Virus record (IMG/VR): IMGVR_UViG_3300049137_000091 | Location: 25,469 to 89,468 of that record | Length of the DNA stretch: 64,000 bases | Direction: 5' to 3' (one strand) | From: a virus | Taxonomy: Duplodnaviria; Caudoviricetes | In this document: positions 1 through 64,000 of the stretch, piece after piece | How positions within the stretch are numbered: position 1 is the first letter of the stretch | How the letters are laid out: each line of letters opens with the position of its first letter | The notes under the pieces: generated by a model | Databases searched by the model: none | What the model saw: only the letters and a program-made list of their open reading frames with translations | Told to the model about the DNA's origin: nothing | Position numbers and translations under genes: made by a program

Positions 1-34
1 TCGCGCTGACCCACGTCCAGCCGGAGGCGGACCG

Positions 35-595
35 GTGAGCACCGGACTGCCCGAGGGTTTCGCCGTCTACCTGGCCGCCCAGGACGCCATGCACGCCCGG
101 GACGTGGACGACGTCCTCGCCGCGCTCACCGAGCGGGAGCGCGATGTCGTCCGGCAGACGGCCGCGCTCGGCTTCGAGGCCGGGCTGCGCCACCCGGCCG
201 GCGCCGACCACCCGAAGGACGGCGCGGTCGTGCGCGACGTGATCGGCGACCGCGTTCCCACCGTCGGCATCCTGGAGCAGCGGCTCGGCCGTGAGGCGGC
301 CGTCATGGGCTACGTGCAGGGCCGCCGGTACCCGGACGCCTCCGCCTGGGACGCCGACACAGTGCTGCGCCTGGTCGTCGATGCCGTCCTCGCCCACCGG
401 GACAACTTCCCCATCCTCTCCGGGGTCCGGCCGTGCGGCGAGTGCGGCCACCCGCAGTACGCGCACCGGGACGGCGAAGACGACGCCCTTGGAGTGTGCC
501 TCCTGTGCAGCGGCGAGAAGTCGAACCGGGTCCTCCACGACTACCGCCGGGCCGCCCGCCCGGCACCGACCACGGAAGCGAGGAACGCACGATGA
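35..595 (+). CDS. hypothetical phage protein with C-terminal Cys/His zinc-binding motif
   Basis: 186-aa ORF, GTG start, in a chain of overlapping start/stop codons (35-595, 592-888, 885-1217, 1214-1441); CGECGH...H...CLLC motif. Confidence 0.65.
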   Translation: MSTGLPEGFAVYLAAQDAMHARDVDDVLAALTERERDVVRQTAALGFEAGLRHPAGADHPKDGAVVRDVIGDRVPTVGILEQRLGREAAVMGYVQGRRYPDASAWDADTVLRLVVDAVLAHRDNFPILSGVRPCGECGHPQYAHRDGEDDALGVCLLCSGEKSNRVLHDYRRAARPAPTTEARNAR

Positions 596-888
596 GCAGC
601 CACGGATACACCTGGAATGACGTCCGGTCGGTGCCCGTCGGGGACCTGGCCGTCGGCGACGTCTTCGTCCAGCCCGGCGCGGGGGTCGCGTACTACGTCG
701 CCGACGACGGACGAGTGCGGGGCGCGGGCCTCGCGGTCGCCATGGAGCTGGACGGCACCGCGTGGACGGTGACCGCCCGCGACGGCAGCCTGATCACTAT
801 GCGCAGCGGCGACGGCCGGGAAATTAGCGAGGTGGCCCCCACGTCCGCGCGGGTGCTGCGCGTCAAACGGACGGAGGCGGGCCGATGA
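592..888 (+). CDS. hypothetical protein
   Basis: ATG at 592 overlaps the upstream TGA; GAGGAA RBS; 98 aa (internal start of track ORF 433-888). Confidence 0.6.
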   Translation: MSSHGYTWNDVRSVPVGDLAVGDVFVQPGAGVAYYVADDGRVRGAGLAVAMELDGTAWTVTARDGSLITMRSGDGREISEVAPTSARVLRVKRTEAGR

Positions 889-1217
889 GCGACGAGGACG
901 AGAAGGTCCCCGAGCGGCGCACCGTGCTGGTCGTGGACGTCACCTGGAACGGCGCCGACACCGGCCGGGGCAGCCTGGAGCACTACTACGACGACGCCGA
1001 ACTGCCCAGCGTCGCCGGCGGCTGGATCACCGATGCGTTCTACGACCGGGACGACGGACCCGCCCCGACCGTGTCAGCCCTGTCCCCGGCGGAGCTGGCC
1101 ATGCTGCGCTTCGCGCTCCGCGAGGCGTACGACATCACCCTGACCCGGGACGGGTTCACTGACGAGGAGACAGCCGCGCTCGACTCGCTGCGCGCCCGGT
1201 TCGGGGAGGGGCCGTGA
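885..1217 (+). CDS. hypothetical protein
   Basis: 110-aa ORF with ATGA overlap and GGAGG RBS. Confidence 0.6.
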   Translation: MSDEDEKVPERRTVLVVDVTWNGADTGRGSLEHYYDDAELPSVAGGWITDAFYDRDDGPAPTVSALSPAELAMLRFALREAYDITLTRDGFTDEETAALDSLRARFGEGP

Positions 1218-1441
1218 CCGCCCTGTTCGCCGACGGCACCGCGCGGTGCCCGCTGTGTCTTCGCACGCACCGGATCACCAAGGCGGGCCGGCTGTTTCGG
1301 CATGCCGACCTGGAGGGCTTGGTCACCGAGCACCCGTCGAGCCGGTGCCGGGCGTCCGGCTTGACGCTCGCCGACGCCGACGACATGGCACGGCGGGAAC
1401 TCGACGGACTGGAGGCGCTGCGCGCACGGGCTCACCCCTGA
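1214..1441 (+). CDS. small hypothetical protein with CxxC...H...C motif
   Basis: GTGA overlap; CPLC...H...HPSSRCRASG. Confidence 0.55.
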   Translation: MTALFADGTARCPLCLRTHRITKAGRLFRHADLEGLVTEHPSSRCRASGLTLADADDMARRELDGLEALRARAHP

Positions 1442-1505
1442 CCGGAATGATCATGATGCGATCCGGTCTTAACATCGCCGCACCCGAGACATGGAGGGTG
1501 CGGCG

Positions 1506-3113
1506 ATGCCCGTTCACGCCGGGACCATGGCGGTCCCCCTGGAAGACCTCACCCCGTTCCCCGGCAACGCACGCCGGGGCAACGTGGACCTGATCCTCGA
1601 CTCGCTGCGGACCAACGGGCAGTACAAGCCGCTGGTGGTGCGGCGCCAGGGCGACACCATGACCGTGCTGACCGGCAACCACACGCTTCTCGCGATGCTG
1701 CGGCACGAGGAGAACGACCGGGACGGCTGCCCCGACTGGGAGCTGGCCAACAACCGCCCGTGCCAGCTCTGCGTGGACGTGGAGGCCGACGACCCGGCCG
1801 CCCTGTCCCACGTCATCGAGTGCGACGACGCCACCGCCGCCAGGATCAACCTGGTGGACAACCGGGCGGCCGACGTCGGCACCTACGACGAGGAGGCCCT
1901 GGCCGCCATCGTCGCCTCCCTGGACGGCGATCTGGTCGGCACCGGGTTCGGCATCAGCGAGGCCGAGATGTTCGAAGCAGGTCTGCTGGACTCGCCGACG
2001 GCGGCGGACGACGTCGCCAGCGAGCAGGGAGCGGAGTCGGCCGGCGATGAGGTCCCGGAGGCCCGCCCGTCCCTGGCCGACCGGTTTCTGATCCCGCCGT
2101 TCGACGTCCTCGACGCTCGCTCCGGCTGGTGGCGCACCCGCAAGCGACAGTGGCTCTCCCTGGGCTTCCGATCTGAGGTCGGCCGGGACACCGGCCTGAC
2201 CTACAACACCGAGCGGGCCGACCCGAACTTCTACGCGAAGAAGAACAAGGTGGAGGCGGAGCTGGGCCGGACGTTGACGGCGGCCGAGTTCAAGCGGGAC
2301 TACTACGTGCGGCCGACCGAGGGGCCTGCGACCGGGACGTCCATATTCGACCCGGTGCTCTGCGAACTGGCCTACCGGTGGTTTTCCGCTCCCGACGCCA
2401 CGGTGCTGGACCCGTTCGCCGGCGGGTCGGTGCGCGGCCTGGTCGCAGGCATTCTGGGGCGCCGCTACCTCGGCAACGACCTGTCGATGGACCAGGTGAC
2501 TTCCAACCGTGAGCAGGGCGAGGCGTTCGTCAAGCGCGGACTGCTGACCGACGACGGCCGCCCGGCGCCGGTGTGGTCGGTCGGGGACTCGTCGGCGTGG
2601 GTTCAGACGCTGGAGCCGGAGAGCGCGGACCTGGTCTTTACCTGTCCGCCGTACTACGGCCTGGAGGTCTACTCCGACGATCCGTCGGACTTGTCCACGA
2701 TGGGTTACGACGCCTTCGACAAGGTCTACGCCGAGATCATCGCCGGGGCGGCCCGTGCCCTGCGTCCGGACCGGTTCGCCGTGTTCGTCGTCGGTGATGC
2801 CCGGGACGGCAAGGGCCGGCTGCACGACCTGCGTGGGTCCACGATCCGGGCTGCTGAGGAAGCTGGCCTCACCTACGCCTCCGGCGCCGTCCTAATCACG
2901 TCTGTCGGGTCGGCCTCGATCTCAGCAGGACGTGCGTTCACGAGGACTCGGGTCCTGACGGCCGTGCACCAGGACGTCCTGGTCTTCGCCAAGGGCAACC
3001 GGTCGAAGGCGGCGCAGGCGTGCGGGGACGTCGAGGTACACCTGCCGGACGACGTCGCGGCGGTGCTGGACGAGCCGGCCGCCGACGGCTTGCAGCTCTC
3101 CGACCGGCCCTGA
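1506..3113 (+). CDS. ParB-like N-terminal domain fused to an amino-type (N4/N6) DNA methyltransferase
   Basis: N-terminal LEDLTPFPGNARRGNVDLILDSLRTNGQYKPLVV (ParB/Srx-like); motif I VLDPFAGGS and motif IV variant VFTCPPYY; ATG at 1506 follows GGAGG. Confidence 0.85.
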   Translation: MPVHAGTMAVPLEDLTPFPGNARRGNVDLILDSLRTNGQYKPLVVRRQGDTMTVLTGNHTLLAMLRHEENDRDGCPDWELANNRPCQLCVDVEADDPAALSHVIECDDATAARINLVDNRAADVGTYDEEALAAIVASLDGDLVGTGFGISEAEMFEAGLLDSPTAADDVASEQGAESAGDEVPEARPSLADRFLIPPFDVLDARSGWWRTRKRQWLSLGFRSEVGRDTGLTYNTERADPNFYAKKNKVEAELGRTLTAAEFKRDYYVRPTEGPATGTSIFDPVLCELAYRWFSAPDATVLDPFAGGSVRGLVAGILGRRYLGNDLSMDQVTSNREQGEAFVKRGLLTDDGRPAPVWSVGDSSAWVQTLEPESADLVFTCPPYYGLEVYSDDPSDLSTMGYDAFDKVYAEIIAGAARALRPDRFAVFVVGDARDGKGRLHDLRGSTIRAAEEAGLTYASGAVLITSVGSASISAGRAFTRTRVLTAVHQDVLVFAKGNRSKAAQACGDVEVHLPDDVAAVLDEPAADGLQLSDRP

Positions 3114-3128
3114 TTTAATCAATTCATC
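3090..3128 (+). promoter_or_regulatory. conserved phage promoter/operator, copy 1
   Basis: TTGCAG-N18-TTTAAT within TGATTTAATCAATTCATC. Confidence 0.75.
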
Positions 3129-3157
3129 CGGACGGACCGGAGGGAACAAGGAAGGCA

Positions 3158-3418
3158 GTGATCATGGGACGTGCACGAGACCTGACGATGGGCACCAAGC
3201 GCCGCAGCACCATCGCCACCCATCCCGACTTCACCGCGCTGCGCCGCATGACCCGCGCCGCCAGCCCCGACCCGGTCTCGATGCGCGCGATTCTGGACCG
3301 CGTCGGCGCCCGTCCCGAGCGGATGCGCTTCAAGGAGGGCGCCATCTACATCGAGGCGTGCCAGCGCTACCGCGAGATCAGCGGCGAGGACTACGGGCCA
3401 AGGCTCGGCGTCCTTTGA
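3158..3418 (+). CDS. hypothetical protein under the conserved promoter
   Basis: 86-aa ORF directly downstream of the promoter, AAGGAAGG RBS. Confidence 0.6.
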   Translation: MIMGRARDLTMGTKRRSTIATHPDFTALRRMTRAASPDPVSMRAILDRVGARPERMRFKEGAIYIEACQRYREISGEDYGPRLGVL

Positions 3419-3450
3419 CCGGCCGTTAATCGTTAGGGAGGCTAAGGAGC

Positions 3451-4092
3451 ATGCCGAAGGGTGACCCGCCCAGCCATCAGCCCAGCCACCGCGCGGCCGT
3501 CGCCCGGCGCCGGGCCAAGGCGATCGAGCTGAAGAACCGGGGCCTGTCCTGGCAGCAGGTCGCCGATCAGATGGCGGCCGAAGGGCACTACCTGGACGGC
3601 GACGGGAACCCGTCGGCCGCCGCCGCGTGCGTGGACGTCTCCCGCGCGCTCAAACAGGCCAACCGCGAGCTGTCGATGGGGCTGGAGGAGTACCGCGAGG
3701 CGGCCCGCATGCGGCTGGACGGCCTGCGCCGGCAGGTGCACGCCGTGCTGGCCCGGCCGCACTACGTGCTCTACAAGGGCGAGATCGTCCACGGCCCGGA
3801 CGGCAACCCGCTGCGCGACGACGGGGTGGTGCTCGCCTGCATCGACCGCCTTCAGCGCATCGAGGAGCGCCAGGCGAAGATCGACGGTACGGACGCCAGC
3901 GAAAAGCTGACGGTCGCGCTGGAACGCCGGGTGGAGGACGAGACGACCGTGGTCGTGGAAGCCATCCTGGCCGGTTTCAACGCGCTGCCCGAGCTGACAC
4001 CGGACGTGCGCCAGCGGGCCCTGGAAGCGGCCGGCGCGCACCTGCGCACCATCGAAGGCGAGGTCGTGTCGGAGACGACGGACGAGGGCTGA
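3451..4092 (+). CDS. terS: terminase small subunit (HTH)
   Basis: N-terminal HTH RRAKAIELKNRGLSWQQVADQM and helical C-terminus typical of actinophage TerS; lies upstream of TerL. Confidence 0.7.
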   Translation: MPKGDPPSHQPSHRAAVARRRAKAIELKNRGLSWQQVADQMAAEGHYLDGDGNPSAAAACVDVSRALKQANRELSMGLEEYREAARMRLDGLRRQVHAVLARPHYVLYKGEIVHGPDGNPLRDDGVVLACIDRLQRIEERQAKIDGTDASEKLTVALERRVEDETTVVVEAILAGFNALPELTPDVRQRALEAAGAHLRTIEGEVVSETTDEG

Positions 4093-4171
4093 CCTGCTCG
4101 TTCAGTGATTCCGCGCATCGTCGCTACGCTCCCGCCACCGATCACAGACCACGGAACGGAAGCGGTTCGTC

Positions 4172-5254
4172 ATGCGCGTTTGCCTCACCGGGGCGTCGGG
4201 GTTCGTCGGCTCCCACGTCCTGCGCCACCTGCTCGCCGTCACCGGCTGGGACATCGTCTGCCCGGTGTCGTTCCGTCACCGGGGCGTCCCGGCCCGGATC
4301 ACGTCGGCGGCCGACGGGATCCCGGACATGTGGGCCCGGACCGAGATCGTTTACTGGGACATGCGGGCGCCGGCCGACCCGGTGACGCTGGCCGCCCTGG
4401 ACGGCTGCGAGGTGTTCCTGAACATCGCCGCCGAATCCCACGTGGACCGGTCCATCGCCGACCCGACGACGTTCGTGCAGAACAACGTGGCCATCATGCT
4501 CAACGCGCTGGACGCGGCCCGCCAGGTCGGCCCCCGGCTGTTCCTCCAGATGTCCACCGACGAGGTCTACGGCCCGGCCGCGCCCGGCGTCGCCCACCGT
4601 GAGTGGGACCCGGTCGTCCCGTCCAATCCGTACTCGGCGTCCAAGGCGGCGCAAGAGGCGGTCGCCGTCGCCTACTGGCGGACCTACGCGGTGCCTGTTG
4701 TCATCACCAACACCATGAACATCATCGGGGAGATGCAACACCCCGAGAAATTCCTGCCCATGGTGATCCGCAACCTGCGTGACGGCCGCCCCGTCCCGGT
4801 GCACACCGACACCGACGGCACCCCGGGCAGCCGGCACTACCTACACGCACGCAACCTGGCCGACGCCTGGCTGCACCTGATCCGCCGCTACACCGGTGGG
4901 ACGGAGACGGTGCGCACCCTGGGCGGCGCCGCGTACCGCATCGAGCCCGGCCCGCCCATGTACTCGGGCGGCGCCCCGCGCCCGGCCCGGTTCCACATCG
5001 CCGGCGAGGAGGAGACCGACAACCGGTCCCTGGTGCACATGGTCGGCAAGGTGATGGGGCTGGACGCCGGCGAGGTGGACGCCCTGATCAAGCCGGTCAG
5101 CTTCCACGCCACCCGGCCCGGCCACGACCTGCGCTACGCCCTGAACGCCGACGCGATCGCGCGCACCGGGTGGACGGCGCCGCTGCCGCTGCGTGCCTCG
5201 CTGGAATCCACCGTGCGCTGGAGCCTGGACCACCCGCAGTGGCTGGACCTGTGA
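4172..5254 (+). CDS. rmlB: NDP-glucose 4,6-dehydratase (RmlB/RfbB-like extended SDR)
   Basis: GASGFVG Rossmann motif, STDEVYG catalytic TDE, YSASK (YxxxK), QHPEKFLP, RPGHDLRYA. Confidence 0.85.
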   Translation: MRVCLTGASGFVGSHVLRHLLAVTGWDIVCPVSFRHRGVPARITSAADGIPDMWARTEIVYWDMRAPADPVTLAALDGCEVFLNIAAESHVDRSIADPTTFVQNNVAIMLNALDAARQVGPRLFLQMSTDEVYGPAAPGVAHREWDPVVPSNPYSASKAAQEAVAVAYWRTYAVPVVITNTMNIIGEMQHPEKFLPMVIRNLRDGRPVPVHTDTDGTPGSRHYLHARNLADAWLHLIRRYTGGTETVRTLGGAAYRIEPGPPMYSGGAPRPARFHIAGEEETDNRSLVHMVGKVMGLDAGEVDALIKPVSFHATRPGHDLRYALNADAIARTGWTAPLPLRASLESTVRWSLDHPQWLDL

Positions 5255-5538
5255 TGCGCGACCACGAGACCGAGCGCCTGTTGTGGGAGGTCCGCCGGGC
5301 CGTCGTCGCCGCCCGGCTCAACGGGGTGAGCGCCAAGGCGTGCATCTTCGACGCGACCGTGGCGGCCGTGGATTCGAGCGTCAGAGTCTTCCCCAGCGAG
5401 GAGGCCCGCAGGGCCGCCGTCAGAGCCTGCCGGGCCGTGGATGCCCCGGAGCCGGTGCCTGACCCGGCGCCCCGGCCGCAGCCGGTTCGGGGCCTGCGCC
5501 GATGGTTTAGCAAAACCAGCCTTCGGGGATTTAACTAA
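5254..5538 (+). CDS. hypothetical protein
   Basis: ATG overlaps the rmlB TGA; 94 aa. Confidence 0.55.
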   Translation: MRDHETERLLWEVRRAVVAARLNGVSAKACIFDATVAAVDSSVRVFPSEEARRAAVRACRAVDAPEPVPDPAPRPQPVRGLRRWFSKTSLRGFN

Positions 5539-5642
5539 ATGAGAGTGTCCCGGCTCCCGGCGGCTGAACCCCGGGGACCCGGAGACCGAGGCCCGGGGCG
5601 GGGACGACGCCCCGGGCCTCACCCAATCATGGAGGTGATCTC

Positions 5643-7697
<2,055 letters not shown>

Positions 7698-7809
7698 CCC
7701 CACAGACAGCCGCGCGAGCCGGCGTCACGGACCGGAGCGGGGACCGCCTTGCCCCGCAGCTCGCCGCACGACGGCCTGCCCCTCCTCGCTCGGGGGCGGG
7801 CCGTCGGCG

Positions 7810-7827
7810 TGTCGAAAATTTTCCACG
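7810..7827. promoter_or_regulatory. parS-like site (imperfect copy)
   Basis: TGTCGAAAATTTTCCACG, 16/18 match to the perfect palindrome at 49835-49852. Confidence 0.55.
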
Positions 7828-7835
7828 CGTTCGGG

Positions 7836-7866
7836 TTGCTAACTATGCATCGCGTGATGCATAGTT
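7836..7866 (+). promoter_or_regulatory. promoter overlapped by a palindromic operator
   Basis: TTGCTA-N18-CATAGT; AACTATGCATC-gcgt-GATGCATAGTT, perfect 11-bp arms. Confidence 0.7.
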
Positions 7867-7914
7867 GTTCTGACACAGGGTCAACTCGACCCGACAGACA
7901 CCGTGGGGGACCGC

Positions 7915-8346
7915 ATGGCCATCAGCAGCAGGGAAGCGAAGAAGATCCACGACGCGGCCGTGGCGGCCGGGATCGATGACCGGACCTTGCAGAACTGGAC
8001 GGAGGAGGCGGGCGGCTACCGATTCGCCATCTCCGACCACACCGGGGCCATCAAGGCGGCGGCGGCCGACGCGGTGCGCGCCCGTATCCGGCGCCACGTC
8101 GAGGAGCGGGAGCGGGCGGTGCTCACCGAGGCCGCACAGGCCGCCGGAATCGCCCCGCCGCCCGCGCCGGGCACGCCCATGGCCACGCCGCGACAGGTCG
8201 ACTACATCATGTCCCTGCTGGACCGGCGCGAGCGCAACGGCGACGGCGGTGGATTCATGTACGGCCCGACCGACCGCGCGGGTGTCGAGCGGATGACCCG
8301 GGCCGAGGCGTCGCTCTACATCACGTCGTTGAAGGAGGAGTACTGA
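7915..8346 (+). CDS. hypothetical protein
   Basis: 143 aa from ATG 7915; first gene after the palindromic operator. Confidence 0.65.
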   Translation: MAISSREAKKIHDAAVAAGIDDRTLQNWTEEAGGYRFAISDHTGAIKAAAADAVRARIRRHVEERERAVLTEAAQAAGIAPPPAPGTPMATPRQVDYIMSLLDRRERNGDGGGFMYGPTDRAGVERMTRAEASLYITSLKEEY

Positions 8347-8849
8347 TGAGCTGGGTGTACGGAAACCAGGTGTTCGGGGTGCTCACCCCGGACGACCGGC
8401 CGGCGGTCAAGGCCGTCCTCGACCACGCCGGGATCACCGGCGTGGACGTCTCGTTCTCCCGGTCCGGCAACGCGTTCTTCCTCCTGGACCCGCCGGCCCC
8501 GCAGGGCAACGGCACGGTTGAACGGCCCGAGGTGCACCAGCGCGTCGTGGACGCGTTCACGGCCGCCGGGTGGACGGTCCATGGTGGACTGGACCTGGTG
8601 GCTCCGCCCGCCCCGGCCGACGGCACCCCGCCGCGCGAACTGTGGACGGTGCAGGACGTCGCCGACTTCCTCGGGGTGACCCGGGACAGCGCACGCGGTC
8701 AGCTCTCCAGGTGGGGCGTGAAGGCCGCTTACCACTACCGGGAAGGCAACCTGCTCGCCTCCCTGTTCCGCTCCGACGAGGTACGCGCCGCCCACGCCGC
8801 GCGGCCCGGCCGGGGCAAGGGCGGCGGTCGGCCGCGCAAGGCAGCGTGA
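8346..8849 (+). CDS. protein with C-terminal MerR/Xis-like HTH
   Basis: LWTVQDVADFLGVTRDSARGQLSRWGV...GRGKGGGRPRK; translationally coupled to the upstream gene. Confidence 0.65.
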   Translation: MSWVYGNQVFGVLTPDDRPAVKAVLDHAGITGVDVSFSRSGNAFFLLDPPAPQGNGTVERPEVHQRVVDAFTAAGWTVHGGLDLVAPPAPADGTPPRELWTVQDVADFLGVTRDSARGQLSRWGVKAAYHYREGNLLASLFRSDEVRAAHAARPGRGKGGGRPRKAA

Positions 8850-8854
8850 ACGGG

Positions 8855-9091
8855 ATGAGCAAACGCACCGGGCCCAGCCTGTGGGAGCAGGTCGCCCGCG
8901 AGGCGGCTGGGCCAGACAACCAGCCGTGCTCCGACTGGCAGCCCAACCCCAAGCTGCCCCGACACTGCGCCGGGTGCGGGTGGGGCCACGACGTCCACCA
9001 CCGGGACCACGCCGCCAGGGAGATCGAAGACGCCCTGTCCGGACTCGCGGACGAGACCGTTGCACGTCTCCTGTACGGAGACGACCGGTGA
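8855..9091 (+). CDS. small Cys/His protein
   Basis: 78 aa; C...CAGCGWGHDVH. Confidence 0.5.
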   Translation: MSKRTGPSLWEQVAREAAGPDNQPCSDWQPNPKLPRHCAGCGWGHDVHHRDHAAREIEDALSGLADETVARLLYGDDR

Positions 9092-9174
9092 GCGAGGAAA
9101 AGGCCGGCAAGCCGCTCCTCGCCTGACCTGCTCCGGAAAGCGATCCGCCGTTCGGCCCGCACAATAGGTCCATC

Positions 9175-10548
9175 ATGAGGGTGGACCCGAGGTTGCGAAG
9201 CCGGGCGGCGGACGCGCTGCTCATGCACGCACGCACGCTGACGGAGCCGCGCTGGACCCCGCTGCCCCACCAGGTCCCGCCGGAAGGCAACTGGTACGGG
9301 TGGCTGCTGATGGCCGGCCGTGGCGCCGGCAAGACGGACGCTTGCGCCCGCTACATCCACGAGCACGTGATGGGCCCGCCGTGCATCCCCGGGCCCGTGC
9401 CCCACTGGATCGGCATTGTCGCCCCCACCCTCGGCGACGCGGCGACGTCCTGCTACGCCGGCCCGTCCGGGCTCCGGGTGCACAGCCCGGAGGCGAAGAT
9501 GACGACCGCGCAGGGCGGCACGGTCATCCGCTGGCCCAACGGGTCCGAAGCCAAGATATTTGGGGCACATTCACCCGAAGATGTTGAAAGGCTCCGATCT
9601 GGGGGCAATCGTTGCGCCGTATGGATGGAGGAATTGGCCGCCTGGCGGCACCTGGACGACACCTGGGACCAGATCCGTTTCGGCCTGCGCGCCGGGCCCC
9701 GCCCGCACTGGGTCGCCTCCACCACGCCCAAGCCCCGCGCGCTGATCAAGAAACTCATGTCGGGCGGCGTGGCCAACGTCGCCGTCACCCGGGCCACCAC
9801 CTACGACAACCCGCACCTGCCCGCCGACATCCGCGAGGCGCTGGAAGACGCCTACGGCGGGACGCAGATCGGCCGCCAGGAGCTGTACGCCGAGGTCATC
9901 GACCAGGACGAGAACGCGCTGTGGACGCGGTCCATGCTGGACGCCGGCCGCATCCGCCCGGTGGACCTGCCGTCCCTGGCGAAGAAGACCGTGGGCGTGG
10001 ACCCGTCCGGCGGCCGGGGCGAACAGGGGATCGTCGTCGTCGGCAAGGCGCTTCAGGAGCACATCCGCAACGTCAACGGCCGGGACGTCGCCCGCAACCT
10101 CGCGCACGGCTACGTTCTCGCCGACCGGACCTGCCACCTTTCCCCGGACGGCTGGGGGCGCCGCGCGGTGCAGGCGGCCGTGGACCACGAGGCGGACGAC
10201 ATCTGCGTGGAGGTCAACTTCGGCGGGGAAATGGCCGTCAACACGATCCGCGCGGCGGCCGACGCGATGGGCGTCAGCATCCCCATCAAGATCGTGCGGG
10301 CCACGCGCGGGAAGAAGGTGCGCGCCGAGCCCGTATCGGCGCTGACCGAGCAGGGCCGGTGGCACATGGCCGGCGCCTTCGAGGAGCTGGAAGATCAGCT
10401 TTGCACCTGGTACGAGGATCTGGACTGGTCGCCGGACCGACTGGACGCGATGGTCTGGCCGGCGTGGCACCAGCGCATCGTGAAGGCGACGATGACCGGC
10501 ACGACCACGTCCGGCGGCATGTCCACGGTGAGCCGGTCCATCGGTTGA
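9175..10548 (+). CDS. terL: terminase large subunit
   Basis: Walker A MAGRGAGKT, Walker B WMEELAAW, nuclease domain VGVDPSGG...SPDRLDAMVW. Confidence 0.93.
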   Translation: MRVDPRLRSRAADALLMHARTLTEPRWTPLPHQVPPEGNWYGWLLMAGRGAGKTDACARYIHEHVMGPPCIPGPVPHWIGIVAPTLGDAATSCYAGPSGLRVHSPEAKMTTAQGGTVIRWPNGSEAKIFGAHSPEDVERLRSGGNRCAVWMEELAAWRHLDDTWDQIRFGLRAGPRPHWVASTTPKPRALIKKLMSGGVANVAVTRATTYDNPHLPADIREALEDAYGGTQIGRQELYAEVIDQDENALWTRSMLDAGRIRPVDLPSLAKKTVGVDPSGGRGEQGIVVVGKALQEHIRNVNGRDVARNLAHGYVLADRTCHLSPDGWGRRAVQAAVDHEADDICVEVNFGGEMAVNTIRAAADAMGVSIPIKIVRATRGKKVRAEPVSALTEQGRWHMAGAFEELEDQLCTWYEDLDWSPDRLDAMVWPAWHQRIVKATMTGTTTSGGMSTVSRSIG

Positions 10549-10559
10549 CGCAGCCCGGG

Positions 10560-10597
10560 TTGCGCGGTCACCCTGGCCTATGATTTAATAAATTCAT
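10560..10597 (+). promoter_or_regulatory. conserved phage promoter/operator, copy 2
   Basis: TTGCGC-N18-TTTAAT; ATGATTTAATAAATTCAT. Confidence 0.8.
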
Positions 10598-10623
10598 CAG
10601 CAGGACGACCGAGGAGAATCCCC

Positions 10624-10809
10624 ATGGCTGGCGCCTACTGCAAGTTCTGTGGCCACCGCTGCTTCGTCTACCGCGTGATCCCCGACGGCCCGCAGGAGGG
10701 CTGGGCCGGACATCTCGCCACGTGTGCGCAGGGCATGGCCCACGACCGAGCCCAGACCGGCCACGACCACACGACGGCCGCCAACCCGGCCGAGCACGCC
10801 ACCCGCTGA
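10624..10809 (+). CDS. small Zn-finger protein
   Basis: CKFCGHRC...HLATC; GAGGAG RBS. Confidence 0.65.
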   Translation: MAGAYCKFCGHRCFVYRVIPDGPQEGWAGHLATCAQGMAHDRAQTGHDHTTAANPAEHATR

Positions 10810-10841
10810 CCGCACCACCGACCACGGAAGAAGGAACCCAC

Positions 10842-11024
10842 ATGCCGATGATCAGGGTCCGGGACATCAAGCCCGGCGACGTGGCCGTGTTCTGCGGGCA
10901 CTACCACGAGACGGTGCTGCGGACGGAGCCGGGCGACGACGGCTACACGCACCTCTGGACGGAGGAGTCCGGCGACGACTACTACCTGCTGCGTCCTCAC
11001 GACTCCCTGCCCGTCGTCCTCTGA
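10842..11024 (+). CDS. hypothetical protein
   Basis: 60 aa from ATG 10842, AAGGAA RBS. Confidence 0.55.
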   Translation: MPMIRVRDIKPGDVAVFCGHYHETVLRTEPGDDGYTHLWTEESGDDYYLLRPHDSLPVVL

Positions 11025-11070
11025 CCCCGATAGCCTGACTCGCACCACCGACCAAGGAAGGCAGACCCGA

Positions 11071-11370
11071 ATGAACGACGAACGCAAGGCACTGGAGAAC
11101 GCGCTCCACCAGGCCATGCCGGGGTACCTCGCCCGCACGATGGACCCGCTGATCGACGAGTTGGTGGACGCAGTCCGCCGGGACCAGGCGGCGCGGGACG
11201 CCGACGTGCTGCGGCGGATGTCCCTCCGCAGCCCGGACGTCGCCCCGCCCCGGGGCGGGACCACCAGCCGCATCGTCTACGCGGGCGCGGCCGACCTGAT
11301 CGACCCGGCCGGCGAGGGCTGGGGCCTCAACCTGCCGGACCACCTGAAGGACGACCAGCCCGCCGGCTGA
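11071..11370 (+). CDS. hypothetical protein
   Basis: 99 aa; leader CCGACCAAGGAAGG. Confidence 0.6.
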   Translation: MNDERKALENALHQAMPGYLARTMDPLIDELVDAVRRDQAARDADVLRRMSLRSPDVAPPRGGTTSRIVYAGAADLIDPAGEGWGLNLPDHLKDDQPAG

Positions 11371-11382
11371 CCCCGCACACGA

Positions 11383-11419
11383 CCGAAGCCCCGGAGACGG
11401 CTACGTCCCGGGGCTTCGG
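11383..11419 (+). terminator. intrinsic terminator-like hairpin
   Basis: CCGAAGCCCCGG...CCGGGGCTTCGG after a stop codon; the same stem family recurs after many genes. Confidence 0.65.
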
Positions 11420-11465
11420 CGCGTTACGGTACGCCCGAACGACCACGGAACAGAAGGAGACGACC

Positions 11466-12410
11466 ATGGAAGCCACGCTCGCAATCGCGGACATCGCCGC
11501 AGGCATCGAGGACGAATGGTGCTGGACCCCCGGCCTGGGCTGGCTGCGCTGGGACGGCGCGGTCTGGTGCCCGACCCGGGACCGCGACGCGCTGCGCGAC
11601 CGCATCAACCGGGACCTGGCCGCGCAGGGACACCGCCCGCTGACCATCGCACAACTCCGCGCGGAGACGGCCGCACTCCAGGAACACCTGCGCGTGGACG
11701 CGGACACGCTGGGCGCGTTCCCCGGACTGCTCAACGCGCGCAACGGAATTGTGGACCTGCGCACCGGCGAACTCCGGCCGCACGACCCGAACCGACGGAT
11801 GACCCGGATCACCGGTGTGGACTACGACCCCGACGCGACCTCCCCCGCGTGGGACCGGGTGCTCGCCGCCATCCCGGAGGCCGAGAGGGACAGGCTCCGA
11901 GTCCGTCTCGCCTGGGCGGTCGCCTGTGAACCCCTGGACTCAGTCGCCCTCGTCCACGGGCGCGGGCCGTGCGGGAAGACCACGTTCATGCGTGCCGTGT
12001 GCGACACACTCGGCAGCTACGCCTTCACAACCGGGGGCGGGCTGGACAACCTGCGGACTCCGGCCGAGCGCGTCGCCCTGATGGGCGCCCGCGTGCTCGT
12101 GATGGAGGACGTCGCTCCGAAGGACATGGCCAACGTGAAGCTGATGGCCGTCCAGGACCGACTCACCGTGCGCCAGCCGCAGGAAGACACGGCGCAGGCC
12201 CCGCGCACGCACAGCGTGTTCGCCGTGACCGCACACCGCCCGGCCGACCTGGCCGTGGACGAGGGGACCGAGCGTCACCTCCACCCCGTGGAGTTCCCGG
12301 CCCTTCCCAGTCCGGACCCGGCCGTCGGACGCGGCATGCGGGACGAGGGGGCGCTGCGGGCCGTGCTGCGCTGGATCGTGGACGGCGCCGTGCGCTACGC
12401 GGCGGCCTGA
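11466..12410 (+). CDS. divergent D5/P4-family primase-associated SF3 helicase (no primase domain)
   Basis: D5_N-like WCWTPGLGWLRWDGAVW, LNARNGIVDLRTGELRPHDP...TRIT, Walker A-like GRGPCGKTT. Confidence 0.65.
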   Translation: MEATLAIADIAAGIEDEWCWTPGLGWLRWDGAVWCPTRDRDALRDRINRDLAAQGHRPLTIAQLRAETAALQEHLRVDADTLGAFPGLLNARNGIVDLRTGELRPHDPNRRMTRITGVDYDPDATSPAWDRVLAAIPEAERDRLRVRLAWAVACEPLDSVALVHGRGPCGKTTFMRAVCDTLGSYAFTTGGGLDNLRTPAERVALMGARVLVMEDVAPKDMANVKLMAVQDRLTVRQPQEDTAQAPRTHSVFAVTAHRPADLAVDEGTERHLHPVEFPALPSPDPAVGRGMRDEGALRAVLRWIVDGAVRYAAA

Positions 12411-12524
12411 CCCGCGCACGACCCCGAAGCCTCGTCGGCCTGGAGCCGGCGGGGCTTCGTGCTGCCCGTTCGGCGATTCGCCGCATCCGCCCTACCCTGC
12501 CCGGGTCGATCCGGGAGGTTCCCC

Positions 12525-12887
12525 ATGGGCAAGGTCTTCGGCCGCGAACCGGCCGTCATCATGGGCGCGTTCAGTGCCCTCATCCAGTGCGTGGCCGCGT
12601 TCGGCTTCCAGGTGTCGCCGGAGGTGCAGGCGATCGTCACCGCCGTGGTGGCCGCCGCGCTCGGCCTGGTCGTCGCCGTGCGGGTGCACGACGGCCTGTT
12701 CCCCGCCGTGCTCGGTCTCGTGCAGGCGGGCACCGCGCTGGTCGCCTACTTCTGGCTGCACTGGGACGCCGAGACGCAGGCGCAGTGGCTCGCGGCCGTC
12801 GCCGTGATCCTCGGACTGTGGACGCGGGAGAAGGTCACCGCGCCGGTCCCGGCCACCGTCTCGCCGGCGGGCAAGCTGCTCGCCTGA
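12525..12887 (+). CDS. putative holin
   Basis: 120 aa, MGKVFGREPA, multiple hydrophobic segments; GGGAGG RBS. Confidence 0.65.
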   Translation: MGKVFGREPAVIMGAFSALIQCVAAFGFQVSPEVQAIVTAVVAAALGLVVAVRVHDGLFPAVLGLVQAGTALVAYFWLHWDAETQAQWLAAVAVILGLWTREKVTAPVPATVSPAGKLLA

Positions 12888-12944
12888 GCCCGGAACGTCC
12901 CGGCCCGGCCGCGCGTCCCACCCGGTGACGGGGCGCCCGGCCGC

Positions 12945-13433
12945 GTGGCCACCTCCACCCCGCCCGCGCAACACGGGCGCCCCGCCGTCTCACCCGGAGC
13001 TGCTGCCGTGCCCGTCTGGCTTCTCATCACCTGCATGATCCTCGCCTCGTACCGTGCCGCCCGGCTCGCGACGAAGGACACCTTCCCGCCCGTGCTGTGG
13101 CTGCGCGACCGTCTGTCCGGCGGCTGGCGCCCCCTCACCGAACCGGAGATGGAGGTGGAGGGCAGCATCCCGGACGGTGACGAACTCCTCAGCCATCCCA
13201 AGCTGGGCTCGATCACGAGTATCGACGGCACGCCGCACCGTTACGTGCGCAGGGTCAAGTGGTCGCCGTACTGGCTGGCCGAACTCATCTCGTGCCCGTG
13301 GTGCGTGTCCGGGTGGCTGTCCGCCGCCCTCACGGCCGGGGTTGCCCTCACGGTCGGCGTCCCGGCGCCGGTGCTGGTGTGGGGCGCCGTGTGGGCGGGC
13401 TCCGCGCTGCTGGCCTCGCGGGAGTGGGCGTAG
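12945..13433 (+). CDS. DUF1360-like membrane protein
   Basis: YRAARLATKDT...ELISCPWCVSGW plus transmembrane segments; start uncertain. Confidence 0.65.
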   Translation: MATSTPPAQHGRPAVSPGAAAVPVWLLITCMILASYRAARLATKDTFPPVLWLRDRLSGGWRPLTEPEMEVEGSIPDGDELLSHPKLGSITSIDGTPHRYVRRVKWSPYWLAELISCPWCVSGWLSAALTAGVALTVGVPAPVLVWGAVWAGSALLASREWA

Positions 13434-13479
13434 GCCCGTTTCGCCCCGTGCTGTCGGTCGGCGCCGCTACGCTCAGCCC

Positions 13480-14007
13480 ATGAACAAGGAATCTTCGAGC
13501 CCGGCCGGCACCCGGTGGGTGGAGGACGCGTCCCTGCCCGCCCCCGACGGACATGTCTGGGCCCGTCCCGTGCCGGACGACTGCCCGAATTGCCCGTGCC
13601 ACACCGCACGGGTCTGCCAGGGATTTGACTGGCACCGGGCCGAACGGCCGACACTCCCGGACGGCGAACCGTACACCGACCCGTGCCCGTGCGAGCAGGC
13701 CGCCCCGGCACCGGAGCAGCGGCAGGTCACGCTCACCATCGACGACGAGACCCGCACGGTGGCCGCCCTCTTCCACCACCACGGCTTGATGCGCGGCCGT
13801 CTTCAGACCGTCGGGTTTCCCTTCTGCGGGCAGACGACGGACGGCGCTCTCGTCGCCCGCTGCGGCATGGTCCTGAGCCCGGCCACCGACACCACTCCTG
13901 TGGAGATGCGCGCCCTGGACGATCAGGGACAGGCGTGGGTGCTGTCCTTTCAGGCGTCCGTCGCGGCCCGGCCGGCCCGTATCACCGGCTGGTGGGACCG
14001 GAATTGA
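13480..14007 (+). CDS. hypothetical Cys-containing protein
   Basis: 175 aa from ATG 13480; CPNCPCH...C...CPC. Confidence 0.5.
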   Translation: MNKESSSPAGTRWVEDASLPAPDGHVWARPVPDDCPNCPCHTARVCQGFDWHRAERPTLPDGEPYTDPCPCEQAAPAPEQRQVTLTIDDETRTVAALFHHHGLMRGRLQTVGFPFCGQTTDGALVARCGMVLSPATDTTPVEMRALDDQGQAWVLSFQASVAARPARITGWWDRN

Positions 14008-14116
14008 CAGGAGATGCCGACTCTGGGACTGACCGGGCAGGAGGTCGTCCCCGGCACCCTGTACGACGAAGGGCCGGTTCCCCGTGGGAGCCGGCCCTTC
14101 GTCATGTCGTTGTGGA

Positions 14117-14788
14117 TCACGCCGCCCTCGCCCTCATTGACGGGTGTCCGGCCGCCGCCGTGACCAGGCCGTGGCCCACCGACCGCAGGATGTCGGCGTA
14201 GTGCTCCCCGACGCCCAGGTCTGCGGACTTGAACCCGTCGGCGTCTTCGTTCAGCGACGCCAGGTCGTCCAGGGTGCAGTGAGCTGCGGCCATCGCGTGC
14301 GCGTCGGCCGCGCGGACCTGAAGGTCGTACTGCGGGAGGTCTTCGGTCTCCAGGCGTGCGGCGGCCAGCACGGACAGGACTGCGGCGATCAGGTCCCCGT
14401 GCCGCGCCCCGAGCGTCACCAGCACGTCCCGCCCCAGGCCGGGGAGATCCCCGTCGATCACCTTGCGGGCGAGTTCTGCGGTTGTCCGGGTGTGCGCGGC
14501 GGCGGCCTCCCCGAGCGCTACCGCTGCGGCCGGCAGGCTGACCGTGCCGAGGGTGTCCCGCAGGCCGTGCCAGCCGCAGACGACGCCGGCCAGGGCGAAG
14601 GCGGTGGCCGGGCCGGGCTCGTCCAGGTCCCCGAGCGGCGGCAGTGCGACGACGAACCCGCCGCTGCTGACGTCTCCGGCGTCCCGCAATGCGTCCTCGA
14701 CCCTCTCCAGCCAGTCCGCGTGTCCGGGGGTCAGATCGGGCAGGGTCTCGACCACGGGGGCCAGCCACGTAAGGGCGCGGTGTTCCAT
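14117..14788 (-). CDS. hypothetical protein
   Basis: 223-aa ORF with GAGGAA RBS. Confidence 0.55.
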   Translation of the reverse strand: MEHRALTWLAPVVETLPDLTPGHADWLERVEDALRDAGDVSSGGFVVALPPLGDLDEPGPATAFALAGVVCGWHGLRDTLGTVSLPAAAVALGEAAAAHTRTTAELARKVIDGDLPGLGRDVLVTLGARHGDLIAAVLSVLAAARLETEDLPQYDLQVRAADAHAMAAAHCTLDDLASLNEDADGFKSADLGVGEHYADILRSVGHGLVTAAAGHPSMRARAA

Positions 14789-15074
14789 GATTCCTCGGTC
14801 TCCTCGGGTGTTGGTTCCGCCGGGGCCGGTAAGGCGGCATCTTCGACGGTCAAGCAGCGGCGCCGGGCCGGCGTCAGCGCCGCCCCGGACAGGATGATCA
14901 GTCGGTACCCGGCGCGCAGCCGTTCACGGGATTCGAGATACAACCTTGTCCCCTATATACGCGTCCGCGCGAGGGCCGTTGGGCACTGGACGCTACCGCA
15001 CACAGTCTCGGCGTGTCTGCGCCACCCCGGAAGGCGCGCATGGCAGGCGCACGGGGCACCCGGCGCGCATGGCT

Positions 15075-15212
15075 GTTGTTCATCAAACGGGCGGTTGTCG
15101 GTGCCAGACGAACGCCGGCGGTCCGTCGGCGACCCGCCGGGGCCGCTTGTCCATCTGACCGTTCATCAACCTGATAGCGTTCACCTGCGATCCGAGGCGT
15201 TTGCTGAACATG
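15075..15212. promoter_or_regulatory. putative res site of the resolvase
   Basis: repeated half-sites GTTCATCAAACG (~15078), GTTCATCAAC (~15161) and inverted CGTTTGCTGAAC (~15198) in an AT-richer stretch just upstream of the resolvase. Confidence 0.5.
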
Positions 15213-15225
15213 GAGGCAGGAACCT

Positions 15226-15843
15226 ATGCCGCTTATCGGGCTGGTCCGCGTTTCTACGGACAAACAGAACACCCAGCGACAACACGATGCGCTCGGGCCA
15301 ATCTGCCTGAAGGTATTCGAGGAAAAGATCAGCGGCAAGCTGAAGGTGGAAGACCGGCCCGGCCTGTCGGCCGCGCTCGACTACCTGCGCGACGGCGACA
15401 TGCTCTGCGTGCACGAAGTGGACCGGCTCGGACGCAACCTGCTGGAAGGGCTGATCGTCCTCAACGAGCTCTTCGAGCGCGGCGTCCCGGTCAAGGTGCT
15501 GGAGGGCATTGCCGCCGGCGAGCACCGCGAGCGGTCGCTGATCCTCGACCTGGCGCTGGCGCTGGCGGAGGACCGGCGCCGGGACATCGTGCGCAAGACC
15601 CGCAGCGGCCTGGACGCGGCGCGCAAGCGCGGCCGGGTCGGCGGCCGGCGCCCGGTCATGTCGGAGGCCCTGGTGGTGCAGGCGATTGCCCTGCGGGCCG
15701 CCGGGATGACGCTGCGGCAGATCCGGCCGCACCTGGTCTACAAGACGGCAAGCGGTCAGTCCCGGAACCCGTCGCTGGGCGCCATCTCCCAGGCGCTCCA
15801 GGCGTACGACGCCGCCGCGCAGGAGCTGGCGGAGGCGCGCTGA
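15226..15843 (+). CDS. small serine recombinase (resolvase/invertase)
   Basis: IGLVRVSTDKQ catalytic Ser, DRLGRN, GRVGGRRP and C-terminal HTH; 205 aa. Confidence 0.92.
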   Translation: MPLIGLVRVSTDKQNTQRQHDALGPICLKVFEEKISGKLKVEDRPGLSAALDYLRDGDMLCVHEVDRLGRNLLEGLIVLNELFERGVPVKVLEGIAAGEHRERSLILDLALALAEDRRRDIVRKTRSGLDAARKRGRVGGRRPVMSEALVVQAIALRAAGMTLRQIRPHLVYKTASGQSRNPSLGAISQALQAYDAAAQELAEAR

Positions 15844-15850
15844 CCGGGGG

Positions 15851-15888
15851 TTGCGTGGTCCGGCCCTCCCATGGTTTAATTAATTCAT
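15851..15888 (+). promoter_or_regulatory. conserved phage promoter/operator, copy 3
   Basis: TTGCGT-N18-TTTAAT; ATGGTTTAATTAATTCAT. Confidence 0.8.
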
Positions 15889-15934
15889 CGGGACGGGGCA
15901 CCGGCCCGGCAGACCAAGGAATGGGGAACCGATC

Positions 15935-16201
15935 ATGACCGAGACCTTCCGCGTGACCATCGAGCGCCGGCACCCGAAGGGCGCCGTCATCGCCACCGGG
16001 ACCAGCGTCGTCCAGGCGGTCGACAAGGACGAGGCCGCCCGCGTCGCGGTCGCCAAAATCGTCGAGACGATGAAGGCGAGGAACGCCAAGCTCCACGCCT
16101 CCCGCGTCGCCGCCGGCACCACCTGGTCGGCCGCCTCCGAGGACCCGAAGGACTACGTGGTCAAGGGCGTCCGCCGCGCCGCCAAGCGCCGGACGGCCTG
16201 A
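15935..16201 (+). CDS. hypothetical protein
   Basis: 88 aa; leader GACCAAGGAATGGGGAACCGATCATG. Confidence 0.65.
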   Translation: MTETFRVTIERRHPKGAVIATGTSVVQAVDKDEAARVAVAKIVETMKARNAKLHASRVAAGTTWSAASEDPKDYVVKGVRRAAKRRTA

Positions 16202-16273
16202 CCCACGCAGACCCCCGCCCGGGGCCGGCCGGCCCCGGGCTTCGGACCTACCGACCAAGGAAAGAAGGAAGAC

Positions 16274-16696
16274 GTGCCCCGACAGATGACGGCCACCGAG
16301 CGCGCGGCCCGAGACGCGATGAAGCCTTACGTCCGTGCCCACCTGATCAGTCAGGCCACCGTCAACAGGACGATCCGCGACGGCCTCGCGCTGGTGGAGC
16401 GCACGGTACATGCCGAGTACACCGCTGACCAGACCTTCTACTACGCGGGGAAGATCGCAGCCGCGCGGGAGGCGTACGACGCGCAGGACAACCCGGTCGT
16501 CCGCATGATCCTGGGCGGCAAGCTGATGGCGGCCGAGATGTTCGCTGCCGTCTACGCCGTGGTGCGAGCCGAGCGCGGCGACACCGACCTGCCAATGGAG
16601 CAGGCCGTGGAGGCGATGACCGCCGTCCGCGACACCGTGCGGGAGATGCACGAGGAGACCGCAGCCCCTGCGCCGCCGGCGGCCGTTGCCGCCTGA
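16274..16696 (+). CDS. hypothetical protein
   Basis: 140 aa; leader CCGACCAAGGAAAGAAGGAA. Confidence 0.65.
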   Translation: MPRQMTATERAARDAMKPYVRAHLISQATVNRTIRDGLALVERTVHAEYTADQTFYYAGKIAAAREAYDAQDNPVVRMILGGKLMAAEMFAAVYAVVRAERGDTDLPMEQAVEAMTAVRDTVREMHEETAAPAPPAAVAA

Positions 16697-16754
16697 CCCC
16701 GAACGCGACGAAGCCCCGGACCGCGATGGTCCGGGGCTTCGTCGCGTTCGGGGT
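16696..16754. terminator. bidirectional terminator
   Basis: perfect 27-bp inverted repeat with a 5-nt loop filling the gap between convergent stop codons. Confidence 0.85.
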
Positions 16755-17129
16755 CTACGCCCAGAGCGCCGGGTCGGTGGGGCCGAAGGCGTCGGCGTAC
16801 AGCCGGTGCAGCTCGCCGCCGGGCGCCCACTCGTCCCGGCCGAGGATGAGCAGGTGCCCGGTGCGGTGGGCGACCCGGGACAGCTCCGGCATCTGCGCGA
16901 ACAGCAGCATGCCGCCCAGCTCAACGGCGGCCGGCGCGGGCAGGGCGGCAGCGGTCTCGCCGCGCTGCTCGGCGAGCGCCGCGCGGATGGCGAACACCCG
17001 GACGGCGTCGGCCATGGCGCCGGCGACGATGGGCATGTCCGGATCGGACAGCCACGCGTCGTGGATCTCCCAGGCGAGTACGGCGGCCGACTCGGCGGTG
17101 CTGCTGCTGGTCCGGGTGCTGCTGATCAT
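16755..17129 (-). CDS. hypothetical protein divergent from the XRE regulator
   Basis: 124 aa from ATG 17129, GGAGG RBS. Confidence 0.6.
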   Translation of the reverse strand: MISSTRTSSSTAESAAVLAWEIHDAWLSDPDMPIVAGAMADAVRVFAIRAALAEQRGETAAALPAPAAVELGGMLLFAQMPELSRVAHRTGHLLILGRDEWAPGGELHRLYADAFGPTDPALWA

Positions 17130-17162
17130 CGGGCCCTCCACAGGTCGTCTGAGACCAGACTG

Positions 17163-17216
17163 CCCGTCAGGCGGCGTCATAGGGGCGTCATTCGTAGGCG
17201 TCATTCCGGTGTCATT
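17163..17216. repeat. tandem GGCGTCAT direct repeats (operator array)
   Basis: GGCGTCAT at 17173, 17184 and 17197, plus GTGTCAT at ~17209, in the divergent intergenic region. Confidence 0.6.
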
Positions 17217-17243
17217 CTGTCGCCGGGCGGGTACGCCAGTGAC

Positions 17244-17978
17244 ATGACCGCCACCACACCGAATCTCGCCCTGCGCGCCGTGCGCGAGGGCATGCTGCTT
17301 TCCCAGGAGGAGCTGGCCCGCCGGCTCCAGAAAGCCGGGGCCCCGACCGCGTCCAAGCGCCTCGTGCAGCGCTGGGAGGCCGGGGACATCGCCTGCCCGC
17401 AGGCCGCGCACCTGCGCGTACTGGAGCAGGTCACCCGGCGTTCCGCCGCCGAACTCGGCTTCCGCGTCTCCGGGACGGAGGAGGACCGCCCGGCCGGGGA
17501 CGGGAAGCACGCTGTCGTCCGCCCGGCCGGGGCCGCGCCCACCGTCGCCGACAGCCTGTCCGGCGTCTGGCTGTCCCGCTACGAGTACCCGTCGTCCGGC
17601 CGGGGCGGGACGTTCGTCGGCCTGCACTACGTCGTCCTGCTCCAGCACGGGTCCCGGCTGACCGTGCAGTCCCTGCCGGACGCGTCGTCCAACCCGCACT
17701 CGCCACTGTCCATGGATCTGACCCTGGACGGCACCGTGGCCACCGGCACTTGGACCGAGCAGACGGCGAAGGACGGCTACTACAAGGGCGCCCGCTACCA
17801 CGGCGCCATCCAGATGATGCTGGATCCGACCGGCCGCCGGTTCGCCGGGCAGTGGGTCGGCTTCGGCAAGGACTTCTCGATGAACACAGGCCCGTGGACG
17901 CTGAGCTACCGCACCGCCAACCGGTCCCGGCAGTCCCTCGCGCATTTCCACCGCGCGCCCGAGCCGGACGAGGTGTGA
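17244..17978 (+). CDS. XRE-family HTH regulator with C-terminal beta-barrel domain
   Basis: LRAVREGMLLSQEELARRL...VQRWEAG; beta-rich C-terminus LSGVWLSRYEY...ATGTWTE...YHGAIQM...GQWVGF. Confidence 0.8.
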   Translation: MTATTPNLALRAVREGMLLSQEELARRLQKAGAPTASKRLVQRWEAGDIACPQAAHLRVLEQVTRRSAAELGFRVSGTEEDRPAGDGKHAVVRPAGAAPTVADSLSGVWLSRYEYPSSGRGGTFVGLHYVVLLQHGSRLTVQSLPDASSNPHSPLSMDLTLDGTVATGTWTEQTAKDGYYKGARYHGAIQMMLDPTGRRFAGQWVGFGKDFSMNTGPWTLSYRTANRSRQSLAHFHRAPEPDEV

Positions 17979-18064
17979 CCGAGAGCCGAGGAACAGGTAT
18001 GTCGGATCGTGCGCTAAATCGTCCAGCGGCCATAGCCGGTGCGGGAGACGATCGTTGACCAAGC

Positions 18065-18388
18065 ATGACCAGCACACAAGATGAACCGACGTACGAGTTC
18101 CGGATGTACGGTATCGAGGGCCCTCCTGCGGCAATGTGGCCGGCGCGTAGGGCAGGAATGGACGCCCTGGGAGCCATCGAGGGTTACCGGGAAAGCGGCG
18201 ATGAGCTGGGCGCACTCGGTCTGTGGTTCTGGCTTCGGAATCAGGCAGAGATGCGTCTGATGATGAGTATTGGCCGCCAACTGGGGGTTGGCACGTCTTG
18301 GTCGCAGATTGCCCAAACCCTCGGAATGGACGAGTCGGAAGCCCGGGAACGCTGGGGCGACATCAGTTCGGTCCCCACCAACCCGTAG
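18065..18388 (+). CDS. small HTH protein in a lower-GC patch
   Basis: GTSWSQIAQTLGMDESEARERW. Confidence 0.6.
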   Translation: MTSTQDEPTYEFRMYGIEGPPAAMWPARRAGMDALGAIEGYRESGDELGALGLWFWLRNQAEMRLMMSIGRQLGVGTSWSQIAQTLGMDESEARERWGDISSVPTNP

Positions 18389-18478
18389 CCGCAGTTCCCG
18401 TCAACCCGATGCCCCGGACCGTCCCCGGTTCGGGGCATCGTCGTGTCCGTTGTCGGTGGCCGCCGCTACGGTCGGCCC

Positions 18479-18742
18479 ATGAGCGAATCCACCCGCCGGC
18501 CGGCCCAGCCCGGCGAGCTGTGCACGTGCGGTCGTCCGGCCGTCGTCGTCTACACCGGAGGATCGTTCCCCGACGTCGGGGACTGCGGGATCGAGGGGGC
18601 GGCGTTCCGCCCGGTGCTGCCGTGCCCGTGGTGCCGCATAGACGCCGCGCACGTCACCGGCTGGGGCGACCCGGCCAAGTGCCCCAGCTACAGGCTGCGG
18701 GCGCCGGAGCAGCCGGGGGTTGCGCAGGCCGGTGAACGATGA
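18479..18742 (+). CDS. small Cys-rich protein
   Basis: 87 aa; CTCGRP...CPWC...CPSY. Confidence 0.55.
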   Translation: MSESTRRPAQPGELCTCGRPAVVVYTGGSFPDVGDCGIEGAAFRPVLPCPWCRIDAAHVTGWGDPAKCPSYRLRAPEQPGVAQAGER

Positions 18743-18756
18743 TTTAATCAATTCAT
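18720..18756 (+). promoter_or_regulatory. conserved phage promoter/operator, copy 4
   Basis: TTGCGC-N17-TTTAAT; ATGATTTAATCAATTCAT. Confidence 0.8.
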
Positions 18757-18783
18757 TGCAGCCGACCAAGGAACGAGGGCCTG

Positions 18784-19269
18784 ATGAGCCGCTTCGAGTT
18801 CGGACAGCGCTACCGCGACGCCGACGGGGACACATACATCGTGGCTGAAATCCTCGGCACCGGCCGCCACGCCCGTCTGCTGGGGGACTTCGACATCCTC
18901 GCTCACCCGGGCGCCTTCGAGCTGGACCTGGTTACGACCGAGCATCTGCGCGACCTGGTCCGTGTCGGGGACGACCCTCAGATGACGGAAATCTTGCGTG
19001 CCCGCATGGCGGACGAGACGGACCGGGCGAAGGCGTGGGGCAAGGTGCCGTCCAACGAGGTCCGGACCGTCTACAACGCAGCTCACGACGCGCGGATGAG
19101 CGAGCGGGACGTCTGCGCCGGGCGGGATGCAGACGGCATGCTCGCCGGCATCCGCGACCGCGCGCTGCGGAAGATCGCCAATATCGTCGGTGACGTGGAC
19201 GACGCTGCCGTCATCACCGGGTTCCCCCGGGAGGACATCGAGCGGGCCGTCACCCGGGCAGCGTCCTGA
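18784..19269 (+). CDS. hypothetical protein
   Basis: 161 aa; leader CCGACCAAGGAACGAGG. Confidence 0.65.
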   Translation: MSRFEFGQRYRDADGDTYIVAEILGTGRHARLLGDFDILAHPGAFELDLVTTEHLRDLVRVGDDPQMTEILRARMADETDRAKAWGKVPSNEVRTVYNAAHDARMSERDVCAGRDADGMLAGIRDRALRKIANIVGDVDDAAVITGFPREDIERAVTRAAS

Positions 19270-19672
19270 CCCGGCGCCGGCCGGAGGGGTGGGACTCCGT
19301 GGCCACGGAGCCTGGCTGATCCACCCGTCCGGCCGGCGCCGTCCACCGCAGCGATGTGCCGCCGCCCCATCCGGGCCCTGCAACACCCGGCACGCCCCCG
19401 TCACGTGCGGAGGCGCGTTCATGTGTACCGCGCATCTGTCGTCGGACCAACCGGGCCCGGAACGAGTAGGTGCGAACGGCGTTCCCCTGTACGGTTCCCC
19501 CGCACGCGATCTCCTCGGGTTGTGGGCAGCGAGAGGTGCGGTCCCGCCCGGCGGCTGGCGGGGCCGCACCTTTGTGTCTGCACCTGTCCGTCAGGGGCGT
19601 TCCTCGTCAAAGCGGTCAATCGGGAGATCGCGGCTACCATGCCGCCCCGACGATCCGACCCGGGGAGGCCGC

Positions 19673-21526
19673 ATGCCGTGGTACGACGCGTTCCGGGGCC
19701 GAACGCCCCGGCCGCCCGAGACCGCAACGACCTTCGGACCTGCGCCGGTGCCCGAGGCGCTGACGGCCGCCGCGTCCGAACCGCGCGGCCCCGAGACCAA
19801 GTTCTTGCGCCGCACCGAGTCCTGGCAGGAGGAGGTGTGGCGGTACCACGAGACGCTGGGCGAGTTCAACTACGGCGTGTGGTGGCTGGCCAACATGCTC
19901 TCCCGGGTCCGGCTGCGGGCGGCCCGGCTCACCCCCGACTCCGACGAGCCGGAGATCGTGCGCACCGGCACGGCCGCCGAGCTGATGATGCGCCTCGGTG
20001 GCGGTGTCGCCGGTCAGGCTCAGCTCATGCGCCGGCTGACCGTGCAGCTCTCCCTGCCCGGCGAGGGCTACCTGGTGGGGGAGACGGAGGGGAAGACCGA
20101 GCGCTGGCAGGTGCGGTCGGTGGACGAGATCCGCGTCCAGTCGAACCGCTACGAGGTGATGGACGAAGAGAGCGTCACCACCGGGCAGGAATGGCGCCCC
20201 CTTGCCGCCGACCACCTTGTGGTCCGCGTCTGGCGCCCGCACGATCGCTTCTACCACCTGGCCGACTCGCCGGCCCGGTCCGCCCGCGAGGTGATGCGCG
20301 AGCTGGAGTTGGTCAACCGGAAGATCACGTCCGAGTATCTGTCGCGTCTGGCCAGTGCGGGCATGGTCGCAATCCCGGACGAGATCAGCTTCCCGGTGCG
20401 CGAGGAGTTTGCCGACGAGCCCAACCCGTTCATGGCCGAGTGGATCGAGATTGCCGCGACGGCGATCCAGAACCCGGGCACCGCGTCGGCCGTCGTGCCG
20501 ATCCCGCTGGTGGGCCCGGCCGAGGCCATCGATAAGATCCGCATGATCGACTTCACGCTGAAGACGGATGAGAAGACGATCGAGAAGCGGGACAGCGCAA
20601 TCAAGCGCCTGGCCACCAAGCTCGACATGCCCGCCGAGGTGCTGCTGGGCATGGGTGACGTCAACCACTGGGGGCAGTGGCAGCTCGAAGAGTCCGGGCT
20701 GAAAACGCACATCGCGCCGGTGGCCGAGCTGATCTGCGACGCCCTGACGCGCGGCTACCTCCAGCCCCGGCTGGAAGCCTCCGGCGAGGACCCGGACGCG
20801 TGGGTCGTCTGGTACGACATGTCCGAGCTGGCGCTGCGCCCGGACCGTTCCGGCAACGCCGTCCTGGCCTACGACCGCATGGAGTTGAGCAGCGAGTCCT
20901 TCCGCCGGGAGATGGGCTTCAACGAGTCCGACGCACCCACCGACGACGAGCTGCGCAACCTCGCGCTGAAGACCATCATCCGCACGCTGCCGTCCGGCGC
21001 CGCGTCCGCGCTGTCCCAGCTCATCGGGGAGGACGTCCCGCAGATCGTGCCGGTGTCCCCGCAGGACCCGGGCACCGCCGAGGCCGTGCAGCAGGGCGAC
21101 ACCCCGCCGCCGGCCGGGCAGACGCCGGAAGGCGACGCCCCGGCCGGGCCGTCCCCGGCGCCGGACAGCGGGGCACGGCCCACCTCGCAGGAGTCCGGGC
21201 CGCCCGGCGAGGCGGCGGCCGACCGGGCCCGCCGCGTCGTCGCGCAGGCCCGCACACAGCACATGATCCGGTTCTCGGCTGCTGGCAGGTGGGAGCTGCT
21301 GCACCCCGGCGTCTGCGAGGAGCACGAGTACTCCTGCCCGTACACGCATGCCGTCGCCACGGCGGCGCCGTCGGTCCGGCCGGGCACATCCGGAACGTAC
21401 CTGTGCCACCTGGACCCGTACGGCCGTCTGATGCTGGACGGCCGCAGCCCCTACGCCGACACGTCCACGATGATCACCACGTCTCTGCTGCCGGGGGTGA
21501 GCGGCCGTGGCACCGACACCGTCTGA
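19673..21526 (+). CDS. portal protein
   Basis: 617 aa from ATG 19673 (GGGGAGG RBS); WQEEVWRYHETLGEFNYGVWWLANMLSRVRL, actinophage portal-like; first gene of the head module. Confidence 0.8.
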   Translation: MPWYDAFRGRTPRPPETATTFGPAPVPEALTAAASEPRGPETKFLRRTESWQEEVWRYHETLGEFNYGVWWLANMLSRVRLRAARLTPDSDEPEIVRTGTAAELMMRLGGGVAGQAQLMRRLTVQLSLPGEGYLVGETEGKTERWQVRSVDEIRVQSNRYEVMDEESVTTGQEWRPLAADHLVVRVWRPHDRFYHLADSPARSAREVMRELELVNRKITSEYLSRLASAGMVAIPDEISFPVREEFADEPNPFMAEWIEIAATAIQNPGTASAVVPIPLVGPAEAIDKIRMIDFTLKTDEKTIEKRDSAIKRLATKLDMPAEVLLGMGDVNHWGQWQLEESGLKTHIAPVAELICDALTRGYLQPRLEASGEDPDAWVVWYDMSELALRPDRSGNAVLAYDRMELSSESFRREMGFNESDAPTDDELRNLALKTIIRTLPSGAASALSQLIGEDVPQIVPVSPQDPGTAEAVQQGDTPPPAGQTPEGDAPAGPSPAPDSGARPTSQESGPPGEAAADRARRVVAQARTQHMIRFSAAGRWELLHPGVCEEHEYSCPYTHAVATAAPSVRPGTSGTYLCHLDPYGRLMLDGRSPYADTSTMITTSLLPGVSGRGTDTV

Positions 21527-23606
21527 GGTCCCGGTCAACGAGGGCGGGGACCTGCTGCGCCGCACGCTGCCTGACGGCGTCCGGCCAGTCGTCCACCGCT
21601 GCGGCCGGGCCGCGCTGACCGCCGACGCCGACGGCTCGCACACGCAGGGCGGCATGATCGCGCTGATGCCGACGCCCGAAGACGCCGAGCGCCTGGCCAT
21701 CCCCGGCGGCGAGCCCGCGTCTGAGCTGCACCTGACGCTCGCCTACCTCGGTAGCGACATGTCGATTTTCAGCGAGGAAGACCGGGCCGCTCTGGTGGAA
21801 GGGGTCCGCAGGGAGACCCGTTACCTGTCGTCCATCACTGCGAAGGTCTTCGGCGCCGCGCTGTGGAACGGCGACGGCGACGAGCCCGCGTGGGTGTGGT
21901 CGGTCGGAGACCTTCCCGACGGAGGCTCGCTGGAGGCCGCGCATGAGGCCGCCGAGGAAGCGGTCTGGGTAGCCGAGATTCCCGCTCCGCCGCAGCACAC
22001 CCCGTGGGCCGCTCACGTCTGTGCGGCGTACAGCGACGACCCGGCGCTGCTGGGTGAGCTGAACGCACGACTGGGCGAGGTCACCTTCGACCGGGTGCGC
22101 GTCTCCTTCGGCGACGACGACACCGACATTCCGCTGACCGGCGAGGCGGTGACGGCCGCCGGGCCGCTACGGCGCGAGCCGACCACCCTGGAGGCGGCCA
22201 GCCGGTGCGACTTCACGACCGTGCACCGGGAGTGGGAGGACGCGACCGCGCGGGCGACCGGCGCACTGCGCACCATCACCGCCGGCTGGCGCCTGGCCCT
22301 GCGCGGGCAGATCGTGCGCAGTCTCACCGACGACGACCCGACCGACGTCCCCGACTTGTCCGTGGACACCCTGGAGGCGGCCACGACGCTGCTGTCCTTC
22401 ATGGAGGAGTACGCCGTCGCGGCCGGACGGACGATGGAAGAAGAGGCCCGGCGCCAGGGTGTCAGCGTGCCGCCGTGGACCGTCCCGGACGGCGATGATG
22501 ACGCGCTGACGGCCGCGCTGACGGGCCGCCGGCTGCTGGAGTCGGTGTCGCGCATCGTCTCCGACCTGGCCGCGTCCACGCTGGTGCAGGCCGCCAAGCG
22601 CGCGCTGGTCCGGCGCCTGCGCACCGATGCAGCCCCGGCCACCGTAGCCACGGAGGTGGACCGTGAGCTGGACCGCATGGACGACACCGCCGTACAGGCG
22701 GCGGTCGGCCAGGCGATGACCGCCGCGCAGAACGCTGGGCGCCTGGCCGTGATGGAGGCCGCCGAGCCGGCCCGGTCGTACGTGGCCAGCGAGATCCTGG
22801 ACGGCCGCACCTGCGAACCGTGCAAGGCCATCGACGGACGCACCTTCACCACCCTGGCGAACGCGGTCGCCGAGTACCCGGTGATGGGTTTCAAGGACTG
22901 CACCGGCGCCCGGTACGGCAACGCGTGCCGGGGCTTCATCGTCGCCGTGTGGCAGGAGGTCCGCGAGGACGCGGCCACCACGGCGAGCGCGCACCGCCAC
23001 TACCTGCACGGCACACCGGGCCGCCCCTCGTACCGCAAGTACCACCCCAAGAGCGGCGCGGCACAGGCAGGGCGGAAGACCCAGCACAGGAACGGCGGAT
23101 GGCTTGGCAGTAACCGGTTCACCGAGCGGGAGCACGACATGGCGCTGGGGAGCTACACGAGCCGTGGCTACAAGACCATCAACGAGTGCCTGCGCACGGA
23201 CTGCCAGGGGTCCGAGGACGAAGTCGCGCAGACCCGCGAACGCATCAGCACACTCTCGGACCTGGTCAACATCCAGGACCCGACCACCGAGGAGATGCGC
23301 ACGTACAGGGGGGTGAGGGGCATCCGTCTTGATCTTGCCGAGGGTGACGAGTTCCATGACCGGGGCTTCGTCTCCACCACCCGCGACGAGAACTTCGCGA
23401 AAGGCTGGATATCCGGCTGGGGGACCATTGTCCGCATCAAGGTCCCCAAGGGCTCGCAAGTCCTGGACGTCACGGCGCTGGGCGGCCCGGGTTCCGAGAG
23501 GGAGGTCATCCTTCCGCCGGGCAGCAAGTTCCGCGTGACCCGCGCCCAAGTGCCGGACAGCCCGATGGAAGCCGTCGTTCTGGACGTGGAGTTGATCAAT
23601 GGCTAA
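21507..23606 (+). CDS. 2H phosphoesterase + MuF/head-morphogenesis + ADP-ribosyltransferase fusion
   Basis: LHLTLAYLG and WAAHVCAAY (2H motifs); ASEILDGRTCEPC...C.G...CRG (MuF-like); YRG...FVSTT...EREVILPPG (R-STS-ExE ART). Confidence 0.8.
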   Translation: MAPTPSEVPVNEGGDLLRRTLPDGVRPVVHRCGRAALTADADGSHTQGGMIALMPTPEDAERLAIPGGEPASELHLTLAYLGSDMSIFSEEDRAALVEGVRRETRYLSSITAKVFGAALWNGDGDEPAWVWSVGDLPDGGSLEAAHEAAEEAVWVAEIPAPPQHTPWAAHVCAAYSDDPALLGELNARLGEVTFDRVRVSFGDDDTDIPLTGEAVTAAGPLRREPTTLEAASRCDFTTVHREWEDATARATGALRTITAGWRLALRGQIVRSLTDDDPTDVPDLSVDTLEAATTLLSFMEEYAVAAGRTMEEEARRQGVSVPPWTVPDGDDDALTAALTGRRLLESVSRIVSDLAASTLVQAAKRALVRRLRTDAAPATVATEVDRELDRMDDTAVQAAVGQAMTAAQNAGRLAVMEAAEPARSYVASEILDGRTCEPCKAIDGRTFTTLANAVAEYPVMGFKDCTGARYGNACRGFIVAVWQEVREDAATTASAHRHYLHGTPGRPSYRKYHPKSGAAQAGRKTQHRNGGWLGSNRFTEREHDMALGSYTSRGYKTINECLRTDCQGSEDEVAQTRERISTLSDLVNIQDPTTEEMRTYRGVRGIRLDLAEGDEFHDRGFVSTTRDENFAKGWISGWGTIVRIKVPKGSQVLDVTALGGPGSEREVILPPGSKFRVTRAQVPDSPMEAVVLDVELING

Positions 23607-25248
23607 CCGGATCGAAGACCGGGCGGGCGACTGGACCATGGACGTCCTTGTCGTGGACAAGCGCGCCCACAACGTCACCGCCGCCATCGACGGGCGGGCG
23701 AGCGGCACCACCAACCCGGCCGCATTGGACGCGGCGGAAGGAGAGCAGGCCATGACGACCGAAGCGACCGAGGCGCTGGGCAAGGGCGAGCCGAATCCGG
23801 GCACGCCGAAGGACAAGCGGCTGAAGGAGAACCGGAAGGAGGACGAACAGGGCTGCCCGCCCGGAATGGTCTGGGACGGGGACGCCGGCGAGTGCGTCAA
23901 GGAGGTGCCCGGCGAGCAGGCGGCCCGCGCCGAGACGCTGGCGCAGGGCGCGCGGGCCGACGCCGACGAGGTGACCGGTCCGGCCCCATCCGAGATCGGC
24001 GGAGAGCAGACGGCTCCGTGGCGGGGCCCGCTCACCGTGGAAGGCGTTGAGACCGGCGACGGCCGCGAGTTCTCCCCCGAGTCGCTGACGTGGGCCGACC
24101 TGCCGCTGCCGCTGCGCTGGAACAAGGAGGACTCCCACGGCGGCGAGCCCCGGACGATCGCGGTCAACGTCGGCCGCATCGACCGCATCTGGCGCGACGA
24201 GGGCGGCCTGGTGATGGGCGAGGGCGTGCTCGACCTGTCCACCGACGACGGCCGCACTGTGCACGGCAAGATCAAGGGCCAGTTCTTGCGGGGCGTGTCC
24301 GTGGACGTCGACTCCATCAAGGACGCCGACATGGAGCTGGTCTGGCCGGACGACCCGGACGCCGACGGCGAAGGCTCTGCGTTCGACATGCTGTTCGCCT
24401 CTCCGGAGAAGGTCGTCTTCCACAAGGGCCGCATCCGTGCGGCCACGCTGGTGGACATCCCCGCTTTCGCCGAGGCGTACATTGCGCTGTTGGACGAGGC
24501 GGGTGCGGTCGTCGCCGGCGGCACTCCGGCCGGGACGATGGCGCTGCGCCAGACGGTTACGGCGCGGTCGGTGTCGTCGGTGGAGGCGCCGGTGCGCCCG
24601 CCGGCCGCGTGGTTCGCCGACCCGAAGCTGTCCGTGCCGACCGGGATCACGGTCACGCCGGAGGGGCGGGTGTACGGACACGCCGCGCTGTGGGGGACCT
24701 GCCACATCGGGCAGGCCGGGGTGTGCGTCACCCCGCCGCGCGAGGACGCGCACCCGTACTTCATGACCGGCAACGTCTGGACGGAGACCGGCGACTCGGT
24801 GTCCGTCGGCCAGATCACCGTCGGCACCGGGCACGCCCCGCTCAACTACTCCCACCGGGCGGCGGCCGAGCACTACGACAACACCGGCGCCGCCGTGGCG
24901 GACGTCGCCGTCGGCAACGACGAGCACGGCATCTGGGTGGCCGGATCGATCCGGCCCTACACCGCCGAATCCCGCATCCGGGAGCTGCGCGCGGCCGGGC
25001 AGGTGTCCGGCGACTGGCGACGCATCGGCGGCCAGCTCCGGCTGGTCGGTCTGCTCGCCGTCAACGTGCCCGGGTTCCCGGTGCCGAAGCTGCGCACGGG
25101 CCTGGCGCACGGGCAGCAGTACGCGCTGGTAGCGGCCGGTATCCCGCCGCTCACCGAGTCTGTGGACGAGGCCGAGCTGGACCAGTGGGCCTACCGCCGG
25201 GTGCTGGCCTCCCTGTCCCGCAAGGTCCACGACACCGAAGGGAGGTGA
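23599..25248 (+). CDS. capsid maturation protease-like / head assembly protein
   Basis: WRGPLTVEGVETGDGREF...VGRIDRIWR...IRAATLVDIPAFAEA; lies between the MuF-like gene and the major capsid gene. Confidence 0.7.
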   Translation: MANRIEDRAGDWTMDVLVVDKRAHNVTAAIDGRASGTTNPAALDAAEGEQAMTTEATEALGKGEPNPGTPKDKRLKENRKEDEQGCPPGMVWDGDAGECVKEVPGEQAARAETLAQGARADADEVTGPAPSEIGGEQTAPWRGPLTVEGVETGDGREFSPESLTWADLPLPLRWNKEDSHGGEPRTIAVNVGRIDRIWRDEGGLVMGEGVLDLSTDDGRTVHGKIKGQFLRGVSVDVDSIKDADMELVWPDDPDADGEGSAFDMLFASPEKVVFHKGRIRAATLVDIPAFAEAYIALLDEAGAVVAGGTPAGTMALRQTVTARSVSSVEAPVRPPAAWFADPKLSVPTGITVTPEGRVYGHAALWGTCHIGQAGVCVTPPREDAHPYFMTGNVWTETGDSVSVGQITVGTGHAPLNYSHRAAAEHYDNTGAAVADVAVGNDEHGIWVAGSIRPYTAESRIRELRAAGQVSGDWRRIGGQLRLVGLLAVNVPGFPVPKLRTGLAHGQQYALVAAGIPPLTESVDEAELDQWAYRRVLASLSRKVHDTEGR

Positions 25249-25253
25249 CCCCC

Positions 25254-25364
25254 ATGTTCCGCCGCACCCAGTTCACCCGTCTCGACGGACAACGGTTCCG
25301 CTGCTCCTGGTGGCAGTTCGGCAGCAGGATCTTCCGGTACCGCGAATACCTCGAAGGGAGGTGA
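25254..25364 (+). CDS. 36-aa micro-ORF
   Basis: strong SD GAAGGGAGGTGA; MFRRTQFTRLDGQRFRCSWWQFGSRIFRYREYLEGR. Confidence 0.5.
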   Translation: MFRRTQFTRLDGQRFRCSWWQFGSRIFRYREYLEGR

Positions 25365-25369
25365 CCCGT

Positions 25370-25465
25370 ATGCGTCTCGTGATCGATTTGGGCTGCGGCT
25401 GCGGCAAGCCGTACGCGCCGCCGCCCCCGCCGCCCCCGCCGCCGATCGGCGGACCGGCGGCCTGA
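25370..25465 (+). CDS. 31-aa micro-ORF with GCGCGK and a 9-Pro tract
   Basis: same SD GAAGGGAGGTGA; MRLVIDLGCGCGKPYAPPPPPPPPPIGGPAA. Confidence 0.55.
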   Translation: MRLVIDLGCGCGKPYAPPPPPPPPPIGGPAA

Positions 25466-25574
25466 ACTGGGACAACGGGCGGATCGTCAAGGGTCGTTCG
25501 ACTTTTTGGCGATCCGCCCGTTTGCGCTTACTCTGCGCGCCGTCCTGATCAGACCATTTCCCGGGAGGTCCGCA

Positions 25575-27359
25575 GTGCCGGAGCCCGAGCTGTTCACCGC
25601 ACCCGACGACCTCTCGCTGGTCCCTGAGGGCGAGCTGGCCGAACTGGAGGCGGGCGCGGTCGCCGAATTCGACCGCATCGCCAGTCTGTCCGAGCTGACG
25701 CCGGAGCACATCGCCTACTCTCAGCGGCTCACCGGCGACCTGGACCGCATCCGCGCCGAGCTGCGCGTGCGCGCCGTCCGGGCGCAGGAGCAGGCCACCA
25801 CCGCGCAGGCCGAGCGCGCCCGCCAGATGTCGCTGCTGCGCCAGTCGGTGCACGGCGGTGAGACCGCCACGACCGGGGAGGGCGAGGGCGGCACGCCCGC
25901 TCCGGTCGTGGCCGGCGGGGTCAACCTGACCGCGCTCACCGAGGCCACGGCCAAGGGAGTCGTCGCCGCCCTGTACGGCGACCAGGCGCCGCAGGACGTG
26001 CAGCGCCGCGTCGCCTCGCTGTCGCAGGTGCGCGAGCGCGCCCCGCAGCCGAAGATCCCGTCCGCCACCAACGCGGTCACCGCGTCCGTGGACATCCCGG
26101 GCGTGGCCGCCGGGCAGACCCTGCCCACCATGGAGGCGCTGAGCGAGGCGTTCCGCGCCAAGGCCAAGGCCGTGCCGACCACGCACTATGGCAGCCAGGG
26201 CGCCCCGCGCCACCTGGTCGCCTCGGTGCGCAACCGGTTCGACCACACCGTGGACGACCGCACGTCGGCGTCCACCGTGGAGGAGCTGTGGCACTCGATG
26301 ACGCAGGAGGGCGGCAAGGCCGACGCCCTGCTCGCCGGCGGCGGCTGGTGCGCGCCGTCGCAGACCACGTACGACTTCTTCAACATCGCCGACGCCCCGG
26401 TGGGTCTCATCGACCTGCCTACCGTCGGCGTCTCGCGGGGCGGCATCCGCTACCCGGTCAGCCCGTCGATCGGCGAGGTGTTCTTCACCGATGCCGGCTC
26501 CAACCCGGCCACCGGGTTCGGCGGGTTCGCGGCGGCGTTCTCCAACGCCTCCGACCCGTGGCTGTGGACCGAGGCCGACGACATCGCCACCGTCACCGGC
26601 TCGGTCAACAAGCCGACCCTGCGGGTGCCGTGCCCGACCTTCGCCGAGGAGCGGCTGGAGGCGTACGGCATCTCGCTCACGGCGGGCAACCTGACCGACG
26701 ACGCCTACCCGGAGTCCACGCAGAACTTCATCCAGCTTCTGCGGGCCGCGTACGCGCACGTCATCAACGCCCGGCTGATCAGCCTCATGGTGGCCCGGTC
26801 CACCAGCGCGATCACCTTCGGCGGCAACGTCCCGGCCACGCAGACGCTGCTGGACGGCGCCGAGCTGGCCGCCATCGACTACCGCGCCAAGTACGGCATG
26901 CGCGAGGACGCGGTGCTGGAGATCATCTTCCCGCGCTGGGTGCTCGCCGTCATCCGGGCCGACCTGGCCTGGAGGACGTCGGTGGAGCGCGAGAGCGTCA
27001 GCGATGCGCAGATCACCGCGTGGTTCACCGACCGGGGCCTGCGTCCGCAGTTCGTCTCCGACTGGCAGGTGCGCGGCGCCAACCAGTTCGGCCGCCAGTC
27101 CGCGAACCTCACCGCGTGGCCGACGTCGGCCGACTTCCTGCTCTACGCGGCCGGCACCTTCCTGCACGGCAACGGCCTCCAGCTCGACCTGGGCGTCACC
27201 CGCGACAGCCAGCTCAACGCCGAGAACGACCACAGCGCGCTGTGGGCGGAGGAGGCGCACCTGGTCGCCAAGGTCGGCCACGAGTCCCGGCTGTACCGGG
27301 CGTCCTTCCAGGTCAACGGTGCGGGCACGGCGGGCATCGCTCACGCCGCGCAGATTTGA
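25575..27359 (+). CDS. major capsid protein with N-terminal scaffold-like domain
   Basis: 594 aa from GTG 25575 (GGGAGG RBS); coiled-coil N-terminus; LLAGGGWCAPSQTTYD motif of actinophage capsids. Confidence 0.85.
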   Translation: MPEPELFTAPDDLSLVPEGELAELEAGAVAEFDRIASLSELTPEHIAYSQRLTGDLDRIRAELRVRAVRAQEQATTAQAERARQMSLLRQSVHGGETATTGEGEGGTPAPVVAGGVNLTALTEATAKGVVAALYGDQAPQDVQRRVASLSQVRERAPQPKIPSATNAVTASVDIPGVAAGQTLPTMEALSEAFRAKAKAVPTTHYGSQGAPRHLVASVRNRFDHTVDDRTSASTVEELWHSMTQEGGKADALLAGGGWCAPSQTTYDFFNIADAPVGLIDLPTVGVSRGGIRYPVSPSIGEVFFTDAGSNPATGFGGFAAAFSNASDPWLWTEADDIATVTGSVNKPTLRVPCPTFAEERLEAYGISLTAGNLTDDAYPESTQNFIQLLRAAYAHVINARLISLMVARSTSAITFGGNVPATQTLLDGAELAAIDYRAKYGMREDAVLEIIFPRWVLAVIRADLAWRTSVERESVSDAQITAWFTDRGLRPQFVSDWQVRGANQFGRQSANLTAWPTSADFLLYAAGTFLHGNGLQLDLGVTRDSQLNAENDHSALWAEEAHLVAKVGHESRLYRASFQVNGAGTAGIAHAAQI

Positions 27360-27395
27360 CGGACGACCCGGGACGAGTGAGGGGAGCGTGACGGC

Positions 27396-28274
27396 ATGAC
27401 GGGACTTCGCGTCCTGACCGACGGCCCTGTGTTCGAAGCGCTCCCTGACCCGCTGTGGGAGGCCGCGCAGCACCCGCAGCCGCCCGGCCCGCACTGGCAG
27501 CAGGGCATCACCTGGACGGAGTGGTGCGGCGGCGGGGAGACCACCTACGACGAGTGCCTGGCGTTCACCGGTTCGGGCGCCCCGCCCGCGCCGGGCGCGC
27601 TGGCCGAGACCGGCGACGCGTGCACGGTGCGGGGCGCGACCGCGTTCACTGTGTACGCCGGGTACACGGCGTCCCTGATCGGGTCCGACGGCGAAGATCA
27701 GGCCGAGGTGGCGCTGGCGCGGTCGGAGGCGTACCAGACGTCCCGGGCGTTCTGGACCGGCACGGCCGGCGGGCAGCAGGTCGTGTGGCCGCACCTGGCC
27801 GCCGGCGCCGCCCTGGACGATCCGCACGGGGCGACCTTGCAGACCGAACCGGAAACGGTGCTCGCCTCCCCGGCCGACCCGGCCGTGGCCTTCGGCGCGG
27901 TTGAAGCCCGGCTGGCGGCCGTCTACGGCGGACGCGGCGTCATCCACGTCCCGCCCGCCCTGCTGCCGGTGCTGATGGACCGCACGCTGGCCACCCCTGG
28001 CGATGACGGCGTGCTCCGGTCCCCGGCCGGGCACCGTGTCGTCGCCGCGCCCGGGTACACCGGGTCCGGGCCGGACGGCGCCGCGCCGGCGGCCGGAACG
28101 TTCTGGATCTACGCGACCGGGGCCATGTTCTCCTACCGGTCGGACGTGTTCGTTCGGGACATGCCCGGCACGTTCGACCGCGCCACCAACACGGTCCGCA
28201 AGCTGGCGTCGCGCACCTACCTGTTCGCGTGGGAGTGCACCCACCTGGCAGCCCAAATCAACGTACCCGCGTGA
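27396..28274 (+). CDS. virion structural protein (capsid-associated)
   Basis: 292 aa directly after the major capsid gene; HWQQGITW motif; assigned by synteny. Confidence 0.6.
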   Translation: MTGLRVLTDGPVFEALPDPLWEAAQHPQPPGPHWQQGITWTEWCGGGETTYDECLAFTGSGAPPAPGALAETGDACTVRGATAFTVYAGYTASLIGSDGEDQAEVALARSEAYQTSRAFWTGTAGGQQVVWPHLAAGAALDDPHGATLQTEPETVLASPADPAVAFGAVEARLAAVYGGRGVIHVPPALLPVLMDRTLATPGDDGVLRSPAGHRVVAAPGYTGSGPDGAAPAAGTFWIYATGAMFSYRSDVFVRDMPGTFDRATNTVRKLASRTYLFAWECTHLAAQINVPA

Positions 28275-28287
28275 GGGGTGAAGATCA

Positions 28288-28968
28288 GTGGTAGCGACAG
28301 TCATGTCTACGGCGACCCCGATCAAGGGGACGGTCTTCCGCATTGTGCGGCTGGACGCCTGCGGCAACCCGGTGACCGGCACCGGGTCCCTCTCCATCGT
28401 GTCCAAGGGCTTCGTCTCGGTGCAGATGGAGCCCCAGTACGAGGACGGCGAGGAGTTCTTCGAGCGCACCGCCGACGGCACCCCGTGCGTCAACCAGATG
28501 GACGACCCCATCCTCAAGAGGATGCAGCTCACCATCGAATTCTGCGAAATCAACACGACCGGCGTGGCCTACTTGGCGTCCGCCCGTGAGCTGACCGTCA
28601 ACGGCGCCGGGGTGACCGGCACCGGCTTCGCCTTCGCCGAGGGTTCGCCCACCAACCGCTACTCGCTGGAGGTCTGGCAGCGGGTGGCCGGCTCGGGCGC
28701 GTGCGACCCGTCCGGCGCGCAGCGCTACATCTACAACGCGTGGCCCAACGTCGGCGCCTCGCAGGTCGGCTCGTACAACATCGAGAACGGCCGCTCCACC
28801 CTGTCCATCGTCTCGAACACGGCGGCGCCGTCGGTCGCCGGCTGGGGCAGCGGTCCGGGCGGTACGTCGTGGCTGCCGGCCGGGGAGACGGTGCAGGACG
28901 GCGAGCACTGGCTGTGGAACATCACCACGACGGCCCCGCCGGTGCCGCAGGCCGGCGCACTGACGTGA
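28288..28968 (+). CDS. major tail (tube) protein
   Basis: PIKGTVFRIVRLDACGNPV...GFVSVQMEPQYEDGEEF. Confidence 0.75.
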   Translation: MVATVMSTATPIKGTVFRIVRLDACGNPVTGTGSLSIVSKGFVSVQMEPQYEDGEEFFERTADGTPCVNQMDDPILKRMQLTIEFCEINTTGVAYLASARELTVNGAGVTGTGFAFAEGSPTNRYSLEVWQRVAGSGACDPSGAQRYIYNAWPNVGASQVGSYNIENGRSTLSIVSNTAAPSVAGWGSGPGGTSWLPAGETVQDGEHWLWNITTTAPPVPQAGALT

Positions 28969-29267
28969 CGGTGCTGCTCGGCGGCGAGCGGCGGTGGTCC
29001 TGCCCCAACTGCTCGCACCGGGACCTGACCTTCGCAGGCGAGGTCAACCGGTTCCACCGGTGCCCCGGCCTGCGGGGTCTGCTCGCGCCCCTCGTGCTCG
29101 ACGGCACCGACTGCACGGTGCGGGCCGTCGAGCGCGGGGACTACGTCGCAGGCGAGCGGGTCCGCACGGACGCCGCCGGCCGCCCGGTGATGGCGGTGGA
29201 GGTGGAACGCGACGACGGGACGGACGTCGTCGTGTTCGCCCCGACCGCGAGCGTTCGAAGGAGCTGA
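28965..29267 (+). CDS. hypothetical protein in the virion module
   Basis: GTGA overlap; WSCPNC...FHRCPGLRG; 100 aa. Confidence 0.6.
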   Translation: MTVLLGGERRWSCPNCSHRDLTFAGEVNRFHRCPGLRGLLAPLVLDGTDCTVRAVERGDYVAGERVRTDAAGRPVMAVEVERDDGTDVVVFAPTASVRRS

Positions 29268-29271
29268 CCTG

Positions 29272-29754
29272 ATGGCGTGGACGTCGTCCCGGGTGTTCCG
29301 GGAATGGGTGGCCGGCCCGATGATGCAAGCGGCCGGCACGGGCTACACCGGGCTCGACTCGGACACGGTCAAGGCGGCCCTGTTCAACAACACCGTGTCG
29401 CCCGACGCCGACGCGGCCGTGACCGCCACCGGCTACGGCACAGGCACCTGGACGACCGCGCGGGAAGTCTCCAGCGGCACCGGGTGGCCGGTGGGAGGCC
29501 GGGCACTGACCGGCAAGACGGTATCCGGACCGGAGCCGGGCGTGATGGCGTTCGGGGCCGCCAACCTGGCCGCCACCGGCACCGTCACCCTGTCCAGCGT
29601 CTACGGCGCGCTGGTCTACGACGACTCGGTCACCGGCGGCACCGTCGCCGACCAGGGCGTGGCCTACCTCTACTTCGGCGGTGCCGTGTCGGTGACGTCC
29701 GGCACGTTCACCGTCGTCTGGAACGGCGACGGCATCATGCGGTTCACGGTCTGA
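29272..29754 (+). CDS. virion structural protein
   Basis: 160 aa, beta-rich, GGAG RBS; assigned by synteny. Confidence 0.6.
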   Translation: MAWTSSRVFREWVAGPMMQAAGTGYTGLDSDTVKAALFNNTVSPDADAAVTATGYGTGTWTTAREVSSGTGWPVGGRALTGKTVSGPEPGVMAFGAANLAATGTVTLSSVYGALVYDDSVTGGTVADQGVAYLYFGGAVSVTSGTFTVVWNGDGIMRFTV

Positions 29755-29767
29755 CGCGGGAGGCACG

Positions 29768-30517
29768 ATGGCGGACTTCGGGCCGTGCGAGGACTGGCCG
29801 GTGCAGTGGGTGTGCGACACGGCGACGTACTCACCGGAGGTCACCGGCTATGCGGTGAGCGCCGCCACCCGCATCCTGTGGTCGCTGTCCGGCCGCCGTT
29901 TCGGTCTGTGCACTTCCACACTTCGCCCGGTCACGTCCGGCGAGACGTGGGACCCGGGCCGGTTCTGGTCCTGGGACGGCACCTGGCGGGCGACGACACC
30001 CCCGTACGGGTTCTGGGTGCTGCCGTGCACGGCGGCCCCGGAGATCCGCCTTCCCGCGCCCGTGGACCGGATCACCGAGGTCCGGGTGGACGGTGCCGTA
30101 CTCGATCCGGGTGCCTACCGGCTGGACAACCACCGCATCCTCGTCCGCACCGACGGCGGCGCCTGGCCGCGCGTTCAGAACCTCCTCCGGCCCGACAGCG
30201 AGCCGGGCACGTGGTCGGTGACGGCCGCCTACGGCGAGGACGTGCCCGACTCCGGCCGGCTGGCCATGGGCGAGCTGTCCTGCGAGATCGTCAAGGCGTC
30301 CACCGGCGTGGACTGCCGGCTGCCCCCGGGCGTGACCCAGCTTGTCCGCCAGGGCGTCACTATCCAGTACCCGGACGTCGGGCAGCTCTTGAAGGAGGGC
30401 CGCACCGGCCTGTACCTGGTGGACCTGTTTCTGGCGTCCGAGAATCCGCACGGTCTGGCCCGGCGTGCCCGGGTCTACAACGTGGACGTGCCGTTGCCGA
30501 GGAGGACCGACGGATGA
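29768..30517 (+). CDS. head-to-tail adaptor
   Basis: AVSAATRILWSLSGRRFG...ITEVRVDG...RLPPGVTQLVRQGVT. Confidence 0.7.
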   Translation: MADFGPCEDWPVQWVCDTATYSPEVTGYAVSAATRILWSLSGRRFGLCTSTLRPVTSGETWDPGRFWSWDGTWRATTPPYGFWVLPCTAAPEIRLPAPVDRITEVRVDGAVLDPGAYRLDNHRILVRTDGGAWPRVQNLLRPDSEPGTWSVTAAYGEDVPDSGRLAMGELSCEIVKASTGVDCRLPPGVTQLVRQGVTIQYPDVGQLLKEGRTGLYLVDLFLASENPHGLARRARVYNVDVPLPRRTDG

Positions 30518-31011
30518 TCTCCGGACCCGCGAGGTGGTGGACGGTCGGCAAGTACATCGAGCAGGCCGCGTACGACGCGCTCAGCAGCAAGCCGGGCCGG
30601 CGCGGCCTGGTGCCCGGCGAGGTGGCCTGGGACTCCTGCGACGGCGGCGGCACGCTGGCCGTCTCGGTGCGCCGCGTCTACGTCTCCGACGTCTTCCCCG
30701 ACGAGGCCGACAACGTCACCGGCCGCTGCACGTCGCCGTACGAGGTGTGCGAGGCGGTCGTGTCCGTCATCCGGTGCGCGCCGCAGCCGGACGGGACGTC
30801 GATGGCCCCGGCCTCCGACGACCTGGAGGCGGCGGCCGGGCTGATGCTCCAGGACATCGCCGAGGTGATGGGCGCCCTCATGGTGCTGACGTGCCACCTG
30901 CACGACGCCGGCGAGATATCCGACTACCTGGTGTCGCCGGCGGAGGCGCAGGGGCCGGAGGGCGGCTGCGTCGGCTTCAACCTGACCGTCCGCGTCGCCC
31001 TGGTGCGCTGA
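30514..31011 (+). CDS. tail terminator / head-tail joining protein
   Basis: ATGA overlap; 165 aa; EVAWDSC...QGPEGGCVG; assigned by synteny. Confidence 0.6.
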   Translation: MISGPARWWTVGKYIEQAAYDALSSKPGRRGLVPGEVAWDSCDGGGTLAVSVRRVYVSDVFPDEADNVTGRCTSPYEVCEAVVSVIRCAPQPDGTSMAPASDDLEAAAGLMLQDIAEVMGALMVLTCHLHDAGEISDYLVSPAEAQGPEGGCVGFNLTVRVALVR

Positions 31012-31014
31012 GCC

Positions 31015-31380
31015 GTGCCCGCCGCGCGCATCGAGATCCGCCGGGCCGGGGTCAACGGTCTGCTGCTGGATCCGGACTCCCCGGTGATGCGGGACCTGAT
31101 CAAGCGGGCCCGCCGGGTGCAGCGCAACGCCCGGCGCATGGCCCCCGGCAGCATGGGCCGCAAGGTGAACGCGGTCATCGTCGGCCGGCACGTCCGTGTC
31201 GAGTCCACGCACCCCGCCACCCTGTACGTGATCAAGGGGACCCGGCCGCACCGGATCCTGCCCCGCAACCGCACCGTGCTGAAGTTCAACGTCAAAGGCC
31301 GCACCGTGTTCGCCCGCGCGGTCAACCACCCCGGCACGAAGAAGAACGACTTCCTGACCAAAGCCCTGCGGATGGGCTGA
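31015..31380 (+). CDS. HK97 gp10-like neck/tail-completion protein
   Basis: basic; YVIKGTRPHRI...VNHPGTKKNDFLTKAL. Confidence 0.65.
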   Translation: MPAARIEIRRAGVNGLLLDPDSPVMRDLIKRARRVQRNARRMAPGSMGRKVNAVIVGRHVRVESTHPATLYVIKGTRPHRILPRNRTVLKFNVKGRTVFARAVNHPGTKKNDFLTKALRMG

Positions 31381-31440
31381 GCCCCGGCCCCTGACCCTGA
31401 CCGGAACGATCATGGTGGGGTCTGGGCGCATCATGCCCCC

Positions 31441-31872
31441 ATGACGGAGATCAGGGACTTCACGAAGAAGCGGAAGCCGATCATCTTCCGGGAGGGCGAC
31501 GACGTCTTCCATGCCGCCCCGGGCCTCCCGGCGCAGGTGATGCTGGAGTTCGCCACCCGCTTCCAGGGCATGTCGATCGAGGCGACGGTGGATCAGCAAC
31601 TGGAGGCGTTCACCTCCGTGCTGGAGATCGCACTTCTGCCCGAGTCGTACAAGCGGTTCGCCGAGCGCATGGCCGACCGCGAGAACCCCATCGAGATCGA
31701 CCAGATCGAAGAGATCATCACCTGGCTGATGGAGCAGTACGGGCTCCGCCCTACCGCACTGCCCTCCGTCTCCTCGGATGGGCAACCCGCCCCGGAACCT
31801 GGCACTACCTCGACGGCCAGTACGCCGGACGTGGTGTCGATCTCGGCAGCCTCCCCGCAGACCGCTTCCTGA
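31441..31872 (+). CDS. tail assembly chaperone (G)
   Basis: 143 aa upstream of the tape measure gene; WLMEQYGLRPT followed by a low-complexity Ser/Thr tail. Confidence 0.75.
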   Translation: MTEIRDFTKKRKPIIFREGDDVFHAAPGLPAQVMLEFATRFQGMSIEATVDQQLEAFTSVLEIALLPESYKRFAERMADRENPIEIDQIEEIITWLMEQYGLRPTALPSVSSDGQPAPEPGTTSTASTPDVVSISAASPQTAS

Positions 31873-32096
31873 ACCTCGTCTACTTCGAGATGTGCCAGCG
31901 GACGCAGGACGGCGAGCGCGAGCCGGAAGGCTCCGCGCAGGCACGTCTCGACAACGACCTGGACGTGTCGCGCTGGCTGCTGCCCGGACAGGCGGCGCCG
32001 AAGCCGGTCGAGACGGATCCAGGGGCCCCGTGGTGGTGGCACGGGGACGAAGACGCCTCGCAGGCGTTCCTCGCAGCGCAAGGGGTGAGTCTGTAG
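31749..32096 (+). CDS. tail assembly chaperone T segment, reached by -1 frameshift (GT about 218 aa)
   Basis: -1 frame is open from the CGC-CCT-ACC site: PYRTALRLLGWA...WHYLDG...GVDLGSLPADRFLNLVYFEM, ending immediately before the tape measure ATG. Confidence 0.7.
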   Translation, partial: PYRTALRLLGWATRPGTWHYLDGQYAGRGVDLGSLPADRFLNLVYFEMCQRTQDGEREPEGSAQARLDNDLDVSRWLLPGQAAPKPVETDPGAPWWWHGDEDASQAFLAAQGVSL

Positions 32097-35000
32097 ATGG
32101 CGCGCGGCATTCTCATCGGCACGGGCTTCGTCCGGATCGACGCCGACACCTCGCCGGCGTCCAAGGCTCTTCAGGGCCTCGGAGCCATCGGCGGGAACCT
32201 GCTCACCACGGCGATGATCCCCGCGACGCAAGCCATCACTTCGGCGGCGGCGGCCGGGGCCGCGTCAGTCACGGCGTCGTTCGCCGCCGCCGGTGCTGCT
32301 GTGGGCGCGTTCGGCGCGGCCGTCGTGCCCCAGTTCAAGATGATCGCCGAGGCGAACGAGAAACAACAGGCGGCACAGGAGGCGCAGACCAAGGCCGACG
32401 TCTCGCAGAAGATCGCCAAGGACGCCGCCCGGGAAGCCGGCGTCGAATACGGCCAGGCCATCAAGATCACGGCCGACATGTCGGAGTCCGCGCGGGAGAA
32501 GGCCGAGGACTACAACAAGGCGTTGCAGGCGTCGGAGACGGCGACCAAGGCAGCCGACAAGTCCCAGGCGCTCTACAACGAGAAGCTGAAGGCGATGACC
32601 CCCGCCACGCGGGAGACGTCGCAGGCGTACCAGAAGCTGAAGGGCGCTGTGGACGACTGGTCGGCGTCCCTGTCCGCCACCACCATGCCGATCTTCACCC
32701 GGGCGCTGAACGGCATGCGCGAAGCCCTCCCCAAGCTGACGCCCTTCGTACGGACCGCGTCCACGGAGATCCAGCGGTTCGTCACGTCGCTGGGGGAGGG
32801 CCAGGCCGGTGCGACCTTCCGCGCCTTCGGGGCCAACCTCCAGACCAACGCCGGTGGCGCCCTGCGGTCCTTCCTCGACGTCGCCCGCAACCTCGCCGTC
32901 GGCATCACCGGCATCCTCAACGCCTTCATGCCGATGTCCGCCCAGATGTCCGGCGGGCTGGTAGACCTGACCGCGCGGTTCGCCGATTTCGGCGCCGGGC
33001 TCTCCGGCAGCCAGGGCCTCACCGACTTCATGGCCGGTATCGAGCAGCACGGGCCGGCCGTGGTGCAGCTCTTGTCCAGCATCGCCTCGGTGGTCGGGGA
33101 CGTGGTCGCGGCGGCCGGGCCCCTGGGAGGGATCAGCCTTCAGATCCTCAGCGCGTTCGCCGCGATCGTCGATGCCATCCCCACGCCCGTCCTTCAGGCC
33201 CTCGTCCCGGCGATCATCGCGGTCAACATAGGGCTGAAGGCGTGGGCCGTCTACCAGGGCGTGGCCGCCGGGGCGACGTGGGCTTTCACCACGGCGGTCA
33301 CGACGCAGTCCGGCGCCGTGTACGCCAGCCGGGCCGCGCTGGTGGCCGCGCGGGTACAGCTCATAGCCACGGCCGTCGCGCAGCGGGCCTCGGCGGCGGC
33401 GACCGGGGTGGCGACGGCGGCCCAGTGGCTGTGGAACGCCGCGATGAGTGCCAACCCGATCGGGCTGGTCATCGCGGGCATCGCCCTGCTGGTGGGGGCG
33501 TTCGTCCTCGCCTACAAGAAGTCGGAGACGTTCCGCAACATCGTCCAGGGCGCCCTCGATGCGATACGGGTCGCGGCGCAGGCCGTCGTGTCCGGGGTGA
33601 TGACCGCGTGGAACTGGCTGTCCGGGGGACTGACCGCCACCTGGGACGCGATCTTCAACAACGTGATCGCGCCGATCCGCGACTTCTTCACCGTCACTAT
33701 CCCCGGCTGGGCCACCTTCCTGGCCACCCGGATGATCGCCGGCTGGACGATGGTGTGGAACGGGATCAAGGTCGTCTGGGACCTGCTCTTCAACTCGGTG
33801 ATCGCGCCGATCCGCGACTTCTTCACCGTCACCATCCCGACGTGGACGGCCTCGCTGGCCACCCGGATGATCGCCGGCTGGACGATGGTGTGGAACGGGA
33901 TCAAGTCCGTCTGGGACATGATCTTCAACAACGTGATCGCCCCGATCCGCGACTTCTTCACCGTCACCATCCCCGGCTGGGCCGGCCGTCTGGTCGAGTT
34001 CGTGGTCACGCACTGGAACGTCCTGCGTGCCCGTCTGCTGGGTGTGTGGCGCATGCTGATGATCAACGTGATCATCCCGATCCGGACCTTCTTCACCGTC
34101 ACCATCCCCGGCTGGGCGGCCACGGTGAAGGACAAGGTGGTCGGCGCCTTCGAGAAGCTGAAGAACGGGATCAAGACCGTCTGGGACTGGATCCGGACCC
34201 GGATCTTCAACCCGGTCCGCGACTTCTTCACCAAGACCATCCCCGGCTGGGCCGGGACCATGAAGGACAAGGTGGTCGGCTTCTTCGAGAAGCTGCGCGA
34301 CGGCGTCGGCACCATGATGGACAAGGTCCGGTCGAAGGCGAAGACGCCGATCAACTGGGTGCTGGAGAACGTCTGGAACAAGGGCATCGTCAGCGTCTGG
34401 GGGAAGATCGCCGGCTGGATCGGCATTGGCAACGCGCTGAAGAAGGTCAAGCTGCTGGCAGCCGGCGGCACCGTCGGCAATGAACCCTTCGGGGTCTTCA
34501 ACCGGCCCACCGCGATCGTCGGGGAGGGCCGGACGTCCCGCCCTGAGTACGTCATCCCGACCGACCCGAAATACGGGGTCCGCGCCCGCTCCCTGTGGGC
34601 GGCGGCCGGGCAGCAGCTCGGCATGCCGCAGATGATGGAGTCCGGCGGGATCATCGGCACCATCGGCGGCTGGCTGGGCGGCGCTGCCGACACGGTCGGG
34701 AACTTCGGCAAGGCAGCCGTCAACTTCCTGTCCGACCCGCTCGGGTCGGCGAAGAAGATGTTCGACGGGGTGCTGGGCAGGCTGAAGGAGGCCGGTACCA
34801 GCACCTGGGCCAAGGCCATCGCCGAGCTGCCCCGCAAGGCCGTGGACGGCCTTCTCAAAGCCGTGAAGAAGATCGGTTCGTCCGCGCTGTCCGCGATCGG
34901 CCTCGGCCCGTCCGGCGGGTCCGGTGTGCAGCGCTGGCGCCCCGTCGTCCAGCAGGTGCTGAAGATGGTCGGGCAGCCGCAGGCGTACACCGACATCACG

Positions 35001-35531
35001 TTGCGCCGGATGAACCAGGAGTCCGGCGGCAACCCGACCGTAGTCAACAAGTGGGACTCCAACTGGCACGCCGGGTACCCGTCGGTCGGCCTCATGCAGG
35101 TGATCAGGCCGACGTTCCAGTCCCACGCGGGCCGGATGCGCAACGTGGGCCCGTTCCTCTACGGCGTGTCCACCAATCCGGCGGCCAACATCTACGCCTC
35201 CATGCGCTACGCCCTGTCGCGCTACGGCTCCCTGCCCCGGGCCTACAACCGGGCCGGCGGCTACGCCCTGGGCACCGCCGGGTCCTCGCCCGGCTGGCAC
35301 TGGGTGGGCGAGCACGGCGCCGAGCTGATGAAGCTTCCCGCCGGCGTGCAGGTGCGCAGCCACGCGCAGTCAGTGCGTCAGGAGCGGGCCGCGTCCGGCC
35401 CGGTCACCCTCGTCATCCAGAACCACGGGATCATCGCCTCCCGGCGGGAGGCCGAGGACTGGCTGGTGTCCTCGCTGGAGGAGCTGGCGCGGAAGAACCG
35501 GCTGCCCCGCTCCCTGAAGGGTGGCCGCTGA
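32097..35531 (+). CDS. tape measure protein with C-terminal lytic transglycosylase
   Basis: 1144 aa, Ala/Gly-rich; AAMSANPIGLVI; repeats of IFNNVIAPIRDFFTVTIPGW; SLT motif QESGGNP...SVGLMQVI. Confidence 0.92.
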   Translation: MARGILIGTGFVRIDADTSPASKALQGLGAIGGNLLTTAMIPATQAITSAAAAGAASVTASFAAAGAAVGAFGAAVVPQFKMIAEANEKQQAAQEAQTKADVSQKIAKDAAREAGVEYGQAIKITADMSESAREKAEDYNKALQASETATKAADKSQALYNEKLKAMTPATRETSQAYQKLKGAVDDWSASLSATTMPIFTRALNGMREALPKLTPFVRTASTEIQRFVTSLGEGQAGATFRAFGANLQTNAGGALRSFLDVARNLAVGITGILNAFMPMSAQMSGGLVDLTARFADFGAGLSGSQGLTDFMAGIEQHGPAVVQLLSSIASVVGDVVAAAGPLGGISLQILSAFAAIVDAIPTPVLQALVPAIIAVNIGLKAWAVYQGVAAGATWAFTTAVTTQSGAVYASRAALVAARVQLIATAVAQRASAAATGVATAAQWLWNAAMSANPIGLVIAGIALLVGAFVLAYKKSETFRNIVQGALDAIRVAAQAVVSGVMTAWNWLSGGLTATWDAIFNNVIAPIRDFFTVTIPGWATFLATRMIAGWTMVWNGIKVVWDLLFNSVIAPIRDFFTVTIPTWTASLATRMIAGWTMVWNGIKSVWDMIFNNVIAPIRDFFTVTIPGWAGRLVEFVVTHWNVLRARLLGVWRMLMINVIIPIRTFFTVTIPGWAATVKDKVVGAFEKLKNGIKTVWDWIRTRIFNPVRDFFTKTIPGWAGTMKDKVVGFFEKLRDGVGTMMDKVRSKAKTPINWVLENVWNKGIVSVWGKIAGWIGIGNALKKVKLLAAGGTVGNEPFGVFNRPTAIVGEGRTSRPEYVIPTDPKYGVRARSLWAAAGQQLGMPQMMESGGIIGTIGGWLGGAADTVGNFGKAAVNFLSDPLGSAKKMFDGVLGRLKEAGTSTWAKAIAELPRKAVDGLLKAVKKIGSSALSAIGLGPSGGSGVQRWRPVVQQVLKMVGQPQAYTDITLRRMNQESGGNPTVVNKWDSNWHAGYPSVGLMQVIRPTFQSHAGRMRNVGPFLYGVSTNPAANIYASMRYALSRYGSLPRAYNRAGGYALGTAGSSPGWHWVGEHGAELMKLPAGVQVRSHAQSVRQERAASGPVTLVIQNHGIIASRREAEDWLVSSLEELARKNRLPRSLKGGR

Positions 35532-37906
35532 TGCCCGTCGCGTTCCGGTCGGCCGGTGCCCGGCTGCGGAAGGAAGTCCTGACCGGCTCCGAACAGGTCG
35601 CCCTGCCCGCCGGCCACGCCGCCGGCGACCTGCTGATGCTGGTCGTCATCACCGACGACAACACCGGCGTGACCGCCACCCCGGCCGGGTGGACGACGCT
35701 GCTGCGCGCCTTCGGCGGGACCAGCCGGGAATCGCCGTACTACGGCGGCCCGCACGTCTTCGTCTTCTCGCGCATCTCCCCGGGCACGGGCAGCACGGTG
35801 CCGGTGTCCTTCTCGACAGCGGCCTGGCCGTCCGGCTCCCCGTACGTGCTGGCGTGGACGGTGGCGTACACCGGCGTTGACCCGGCCGCGCCGATCGGCC
35901 AGTTCGGCCTCTCCGGGATTCCCGGCTTGCGCCCGCCCGAGCACGCGCACCCGGTCGTCTCGACGACGCGTACCGGCTCCTGGCTGGTGTCCCTGCGGGC
36001 CATCGGCGCCCCGACGCAGGCGACATTCACCGACTCGGTGGCCGGCGACGCCGAACGCGTGGACGAGTGGGGCGGGATGAACCAGGCCCCGTCGGCGGCC
36101 TGGTTCGACTCGGCGGGCGCTGTGCTGCCGGTGGGCGCGCAGACGCAGCGGACCACCACGGCCAGCCGCACGGCGGCGTACGGGTCGGTGGCAATCTCGT
36201 TCGTGATCCAGCCGCCCGACCAGGTGCCGTCGGCGACCGCGCAGGCCCAGACCGCCGCCGTGTCCGCCCTCGCCCTCGGGGCCGCCCCGCAGACCAGCGA
36301 GCACGGCTGGGACATCTGCGGCGCCGACGGCCTGCCCGACTACCGGTTCACCATCGGGTGGGGCGACGGCGCGGGCGACGACGTCACCGGCAGCATCATT
36401 TCCGAGATCGCCACCCGGTACGGCCGCGACCAGGCCCGCCAGTTCGCGCCGGCCACCGTCGGTACGGCCGCGTTCACGCTGGACAACTCGACCCGCCGCT
36501 ACAGCCCGGAGAACGACGCGTCGCCGCTGTACGGCACGCTGGACCCGGCCCGGACCATGACCGCCGACGTCACCTTCAACGGGGCCGTCCACGCGCTGTT
36601 CACCGGACGCATCGACGACTTCGACGTGAAAACGGAGTTCGGGGAGAGGTCGGCGTCCTTCAGCTTCCTGGACGGGCTGGCCAGCCTGCAAGGCGTCCGC
36701 CTGTCCACGCCGGTGCTGGCGGCCCGGCGCACCGGGGAGCTGCTGCACACCATCCTGGACGGGGCCGGGTGGACCGGACCCCGCCGCATCGACCCGGGCG
36801 CCACGGTGGTGCGGTACTGGTGGGAGGAGGGCACCGACGCGCTGACCGCCGTCAACAACCTGGTGCGCAGCGAGGGCCCGCCGGCGGTCGCGTACGTCGC
36901 GCCCGACGGGGCGTTCGTCTTCCACGACCGGCACCACCGGATGCTGTCGCAGGAGTCGCTGACGGCACAGGCCGTCTTCCACGCGGGCCGTCTCGGGGAC
37001 TGCACGCCGGACGGGGTGCCGGAGGGCGCGCTGAGCCTGGCCCGGCCGTTCACCTACGCGCACGGCTGGCGAGACATCGTCAACACGGTGAACTTCGACG
37101 TCGGGGTCCGGTGGCCCAGCGCCACGCTGGAGCAGGTGTGGAGCGACGAGACGTCGTACCTGCTGGAGGCGGGGCAGTCGGTGCAGATCCTGGCGACGTC
37201 GTCCGACCCGTTCGTGGAGGCCCAGCCCCCGGTGCCCGGCACGGATTTCACCGTGACGTCCCCGGCGCCGGGAGCGACGGTCACCGTGCTGCTCGACCGC
37301 GACTCGGGGGCCTCGGCGCGGCTCACCCTGACCGCCGTCGGCGGGCCGGTCACCGTCACCGGGCTCCAGCTCCGCGCCCGGTCCCTGGCGGTGCGCCGCA
37401 CGGTGCGGGTGGCCATGACGGATCCGGGCTCGATCGGCCAGTTCGGCGAGAAGGCTTACCCGGAGGAGGTGCCGTGGGCGAGCGTGGAGGACGCCCAGGC
37501 CATCGCGGGCCGGGTGCTTCTGCACTACGCGCAGCGCCGGCCGACCGTGCAGATCCGGGTGGTCTCCTCCGATCCGGCGCACTTCGTGCAGGTGCTGCGC
37601 CGCACCGTCGGCGACCGCGTCCGCATCGTCAACGCAGAGATGGGGCTGGACGCGGACTTCTTCGTGGAGTCCGTGGACCACACCGTCCAGCGGTTGTCGC
37701 GGCCGGGCCGTCCGCCGGTGCACTCGGTGGTGCTCGGCTGCGAGAAGGATCTGGTGGGCAACTCGAACCCGTTCACTTTCGACAAGCGCGGCGCCGGCTT
37801 CGACCAGGGCGTGTTCGGCCTGGTGGAGCAGGAGGACCCGGCGACGGTGTTCGTCTTCGACCACCCGGAACAGGGCCGCTTCGACACGGGGCGGTTCGGG
37901 ACATGA
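35531..37906 (+). CDS. minor tail protein (distal tail / hub)
   Basis: 791 aa coupled to the tape measure stop; YGRDQARQF...GTAAFTLDNSTRRYSP...LFTGRIDDF. Confidence 0.75.
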   Translation: MPVAFRSAGARLRKEVLTGSEQVALPAGHAAGDLLMLVVITDDNTGVTATPAGWTTLLRAFGGTSRESPYYGGPHVFVFSRISPGTGSTVPVSFSTAAWPSGSPYVLAWTVAYTGVDPAAPIGQFGLSGIPGLRPPEHAHPVVSTTRTGSWLVSLRAIGAPTQATFTDSVAGDAERVDEWGGMNQAPSAAWFDSAGAVLPVGAQTQRTTTASRTAAYGSVAISFVIQPPDQVPSATAQAQTAAVSALALGAAPQTSEHGWDICGADGLPDYRFTIGWGDGAGDDVTGSIISEIATRYGRDQARQFAPATVGTAAFTLDNSTRRYSPENDASPLYGTLDPARTMTADVTFNGAVHALFTGRIDDFDVKTEFGERSASFSFLDGLASLQGVRLSTPVLAARRTGELLHTILDGAGWTGPRRIDPGATVVRYWWEEGTDALTAVNNLVRSEGPPAVAYVAPDGAFVFHDRHHRMLSQESLTAQAVFHAGRLGDCTPDGVPEGALSLARPFTYAHGWRDIVNTVNFDVGVRWPSATLEQVWSDETSYLLEAGQSVQILATSSDPFVEAQPPVPGTDFTVTSPAPGATVTVLLDRDSGASARLTLTAVGGPVTVTGLQLRARSLAVRRTVRVAMTDPGSIGQFGEKAYPEEVPWASVEDAQAIAGRVLLHYAQRRPTVQIRVVSSDPAHFVQVLRRTVGDRVRIVNAEMGLDADFFVESVDHTVQRLSRPGRPPVHSVVLGCEKDLVGNSNPFTFDKRGAGFDQGVFGLVEQEDPATVFVFDHPEQGRFDTGRFGT

Positions 37907-37917
37907 GAGGGGACGCG

Positions 37918-38268
37918 ATGGAGCAGTTGATGGCCCCGGCGCGGGCGTACGTCTACGGCGGGGACTGGGTGGCGGACTGCCCGCAGCACATGTGCGGCAA
38001 CGTCGAATTCCTGTACCGGCCGTCCCGCATGGGCGGGCCCCGGGACGTGCCGGTCGGGTTCTTCCAGTGCTCGCACTGCGGGGCGCAGGCGGAGGTGTCC
38101 TGGCCGGACAACCGCCACGACCTGCTGGCCGAGCTGCTGCGCCGGCCGGTGCCGAGCACGCGGAACTGGTACCCCACCGACCACCCGGTGGCGGTCAAAT
38201 TCGGACTGCCGCACGGCCAGTCGGTGGGGGAGCTGCGGGAGGAGGCGGAGGCCCATGGCGTGACGTGA
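37918..38268 (+). CDS. Zn-binding tail-associated protein
   Basis: 116 aa; DCPQHMCGN...FQCSHCG. Confidence 0.6.
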   Translation: MEQLMAPARAYVYGGDWVADCPQHMCGNVEFLYRPSRMGGPRDVPVGFFQCSHCGAQAEVSWPDNRHDLLAELLRRPVPSTRNWYPTDHPVAVKFGLPHGQSVGELREEAEAHGVT

Positions 38269-38352
38269 TCCGGGCCCGCGCGGCCTCGAAGACCCGCGAA
38301 AGTCGTTAACCACACTAAGGGTTAACCCCGAAAACGTGCAGGTCGGTGCCCC

Positions 38353-38459
38353 CGTACCGCCTCTGTACCGTCTGTACCGTCATTGACCTATGACGAAAAA
38401 ATCCCTTACGTATAGGGGTTATACGGAGCACACGGTACAGGCGGTACAGCGGCGGTACG
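38353..38459. repeat. 28-bp inverted repeat built of GTACCG iterons around an AT-rich core
   Basis: 38353-38380 vs 38432-38459, 26/28 complementary; 51-bp spacer containing AAAAAAT and CCCTTACGTATAGGG. Confidence 0.85.
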
Positions 38460-38507
38460 CGGCCTCGGACGCTCCGACCGGACCCCGCTGGAGGTGGCCG
38501 AAAACCA

Positions 38508-39047
38508 ATGGCTTGGACCGCACCTATGACCGCCGTGGCGGGATCGACCTTCACCGCCGCCGCCTTCAACACGCACGTCCGCGACAACTTGCAGGAGACC
38601 GCCCCGGCCAAGGCGACCGCGCCCAGCCAGTTGTTCGTCTCCACCGGGCCCAACGCCATCGCTGTGCGGGTGCCCGCGACCGACTTCGTGGCCGCCACCG
38701 AGTCCACGACGGCCACCAGCTACACCGACCTGGCCACGCCCGGCCCGTCCGTCGGCGCCGTCACCGGAACCATCGCCATCGTCTTCTTCGCGGCGTCGGC
38801 CTCCGTGGCAACCAACAACACGGCCGCCGCCTACTCGGTGGCGGTCAGCGGCGCCACCAACCTGCCGGCGTCCGACACCTGGGCCGTCCAGGAGGACGGC
38901 ATCAGCGCCGGCAACTGGACCCGGCACGGGTCCACCCACGTGTTCACCGGGCTGACCCCCGGCATCAACACGTTCACCATGCGCTACCAGGCGGGCGCTT
39001 CGAACACCTCGTTCAAGAACCGCGAGATCTCCGTCATACCCCTCTGA
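38508..39047 (+). CDS. minor tail / fibre protein, paralog 1
   Basis: MAWTAPMTAVAGSTFTAAAFNTHVRDNLQETAPAKAT...TGLTPGINTF. Confidence 0.75.
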   Translation: MAWTAPMTAVAGSTFTAAAFNTHVRDNLQETAPAKATAPSQLFVSTGPNAIAVRVPATDFVAATESTTATSYTDLATPGPSVGAVTGTIAIVFFAASASVATNNTAAAYSVAVSGATNLPASDTWAVQEDGISAGNWTRHGSTHVFTGLTPGINTFTMRYQAGASNTSFKNREISVIPL

Positions 39048-39062
39048 GAAAGGACCGGCCTC

Positions 39063-39404
39063 ATGCCTCTGTCCACCAAGGACTTCGCCCAGAAGCTCTA
39101 CAACGCCAGCGAAGTGATCAGCCTGAAGTTCGGCAGCGACCTGCGTCAGTCGGACCTGCCGCTGCGCGCGGCCGTCGCCACCGTGTGCGTGCTCATCGGC
39201 GGCACCCTGCGCGGTCTGGTCATGAAGGGCGTGGCCACCGACACCGAGCTGGTCAACCACTTCACGGCCATCGTCAACGACAGCTATCCCAAGCTGCCGC
39301 TGACCGCCCCGGTCATCGACGAGGAGAACCAGAACCCCACCACTCCGGATGTCGGCGGCGGCTCCGGGTCCGGCACCGCGCCGACGTCGGCGCCCAAGGT
39401 CTGA
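39063..39404 (+). CDS. hypothetical tail-module protein
   Basis: 113 aa, AAAGGA RBS. Confidence 0.6.
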   Translation: MPLSTKDFAQKLYNASEVISLKFGSDLRQSDLPLRAAVATVCVLIGGTLRGLVMKGVATDTELVNHFTAIVNDSYPKLPLTAPVIDEENQNPTTPDVGGGSGSGTAPTSAPKV

Positions 39405-39407
39405 CCG

Positions 39408-39959
39408 ATGGCCTGGACCGTCCCCATGACCGCCGTGGCGGGCAGCGTTCTGACGGCCGCGCAGATGAACACCTACGTGCGCGACAACCTGTCGGAGACG
39501 ATGCCCGCCAAGGCGGGTCTGCCCTCGTCCTACTTCGTCACCGCCGGCTGGGGCGAGATCGTGGCGCGGCGGGCCAACGCCTGGACCGACGACACCACCC
39601 TGGCCATCTCGGCGACGTCGTTCGACGACCCGGCCGAGGGGCGGCCGGGCCCGGAGCTGACCATCGAGACGGGGGTCACGGCGCTGGTCGGGTTCCGGGC
39701 GGTCGTCAAGGTGCCGTCGGCGACCGCCCGGATCGAGGTCGGCTACGAGGTGCTGGGTGCCACCCAGCGGGAGGCGTCCCGGTCCCGGTCCATCGGCTAC
39801 TCGGCGTCCGGCAACGCGGCCGGCATGTGGCTCCGGACCGGGACCGTGGACCTGTGCACCGGGCTGACGCCGGGCATGAACACGTTCAAATTGCTGTACA
39901 ACGTGTCGAGCGGGACAGGCTCGGTGGAGTACCGCCGGCTCTGGGTCCTGCCGCTGTAG
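39408..39959 (+). CDS. minor tail / fibre protein, paralog 2
   Basis: MAWTVPMTAVAGSVLTAAQMNTYVRDNLSET...TGLTPGMNTF...RRLWVLPL. Confidence 0.75.
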   Translation: MAWTVPMTAVAGSVLTAAQMNTYVRDNLSETMPAKAGLPSSYFVTAGWGEIVARRANAWTDDTTLAISATSFDDPAEGRPGPELTIETGVTALVGFRAVVKVPSATARIEVGYEVLGATQREASRSRSIGYSASGNAAGMWLRTGTVDLCTGLTPGMNTFKLLYNVSSGTGSVEYRRLWVLPL

Positions 39960-39973
39960 AAGGGAGCAGACCC

Positions 39974-40531
39974 ATGGCGTGGACCGCGCCGTTCACCGCT
40001 GTATCGGGCAGCGTGTTCCAGGCCGCCCAGTTCAACGCGTCCATCCGGGACAACCTGCTGGAGACCGCCCCGGCCAAGGCCACCACGCCCGGATCCATCT
40101 TCGCGGTGACGGACACCAACCGGATCGCCGAGCGCACCCCGGGCGCGGCCACCGACAACACCGAGGCCACCATCACCTCGACCACGTTCGCCGACCCGGC
40201 CGCCGGCAACCCCGGTCCGTGGGTGACCATCAACACGGGCGTCATGGCGCTGGTCGGGTTCCGCGCCACGCTCAACATCCCTTCCGCGACCGCTCGCGTC
40301 GAGTGCAGTTACGAGGTGTCCGGGGCCACCACACGGGCCGCGATCAACACGCGCTCCATCGGCTACTCGGCGTCCGGCAACGCGGCCAACTCCGGGATGT
40401 TCCTGCGCGGCTCCACCGTGGACCTGTGCACCGGGCTGACGCCCGGCATGAACACGTTCAGGCTGATGTACAACGTTTCCTCCGGGACCGGTGTGGCCGA
40501 CAGCCGCCGCATCTGGGTCCTGCCGCTGTGA
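39974..40531 (+). CDS. minor tail / fibre protein, paralog 3
   Basis: MAWTAPFTAVSGSVFQAAQFNASIRDNLLET...TGLTPGMNTF...RRIWVLPL; AGGGAG RBS. Confidence 0.75.
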   Translation: MAWTAPFTAVSGSVFQAAQFNASIRDNLLETAPAKATTPGSIFAVTDTNRIAERTPGAATDNTEATITSTTFADPAAGNPGPWVTINTGVMALVGFRATLNIPSATARVECSYEVSGATTRAAINTRSIGYSASGNAANSGMFLRGSTVDLCTGLTPGMNTFRLMYNVSSGTGVADSRRIWVLPL

Positions 40532-40538
40532 GCACGCC

Positions 40539-40865
40539 GTGAACGAACTGACCGGACTCATCACCCCCACCCTCGGCGCGGGCGGCATCCTCGTCCTGGT
40601 CGTGCTCATGGTGCTGCGCGGCCTGCTCGTCCCGCGCTCCACGCTGGACATGGTGCGCGAGGAGAAGGACAAGCAGATCGCCACCTGGCAGCTCATCGCC
40701 GAGAAAGCCCAGGAACTGAACGCGGTGCAGGCCGCGCAGATCGACGCCCTGATGTCCACGACGCAGACCACCCGCAGCGTCCTGGAGGCCGTCGGCGAGG
40801 CGGCCCGTCTCAACCGCGCGGAGGGAGGCGGTGCCCGTGAAGAGGTTCCTGCTGTGGAGGGTTAA
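40539..40865 (+). CDS. membrane protein of the lysis cassette
   Basis: N-terminal transmembrane segment LGAGGILVLVVLMVLRGLLVPR plus coiled coil. Confidence 0.65.
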   Translation: MNELTGLITPTLGAGGILVLVVLMVLRGLLVPRSTLDMVREEKDKQIATWQLIAEKAQELNAVQAAQIDALMSTTQTTRSVLEAVGEAARLNRAEGGGAREEVPAVEG

Positions 40866-41049
40866 GCGGGCCCCGCGACGTCTCGACCCGGCCGCCCGGG
40901 AGGCGCTGGAGAGCGTCGAACGCGGCATGGAAGAGGCCCGTGCGCGCGAGTCGGAGATATCGGAGATCGCACGTACCCTGCACGCGGCGCGGGAGCGAAA
41001 CCACCTCGCACCGATGGTGCGCGACGCGCTGGGAGGACGGTTCCGATGA
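40831..41049 (+). CDS. small lysis-cassette protein
   Basis: 72 aa; HAARERNHLAPMVRDAL; GGAGG RBS. Confidence 0.55.
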   Translation: MPVKRFLLWRVKRAPRRLDPAAREALESVERGMEEARARESEISEIARTLHAARERNHLAPMVRDALGGRFR

Positions 41050-41411
41050 CGGGCGGTATGACGGTGAACCTGGTGGGGTCGGTCCTGGCCTTCGTGGGGT
41101 GTACCGCGTTCGTCGCCGTCTACAGCCTCTTCGCCCCGTGGTGGCGTTCCCATGTCGGGCGTCTGCTGGTGGGCAAGGCGGTTGCCCTTGCCGTGTTCAT
41201 GGCCATCGCCGTCTGCACCTACACCGGCGCCGCCGACGCCGAAGCGCTGCGTGTGGTGCGGGGCGTCGCGGCCGGAGCCTTCGGCGTCCTGATGATCTGC
41301 CAGGCCGGGCTTGTCGTCCGGGAGACACGGAGAGGGAAAACCCATGGCCATCCCGCTGACACCCGACCGGTGGCTGACGATCTTGCGCGCCGAAGGCGTC
41401 AAGGTCGCTGA
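41046..41411 (+). CDS. putative holin
   Basis: three hydrophobic segments with APWWRSHVGR; adjacent to the endolysin. Confidence 0.65.
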   Translation: MTGGMTVNLVGSVLAFVGCTAFVAVYSLFAPWWRSHVGRLLVGKAVALAVFMAIAVCTYTGAADAEALRVVRGVAAGAFGVLMICQAGLVVRETRRGKTHGHPADTRPVADDLARRRRQGR

Positions 41412-42291
41412 GCATTCCGGCTGGAGGACCCGCAAGCGCGACGGCGCCACCGGCCTGCCGTTCGGCCCCGTGCACATGATCCTCAACCACCACACGGCGA
41501 GCACCAGCTCGCTGAAGGTGGTTGCCGAGACCGGGGTACCCGGCCTGCCCGCCCCGCTCGCGCACGCCCACCTCGCCAAGTCCGGCCTGGTCACCATGTG
41601 CAGCGCCGGCCGCGCCAACCACGCCGGGCTGATGGCGGTGAACGCCTACAACTCGTTCCTCCACGAGTCGTCCACGCACCCGGCACCGTCCCGGGCGTCC
41701 GGCACCGTGGACGGGAACGACCGCGCCTACGGGATCGAGACGGAGAACGAGGGCGACGGCAAGGACGTCTACACCCGGGCGCAGTACGACGCCTGGGTCC
41801 GGTTCAACGCCGCCGTCTGCCGCCACCACGGCTGGTCGGCCGATTCCTGCGGCGGGCACCTGGAGACGTCCGTCGAAGGCAAGATCGACCCGAAGGGCCC
41901 GGTGGAGGGCTACGGCTCGCGCGGGCGGTTCACGTTCAGCATGAAGCAGTTCCGCGCCGACGTCGCCGAGCGGCTGCGGCACCCCGCGTCGTGGAACCCG
42001 GGCGCCGCCGAGGCGCAGCCCAAGCCGCCCGCCCCCGCGCCCAAGCCGGCGGCACCGGACCGGACGCCGGCCGAAGACGTCTGGTACGCCGACGTGATCG
42101 AGGCCGTGCCGCCGCCGCTCGGGAACAGCGACTACGAGACCAACCCGACCTGGACCGCGCGGTACGCGCTGTTCACCGCCGTGCGCGACGCCCGCGCCGC
42201 GCGGGCCAACTCCGAGGCGGCGCTGCGCGAGATCCGCGAGATCCGCGCGCTGCTCGCCGCCTTCCGCACCGACGAAGGGGAGACCGCCTGA
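41344..42291 (+). CDS. endolysin, N-acetylmuramoyl-L-alanine amidase
   Basis: EHSGWRTR, LNHHTAS, AGRANHAG, YGIETEN, GGHLE Zn-amidase motifs. Confidence 0.85.
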   Translation: MAIPLTPDRWLTILRAEGVKVAEHSGWRTRKRDGATGLPFGPVHMILNHHTASTSSLKVVAETGVPGLPAPLAHAHLAKSGLVTMCSAGRANHAGLMAVNAYNSFLHESSTHPAPSRASGTVDGNDRAYGIETENEGDGKDVYTRAQYDAWVRFNAAVCRHHGWSADSCGGHLETSVEGKIDPKGPVEGYGSRGRFTFSMKQFRADVAERLRHPASWNPGAAEAQPKPPAPAPKPAAPDRTPAEDVWYADVIEAVPPPLGNSDYETNPTWTARYALFTAVRDARAARANSEAALREIREIRALLAAFRTDEGETA

Positions 42292-42581
42292 TGTCCGCCG
42301 AGGCCAGACTGCGCGAGACCGTGGACGCCGCCGTCGCTGCGGCCGTCGAACCCCTGCGCGCCGAACTGAAGGACGTCAGCGCCCGCCTGGCGGCCGTGGA
42401 AGGCTCCGGCGGCACCAGCGGTGCGGAGACCCGGAGGAGGACGACACGCGGGCGCACAGCGGCCCGCACGGACGCCTCCGACGCCGGGCAGACGCAGCCG
42501 TCCGCGTCCGAGACGAAGACGTCCGGAAACACCCCGGCCGCCAAGGACGGGAACGCCGCGACAACGAAGGGTGACGCGTGA
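42291..42581 (+). CDS. hypothetical coiled-coil protein
   Basis: ATG overlaps the endolysin stop; 96 aa. Confidence 0.55.
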   Translation: MSAEARLRETVDAAVAAAVEPLRAELKDVSARLAAVEGSGGTSGAETRRRTTRGRTAARTDASDAGQTQPSASETKTSGNTPAAKDGNAATTKGDA

Positions 42582-43657
42582 AGGTCGTCTGCTACCCGGC
42601 CGACGCCGGCGGCTGCGGGCACTTCCGGGTGACCTGGCCGGCGCAGGCTCTCGCGGCGGCCGGGCACGACGTCGAAATACGCCCGCCCGAGAACCGGGGG
42701 CTGAAGCTGCGCATCGGGCCCGGCGAGACCGTGGACGACGTCCTCGACTGCGACGCGGACGTCATGGTCTTCCAGCGGCTCACCCACCAGTGGATGGCGG
42801 AGGCGGTGCCGCTGCTGCGCGCCAAGGGCGTCGCCGTCGTCGTGGACGTGGACGACGACCTCACCTGCGTGCACCCCCGGAACCCGGCCTACGAGTCGAT
42901 GCACCCGCGCGGAGCCGGCCGGATGCGGGGAGGTCAGGTCCACCGGCACTCCTGGACGCACCTGACCGACGCCTGCCGCGCGGCCACCCTGGTCACCGCG
43001 TCCACACCTGCGCTGCTGGAGCGTTACGCCCGGCACGGGCGCGGGATCGTCGTGGACAACTACCTCCCCGACCACTACTTCGGCGTGGCGCACACGGACA
43101 GCGGCGTCATCGGCTGGCCGGCCTCGCTGGCCTCGCACCCGGACGACCCGGCGCCGGTCGGCGGCGCGGTCGCCCGGCTCGTCTCGGAGGGCGCCGACTT
43201 CCGCGTGGTCGGCGACCCGACCGGGGTGGGCGCCGCGTTCGGGCTCACCGCCGACCCGCAGGGGCGCACCGGCGTGGACGTGCACGGGTGGGCGGCGGCC
43301 GTCGCGGCCGACATCGGGGTGGGCATCGCCCCGCTGGCCGACACCCGGTTCAACGCGGCCAAGTCCCGGCTGAAGCCGCTGGAGATGTCCGCGCTCGGGA
43401 TCCCGTGGGTGGCCTCGCCCCGGGTGGAGTACGCGAAGTTCCACGCGCTCGGCGCCGGCGTGCTCGCCGACACCCCGCGCCGGTGGTACCGGGAGCTGCG
43501 GCGCCTGGTGCGCAGCGAGGCCGCGCGCACCGAGCTGGCGCAGGCCGGCCGGGCGGCGGCCGACGGGCAGCGGCTGACTGCCAACGCGTGGCGCTGGCTG
43601 GAGGCGTGGGAGCACGCGCGCTCGATTCAGGCCGTCGCCCCGGCGGCCGTCGCGTAG
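42578..43657 (+). CDS. glycosyltransferase (GT-B, GT4-like)
   Basis: DAGGCGHFRV, VVDVDDDL, IGVGIAPLADTRFNAAKSRLKPLEMSALGIPWVAS. Confidence 0.85.
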   Translation: MKVVCYPADAGGCGHFRVTWPAQALAAAGHDVEIRPPENRGLKLRIGPGETVDDVLDCDADVMVFQRLTHQWMAEAVPLLRAKGVAVVVDVDDDLTCVHPRNPAYESMHPRGAGRMRGGQVHRHSWTHLTDACRAATLVTASTPALLERYARHGRGIVVDNYLPDHYFGVAHTDSGVIGWPASLASHPDDPAPVGGAVARLVSEGADFRVVGDPTGVGAAFGLTADPQGRTGVDVHGWAAAVAADIGVGIAPLADTRFNAAKSRLKPLEMSALGIPWVASPRVEYAKFHALGAGVLADTPRRWYRELRRLVRSEAARTELAQAGRAAADGQRLTANAWRWLEAWEHARSIQAVAPAAVA

Positions 43658-43768
43658 TTCAAGCCGCGCTTGGCGCACAAGGGCCGGACGGACTGTCATG
43701 CAGTCCGTCCGGCCCTTACTTTTGTGCGCGAGCCTGACGACCCTCCCCGATGTCAGCGGGGAGGGTCG

Positions 43769-44170
43769 TCAGGCCGCCTTGCGCTGCGACGACAATACGC
43801 GAGGCGTGGCCGCTGCGGCCGTCGGCCAGGACAGGCCGCAGCCGATGCACAGGTCCACCGGCTCGCCGGCCCTGCCGGTTACCGGGCCGACCACCCGGCG
43901 CGACGCGCAGGACGGGCACTTGGCCCGGTCCTTCTTCGCCTTCAGGCGCTTCCGCTCCTCGGTGTCGGTGCCGCCCCAGTACCCCCGCTGTCCGTACACC
44001 ATCGCGTACTGGAGGCAGGTCACCCGCACCGGGCACGGGCCGCATATCTCCCGTGCCGCCGCCAGCCCTTCGGGGTCCTCCTTGTCCGGAACGAAGCGGT
44101 CCAGGTCAAGCCCGGCGCACGCCGCGTCGTCCTGCCATCGCACCTCGGACGCGGTCCAGTCTCCCGTCAT
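43769..44170 (-). CDS. whiB: WhiB-family regulator with extra C-terminal Zn finger
   Basis: WQDDAAC...ICGPCPVRVTCL...GYWGG; additional CPSC...CIGC. Confidence 0.9.
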   Translation of the reverse strand: MTGDWTASEVRWQDDAACAGLDLDRFVPDKEDPEGLAAAREICGPCPVRVTCLQYAMVYGQRGYWGGTDTEERKRLKAKKDRAKCPSCASRRVVGPVTGRAGEPVDLCIGCGLSWPTAAAATPRVLSSQRKAA

Positions 44171-44486
44171 CCGTTGTCTCCCTGCTCCTCGGGTGGCCGA
44201 TGTTCATGGGTGAACTATTGCCGTATGTCTATACGACGGTGAAGACACACAAGCGGAATTACGTACGGATCACAGTAAGTGATGGACAGATTTCCGCTTG
44301 TGATGTTCATTCACCCCTGGCATATGCACGTACACAAAGGGTGCTGATCGTAAGGGCGAACCGACACACGTCCTTCACACCTGGGAAGGAGGTACGGACC
44401 ATAAGCAAATGTCCGGCACCCACAAACGGAACGCGGCGGGACCCCGCCGAACCGCACGGTTCAGGGGTCCCGCCGCGTGTGCGGAA

Positions 44487-45461
44487 TCAGACGTCTTGAT
44501 CCATTTCGTCGGCGCTGCGCCGGCCCTTGATCCCGTCGGTGTACGCCAGCTTGTCGGTGAAGGTCAGGCCGCTGTCCGCGTAGCGCACCACCCGGCGGTT
44601 GCTGCGCAGCGTGGACGGCACGGTCAGGGTCTTGCGGTTGACCCGCAGCACTTCCAGCCACCGGCTGCCGTAGTGCACGAAGTCGCCCTTCGTGAAGTCG
44701 TCCGGGCCCCACACCTTGTGCCCGGCCTCCACCGCCCGGCGGATCACGCATTCCCAGTAGGCGATCTGCTCGGACAGCTCGTCGTCCTGGCGCCGCAGTT
44801 CCCGCGCCCAGTCGGTGCCCGGCGTCACCTTGCCCAGCGTGCGCCGGATCCGGCGCTGATCGGTCTTCAGCTTCTCAATTCGGCGCAACGTGCGTTCCGG
44901 GTCGTGCCGGCGCTCGTCGTGCCCAGCCGCCGCTTCGGCCCGCCCTTCCCAGTACCGGGCCCGTCGGTGCTCGTCCACGGACCGCTGCATTCCGGCGGTG
45001 ATGCGTTCCGCGTCCCGACGGGCACGGGCCTCACTGTGGTGTCCGATCAGGATGGGCTGCCCCAACGGGATGTGCTCGCTGATCGCGTCCGATCGGGCGC
45101 GGGCGGCGTCCGACGCTGCGGAGGCCCGTGCGGAGCGGGCGGTGAACCGCTCGGCCCGCTCCCCGGCGCGCTGCGACCGCTCGGCCTCCGCTTCGGCGAA
45201 GCTGCGCGCGATGTCCTCGTCCACGTGCAGTCTGACCGCCCATCCGGCCTCCTCCAGCGCGGCCTTGGCGCCGTTGATGCGGTGCATCTGCGCGGCCCGG
45301 TCCCGCGAGCGGACGATGCCCAGGACTCCGAGGGAGGGGAAGAAGCGGAACCCGAAAGGCCGGACGACTTCCAGCACGCCGTCTCCCTTGGAGCTGCCCT
45401 CCAGCAGGGTCCCGTCGGACCGGGTGTGCGTAATCGTGATCGTTATGGTGCGGTCGTTCAT
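44487..45461 (-). CDS. DUF3560-domain protein
   Basis: IPLGQPILIGHHSEARARRDAERI signature. Confidence 0.8.
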   Translation of the reverse strand: MNDRTITITITHTRSDGTLLEGSSKGDGVLEVVRPFGFRFFPSLGVLGIVRSRDRAAQMHRINGAKAALEEAGWAVRLHVDEDIARSFAEAEAERSQRAGERAERFTARSARASAASDAARARSDAISEHIPLGQPILIGHHSEARARRDAERITAGMQRSVDEHRRARYWEGRAEAAAGHDERRHDPERTLRRIEKLKTDQRRIRRTLGKVTPGTDWARELRRQDDELSEQIAYWECVIRRAVEAGHKVWGPDDFTKGDFVHYGSRWLEVLRVNRKTLTVPSTLRSNRRVVRYADSGLTFTDKLAYTDGIKGRRSADEMDQDV

Positions 45462-45626
45462 GAGGTCTCTCCTCGGTGTGGTCATGCTCCCTTGATCGGG
45501 GAAGTGCCGGAGCCCCGTCCGGGGGATGTGGACGGGGCTCCGTGCCGCGCGGGCGGCAGGGGATACCCGCTCGGCTGACCAGTGCCGATGCTGCCACCGG
45601 TCCGCCGAATCACCGAACAGCACAGG

Positions 45627-46076
45627 TCAGACGGCGACCTGGCAAGACAACCAGTCGGCGACCTGCCGTCGCTGCCCCGGGGAGAGACAGACGGTGAACC
45701 CGTCGGCGAGCCGGCCGCCCCCACGAACGGTGGTGACGTGAACGGGCCCGTCGGGCCGGTCGCGGACGATCTGCGCCCGGGATCGCAGACCCAGCACGTC
45801 CACCGTCCGGCACCCGTCGGAGATCATCCGCAGGAAGTACCGGGCGACGGGCGGCTGTCCGTCGGGGCCGATGTCGCACCGCACGTCCGCGCCGGCGAAC
45901 CAGCAGGAGAGCGGTCCGACCCAAACCGGCTCGACGGCTACCCCCGGTACGGGCGCGTACCCGTGACGGGCGACTGAGATCATTACGCGGCCGTCGCCGA
46001 CGGCGACCAGGCGCAGGACCGTTTCGCCGTCCATGACGTCGGCGAATTCGGTCAGTTCGGGGAGGAGTGTGGTCAT
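45627..46076 (-). CDS. hypothetical protein
   Basis: 149 aa; leader GACCAAGGAAGAAGGA. Confidence 0.55.
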   Translation of the reverse strand: MTTLLPELTEFADVMDGETVLRLVAVGDGRVMISVARHGYAPVPGVAVEPVWVGPLSCWFAGADVRCDIGPDGQPPVARYFLRMISDGCRTVDVLGLRSRAQIVRDRPDGPVHVTTVRGGGRLADGFTVCLSPGQRRQVADWLSCQVAV

Positions 46077-46143
46077 GCCTTCCTTCTTCCTTGGTCAGTT
46101 GGGCGGGCGCAGGTTCACCCGTTCGGGTGACATCGCGTCCGGG

Positions 46144-46305
46144 TCAGGCGGCGGTGACGACCGGAGTGATCTTCTGAGCACCGATCTGCACGAGTGCCTG
46201 GAGCAGAGCCACCAGATCGTTGTCGCTACCGGCGCCGGCGACCTGCTCGACGCCCCCGGCGTCGGTGTAGGTGACGGTGTAGCGGGGAGCGGCGGTGGCG
46301 TTCAT
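46144..46305 (-). CDS. 53-aa protein (not in the ORF track)
   Basis: MNATAAPRYTVTYTDAGGVEQ...; AAGGAG RBS downstream of a conserved promoter. Confidence 0.6.
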   Translation of the reverse strand: MNATAAPRYTVTYTDAGGVEQVAGAGSDNDLVALLQALVQIGAQKITPVVTAA

Positions 46306-46344
46306 GGTCGGCTCCTTCACCCCCGGGTCGGCGTGTCCATCCCG

Positions 46345-46382
46345 ATGAATTAATTAAACCATAGGTCTCATGAGTCGCGCAA
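46345..46382 (-). promoter_or_regulatory. conserved phage promoter/operator, copy 5
   Basis: TTGCGC-N18-TTTAAT; ATGGTTTAATTAATTCAT on the minus strand. Confidence 0.8.
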
Positions 46383-46482
46383 CTCGCGTACCTGAGCAAA
46401 ACGGACGCCGGCACAATCGGCCCGGCACGGACACGACGGAGCCCCGGACCCGAGATGCGGGGTCCGGGGCTCCGTCGGCCGG

Positions 46483-46806
46483 TCAGTCGGTGATCGTGAC
46501 GCCGGGCCAGTACAGGACGACGTCGGAGCCCATGGAGTCGGTACGCGCCTTGCTGGCCAGCGACAGCGCGTCCCCCAGCCGGTCCCGCTCGGTGAGCAGC
46601 GCGGTGAGCGCGGCGACGAACGGCAGCACCTCGTCACTGTCCAAGTCGATGCCGGCGCAGGTGGTGCCGAACATCCCCCGGCCGCTGTACTCCTCGCGGA
46701 TGCTGAAGCCCTCGTCGCTCTGGTCGTCGGCTTCGTACAGGTCGATCAGCTCGGCCGCGTCCGTGATCTCGTCGCGGGTGATCGTCAGGGTGGTGGTGGC
46801 GTTCAT
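46483..46806 (-). CDS. hypothetical phage protein (YSGRGMFG motif)
   Basis: 107 aa; IREEYSGRGMFGTTCAGI. Confidence 0.7.
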   Translation of the reverse strand: MNATTTLTITRDEITDAAELIDLYEADDQSDEGFSIREEYSGRGMFGTTCAGIDLDSDEVLPFVAALTALLTERDRLGDALSLASKARTDSMGSDVVLYWPGVTITD

Positions 46807-46845
46807 GGCCGGCTCCTTCATCCCCGGGTCGGCGTGTCCGTCCCG

Positions 46846-46883
46846 ATGAATTAATTAAACCATAGGTTCGGCGAACGGCGCAA
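46846..46883 (-). promoter_or_regulatory. conserved phage promoter/operator, copy 6
   Basis: TTGCGC-N18-TTTAAT; ATGGTTTAATTAATTCAT. Confidence 0.8.
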
Positions 46884-46942
46884 CCCCGGACACGGCGAAG
46901 CCCCGGGCCCGACGTGCGGGCCCGGGGCTCGGGGTGCTGCGG

Positions 46943-48178
46943 TCAGTCCTCGACGCGGACCGGCATCATCAGGTGCAGGTAGCCGTCGCCGGCGACGTCG
47001 GGACCGTCAGTGAGCAGCATCGGCTTCGTCTCGCTGCGCAGGTGCAGCGTCACCGTGTCACCGGTGAAGCACCCGAGCGCGTCCAGCAGGAACGACCCGT
47101 TGAAGTGCATCAGCTCGGGCAGGTCGCCCCGGCCGTCCACGGCCTCGCCGGGCACGACGACACCGCGCACCTTGTCCCGGTTCTCCGGCAGCCGGGGCGC
47201 CACCTCTATCAGATCGTCGGCGCCGAACCAGACGGCCACCGGAAGCCCCTTGCCCTTGGCCACGCCCAGCGCGTCCGCCTTCTTCACCGCCAGCGTCAGC
47301 GCGGAACGGCTCACAGTCACTGTGCCCGGCGTCGCCTCGTCGGGGATGAGGGTCAGAGCGGGTACCGGCCACTGGTCTACCGGCTGCGTGCGCATGGTGG
47401 CCACGACCGCGCCTATCCCGAAGGCGGTGAACCCGCTGCCGTCGCCGGCGACGCCGAAGGACACCGGCCCGGTGTACTTGCCGAGCTTCTTGGCCAGCGC
47501 GCCCAGCAGGTGAGCGGAGACGATCGTCGCGGCCTCAGTGCTCGCGGCGCCGTCCCACGGCTGCGCGTCCAGTTCCGCGACGGCGATCCGGTAGCGGTCG
47601 GTGGTGGCCATGCGCAGCTTCCCGCTGGACAGCTTCACGTAGATACCGGTCAGAGCGGGCAGCGTGATGTCGCGTCCGGCGGCCGGGAGGACCCGGGCCA
47701 GCGCGGTGAAGAACTCCCCGCCGTCCACAGTGGCCAGCGGCGCCGGCGCCGGGGGCAGTGCCGGGTATTCGGCGGCGTCCAGCGTGTTGAGCGGCACCGC
47801 CAGGTCGGGCGTGGACAGCACGCCGTCGGCGACGGTGACCGGCGTGGCAGCCGCGACGGCCGGCTTCTCGCCGGCGACGGCGGCGGCCAGGGACGCCTTG
47901 ATGTCGGCGTGGTTGACCAGGGACAGGCCGTCGCCGGTGGCGCCGTCCACGGTCACCGACAGGGACACGTCGTAGTCGAAGGCGCGCAGGGTCACGGCGC
48001 GGCCGGTCGCGTCCAGCAGGACGCCGTGCAGCACGGGGACCGGGGGCCGCTTGGACACGGCCAGCTCGACGGTCTTCAGCGCGTCCATGATCGCCTTGTG
48101 CCCGGCGGTGATGCGCGCGGCCGGCTGGGCGTCAGCGGCGGGCGTTTCGGCGGCCGGAGCCTCGGGAGCTACGGTCAT
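46943..48178 (-). CDS. dnaN: DNA polymerase III beta-clamp-like protein
   Basis: RPPVPVLHGVLL, LRAFDYD, LPALTGIY, MATTDRYRIAV, FNGSFLLDAL, YLHLMMPVR. Confidence 0.85.
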   Translation of the reverse strand: MTVAPEAPAAETPAADAQPAARITAGHKAIMDALKTVELAVSKRPPVPVLHGVLLDATGRAVTLRAFDYDVSLSVTVDGATGDGLSLVNHADIKASLAAAVAGEKPAVAAATPVTVADGVLSTPDLAVPLNTLDAAEYPALPPAPAPLATVDGGEFFTALARVLPAAGRDITLPALTGIYVKLSSGKLRMATTDRYRIAVAELDAQPWDGAASTEAATIVSAHLLGALAKKLGKYTGPVSFGVAGDGSGFTAFGIGAVVATMRTQPVDQWPVPALTLIPDEATPGTVTVSRSALTLAVKKADALGVAKGKGLPVAVWFGADDLIEVAPRLPENRDKVRGVVVPGEAVDGRGDLPELMHFNGSFLLDALGCFTGDTVTLHLRSETKPMLLTDGPDVAGDGYLHLMMPVRVED

Positions 48179-48242
48179 CGGTCGGTTCCTTCCTTGGTCG
48201 TAGATGCGGGAGGCCGGGGCCGCGTGGCCCCGGCCGGGGCGA

Positions 48243-48413
48243 TCAGACGGTACGGAGAATGTCCCGAATCGCCAACGCGGTCCGGCCCCACAGCGGCTCG
48301 TCCACGGGCGCGGTGCGCGCCGTCGCCAGGTCGTCGCGGAGGCGGTCGGCCTCGGCGCCGAACACGGGCCGGCCGACGGGGGCCATGTACGCGCTGCGCG
48401 GGTCGTTCTGCAT
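48243..48413 (-). CDS. 56-aa hypothetical protein
   Basis: AAGGAACCGATG leader; first gene after promoter copy 7. Confidence 0.5.
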   Translation of the reverse strand: MQNDPRSAYMAPVGRPVFGAEADRLRDDLATARTAPVDEPLWGRTALAIRDILRTV

Positions 48414-48540
48414 CGGTTCCTTCTTTCCTTGATCCACCGTTTGCGCCGCCCCGGCCCGGCTTGCACGGGCCGAAGTCTCGCCGCCGTGAGGCGGGTTCGT
48501 CGCTGTTCACCGGAGGTGTCAGTGCTCTTGCGGGGTGGCG

Positions 48541-48577
48541 ATGAATTAATTAAAGCATCATCGGGGAGGGAAGGCAA
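48541..48577 (-). promoter_or_regulatory. conserved phage promoter/operator, copy 7
   Basis: TTGCCT-N17-TTTAAT; ATGCTTTAATTAATTCAT; divergent from parA. Confidence 0.75.
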
Positions 48578-48652
48578 TCCCCGCGCCGCCGCTAACCAGG
48601 ACCGGGGTGCTCGCTAGTCTCGTCCCCGACGACCACCGACCAAGGGAACGAA

Positions 48653-49441
48653 ATGACACAGATCACCGCCGTTACCAACCAGAAGGGCGGTGTCGGCAAG
48701 ACGGCCGTGACCATCGGCACCGCCGGGGCGCTCGCCGAGGCCGGCCGCAACGTCCTTGTGGTGGACTTCGATCCGCAGGGCCACCTCACCAGCGGACTGA
48801 AGATCCCGCAGGCACCGCCCGGGGAGGGCGCGGCCAACCTCTACCGCGCGCTCATCGGCGACTTCACCGGATCGGTCGCCGACCTGATCGTGCAGCACAC
48901 CCAGCCGGCCGGCCGGCTCGACGTGCTGCCCAACACGATCGAGATGTTCATGGCCGTGCGCGAGCTGGACAAGCAGCGCGCCAGGGAACACCGCCTGGCC
49001 AAGCTGCTCGCCCCGGCACGCGACGTCTACGACCACGTACTCATCGACGCCCCGCCGTCGCTGGACATCCTCACCGACAATGCGCTGACCGCCGCCGACG
49101 GCGTGCTCATCCCCGTGCAGGCCGAAGACTCCTCGCTCAACGCGCTCAGCCTCCTGCTGCCTCAGATCGCCTCCGTGGACGCCGACCTGCGCGAGACGCC
49201 GCTGACCCTTCACGGCCTCGTGGTCAACCTGCTGCGCCGGCCGGTCACCAAGCTCGCCGAGTCGGTGCTGGACCAACTCAAGGCGCTGGACGGCCTGCCG
49301 ATCCTGGCGACCGTCCCGCAGGCGGTCATAGTGACGGAAGCGTGGCGGTACGGGCAGACGCCGGTCCAGTACCTGCCGGAGTCCGAGCACGCCGAAGCCT
49401 TCCGCAGCATCGCCCGCGTCCTGGACGGGGCGGCCCGATGA
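48653..49441 (+). CDS. parA: ParA/Soj partition ATPase
   Basis: NQKGGVGKT, VVDFDPQGH, LIDAPPSL. Confidence 0.92.
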   Translation: MTQITAVTNQKGGVGKTAVTIGTAGALAEAGRNVLVVDFDPQGHLTSGLKIPQAPPGEGAANLYRALIGDFTGSVADLIVQHTQPAGRLDVLPNTIEMFMAVRELDKQRAREHRLAKLLAPARDVYDHVLIDAPPSLDILTDNALTAADGVLIPVQAEDSSLNALSLLLPQIASVDADLRETPLTLHGLVVNLLRRPVTKLAESVLDQLKALDGLPILATVPQAVIVTEAWRYGQTPVQYLPESEHAEAFRSIARVLDGAAR

Positions 49442-50265
49442 GCCCGAAGGAACTCCCGGCGCCCACCGCCGGCGGTGACCTGACGACCCTTCTGCGCGCC
49501 CGGCACAGCCAGGCCACGGAGAAGAAGGCGCCGGCCGTCACCGACCCGTTCGCCCCGGACCCGGTGGACCCGGCCGCCGTCACCGGCACCGACGAGGAAC
49601 GCCTGACGGTGTTCGAGGCAGCGATGCAGGCGGCGCAGGACCGCGCCGAGTCCTCGCTGAAGGCGGCCCGCGCCCGGTTCGTCGTGGAGGCAGGCACCGC
49701 GCTGCGCGCCATCCGCGACGACGACCTGTACTTGCTGCGCAACGCTTCCTTCGAGGAGTACGTTGTCCAGCGCTGGCAGATGGACCGTACCCGGGCGTAT
49801 CAGCTCATCGACGCGGCGCCGACGATGACCGTCTTGTCGAAAATTTTCGACACGGCCCCTGTCGAGTCCCACGCCCGTGTGCTGGCCCCGGTCCTGGCCG
49901 AACACGGCGAGCAAGCCGTGCGCGAAGTGGTGGCTGCCGCCCGGCAAGAGGGCAAGCTGACGGCCGCCGCGATGAAGGACACGGCCAAGCGGTTGAACTA
50001 CATCGCCGTGCCCGCGCCCGAGCAGGCCGTCCCGACGCAGCCGGCCAGCGGGGAGCCCCAGGTGGCCGACACCCCGGGGGCGGCCCGCGCGGCGATCCGC
50101 ATGGAGCAGGGGATGACCGCGTTGCGCGCCGCGCACAAGGCTCTGCGCGGCAAGGTCATCCCGGACATGCTGGCCGCCGATCCGCAGCGCGGCGCCGAGA
50201 TGTCTGCGCAGGTTGCCGATCTCGCGCGCAAGATCGAACGGCTGGCCACGCCGAAGCAGCCGTGA
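49438..50265 (+). CDS. ParA partner, ParB-like DNA-binding protein
   Basis: ATGA overlap with parA; 275 aa; ALRAIRDDDLY...FEEYVVQRWQMDRTRAYQLIDAA HTH-like segment. Confidence 0.6.
   Translation: MSPKELPAPTAGGDLTTLLRARHSQATEKKAPAVTDPFAPDPVDPAAVTGTDEERLTVFEAAMQAAQDRAESSLKAARARFVVEAGTALRAIRDDDLYLLRNASFEEYVVQRWQMDRTRAYQLIDAAPTMTVLSKIFDTAPVESHARVLAPVLAEHGEQAVREVVAAARQEGKLTAAAMKDTAKRLNYIAVPAPEQAVPTQPASGEPQVADTPGAARAAIRMEQGMTALRAAHKALRGKVIPDMLAADPQRGAEMSAQVADLARKIERLATPKQP
49835..49852. promoter_or_regulatory. perfect 18-bp palindrome, parS-like
   Basis: TGTCGAAAATTTTCGACA inside the ParB-like gene. Confidence 0.65.
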
Positions 50266-50323
50266 ACGCGGCGAAGCCCCGGACCGTGGTGGTGGTCCGG
50301 GGCTTCGCCGCGCGGTGGGCCGG

Positions 50324-50767
50324 TCAGTCGCCGGCGGCGACCAGGGACGCCACGAAGATCCAGCCCTTGTGCCAGGACTGATCCATCAGGTACCCGGCCG
50401 TCGGGTCGTTGCGCAGCCAGCCGGACTTGCCGAGCGTGTCGGACGCGAAGCGGACGACGCCGCGCGGGTGCTCGTCCCGCCAGTGCCCGCCCTGCCGGTC
50501 AGCGACGTAGTGCGTCACCGCCGACACGGCGAGTCCGGCGGCGGCCCGGCGCCAGGACAGCCGCGTGCCGGTGACGCGCTGCACGGCGGCCAGGGCGAGC
50601 GCCTGTGTGGCCGCGTAGGTGGCGACGTGCGCCGCGCAGGCCCGCGCGCCCTCCGGCCCCGGACGGCCCTTGGCGACGGCCTGGCCGTCCGACTGGACCC
50701 AGTGGTCAGCTACCTCGTGCGAGGCCGTCAGCGCGGCGTACACGGCCGCGAAACGGGCGGTGTTCAT
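50324..50767 (-). CDS. DUF3307-like membrane protein
   Basis: HEVADHWVQ...HVATY...THYVADR...DQSWH. Confidence 0.7.
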   Translation of the reverse strand: MNTARFAAVYAALTASHEVADHWVQSDGQAVAKGRPGPEGARACAAHVATYAATQALALAAVQRVTGTRLSWRRAAAGLAVSAVTHYVADRQGGHWRDEHPRGVVRFASDTLGKSGWLRNDPTAGYLMDQSWHKGWIFVASLVAAGD

Positions 50768-51318
50768 GCCTCGTCCTCCAGTCGGGCCCACGGGCCGTAG
50801 AGCACCGAGCCGTCCGGCCAGGTGCGCACGGTGCGCTGCTCCGCATAGGGCCGGGGCTCGGGGAAGTGGCGGGCGTACGTGACGACCATGTCCCGGGCAG
50901 CCTCCTCGGTGGCGATCGGGGCCCACGTCTTCTCGTCCCGCGCCACCCGGTACTCCATGGACCCGACGGGCACCCCGTCCGGGACGGACGACACCAAGAC
51001 GGGCTCGCCGTCCTCGGCCAGCCGGCCGGCGGCGAGCCACTGCACGTAGCGCAGCAGGATCGTGTCCTCCGACTCGTCCCCGTCCCACCGGTCCGGGTCG
51101 GTCATGGTGGCCATGATCCCGTCCCGCAGGTCCCGGTACGCCCGTGCGTACAGCACGAGAACGGACGGGTTGAGGTCGTCACCCAGGATCTCGGCGCGGA
51201 CCGCGTTGCGGGCCTCGGCGATGCAGTCGTCCAGCTTCAGCCGGAACTCGTCCAACGTGCCGAACACGTCGGCCGTGGACCGGCCGTACGTGTCGATCAG
51301 CTCTCGGTATGCGGTCAT
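50764..51318 (-). CDS. hypothetical protein
   Basis: 184 aa; leader CCGACCGAAGGAAGCGAGGAAGCATG. Confidence 0.65.
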   Translation of the reverse strand: MTAYRELIDTYGRSTADVFGTLDEFRLKLDDCIAEARNAVRAEILGDDLNPSVLVLYARAYRDLRDGIMATMTDPDRWDGDESEDTILLRYVQWLAAGRLAEDGEPVLVSSVPDGVPVGSMEYRVARDEKTWAPIATEEAARDMVVTYARHFPEPRPYAEQRTVRTWPDGSVLYGPWARLEDEA

Positions 51319-51352
51319 GCTTCCTCGCTTCCTTCGGTCGGTGGTCTTCGAG

Positions 51353-51449
51353 TGGGCCTGTCCGGAGTCGAACCGGAGTCTTCCGGAGCGCGCGGGAACC
51401 GACCAAGGTCGCGCGCTCTACGGTGCACTGCCTTCTGTGCTACAAGCCC
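51353..51449 (-). ncRNA. tRNA-like RNA with an expanded, non-canonical anticodon arm
   Basis: GGGCUUG/CAGGCCC-A acceptor stem, U8A9, D arm GCAC-AGAAGGCA-GUGC, variable loop AAGAC, T arm UCCGG-UUCGACU-CCGGA; anticodon arm = CCG/CGG + UA bulge + GAGCGCGCG/CGCGCGCUC + 15-nt loop; 97 nt; no encoded CCA. Confidence 0.85.
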
Positions 51450-51491
51450 CTGTTGCCGGGATCGCGGCTCCCGGCCGGCCGTCGTGCGGTT

Positions 51492-51617
51492 CTACACCTG
51501 ACGGCCCGTGCCGTCGCAGTCGGGACACGTCCCGCCCCCGCTGCACTCCTCGCATCCGTCCCCGTCGCATTCGGTGCAGGTGCCGTCGATGCAGTTGGGG
51601 CACTGGTCGTCGTTCAT
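51492..51617 (-). CDS. 41-aa Cys-rich CxxCxGxG (DnaJ-like) Zn-finger peptide (not in the ORF track)
   Basis: MNDDQCPNCIDGTCTECDGDGCEECSGGGTCPDCDGTGRQV. Confidence 0.65.
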   Translation of the reverse strand: MNDDQCPNCIDGTCTECDGDGCEECSGGGTCPDCDGTGRQV

Positions 51618-51626
51618 GACCCGGCC

Positions 51627-52334
51627 CTACGCGACCGGGCGGCGGGCGAGGAACGACGCCGCGTTGTGGGCCGTGAACATCCCGCGCGACAGGCCGTCCG
51701 GGTTGATCGCCGACCACACGCCGCACGGCTCGCCGGTGACAGCGTGCATCTCGGGCCGTAGCGTCCAACGGATACCGTTGGCCTCCACGGTCACCGTGCC
51801 GTCCGCCTCGGCGCCGACGACGTCCAGGCCCCGCGACCGAAGGGTGGCGATCAGCGGCCGGGCCAGTTCGGGGACCGCCGCCGGGTCCGCCAGCTTGGAG
51901 CCGGCGGACTGGTCCACGAGGAACCGAGCCTTGACCGGCTCCGTCCCGACGACGCGGTGCCGGGTCTCCGGCTCCTGCGCGGCGACGGCCGCCGGTTCGG
52001 CCTCGGGCATGTCCTCGTCCTCGCACTCGGAGCACCGCGTGTAGTCGTCGCCGAACTGGCCGGCGGCCAGTTCGGTGGCCCAGCGCTCACCGCAGACCTC
52101 GCAGCGCTGCGGGGCGTGCACGGTCTCCCCGGTAGCCCGGTCGATGATGCTCGTCTCGACCGCGAGCCCGCGCTGGTTGGCGGCGCGCAGCGTCTCGTAC
52201 AGGCTTTCCTCTGCCGCGCCGATGGTCCAGTGCGACGACCGGGTCGGCTTGCCGCCGTCCCAGGTGCGCAGGACGCTGTACGGCATCGTCTGGCCCTTGC
52301 TGTGTCCGCCGCCCTTGCCCCGGGTTTCGCTCAT
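51627..52334 (-). CDS. hypothetical protein with central CxxC motif
   Basis: 235 aa; leader GAGGAACCGACCATG. Confidence 0.65.
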   Translation of the reverse strand: MSETRGKGGGHSKGQTMPYSVLRTWDGGKPTRSSHWTIGAAEESLYETLRAANQRGLAVETSIIDRATGETVHAPQRCEVCGERWATELAAGQFGDDYTRCSECEDEDMPEAEPAAVAAQEPETRHRVVGTEPVKARFLVDQSAGSKLADPAAVPELARPLIATLRSRGLDVVGAEADGTVTVEANGIRWTLRPEMHAVTGEPCGVWSAINPDGLSRGMFTAHNAASFLARRPVA

Positions 52335-52367
52335 GGTCGGTTCCTCGTTCCGTAGTCCGTCGGGCTG

Positions 52368-52404
52368 ATGATTTAAGTAAATCAGATGGTGCCGCAGGGC
52401 GCAA
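52368..52404 (-). promoter_or_regulatory. conserved phage promoter/operator, copy 8 (variant)
   Basis: TTGCGC-N17-TTTACT; CTGATTTACTTAAATCAT. Confidence 0.7.
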
Positions 52405-52609
52405 CCCCGGACGCCGAGTCGCTGCGCCGGCCGCGCAGACCGAGGTAGAGCCCACGGTCCAGCCCGGCGCCGTAGGCCCGGCGGACGACGGTCAACGCGA
52501 TGTCGGCCGGTATGCCCAGTGCGCGCAGATCGGCGGCGGCGGCGTCGGTCGCGGCCTGCGCGGCGGCGAAGCCCGGGTCGGTGATGCGGTCCTGCACTGC
52601 GGTCCCCAT
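52382..52609 (-). CDS. hypothetical protein
   Basis: 75 aa with strong GGGGAGGAA RBS; 3' end overlaps promoter copy 8. Confidence 0.5.
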   Translation of the reverse strand: MGTAVQDRITDPGFAAAQAATDAAAADLRALGIPADIALTVVRRAYGAGLDRGLYLGLRGRRSDSASGVAPCGTI

Positions 52610-52700
52610 GATCGGTGTTCCTCCCCTTCAGCCCCGGCCGCCGGGATCATACGGCGGCCGGGGGTTTTCCGTGGTCTGCGATTCCGTGGTCAGGCGGTGC

Positions 52701-53270
52701 TCAGCGGGTGCGATCGGTGATGTCCACCCACCCGGCGAAGCCCTTGTCCCAGTCGGCGGCGGTGCGCGTGTCGGGGGTCCAGATCCACTCCCCGTCGCCC
52801 GCTCGCAGTCGGCCGTGCTCGCCCACCGCCAGGAGTTCTCCCGTCCCCGGGTGCTGCGTAACGGACCGGCACCGGAAACGGAACATCTCCGGGGTGTCGG
52901 GCCCGCCCCGGCGGACCGAGTATGTGCGGCCGGGTTGGAAGAATCCCTGCTTTGACGCCGGGCGCCCGGCCCGCTCGATGGCGTCGTCCAGCCGGGCCGC
53001 CGCGTCGGGCGCGACGCCTTCGAACGTCAGCGCCTCGAAGATGGCCAGGGCCATCCGGCGGGACATGTACGTGACCGAGCCCCGGTGCATGTCGCCGGCG
53101 GCCCGCCGGACGGCGTCCCAGTCGAAGCCGGCACCGCCCTCGCTCGCGGGCGCGTAGTTGCGCAGGTCGGTCCCGGCCTCGCGCAGCACCCGCGCGTAGC
53201 GGCTGACGGCGTCCCGGATGCAGGCGGCCTCGGTGTTGCTGCGGCAGACGAACGTGACGGTCAGGTTCAT
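52701..53270 (-). CDS. hypothetical protein
   Basis: 189 aa; leader GACCAAGGAACCCATG. Confidence 0.6.
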   Translation of the reverse strand: MNLTVTFVCRSNTEAACIRDAVSRYARVLREAGTDLRNYAPASEGGAGFDWDAVRRAAGDMHRGSVTYMSRRMALAIFEALTFEGVAPDAAARLDDAIERAGRPASKQGFFQPGRTYSVRRGGPDTPEMFRFRCRSVTQHPGTGELLAVGEHGRLRAGDGEWIWTPDTRTAADWDKGFAGWVDITDRTR

Positions 53271-53338
53271 GGGTTCCTTGGTCCTCTCGTGCGGCTGCGG
53301 ACCCGGGCATCGTGCACCGGGTCCGCCGGATCGCCGAA

Positions 53339-53941
53339 TCAGCGGTTGAAGTGCTGCGCGACGGCGAGGCGAAGCTGTTCCATCGCCTCGGCCTTGTTGG
53401 GCACCTGGTCGGCGTACTCCAGGCCCCGGCGGACGACCCAGCCGGAGAAGCTGGCGCCCTCCGTCTGGCGGAACAGGGTCGCCTCGGCGACGGGCTGCAC
53501 GCCGGCGTCGTCCACCAGACCGGAGTTCATCCACGCGTCCAGCGCGGCCTTGGGGTCGCGGGCCAGCTTCGGGTCGGCGATGAACACGGCGGTCACCTGG
53601 CCGCGCTCGTGCACGTACTGGATGTTCTCCTCGGTGAACTCCCGACGGCGAGGTTCGTCGGTTACCAGCCGGCGCACCGAACGGCCGTACCAGTCGGCCA
53701 GACGCAGGACAGCGGTCCGGCCCAGTTCGCGGGACTTGCCGCCCGAGAAGACGTTTTCGGCGAACGGGTTGGACCCCACGACCTTGACGGTGACGGTCTT
53801 GGCCGTGACCTTGGTGACCGTCCCGGTGCGCTCGATGAAGTCGCCGCTGCCGCCGAACCCGTTGTCCCGGGTCGTGAAGAGAAGGGTGTCGCCCTCGGCA
53901 ATGTCGGCGAAGTCCACGGGGGTCCAGGTCTGCTCGGTCAC
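53339..53941 (-). CDS. hypothetical protein
   Basis: about 200 aa; GTG start after CCGACCAAGGAG. Confidence 0.65.
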   Translation of the reverse strand: MTEQTWTPVDFADIAEGDTLLFTTRDNGFGGSGDFIERTGTVTKVTAKTVTVKVVGSNPFAENVFSGGKSRELGRTAVLRLADWYGRSVRRLVTDEPRRREFTEENIQYVHERGQVTAVFIADPKLARDPKAALDAWMNSGLVDDAGVQPVAEATLFRQTEGASFSGWVVRRGLEYADQVPNKAEAMEQLRLAVAQHFNR

Positions 53942-53968
53942 GGTCAGCTCCTTGGTCGGCACCTGTTG

Positions 53969-54006
53969 ATGAATTAATTAAACCATAGTCTCGGCAACGC
54001 GCGCAA
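53969..54006 (-). promoter_or_regulatory. conserved phage promoter/operator, copy 9
   Basis: TTGCGC-N18-TTTAAT. Confidence 0.8.
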
Positions 54007-54079
54007 CCCCGGATGTCGGGCCGGCCAGGAAATGCCGAGGCCCCGGACCAGCGTGGTCCGGGGCCTCGGATGGGGTGCG

Positions 54080-54301
54080 TCAGTTTTCGTCCGCCTCTTC
54101 GTCGTCCTCGTCGGCGCACTCCTCGCAGCCGTCCTTGGGCTGCTCCTCGTGGTCGGGGCACATCTCCTTGACGGCCAGGTCGCCGGCGTCCTCGCCTTCG
54201 GCGACCAGCTTGGCCCGCCGCTCCTCGCCCTCGGCGACGGAGTACAGGCCGGACTCGATGCAGCCGCCGGCCGCTTCGCTGAAGATTCCGTATTCGGTCA
54301 T
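54080..54301 (-). CDS. small acidic protein
   Basis: 73 aa; CPDHEEQPKDGCEEC; GAGGAG RBS. Confidence 0.65.
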   Translation of the reverse strand: MTEYGIFSEAAGGCIESGLYSVAEGEERRAKLVAEGEDAGDLAVKEMCPDHEEQPKDGCEECADEDDEEADEN

Positions 54302-54391
54302 GGTCGGCTCCTCGTGGTCGGTTCCTGTCCCGGACGCCGGCCGGAGGCTTCCCCGCTGCTGCGCGGTCCTGGCCGCCCGGCCGGCGCCCTG

Positions 54392-54429
54392 ATGAATTAA
54401 TTAAACCATAGACTCGGCGGCGCACACAA
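54392..54429 (-). promoter_or_regulatory. conserved phage promoter/operator, copy 10
   Basis: TTGTGT-N18-TTTAAT. Confidence 0.8.
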
Positions 54430-54485
54430 CCCCGGAAACGACGAAGCCCCGGACCGGTGTGGTCCGGGGCTTCGGGACGGTGCGG

Positions 54486-55043
54486 TCAGGTCCGCCGGCG
54501 GGCCAGACGCTCCCGGCCGGCCTCCGTGATGACGATGCGCCTGGCCATGAAATCGCCGGGGATGATCCGCGCGTATCCGGCGTCGACGAGGGCGTGGAAC
54601 GTCGTCTCCCGGGCGCCGAAACCGTCGCGGGACCCAAGACGCCAGATGCCCCGTGGGAAGCCGCTGTGGGGCAGCACAGGCCCGTCGAACCGGGCCAGGG
54701 CGGCCAGTGCACGCAGGGCCGAAGGGGACTCCGCGTTCGGCTTCGTGCGAGGCCGCGTCTTCTGCGCCTCCCGCTGCTCCAGCTCGGCCACGTACCGCCG
54801 GCCGGCCTTGGTGACCTTCACGGGCGCCGCATCGTTGCCGCCGTCGTCCACCAGGTCGGCCGCGTACAACGGCCAGAAGCTGGAGCGGTTGTAGACCGCC
54901 CGCGAGCCGTCCCACTGGTAGCGACCCCGGGACAGGTACTGCACACGCACACCGTCGCCGTTATCGCACCTAGCCAGGTCGCGCAGCAGCCGCTCGGACG
55001 CCGGCCGCACGGTCTTTTCCTCGTCGCTGAAGTAGCGGGCCAT
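54486..55043 (-). CDS. hypothetical protein with two wHTH-like repeats
   Basis: 185 aa; LYAADLVD...VKVTKAGR and ALVDAGYAR...IVITEAGR; GGAGG RBS. Confidence 0.55.
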   Translation of the reverse strand: MARYFSDEEKTVRPASERLLRDLARCDNGDGVRVQYLSRGRYQWDGSRAVYNRSSFWPLYAADLVDDGGNDAAPVKVTKAGRRYVAELEQREAQKTRPRTKPNAESPSALRALAALARFDGPVLPHSGFPRGIWRLGSRDGFGARETTFHALVDAGYARIIPGDFMARRIVITEAGRERLARRRT

Positions 55044-55480
55044 CAAGACACCTCCAGCGCGGCCAGGGCCGCCCGCTGGTCGAGCAGGACCGGGCGCGCC
55101 TTGCTGCCCTCGGCCGGGCCGACGATTCCGGCGTCCTCCATCCGGTTGAGCAGGGCGAGCGCTCCGCCGAACGTGACCACGATGCCGTGATCCTGACGCA
55201 GCCGACGACACAGCATCGACGGCGACCCCATCCGGGTCTCGGCGACCAGGGCGACGGCGTGCCGCAGAAGCGCGGCGTCGTCCGGGTGCGCCGCCGTCTC
55301 GTGCTGGGCGATGACCGCCCGCACGTCGGCCAGGGACGGGAAAAGGAAGTCGAAGACGTGCACGGGGCTGCCCTCTTCCCCTTCGGAGCAGTTGGCGCAC
55401 AGCACGGCGACGGTCGCGACGCCGTGCAGGCTGTCGGCGGCGAAGCGGTACCGCTCCGGGTCCTTCACGGTGATAGTCAT
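55043..55480 (-). CDS. small protein with C-terminal FtsK gamma domain
   Basis: LLRHAVALVAETRMGSPSMLCRRLR...ALLNRMEDAGIVGPAEGSKARPVL. Confidence 0.75.
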   Translation of the reverse strand: MTITVKDPERYRFAADSLHGVATVAVLCANCSEGEEGSPVHVFDFLFPSLADVRAVIAQHETAAHPDDAALLRHAVALVAETRMGSPSMLCRRLRQDHGIVVTFGGALALLNRMEDAGIVGPAEGSKARPVLLDQRAALAALEVS

Positions 55481-55558
55481 GGACGTACCTTCCTGATTCC
55501 GTGGTCTCGTACCTAACGGGATGGAGCCCCGGACCCGCGCGGGTCCGGGGCTCCGGGG

Positions 55559-55894
55559 TCAGGCCGCGTCGGCGGCCCGCCGGTGGGTGCGGCCCTTGGT
55601 CACGTAGCCGTAACCCCCGATCGGGCCGGGGCGCCAGCCCTGGCGCTTCCACGCCTCGACGGTGCTCTGGTTGCAGCCGATGCGTCGGCCGATCTCGCGG
55701 GCGGTCAGGCCGGCGCCGTCCAGGAGCTGCGCGACGCGGGCCGACTCGGCGCGGGTGAGCGGCAGACCCGTCTCGCCGTTGGCGGCCCGCTCGACGGCGA
55801 TCAGGTCGATGTCGCCGTCCGGGTCGAAGGTGTCGGCGGTGAGGGAGTCCGGCATCAGGTACCTGTAGCCGGGGGTGCGGGTGGCGGTCAGCAT
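55559..55894 (-). CDS. HTH protein
   Basis: 111 aa; GLTAREIGRRIGCNQSTVEAWK. Confidence 0.65.
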   Translation of the reverse strand: MLTATRTPGYRYLMPDSLTADTFDPDGDIDLIAVERAANGETGLPLTRAESARVAQLLDGAGLTAREIGRRIGCNQSTVEAWKRQGWRPGPIGGYGYVTKGRTHRRAADAA

Positions 55895-56316
55895 CAGTCC
55901 GCCCTCTTCTTCGCGGAACGGAAGGTGAACCGGGTCCCGGCCTTCGACCCGAACCGGGCGTGCAGCCGGGCGGCGGCGTTGGCGCGGGCCTCCAGGACCG
56001 TCCGGGCGATGACCGGCACGGGCACGTTGATGCTGTTGTCCCGGTCGGTGAACACGGCGATCCACCGGCGGTAGGGCTCGCGGCGCGGGAACACGTCGCG
56101 GGGGAAGAACAGGCGGGACTCGCCGGACTCGGTGATGCAGCGCATCATGCCGCGCTCGGTGCGGAAGAACGTGGCGGGGAACGTCTCCTCGGCGCCCTCG
56201 TCGGTGATCTCGACGGTCACCGGCTGGCCGTAGGTGGCCTCGCCGAGCCGCAGATGAGCGAGATGCGGTGCCCGGCGCGGGCTGCGCGTCGGACGTTCGA
56301 TGGACAGGCTGGTCAT
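55894..56316 (-). CDS. hypothetical protein
   Basis: 140 aa; leader CCGACCAAGGAA. Confidence 0.6.
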   Translation of the reverse strand: MTSLSIERPTRSPRRAPHLAHLRLGEATYGQPVTVEITDEGAEETFPATFFRTERGMMRCITESGESRLFFPRDVFPRREPYRRWIAVFTDRDNSINVPVPVIARTVLEARANAAARLHARFGSKAGTRFTFRSAKKRAD

Positions 56317-56360
56317 GGGTCCTCGATTCCTGGGTTCCTTGGTCGGCCGGTCACCCGGCC

Positions 56361-56397
56361 ATGAATTGATTAAATCATTGACGCGGGTCGGCTGCAA
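56361..56397 (-). promoter_or_regulatory. conserved phage promoter/operator, copy 11
   Basis: TTGCAG-N17-TTTAAT; ATGATTTAATCAATTCAT. Confidence 0.8.
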
Positions 56398-56409
56398 CCC
56401 CAAGCGGGG

Positions 56410-57204
56410 TCACGCCGACAGGTCGCCCATCCACACGCTGCGCCCGGTCTCGTTCAGCCGGCGCATGTCCTCACGGCAGCCGGGCCAGGCACACTCGAAC
56501 CGGCGCCAGAACTCCGGGCCGTGGGGCTTCCCGCCGGGGCGGGAGGCGTGCACCAGCTCGTGGGTCAGAACGTGCCGGATCATGTTGGGCGGGAGCTGGA
56601 ACGTCTGCCAGGCGATACGGACTTCGTGGCGGCGTCCGTCGTAGGTGCCCCAGCGCCGCGCACCGATGTCGGCCGCGCGGATGACGGGCGCCTCGGCGGC
56701 CCCGCCCACCCTGGACCACATGCCGGTCGTGTTCTGCGCGAGCCAGGCCGCGCCCTCCTTCACGTACCAGTCGATGAAGGGCCGCGTCCCGAGCTTGGCG
56801 GCCTGCCGGTCCAGGTGCAGCCACCCGCCGTGCCCGTCGTTGACGAGCCGCAGCGGCACCGCAGCGTCGTCCACGAGACGTAGCCGGCGACTCCGCCCCA
56901 GCCACAGGAACCCCTCCCCGTTGACCAGTTCACGGGCCGAGGTGTCGGGCGCGTGCTCGCGGGCCTTCACCACCATGGCGACCAGCCGGTGGATGTTGCC
57001 CCGGAGCACTTTCAGCACGAAGTCGGGCCGGTCGGCCATGGACTCAGGCACCGCGACGGTGGCGCCCTCCTCGCCCGGGGTGATGGACATGCCGAACGTC
57101 TTGCGTCGAGCACTGACCCGCACTTGCGTGATGTAGGGCGCGAGACGGTCGTCGCCCTGGATGACGGCGAGCAGTTCGCCGGCCGCCGTGATGGTTTGAG
57201 TCAT
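56410..57204 (-). CDS. YgjP/DUF45 (M48-like) zinc metallo-hydrolase
   Basis: GEGFLWLGRSRRL, RRWGTY, VLTHELVH...HGPEFW. Confidence 0.8.
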   Translation of the reverse strand: MTQTITAAGELLAVIQGDDRLAPYITQVRVSARRKTFGMSITPGEEGATVAVPESMADRPDFVLKVLRGNIHRLVAMVVKAREHAPDTSARELVNGEGFLWLGRSRRLRLVDDAAVPLRLVNDGHGGWLHLDRQAAKLGTRPFIDWYVKEGAAWLAQNTTGMWSRVGGAAEAPVIRAADIGARRWGTYDGRRHEVRIAWQTFQLPPNMIRHVLTHELVHASRPGGKPHGPEFWRRFECAWPGCREDMRRLNETGRSVWMGDLSA

Positions 57205-57231
57205 GAGCGGTGTCCTCCGTAGTCGGTAGGG

Positions 57232-57268
57232 ATGAATTGATTAAATCATTGGCGCAAGACGGCGGCAA
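57232..57268 (-). promoter_or_regulatory. conserved phage promoter/operator, copy 12
   Basis: TTGCCG-N17-TTTAAT; ATGATTTAATCAATTCAT. Confidence 0.8.
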
Positions 57269-57333
57269 CCCCCGGGCACGAGAAAGCCCCGGCGCCGGGG
57301 GCGTCGGGGCTCGGGTCGTTCGGTGGCGCGGGG

Positions 57334-57471
57334 TCAGCGGCCGGCGGCCGTGCAGGCGTCGCAGACGCCGCCCGACCAGTCCTCGAACCAGCCGCCGCAG
57401 CGGGAGCACTGGCCTTTGTAGGCCAGTGCTCCCGCGCGGGTGATGCGTCGAAGGACGTACAGAACCTCCAC
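57334..57471 (-). CDS. 45-aa Cys peptide (not in the ORF track)
   Basis: MEVLYVLRRITRAGALAYKGQCSRCGGWFEDWSGGVCDACTAAGR; GAGGAA RBS. Confidence 0.6.
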   Translation of the reverse strand: MEVLYVLRRITRAGALAYKGQCSRCGGWFEDWSGGVCDACTAAGR

Positions 57472-57567
57472 GATCTTCCTCGATTCCTTGGTCTGTGGTC
57501 GTGAGACCGAACCGCCTCGAAGGGTCCGGGGACGACGGCGTGCGCCGGCCCCGGACCCGGGCGAGGA

Positions 57568-57819
57568 TCAGTCGTCGGTGTCGTGACGCCAGGAACTGGT
57601 CGGCCAGTCGGCCCAGGCGACGTGGCCTGCCCGGCGGGCCGCTTCCGCGTCCTCCCAGGGCGGCTCCCCGCCGTTGATGAGGGCGACGGCCATGGGGTGC
57701 CCGGCGTCCAGGTCGTCGGCGAAGACGCGCATCCCCTCGGCGACGGCGTTGAGCTGTTCGGCGGTGAGAGGCGTACGGGCCGGGGGCGGGCCGAACAGGC
57801 GGTTGAGGATCTTCTTCAC
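57568..57819 (-). CDS. hypothetical protein
   Basis: 83 aa, GTG start, between repeats. Confidence 0.6.
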   Translation of the reverse strand: MKKILNRLFGPPPARTPLTAEQLNAVAEGMRVFADDLDAGHPMAVALINGGEPPWEDAEAARRAGHVAWADWPTSSWRHDTDD

Positions 57820-57917
57820 GGGGTGGTTCCTTCCTTGGTCTGCGGTCGGTGAGGGCTGAGCGTCCCTCGCAGGGTCCGGGGACGACGGCGTGCGTCGGCC
57901 CCGGACCCGGGCGGGGC

Positions 57918-58127
57918 TCAGCCGGCGTGTGCCGGGAGGTAGCAGCGGCATCGGTCGCCGGGCGCGTGGTCGTGGAACAGCTCGCTCTTGGCCCGCATGT
58001 CCTGCGGCTGCTCCCCGTCCAGGACGACGACGCCGCACCGGCAGAACGTCTTGTCCAGCCACGGGTTGTAGGTGATCAACGGATGTCCCCGCTGCTCGCA
58101 CCACTCCCGCGTCTCGGGCTCAGCCAT
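57918..58127 (-). CDS. small Cys/His protein
   Basis: 69 aa; C...H...CRCG...H...CRC. Confidence 0.6.
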   Translation of the reverse strand: MAEPETREWCEQRGHPLITYNPWLDKTFCRCGVVVLDGEQPQDMRAKSELFHDHAPGDRCRCYLPAHAG

Positions 58128-58138
58128 GTCCGCGATCC

Positions 58139-58294
58139 TCACTTCTCGTCCGGGACGTGCACCCGGAAGCTGTCGGTGGCCGGGTCGGCCTTCACCTCGG
58201 CGGTGCCGCCGGCGGAGCGGATCTCGTCGGCGCGGGCGTCAGCGTTGGCCAGGCTGCCCGGGTTGCCGATGGGGTACGAAGCCACGATGGTCAC
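58139..58294 (-). CDS. 51-aa protein (not in the ORF track)
   Basis: MTIVASYPIGNPGSLANADARADEIRSAGG...; GAGGAAG RBS. Confidence 0.6.
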   Translation of the reverse strand: MTIVASYPIGNPGSLANADARADEIRSAGGTAEVKADPATDSFRVHVPDEK

Positions 58295-58387
58295 GATCTT
58301 CCTCGATTCCTTGGTCTGCGGTCGGTGAGGGCTGAGCGTCCCTCGCAGGATCCACGGACGGCGTGCGGCCGTGGACCCGGGCGGGGC

Positions 58388-58627
58388 TCAGACCTTGTAC
58401 GGCTGACCGGACGCTGCGTTGTACCAGTCGTCCCGGTCGGTCAGCGGCATTCCTTCGTCCAGATGCCCCAGCGCGGTGGCGGCGGCGAGGGCGAGGGTGG
58501 CGTGCACCTGTGCGGCGGCGATCAGACGGTCGGCCTCGCAGTGCCCCTCGTCGTTCGGGCGCAACACGCCGTCCGCTTCGGCGAGGAGCTGCTCGGCGAT
58601 GCTGTAGTGCTCGGGTCCAGAAGCCAT
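58388..58627 (-). CDS. hypothetical actinophage protein
   Basis: 79 aa; GPEHYSIAEQLL...AQVHATLALAAATA. Confidence 0.7.
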   Translation of the reverse strand: MASGPEHYSIAEQLLAEADGVLRPNDEGHCEADRLIAAAQVHATLALAAATALGHLDEGMPLTDRDDWYNAASGQPYKV

Positions 58628-58648
58628 GTTGGTCGGCTCCTCTCGGGG

Positions 58649-58993
58649 TCAGCGGGTGGTCGGCGGGGTGGCGAGCAGGTGCACCGGGCGGTCCAGGGCG
58701 TTGCGTCCCCGGAACGTCACGGTCCAGCCGTGCTCGCGCAGGGCGTCCGCGTAGGCGTCGATGCGGTACTTGCGCTCCTCGGTCACGGAGGACGGGACGA
58801 TCTCGCCCGACCTCAGCCCCGCCTGTGCGTCGTGGGTGACCAGGTAGCGGACGCGGACGGAACCGTCGTCCGTGGCGGCCAGCTCGAACCCGGGCTCGGT
58901 GCACAGGCCGTTCTTGGTGACGGCCTCGTCGCTCACGTCGGACAGGATGTCGGCGGCCTGGTCCAGAGCTTCGGAGAGGGTCATGTCGGTCAT
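58649..58993 (-). CDS. hypothetical protein
   Basis: 114 aa; leader AAGGAACCGAC. Confidence 0.6.
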   Translation of the reverse strand: MTDMTLSEALDQAADILSDVSDEAVTKNGLCTEPGFELAATDDGSVRVRYLVTHDAQAGLRSGEIVPSSVTEERKYRIDAYADALREHGWTVTFRGRNALDRPVHLLATPPTTR

Positions 58994-59028
58994 CGTGTGG
59001 TCGGTTCCTTCCAGATCGGTGGTGCGGG

Positions 59029-59202
59029 TCAGCGGGCGGTGCGGCGGCCGACGATCGCGGCGGCCAGCGCGGCGTTGGCGAGCACGGACAGGATCAGGGA
59101 GGCGACCATGCCGCCCCGGGCGTCCTGTCCGGCGAGCCGGTAGCCGAGCGCGCCGGAGGCGATGCAGCCGGCGGAGACGATGATGCCCTGCGCGCGGTTC
59201 AC
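59029..59202 (-). CDS. 57-aa two-transmembrane protein (not in the ORF track)
   Basis: MNRAQGIIVSAGCIASGALGYRLAG...LILSVLANAALAAAIVGRR; AAGGAG RBS. Confidence 0.55.
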   Translation of the reverse strand: MNRAQGIIVSAGCIASGALGYRLAGQDARGGMVASLILSVLANAALAAAIVGRRTAR

Positions 59203-59262
59203 GGGCGGGCTCCTTCCGTGGTCTGTGGTCGAACATCTGCGGCCCGGCAGTGCGCCGTTCCG

Positions 59263-59300
59263 ATGAATTAATTAAACCATAGCGGTGCAGGCATGCGCAA
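59263..59300 (-). promoter_or_regulatory. conserved phage promoter/operator, copy 13
   Basis: TTGCGC-N18-TTTAAT. Confidence 0.8.
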
Positions 59301-59339
59301 CCCCCGGCGCCCGAGGACGGCCGGGGGTGCGGGAGTCGG

Positions 59340-59630
59340 TCAGCCGGCGCAGACGCACGGCGTCTGATCTCCGACGGACCGCGTGAGGTAGAGGTCCAGG
59401 AGGCTGGCGTAGTAGTCGCGGTTCTTCTCCAGCCGGGATGTGCCCCGGCCGGCGGCCTGCGCGTCGCGCAGGTACTGCTCGCGCTCTGCGACCTCACGCC
59501 GGGTCTTGTAGATGGCCACGGCCCGGTTGTAAGCGAGGCAGTGGGTGTCCGGGGACGCGGGCTGCTGGCACAGCGGCACGCCGTCCGGCAGCTCGACGGT
59601 GTCCCCGGAGGGGAAGGTGAAGGTCTGCAC
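59340..59630 (-). CDS. hypothetical protein
   Basis: 96 aa, GTG start, GGAGG RBS. Confidence 0.6.
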   Translation of the reverse strand: MQTFTFPSGDTVELPDGVPLCQQPASPDTHCLAYNRAVAIYKTRREVAEREQYLRDAQAAGRGTSRLEKNRDYYASLLDLYLTRSVGDQTPCVCAG

Positions 59631-59687
59631 GGTCGGTCCTCCCGTGGTCGGACGGCCGGGGCCCGTCACGGCCCCGGCCGGGGTAGG

Positions 59688-59936
59688 TCAGCTCTCGAAG
59701 TTGTCAGGCAGGGAGGCCATGTGGTCGGCGGTCGCGCGGAGTCCGGTGACGGTGATGCTGTACCGGACCGCACCCATCTTGGCGGCCAGGCCGGCGGCGA
59801 CCAGCGCGTCCATCAGCTTGACGGTGCGGGCCACGGTGCCGACGTGCCAGCCGGACGTCTTCGTCCACTCGCCGCCCTGCTCGGCCAGCATCTCCAGTGC
59901 GGTGCGCTCGTCGGCGCTGAGTCCTCGGGTGCTCAT
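59688..59936 (-). CDS. small winged-helix-like protein
   Basis: 82 aa; TVKLMDALVAAGLA...YSITVTG. Confidence 0.6.
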   Translation of the reverse strand: MSTRGLSADERTALEMLAEQGGEWTKTSGWHVGTVARTVKLMDALVAAGLAAKMGAVRYSITVTGLRATADHMASLPDNFES

Positions 59937-59993
59937 CTCGGATTCCTCTCGGGTTCGGGCCGGGGCCGTGGGCGACCCCGGCCGGGGAGTCTG

Positions 59994-60413
59994 TCAGGCG
60001 TTGACGAGGACGCGAACCGGGCGCAGGGCCTGGCGCGTGACGACCGGGGCACCGGCGTTGGCCAGCAGCAGGACGCGGGCCGCCCTGTACTCGGCCTTGC
60101 GGGGCTTGTACGCCTCCGCGATGCGCAGCACCTGCGCGGTCGTGTAGTGATGGGTCCGCTGCGTCCGGCCCGCCTTGCCGTCCACGGTGCGGTGCGCCCG
60201 GGTCACCTTGACCGGCGTCACGCCGAGGCGCTTGGCGACCGTGCGCAGACCGCTGACCGTGCCCTTGACCGTCTCGGCGTCCTCGACGCCGGCGGCGATC
60301 AGGTGCGTGGCCAGGGCGCGGCCCCGGTGCAGGGACCGGGCGAAGCGGGTGGCGGCGGCGCGCTCGCGGACGGTCCGGAGGCGCTTGCGGCTGGCGGTCT
60401 GGACGTAGCTCAT
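59994..60413 (-). CDS. basic hypothetical protein
   Basis: 139 aa; leader GACCAAGGAAAGCAGGAACCGACCATG. Confidence 0.7.
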   Translation of the reverse strand: MSYVQTASRKRLRTVRERAAATRFARSLHRGRALATHLIAAGVEDAETVKGTVSGLRTVAKRLGVTPVKVTRAHRTVDGKAGRTQRTHHYTTAQVLRIAEAYKPRKAEYRAARVLLLANAGAPVVTRQALRPVRVLVNA

Positions 60414-60515
60414 GGTCGGTTCCTGCTTTCCTTGGTCTTCTGTTCTGGTCGGGACGCCGCCCAGGTCGGCCTCAACGCCCTGTGCCTGCGGTCACCCGCC
60501 CGGCGCGGCGTCCCG

Positions 60516-60552
60516 ATGAATTAATTAAACCATGTCTGGGATGACCGTGCAA
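60516..60552 (-). promoter_or_regulatory. conserved phage promoter/operator, copy 14
   Basis: TTGCAC-N17-TTTAAT. Confidence 0.8.
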
Positions 60553-60613
60553 CCCCCGAACGCGCGAAGCCCCGACCCGGTGTCGGGTCGGGGCTTCTTC
60601 GCGGGCCGTCTGG

Positions 60614-60838
60614 TCAGGCCCGGTCCACGCGGAACGCGTAGCCGGACGGGTGGGTGACGGTCGTGCCGAGCGGGGCGTCGGCGAGCCGGCCGGCGAAGGC
60701 GCGGGCCTCGCCGCGCGGCACGCTGCGGTTGTCCATCAGCACATAGGCGGCGGCGGTCTCGACTTCCCGCAGCGTGGACAGCGGCCGGTGGGCCTTCACG
60801 GTGCCGTCCGGCAGGGTCCGGGTCAGGACGAAGCTCAC
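60614..60838 (-). CDS. hypothetical protein
   Basis: 74 aa, coupled to the upstream gene. Confidence 0.55.
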   Translation of the reverse strand: MSFVLTRTLPDGTVKAHRPLSTLREVETAAAYVLMDNRSVPRGEARAFAGRLADAPLGTTVTHPSGYAFRVDRA

Positions 60839-61089
60839 CGGCCGGCCTCCGGGTCCAGGGCGCGCAACGTGGCCGCCTCGTTGATCGCCCGCACGAGCGG
60901 CGCCAGGTCCAGCTCCAGGTGCAGCGTCATCGGCTCGGTGAGCCGGGCGCGGGACATCTCGCCGCCCGCGTCCGGGGCGGCGGCCATCAGGTGGGAGTCG
61001 ATCAGCTCCCGCGCTGCCTCCAGTGCGCGCAGGGCCTCGGCGCTCGTGGCCGCCGTGAAGACGTACTGGGGCGGGTCGAATTGGGTCAT
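60835..61089 (-). CDS. hypothetical protein
   Basis: 84 aa; leader CCGACCAAGGAAGCGAGGAAG. Confidence 0.6.
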   Translation of the reverse strand: MTQFDPPQYVFTAATSAEALRALEAARELIDSHLMAAAPDAGGEMSRARLTEPMTLHLELDLAPLVRAINEAATLRALDPEAGR

Positions 61090-61124
61090 GATGCTTCCTC
61101 GCTTCCTTGGTCGGTGGTGCAGAA

Positions 61125-61361
61125 TCAGAGCTGGTCGGGCTCCAGGGACCAGCAGGTGGTGACGGGATTCTGCATCTCCATGCCGGTCGCCTCGTAGAAC
61201 TGCTCCAGGAGACTCGCGCGCAGTCGGCGGTACTCCCCGATGCGGGACCCGCCGGCGGGGACCTCCAGGATTCCGTCGTCCCCGATTCCGGCCGGGGCCC
61301 CGTTGGGGAGGTGGCCGTTCAGGACGAGCACCCAGTGGTACCTCGTCGTCTTGCCGTCCAT
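61125..61361 (-). CDS. hypothetical protein
   Basis: 78 aa; identical leader CCGACCAAGGAAGCGAGGAAGCATG. Confidence 0.6.
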   Translation of the reverse strand: MDGKTTRYHWVLVLNGHLPNGAPAGIGDDGILEVPAGGSRIGEYRRLRASLLEQFYEATGMEMQNPVTTCWSLEPDQL

Positions 61362-61393
61362 GCTTCCTCGCTTCCTTGGTCGGTGGTGCCGGG

Positions 61394-61732
61394 TCAGTCG
61401 GTCCGGCCGTAGCGCAGCCGGGTGTTGGGGCGGCGGCCGACGAACTCCTCGACGGCCGTCAGGAACGACGGGTGGGCGGGGGAGCCTCCGGCCCGGAGCG
61501 GGCCGTGCACGGGGTGCCCGTGGCCGTCGCAGGCCCCGACGTAGAACAGGCCGCTCTCGAAAGTGATGAACGCGGAACGGACGTCCCCGGTGAGCCACGC
61601 GTGCTCGGTCCACAGCGACCACCCGGGCTCCGGCTGGTCGTCGGGCATGGTGACGGCGACCGTTTCGGCGAAGCCGGACCGGCCGACGCGCTCGACCACC
61701 GCGCGGCGGCCATCGAACGGCGCGGCGCTCAC
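61394..61732 (-). CDS. hypothetical protein
   Basis: 112 aa; GTGA overlap. Confidence 0.55.
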   Translation of the reverse strand: MSAAPFDGRRAVVERVGRSGFAETVAVTMPDDQPEPGWSLWTEHAWLTGDVRSAFITFESGLFYVGACDGHGHPVHGPLRAGGSPAHPSFLTAVEEFVGRRPNTRLRYGRTD

Positions 61733-62055
61733 GGCCGGCCCTCTGTCGCGTTCAGGAAGTCGGCCAGGTCGCGGCGCATCCCGTCCCAGACGGCCAGCAT
61801 CAGTTCGGCGCCGATACGCCGCTGGACGTCCCCGGCCATCTCGGCCCGCTCCAGCCGAACGCGAATCAGCTCGGTGATGCGGGTCTCGGGCACGCCGTCC
61901 CGGCGCAGGCCGGCCAGCATGTTGACGACCCCGTTGAAGCCGACGCCGGACATCTCGCATGCGGCGTCCACGCCGAGCCGGCCGTCGGTGACGTGCCGCA
62001 GCAGCACGGCGTCGGCCGCCTCGCGGGCGTGGGTGAGGGCGGGTTGTGCGGTCAT
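61729..62055 (-). CDS. hypothetical protein
   Basis: 108 aa; leader CCGACCAAGGAAGCGAGGAAGG. Confidence 0.6.
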   Translation of the reverse strand: MTAQPALTHAREAADAVLLRHVTDGRLGVDAACEMSGVGFNGVVNMLAGLRRDGVPETRITELIRVRLERAEMAGDVQRRIGAELMLAVWDGMRRDLADFLNATEGRP

Positions 62056-62132
62056 GCCTTCCTCGCTTCCTTGGTCGGGGCCGGGTTGCCGGGCAGTGTG
62101 CACCCGGTCCGGCGTCTCGCCGAACGGGCCGG

Positions 62133-62387
62133 TCAGCGGCCCAGGTACGGGCGTGGGTCGTTCAGCTCGGCGTCGGAGAACAGCCAGGCGTCGAAGTCGT
62201 CCGGGTCCATGCGCTTCTCCAGCTCGTCCATCAGCCAGCCGCGCGTGACGGCCAGTTCGTCAGTTATCGGCAGGGCTTCGGTGAGCAGCCACGTCGTGGC
62301 CAGCTTGCCGTCGCTCAGCCGGCCCACCGCGTCCCGGGCGGCCTGCTCGGACCGTGCAGCCCGCATCCGCAGGGTGTCCGCGTCCAT
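62133..62387 (-). CDS. hypothetical protein
   Basis: 84 aa; RGWLMDELEKR...FDAWL. Confidence 0.65.
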   Translation of the reverse strand: MDADTLRMRAARSEQAARDAVGRLSDGKLATTWLLTEALPITDELAVTRGWLMDELEKRMDPDDFDAWLFSDAELNDPRPYLGR

Positions 62388-62418
62388 GTCGTTCCCGCTT
62401 CCTTGATCTGTTGTGCTG

Positions 62419-62455
62419 ATGAATTAATTAAACCATGAGAGGAGCGACCGCGCAA
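62419..62455 (-). promoter_or_regulatory. conserved phage promoter/operator, copy 15
   Basis: TTGCGC-N17-TTTAAT. Confidence 0.8.
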
Positions 62456-62518
62456 CCCCGGAACGCGGAGAAGCCCCGGATCGGTGAGTCCGGGGCTTCG
62501 TTGGGGCGGTGAGACGGG

Positions 62519-62743
62519 TCAGGCGTCTTCCCGGGTGACGACGGGGACGCCGTCGTGTTCGGCGGCCGTCCACTCGTCGCCGATCTCCAGGTAGGTGTTG
62601 TCAGACCCGTTGCACTTGTGGCACAGGGACGCGTGGACGGCCGACTCGGCCAGCCGGGCGATGACGACCGGGTCGGTCTCGTCGGTTTCCACGGTCACGC
62701 TGGCGTTGGCCCACGTGGTCACCGGCACGACGTACTTCGGCAT
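62519..62743 (-). CDS. hypothetical protein
   Basis: 74 aa; GAGGAGGAA RBS. Confidence 0.6.
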   Translation of the reverse strand: MPKYVVPVTTWANASVTVETDETDPVVIARLAESAVHASLCHKCNGSDNTYLEIGDEWTAAEHDGVPVVTREDA

Positions 62744-62769
62744 GATCGGTTCCTCCTCGGTCTGTCGGG

Positions 62770-63525
62770 TCAGGCGATCGTCTTGCCGCACTGGTCGCAG
62801 ACGTACTTGTAGACGCCCATCAGGTCGGCGCGGCGCGTGGGGACCAGGGTCTCCCGCTCCTCCCGGGTACGGGCGCAGGGCTGGCAGAACCAGAAGCTCC
62901 CGAGGGTGTACGCGACCACCTCCCTGGACGGGATGGCGCCGGCGACGCGCGCCGCGTTGGCCATGTCGTCGCCCGTCTGCGCGGTGCCGCCGCCGTTGAC
63001 CAGCAGGTAGAACCGGGCCTCGTCGGCCACGGTCGCGCACGACTTGGTCTCGGCGATCATGAACAGCGCACGGTTGGTGAAGATGCGCTGACCGGCGAGG
63101 GTGAGCCCGGTGTACCGGACGTAGGGTCCGTCGTCGGTGTCCTCGGTCGTCTCGACCTGATCGGCGGGGAACCACGACGAGGGGACGGCCAGCTCCCCGT
63201 TGAACCATCGGATCGCCGTGGTCAGCCTCTGCTTGCCGTCGATGACCGCCCAGAGCCCCCGGCCCTCGCGGTACGGGTCGTCTCCGGTGGACTGCCGCCA
63301 CAGCTCGGTACCCCGGTCGGCGAGGATGATGACGCCGGCGGGAAGGCCGCGCAGCCAGGACTCGATGAGCGCGACGCGCTGGTCTTCCGTCCAGACGCTG
63401 CCCCGCTGGTACGGCGGGTCCAGCAACGTCTGTCCGTCGAGCACAGTCCGCACGACTTCACGGGCCTGACGGGCGGACGGGTTCAAGCTGTGGTGCTCCA
63501 GCGGTGCGGCGGTCTGCCGGGTCAT
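62770..63525 (-). CDS. DUF262 (ParB/Srx-fold, GmrSD N-terminal-like) protein
   Basis: LDPPYQRGSVWTEDQRVALIESWLRGLPAG...VIDGKQRLTT. Confidence 0.85.
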   Translation of the reverse strand: MTRQTAAPLEHHSLNPSARQAREVVRTVLDGQTLLDPPYQRGSVWTEDQRVALIESWLRGLPAGVIILADRGTELWRQSTGDDPYREGRGLWAVIDGKQRLTTAIRWFNGELAVPSSWFPADQVETTEDTDDGPYVRYTGLTLAGQRIFTNRALFMIAETKSCATVADEARFYLLVNGGGTAQTGDDMANAARVAGAIPSREVVAYTLGSFWFCQPCARTREERETLVPTRRADLMGVYKYVCDQCGKTIA

Positions 63526-63551
63526 GGTCGGTTCCTCCTTGGTCGGCTGTG

Positions 63552-63589
63552 ATGGATTAACTAAATCATAGACTCGGGTGTGCGCGCAA
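63552..63589 (-). promoter_or_regulatory. conserved phage promoter/operator, copy 16 (variant)
   Basis: TTGCGC-N18-TTTAGT; ATGATTTAGTTAATCCAT. Confidence 0.75.
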
Positions 63590-63647
63590 CCCCCGGACGC
63601 GCCGGGACCCCGAACCGTAGTCGGTCCGGGGTCCCAGGCGGCGCCGG

Positions 63648-63992
63648 TCAGTCCTGGCCGACGCCGTCGCGGTCCACGATGCCGACCGGCTCGCCGCCGG
63701 TGCGCACCGAGCTGAGGCTGTTGGCGATGTCCATCAGCAGGTCACCGGTGCGGCCGGACTTCTCGTCGGGCTGGGTGTACTCGAACTCGCGGTGGCTGAT
63801 GGTGCGGATGCCGGCCAGGCGGGCACCGATGCGGCCGATGCGGTCGGTGATCCGGTTCAGCGGGTTGTCGGGGTCGTAGCGGTAGCCGTACCCGGGGGTG
63901 TCCAGGTAGTCGGCGATGCCCTTGATCCCGTAGATGCGGTGCTCCATGAACACGCCGGCGTAGTGGCGCAGGATGGCGGCGCAGCGGGCCAT
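63648..63992 (-). CDS. hypothetical protein (probably 5'-truncated by the window edge)
   Basis: frame open to the window end; stop followed by a terminator-like hairpin. Confidence 0.5.
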   Translation of the reverse strand: MARCAAILRHYAGVFMEHRIYGIKGIADYLDTPGYGYRYDPDNPLNRITDRIGRIGARLAGIRTISHREFEYTQPDEKSGRTGDLLMDIANSLSSVRTGGEPVGIVDRDGVGQD

Positions 63993-64000
63993 CTCGGGGG

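Follow-up and report, generated by a model that had tools for sequence, protein, structure and literature searches.

The RNA gene and its genomic setting

The window, that is, the whole stretch of 64,000 nucleotides analysed here, represents bases 25469-89468 of an 89,468-bp IMG/VR virus record and has a G+C content of 71%. The gene families found in it include parA, a DnaN-like clamp, an FtsK-gamma domain protein, a YgjP-like peptidase and a GmrSD_N/DUF262 protein, and a head-tail block adjoins this gene set. The nearest named relative is pS1D4-14.2, a linear 98.8-kb plasmid of Streptomyces sp. S1D4-14, which is ~70% identical across the RNA region described below; no INPHARED phage record matching this region was found. 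Since the closest relative is a Streptomyces plasmid and virus genes are present, the element is a Streptomyces phage-plasmid, and the family that bears the RNA consists of ~90-kb Streptomyces phage-plasmids. A normal tRNA-Glu(CUC) gene is present in relatives (L012:2187-2258 and L113:5287-5359, both on the minus strand), and the window genome is without one.

The gene of a tRNA-shaped RNA, 97 nt in length, is located at 51353..51449 on the minus strand, intergenically between two minus-strand genes of a same-strand operon, and no sigma-70-like promoter was found near it. Its 5' flank of 29 nt (51452..51480, minus strand) contains a conserved hairpin (GGCCGGCCGGGAGCCGCGAUCCCGGCAAC) and is near-identical in relatives that are ~70% identical overall. 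Farther upstream, a 44-codon ORF at 51492-51626 (minus strand) with CxxC/CxxCxGxG repeats (zinc-ribbon-like) stops 43 nt before the RNA. The gene upstream of this ORF encodes a 235-aa protein, and its synteny was kept in all relatives examined. Searches of Pfam, PHROGs and the protein atlas with the 184-aa, 235-aa and 44-aa neighbours returned no informative family, and no recognisable RNA-binding or translation-related family was found among them.

The acceptor stem of the RNA is 7 bp long and its discriminator is A; U8A9 is present, the D stem has 4 bp and a loop with GG, the variable region is 5 nt in length (AAGAC), and the T stem, of 5 bp, carries the loop UUCGACU. The tRNA elbow is intact (G18 G19 and the UUCGA T loop). 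Where the anticodon arm would be, a 3-bp stem is followed by a UA bulge, a perfect GC stem of 9 bp (51386..51418, minus strand; 5-9 bp in homologs) and a 15-nt loop, ACCUUGGUCGGUUCC, at 51395..51409 (minus strand), whose core is CCUUGGUCGGUUCC. The RNA thus resembles a tRNA in its acceptor, D and T arms and elbow nucleotides, and differs in lacking the 5-bp anticodon stem, the 7-nt loop with U33 and an anticodon that could be read. Ponchon and Dardel reportedly engineered, in 2007, a 'tRNA scaffold' in which the anticodon arm was exchanged for a cargo hairpin, and the arm swap seen here is like that laboratory design. The nearest host tRNA by RNA model was tRNA-Ala(CGC), but the RNA carries G3-C70, which excludes an alanine identity.

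An earlier note, made from the letters alone, had described a tRNA body with its anticodon arm replaced, and this description was borne out by the sequence, by the Rfam tRNA model and by folding. The minimum-energy structure was the proposed cloverleaf (-48.6 kcal/mol, z -3.67), and 0 of 200 shuffled sequences folded as well. When the RNA region was searched alone, RF00005 matched it at 44.3 bits (gathering score 29, E 2e-8) over its full length (positions 1-71 of 71); a local insert of 35 nt stood for the 11 model positions at the place of the anticodon stem-loop. Neither ARAGORN in default mode nor a default-filter Rfam scan of the whole window reported the RNA, and ARAGORN in intron mode called it tRNA-Gly(CCC). 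No tmRNA was reported by ARAGORN. At the top of the loop, the hexamer UUGGUC had a predicted unpaired probability of 0.98-1.0; it is complementary to GACCAA, the most strongly conserved segment of the gene leaders considered below.

Conservation of the loop and other tRNA-like RNAs

The RNA was present in fifteen records, a few of which are perhaps one element kept in two collections; they comprise viral contigs, a plasmid from PLSDB, assemblies of Streptomyces, among them S. africanus NRRL B-24243 with a contig of 92.7 kb, and metagenomes from soil. The 14-nt loop core CCUUGGUCGGUUCC was unchanged in 15 of 15 homologous records. The loop bases on either side of this core, the length of the stem (5-9 bp), the arm's base and the D arm all varied, the flanking DNA was ~70% identical, and the D-arm region of one sub-lineage had been remade into a still longer arm. 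Homologs scored 58-119 bits with model R1, and the homolog of pS1D4-14.2 reached 42.2 bits on RF00005. An 11-sequence alignment, which was guided by the model and hence leans towards it, had 95.8% of its cells paired, compensatory changes in 5 pairs and a covariation of 0.203, compared with 0.077 after shuffling and at most 0.073 with slid partners. CCA was encoded after the discriminator in 8 of the 10 copies whose 3' flank was read. The locus-tag numbering of pS1D4-14.2 skips a number exactly at the RNA position, which would fit an RNA gene having been annotated there originally; the plasmid table shows none. Loop-independent DNA-pattern scans of viral, genome and metagenome collections returned only members with the identical loop and unrelated tRNA-like RNAs. 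A search for relatives with the downstream protein found one provirus, without the RNA, and a search of genome contigs with the clamp protein found no relatives.

This pattern of conservation bears on whether the locus could be a decayed or intron-containing tRNA gene of no regulatory role, whose loop matches the leaders only because a leader fragment became inverted. Such an origin would agree with the intron-mode call of tRNA-Gly(CCC), which places an intron at 30/31, with the ARAGORN calls of tRNA-Ser or tRNA-Val for some homologs and with the true tRNA-Glu(CUC) of the relatives. The called identity, however, shifts between homologs (Gly, Ser, Val), and no short spliceable tRNA introns are known from bacteria. 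A relic would also not hold a 14-nt loop invariant across ~70%-identical elements while the D arm was rebuilt, and we regard this origin as very improbable. A specific candidate of this kind, a tRNA-Gly(CCC) interrupted at a non-canonical site by an intron of 21 nt, was tried and rejected, as it needs a C-C mismatch and melting of the perfect 9-bp GC helix.

Another tRNA-shaped RNA of the same genome lies outside the window, at genome positions 10734-10820 on the minus strand (L128), again between two minus-strand genes. Its acceptor, D and T arms are accompanied by an 8-bp stem with a 14-nt loop, AUCCCGGCCCGGCC, and it was found by ARAGORN in intron mode only, with no match to the Rfam tRNA model. 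Its body and a downstream hairpin were conserved in pS1D4-14.2, and its arm and loop differed there; the complement of the loop was not clearly enriched (12 against 4.6, with 2 mismatches allowed). A locus-tag number is skipped at this second RNA as well. Against the Rfam YrlA model it scored only 16.7 bits where 69 are needed. The RNA at 51353..51449 gave no match to YrlA, and its ends form an acceptor stem, those of YrlA a Ro-binding stem.

We also found a looser Streptomyces family of tRNA-like RNAs with the common body CCCCUUG-UA-GCUCAGUCAGGAAGAGC ... CCCGGUUCGAGUCCGGG-CAAGGGG and highly variable central inserts of 30-90 nt (L158:6646-6743; L161:7560-7655; L146:3206-3297; L134:4299-4387 and 4107-4197; L184; L185; L173). 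Its occurrence was sporadic, in 4 of 151 Streptomyces species genomes (E <=1e-6), with one type found again in a metagenome (L220). The loops of L158, L161, L134 and L146 had no repeated complementary sites in 8-kb flanks, the complement of the L158 loop showed no local enrichment in its own genome, and no neighbouring protein was shared among these RNAs. In an alphaproteobacterial MAG, a tRNA-like RNA (L133:7466-7553, minus strand) has as its anticodon arm a perfect hairpin of 14 bp closed by a UUCU tetraloop; tRNA shapes with a replaced arm thus exist outside Streptomyces too, there without a guide-sized loop.

A tag in gene leaders that is complementary to the loop

Eleven copies of CCGACCAAGG were found in the window against 0.26 expected. 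Ten are in gene leaders, at exactly the coordinates where the earlier note had placed them, and the eleventh is the loop itself. A second motif, GGAACCGAC, which the note had reported just before start codons, was likewise recovered, with 7 copies against 1.3 expected, and the tandem of both motifs that it had described before the DUF262 gene was present. All copies bar that of the loop were on the mRNA-sense strand, 0-22 nt 5' of the start codon of high-GC3 frames, and the loop was the sole antisense copy of the leader motif in the whole genome.

Sites of type 1, which carry CCGACCAAGG, occur on the plus strand at 11048..11057 (13 nt before an ATG), 16251..16260 (13 nt before a GTG), 18762..18771 (behind an AT-rich box) and 48636..48645 (the parA gene). 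On the minus strand they occur at 53950..53959, where the strongest duplex is predicted (-24.3 kcal/mol), at 56337..56346, at 61105..61114 in the form CACCACCGACCAAGGAAGCGAGGAAGC, at 61374..61383 in the same 27-nt leader form as the 61105 site, and at 62069..62078. Type 2 sites, in which GGAACCGACC adjoins the start codon, are all on the minus strand: 48181..48189 (the DnaN-like clamp gene), 52336..52344 (the conserved 235-aa gene upstream of the RNA), 54317..54325, 59000..59008 and 60415..60423, the last with GACCAAGG 14 nt upstream. Both types stand in tandem in the leader of the GmrSD_N (DUF262) gene at 63527..63546 (minus strand). Across the genome, initiation regions held 25 copies of GACCAAGG and 13 of CCGACCAAGG.

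AT-rich boxes (GATTTAATCAATTCAT-like) were observed directly 5' of several tagged leaders of this 71% G+C genome, at 18740-18761 (plus strand), 53960-53985, 56347-56370 and 63547-63570 (minus strand). They are probably promoters or operators, which would put the tag at or near the 5' end of the mRNA.

Complementarity was quantified across the whole 89-kb genome on rough gene calls, with the RNAduplex energy of the loop taken against each -40..+6 region. Results showed that 28 of 123 initiation regions paired with the loop at -19 kcal/mol or better, and that 200 shuffled loops reached this level in 1.9 ± 2.0 regions (maximum 14). The corresponding counts were 2 of 194 for coding windows and 0 of 123 for the antisense of the initiation regions. 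Pairing targets made up 26 of 98 non-structural genes against 2 of 25 genes in the head-tail block; one target gene had a ProQ_C-like match below threshold (E 0.005). A typical loop-leader duplex had an energy of -21 to -22 kcal/mol, whereas the 3' tail of the 16S rRNA reached -9 to -12 kcal/mol on these leaders. The type 1 duplex stops ~12 nt short of the start codon without covering a second SD-like element, GAGGAA, and type 2 pairing spans the SD and the spacer.

A second leader class, GACCACGGAA, occurs in 11 initiation regions and is one central base off the loop-matching GACCAAGGAA (25 regions). The 11 further leaders with GACCACGG have their mismatch at the loop centre, where it would break pairing with the RNA; examples of the second class are at window 592-599 (the gene at genome 26060), at 11468 and in the 55043 region. 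The leader tag therefore has a role independent of the RNA.

The distribution of the tag was then compared between the element and its hosts. In one assembly with a 92-kb contig of the phage-plasmid family, 10 of the 29 copies of CCGACCAAGG lay on that contig, at a density of ~98 per Mb (9 leader copies in 92 kb, the copy in the loop left out) against 2 per Mb elsewhere in the assembly, about 45-fold. On the host chromosome a mirror-image control motif was commoner than the real motif, and in a host without the element the motif was at control level. The plasmid pS1D4-14.2 held 35 copies of GACCAAGGAA and 2 of the control; comparison elements that lack the RNA, namely two other ~93-kb Streptomyces plasmids and a provirus, held 1, 0 and 0 copies of GACCAAGGAA. 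These results indicate that the leader tag is a property of the element, not of Streptomyces. The joint presence or absence of tag and RNA represents essentially one lineage, because neither loop nor motif differs among the homologs found in the viral, genome and metagenome collections.

The one antisense copy could in principle be an ordinary leader, if the motif at 51399-51408 served a plus-strand ORF whose GTG lies 14 nt downstream, a spacing like that of true leaders. This frame, however, is a shadow of minus-strand genes with a GC3 of at least 0.91 and failed the GC3 filter; it has no second SD-like element, and the structure conserved with compensatory changes is that of the minus-strand tRNA shape. 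Such an origin of the match can hardly be correct.

The leader directly downstream of the RNA contains a near-match, CCGACCGAAGG, ~20 nt past the RNA, and its counterpart in the relatives is a mismatched version of the motif. A near-match at this place would suit a processing or punctuation module, whose tRNA shape would recruit RNase P and RNase Z to cut the polycistron or to stabilise a 3' end, the loop acting at most in cis on the neighbouring leader. The intergenic position in a same-strand operon with no promoter-like site nearby, the conserved hairpin directly 5' of the RNA and the second tRNA-like element, with its unconserved loop, in another operon of this genome and of pS1D4-14.2 all agree with such a module. 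It leaves unexplained, however, that 14 loop nucleotides are invariant while stem and D arm change, that the loop exactly complements a motif which precedes 25-30 genes genome-wide, and that the relatives carry the mismatched version in the downstream leader. We consider it unlikely that processing is the whole role of the RNA.

A putative antisense RNA and its known counterparts

The RNA feature is real, conserved and statistically solid. Its anatomy, a tRNA body with a loop antisense to many of the element's leaders, is well supported by the covariance-model score, the compensatory changes, the enrichment and element-specificity of the motif and the strict conservation of the loop. As to function, we think it moderately likely that the RNA is a trans-acting antisense RNA in a tRNA scaffold, which would lower the translation or the stability of the tagged mRNAs. 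We infer from sequence that it is expressed and processed and that it represses rather than activates; processing by RNase P is suggested by the tRNA body, the promoterless intergenic position and the CCA encoded in most homologs.

Because the RNA lies between two minus-strand genes without a promoter-like site of its own, it would probably be transcribed as part of an early/plasmid operon. Host tRNA enzymes would release it, RNase P at the 5' end and 3' trimming or the encoded CCA at the other, and this should work because the acceptor stem, the D-loop GG and the T loop are near-canonical. The tRNA body would serve processing and stability, and the rigid GC stem would present a kissing loop, the apical UUGGUC of which would nucleate on the leader GACCAA before pairing grew to 10-14 bp, at about -21 kcal/mol. 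The type 1 duplex would cover the upstream SD-like element at -13 to -25, and the type 2 duplex the SD plus the spacer up to the start codon, so that 30S binding might be hindered or the mRNA marked for cleavage. Some 25-30 non-structural genes, among them parA and the genes for the sliding clamp, the DUF2637, RuvC-like and GmrSD-like proteins and many small ORFs, would be down-regulated jointly, with head and tail genes spared. The RNA may in this way be a global antisense switch, which RNase P and CCA addition would mature.

Since GAGGAA is left free in type 1 leaders, repression is not guaranteed. The complementarity and conservation data would be the same for a positive or adaptor RNA that favours the element's own mRNAs, either by opening, protecting or delivering leaders to ribosomes or by binding a ribosomal or protein partner through its elbow. 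Type 1 pairing, which leaves the proximal SD free, and the intact elbow agree with such a role. It is without known precedent and without a partner gene, however, the neighbour proteins belonging to no recognisable RNA-binding or translation family, and type 2 pairing masks the SD and the spacer, which is hard to square with activation; we regard an activating role as rather improbable. The earlier note had offered, as one of two alternatives, that the RNA steers ribosomes to the leaders, and the analysis gave this no support.

Other points count against the antisense model as well: the second tRNA-like RNA has an unconserved loop, the other Streptomyces RNAs with remodelled arms have no local target set, and some cluster K phages have the start-associated sequences discussed below but no antisense hairpin. 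The plasmid kissing-loop antisense RNAs, such as CopA, RNA I and Inc RNA, have UUGGCG loops and YUNR U-turns and are cis-encoded opposite a single rep leader. The present RNA is like them in its GC-rich stem and in a loop with a Y-U-N-R tetrad (CUUG) and UUGG aimed near the SD, and differs in being trans-encoded and having many targets.

Functionally, the closest known system is the C4 RNA of the phage-plasmids P1/P7, with which the CI RNA of satellite phage P4 is grouped. As outlined in the published accounts, C4 RNA is cut by RNase P from an operon transcript, and its loops cover a ribosome-binding site (Citron & Schuster 1990; Hartmann et al. 1995; PMC5320573). As far as these accounts describe it, both are small operon RNAs of phage-plasmids with exposed loops (or one loop) complementary to the ribosome-binding region of the element's own mRNAs, and both would share release by RNase P via a tRNA-like end and the control of early/immunity functions that is proposed here. 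This precedent counts for the antisense model, and the statement of the earlier note that no system of this form had been described was too strong, C4 as outlined there being comparable (PMC5320573). C4 is, by the same accounts, a three-hairpin RNA with two loops and one target operon (icd-ant), whereas the RNA here is a full cloverleaf with one loop and some 25-30 dispersed leaders; its host is an actinomycete, unlike that of C4. The RNA has no sequence similarity to C4, and the Rfam C4 covariance model did not match it at the gathering score or with the E limit relaxed to 10. The RNA is thus not a member of the C4 family, given the lack of a model match, the other architecture and the many targets in place of one. 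A literature search found no description of a tRNA-shaped antisense RNA of a phage-plasmid.

The leader tag has its own counterpart in the start-associated sequences (SAS) of cluster K mycobacteriophages (Pope et al. 2011, PMC3203893), the role of which was still called unknown in 2024-2025 (PMC11373665, PMC12699233). Both are asymmetric, element-specific motifs that extend beyond the SD core, are always sense and stand a few nt before starts; both tag non-structural genes (13-19 or more) and occur only rarely in the genome of the host. The SAS consensus, GGGATAGGAGCCC, differs from the phage-plasmid tag, as do the phage group and the host genus, and we regard the tag as an analogue of SAS, not a member.

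The right arm of Adephagia contains 15 sense copies of SAS and one antisense copy (1 mismatch). This antisense copy forms the loop of a strong hairpin (-33.7 kcal/mol, z -5.72) in the gp92-gp93 gap (L125:28662-28715, equal to about 58661-58714 of JF704105, plus strand), and late transcription is reported to begin in this gap (PMC11373665). The hairpin was conserved in Validus, Niklas and Amelie. The loop of Ekdilam was two bases off and those of Keshu and SirPhilip were unrelated, and all three phages have 13-16 SAS copies. The cluster K copy sits in a plain hairpin and the phage-plasmid copy in a tRNA body, and the parallel is only partial. No discussion of the antisense SAS hairpin was found in the cluster K papers PMC3203893, PMC11373665 and PMC12699233.

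Taken together, these findings allow a wider reading that we advance only as a possibility, and a somewhat doubtful one: the RNA would be a natural 'tRNA-scaffold guide', matured by host tRNA enzymes, that acts as the master translational switch of an SAS-type regulon in a conjugative phage-plasmid, and the same logic of an antisense loop on a GC hairpin would operate in Adephagia-like cluster K phages, where late transcription starts. If this is true, it would provide the first mechanism for SAS, whose role has been unexplained since 2011. Should the RNA work as the antisense model proposes, one small RNA and a shared leader tag would tie together a large part of the phage-plasmid's non-structural genes. 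Nature would then use the tRNA fold as the carrier of a guide loop, as RNA engineers do. The RNA model offers a testable answer to the purpose of SAS in actinobacteriophages, and strains that carry the element exist in culture collections. The tag and the RNA may also represent a compact, orthogonal module of translational control for Streptomyces genetics.
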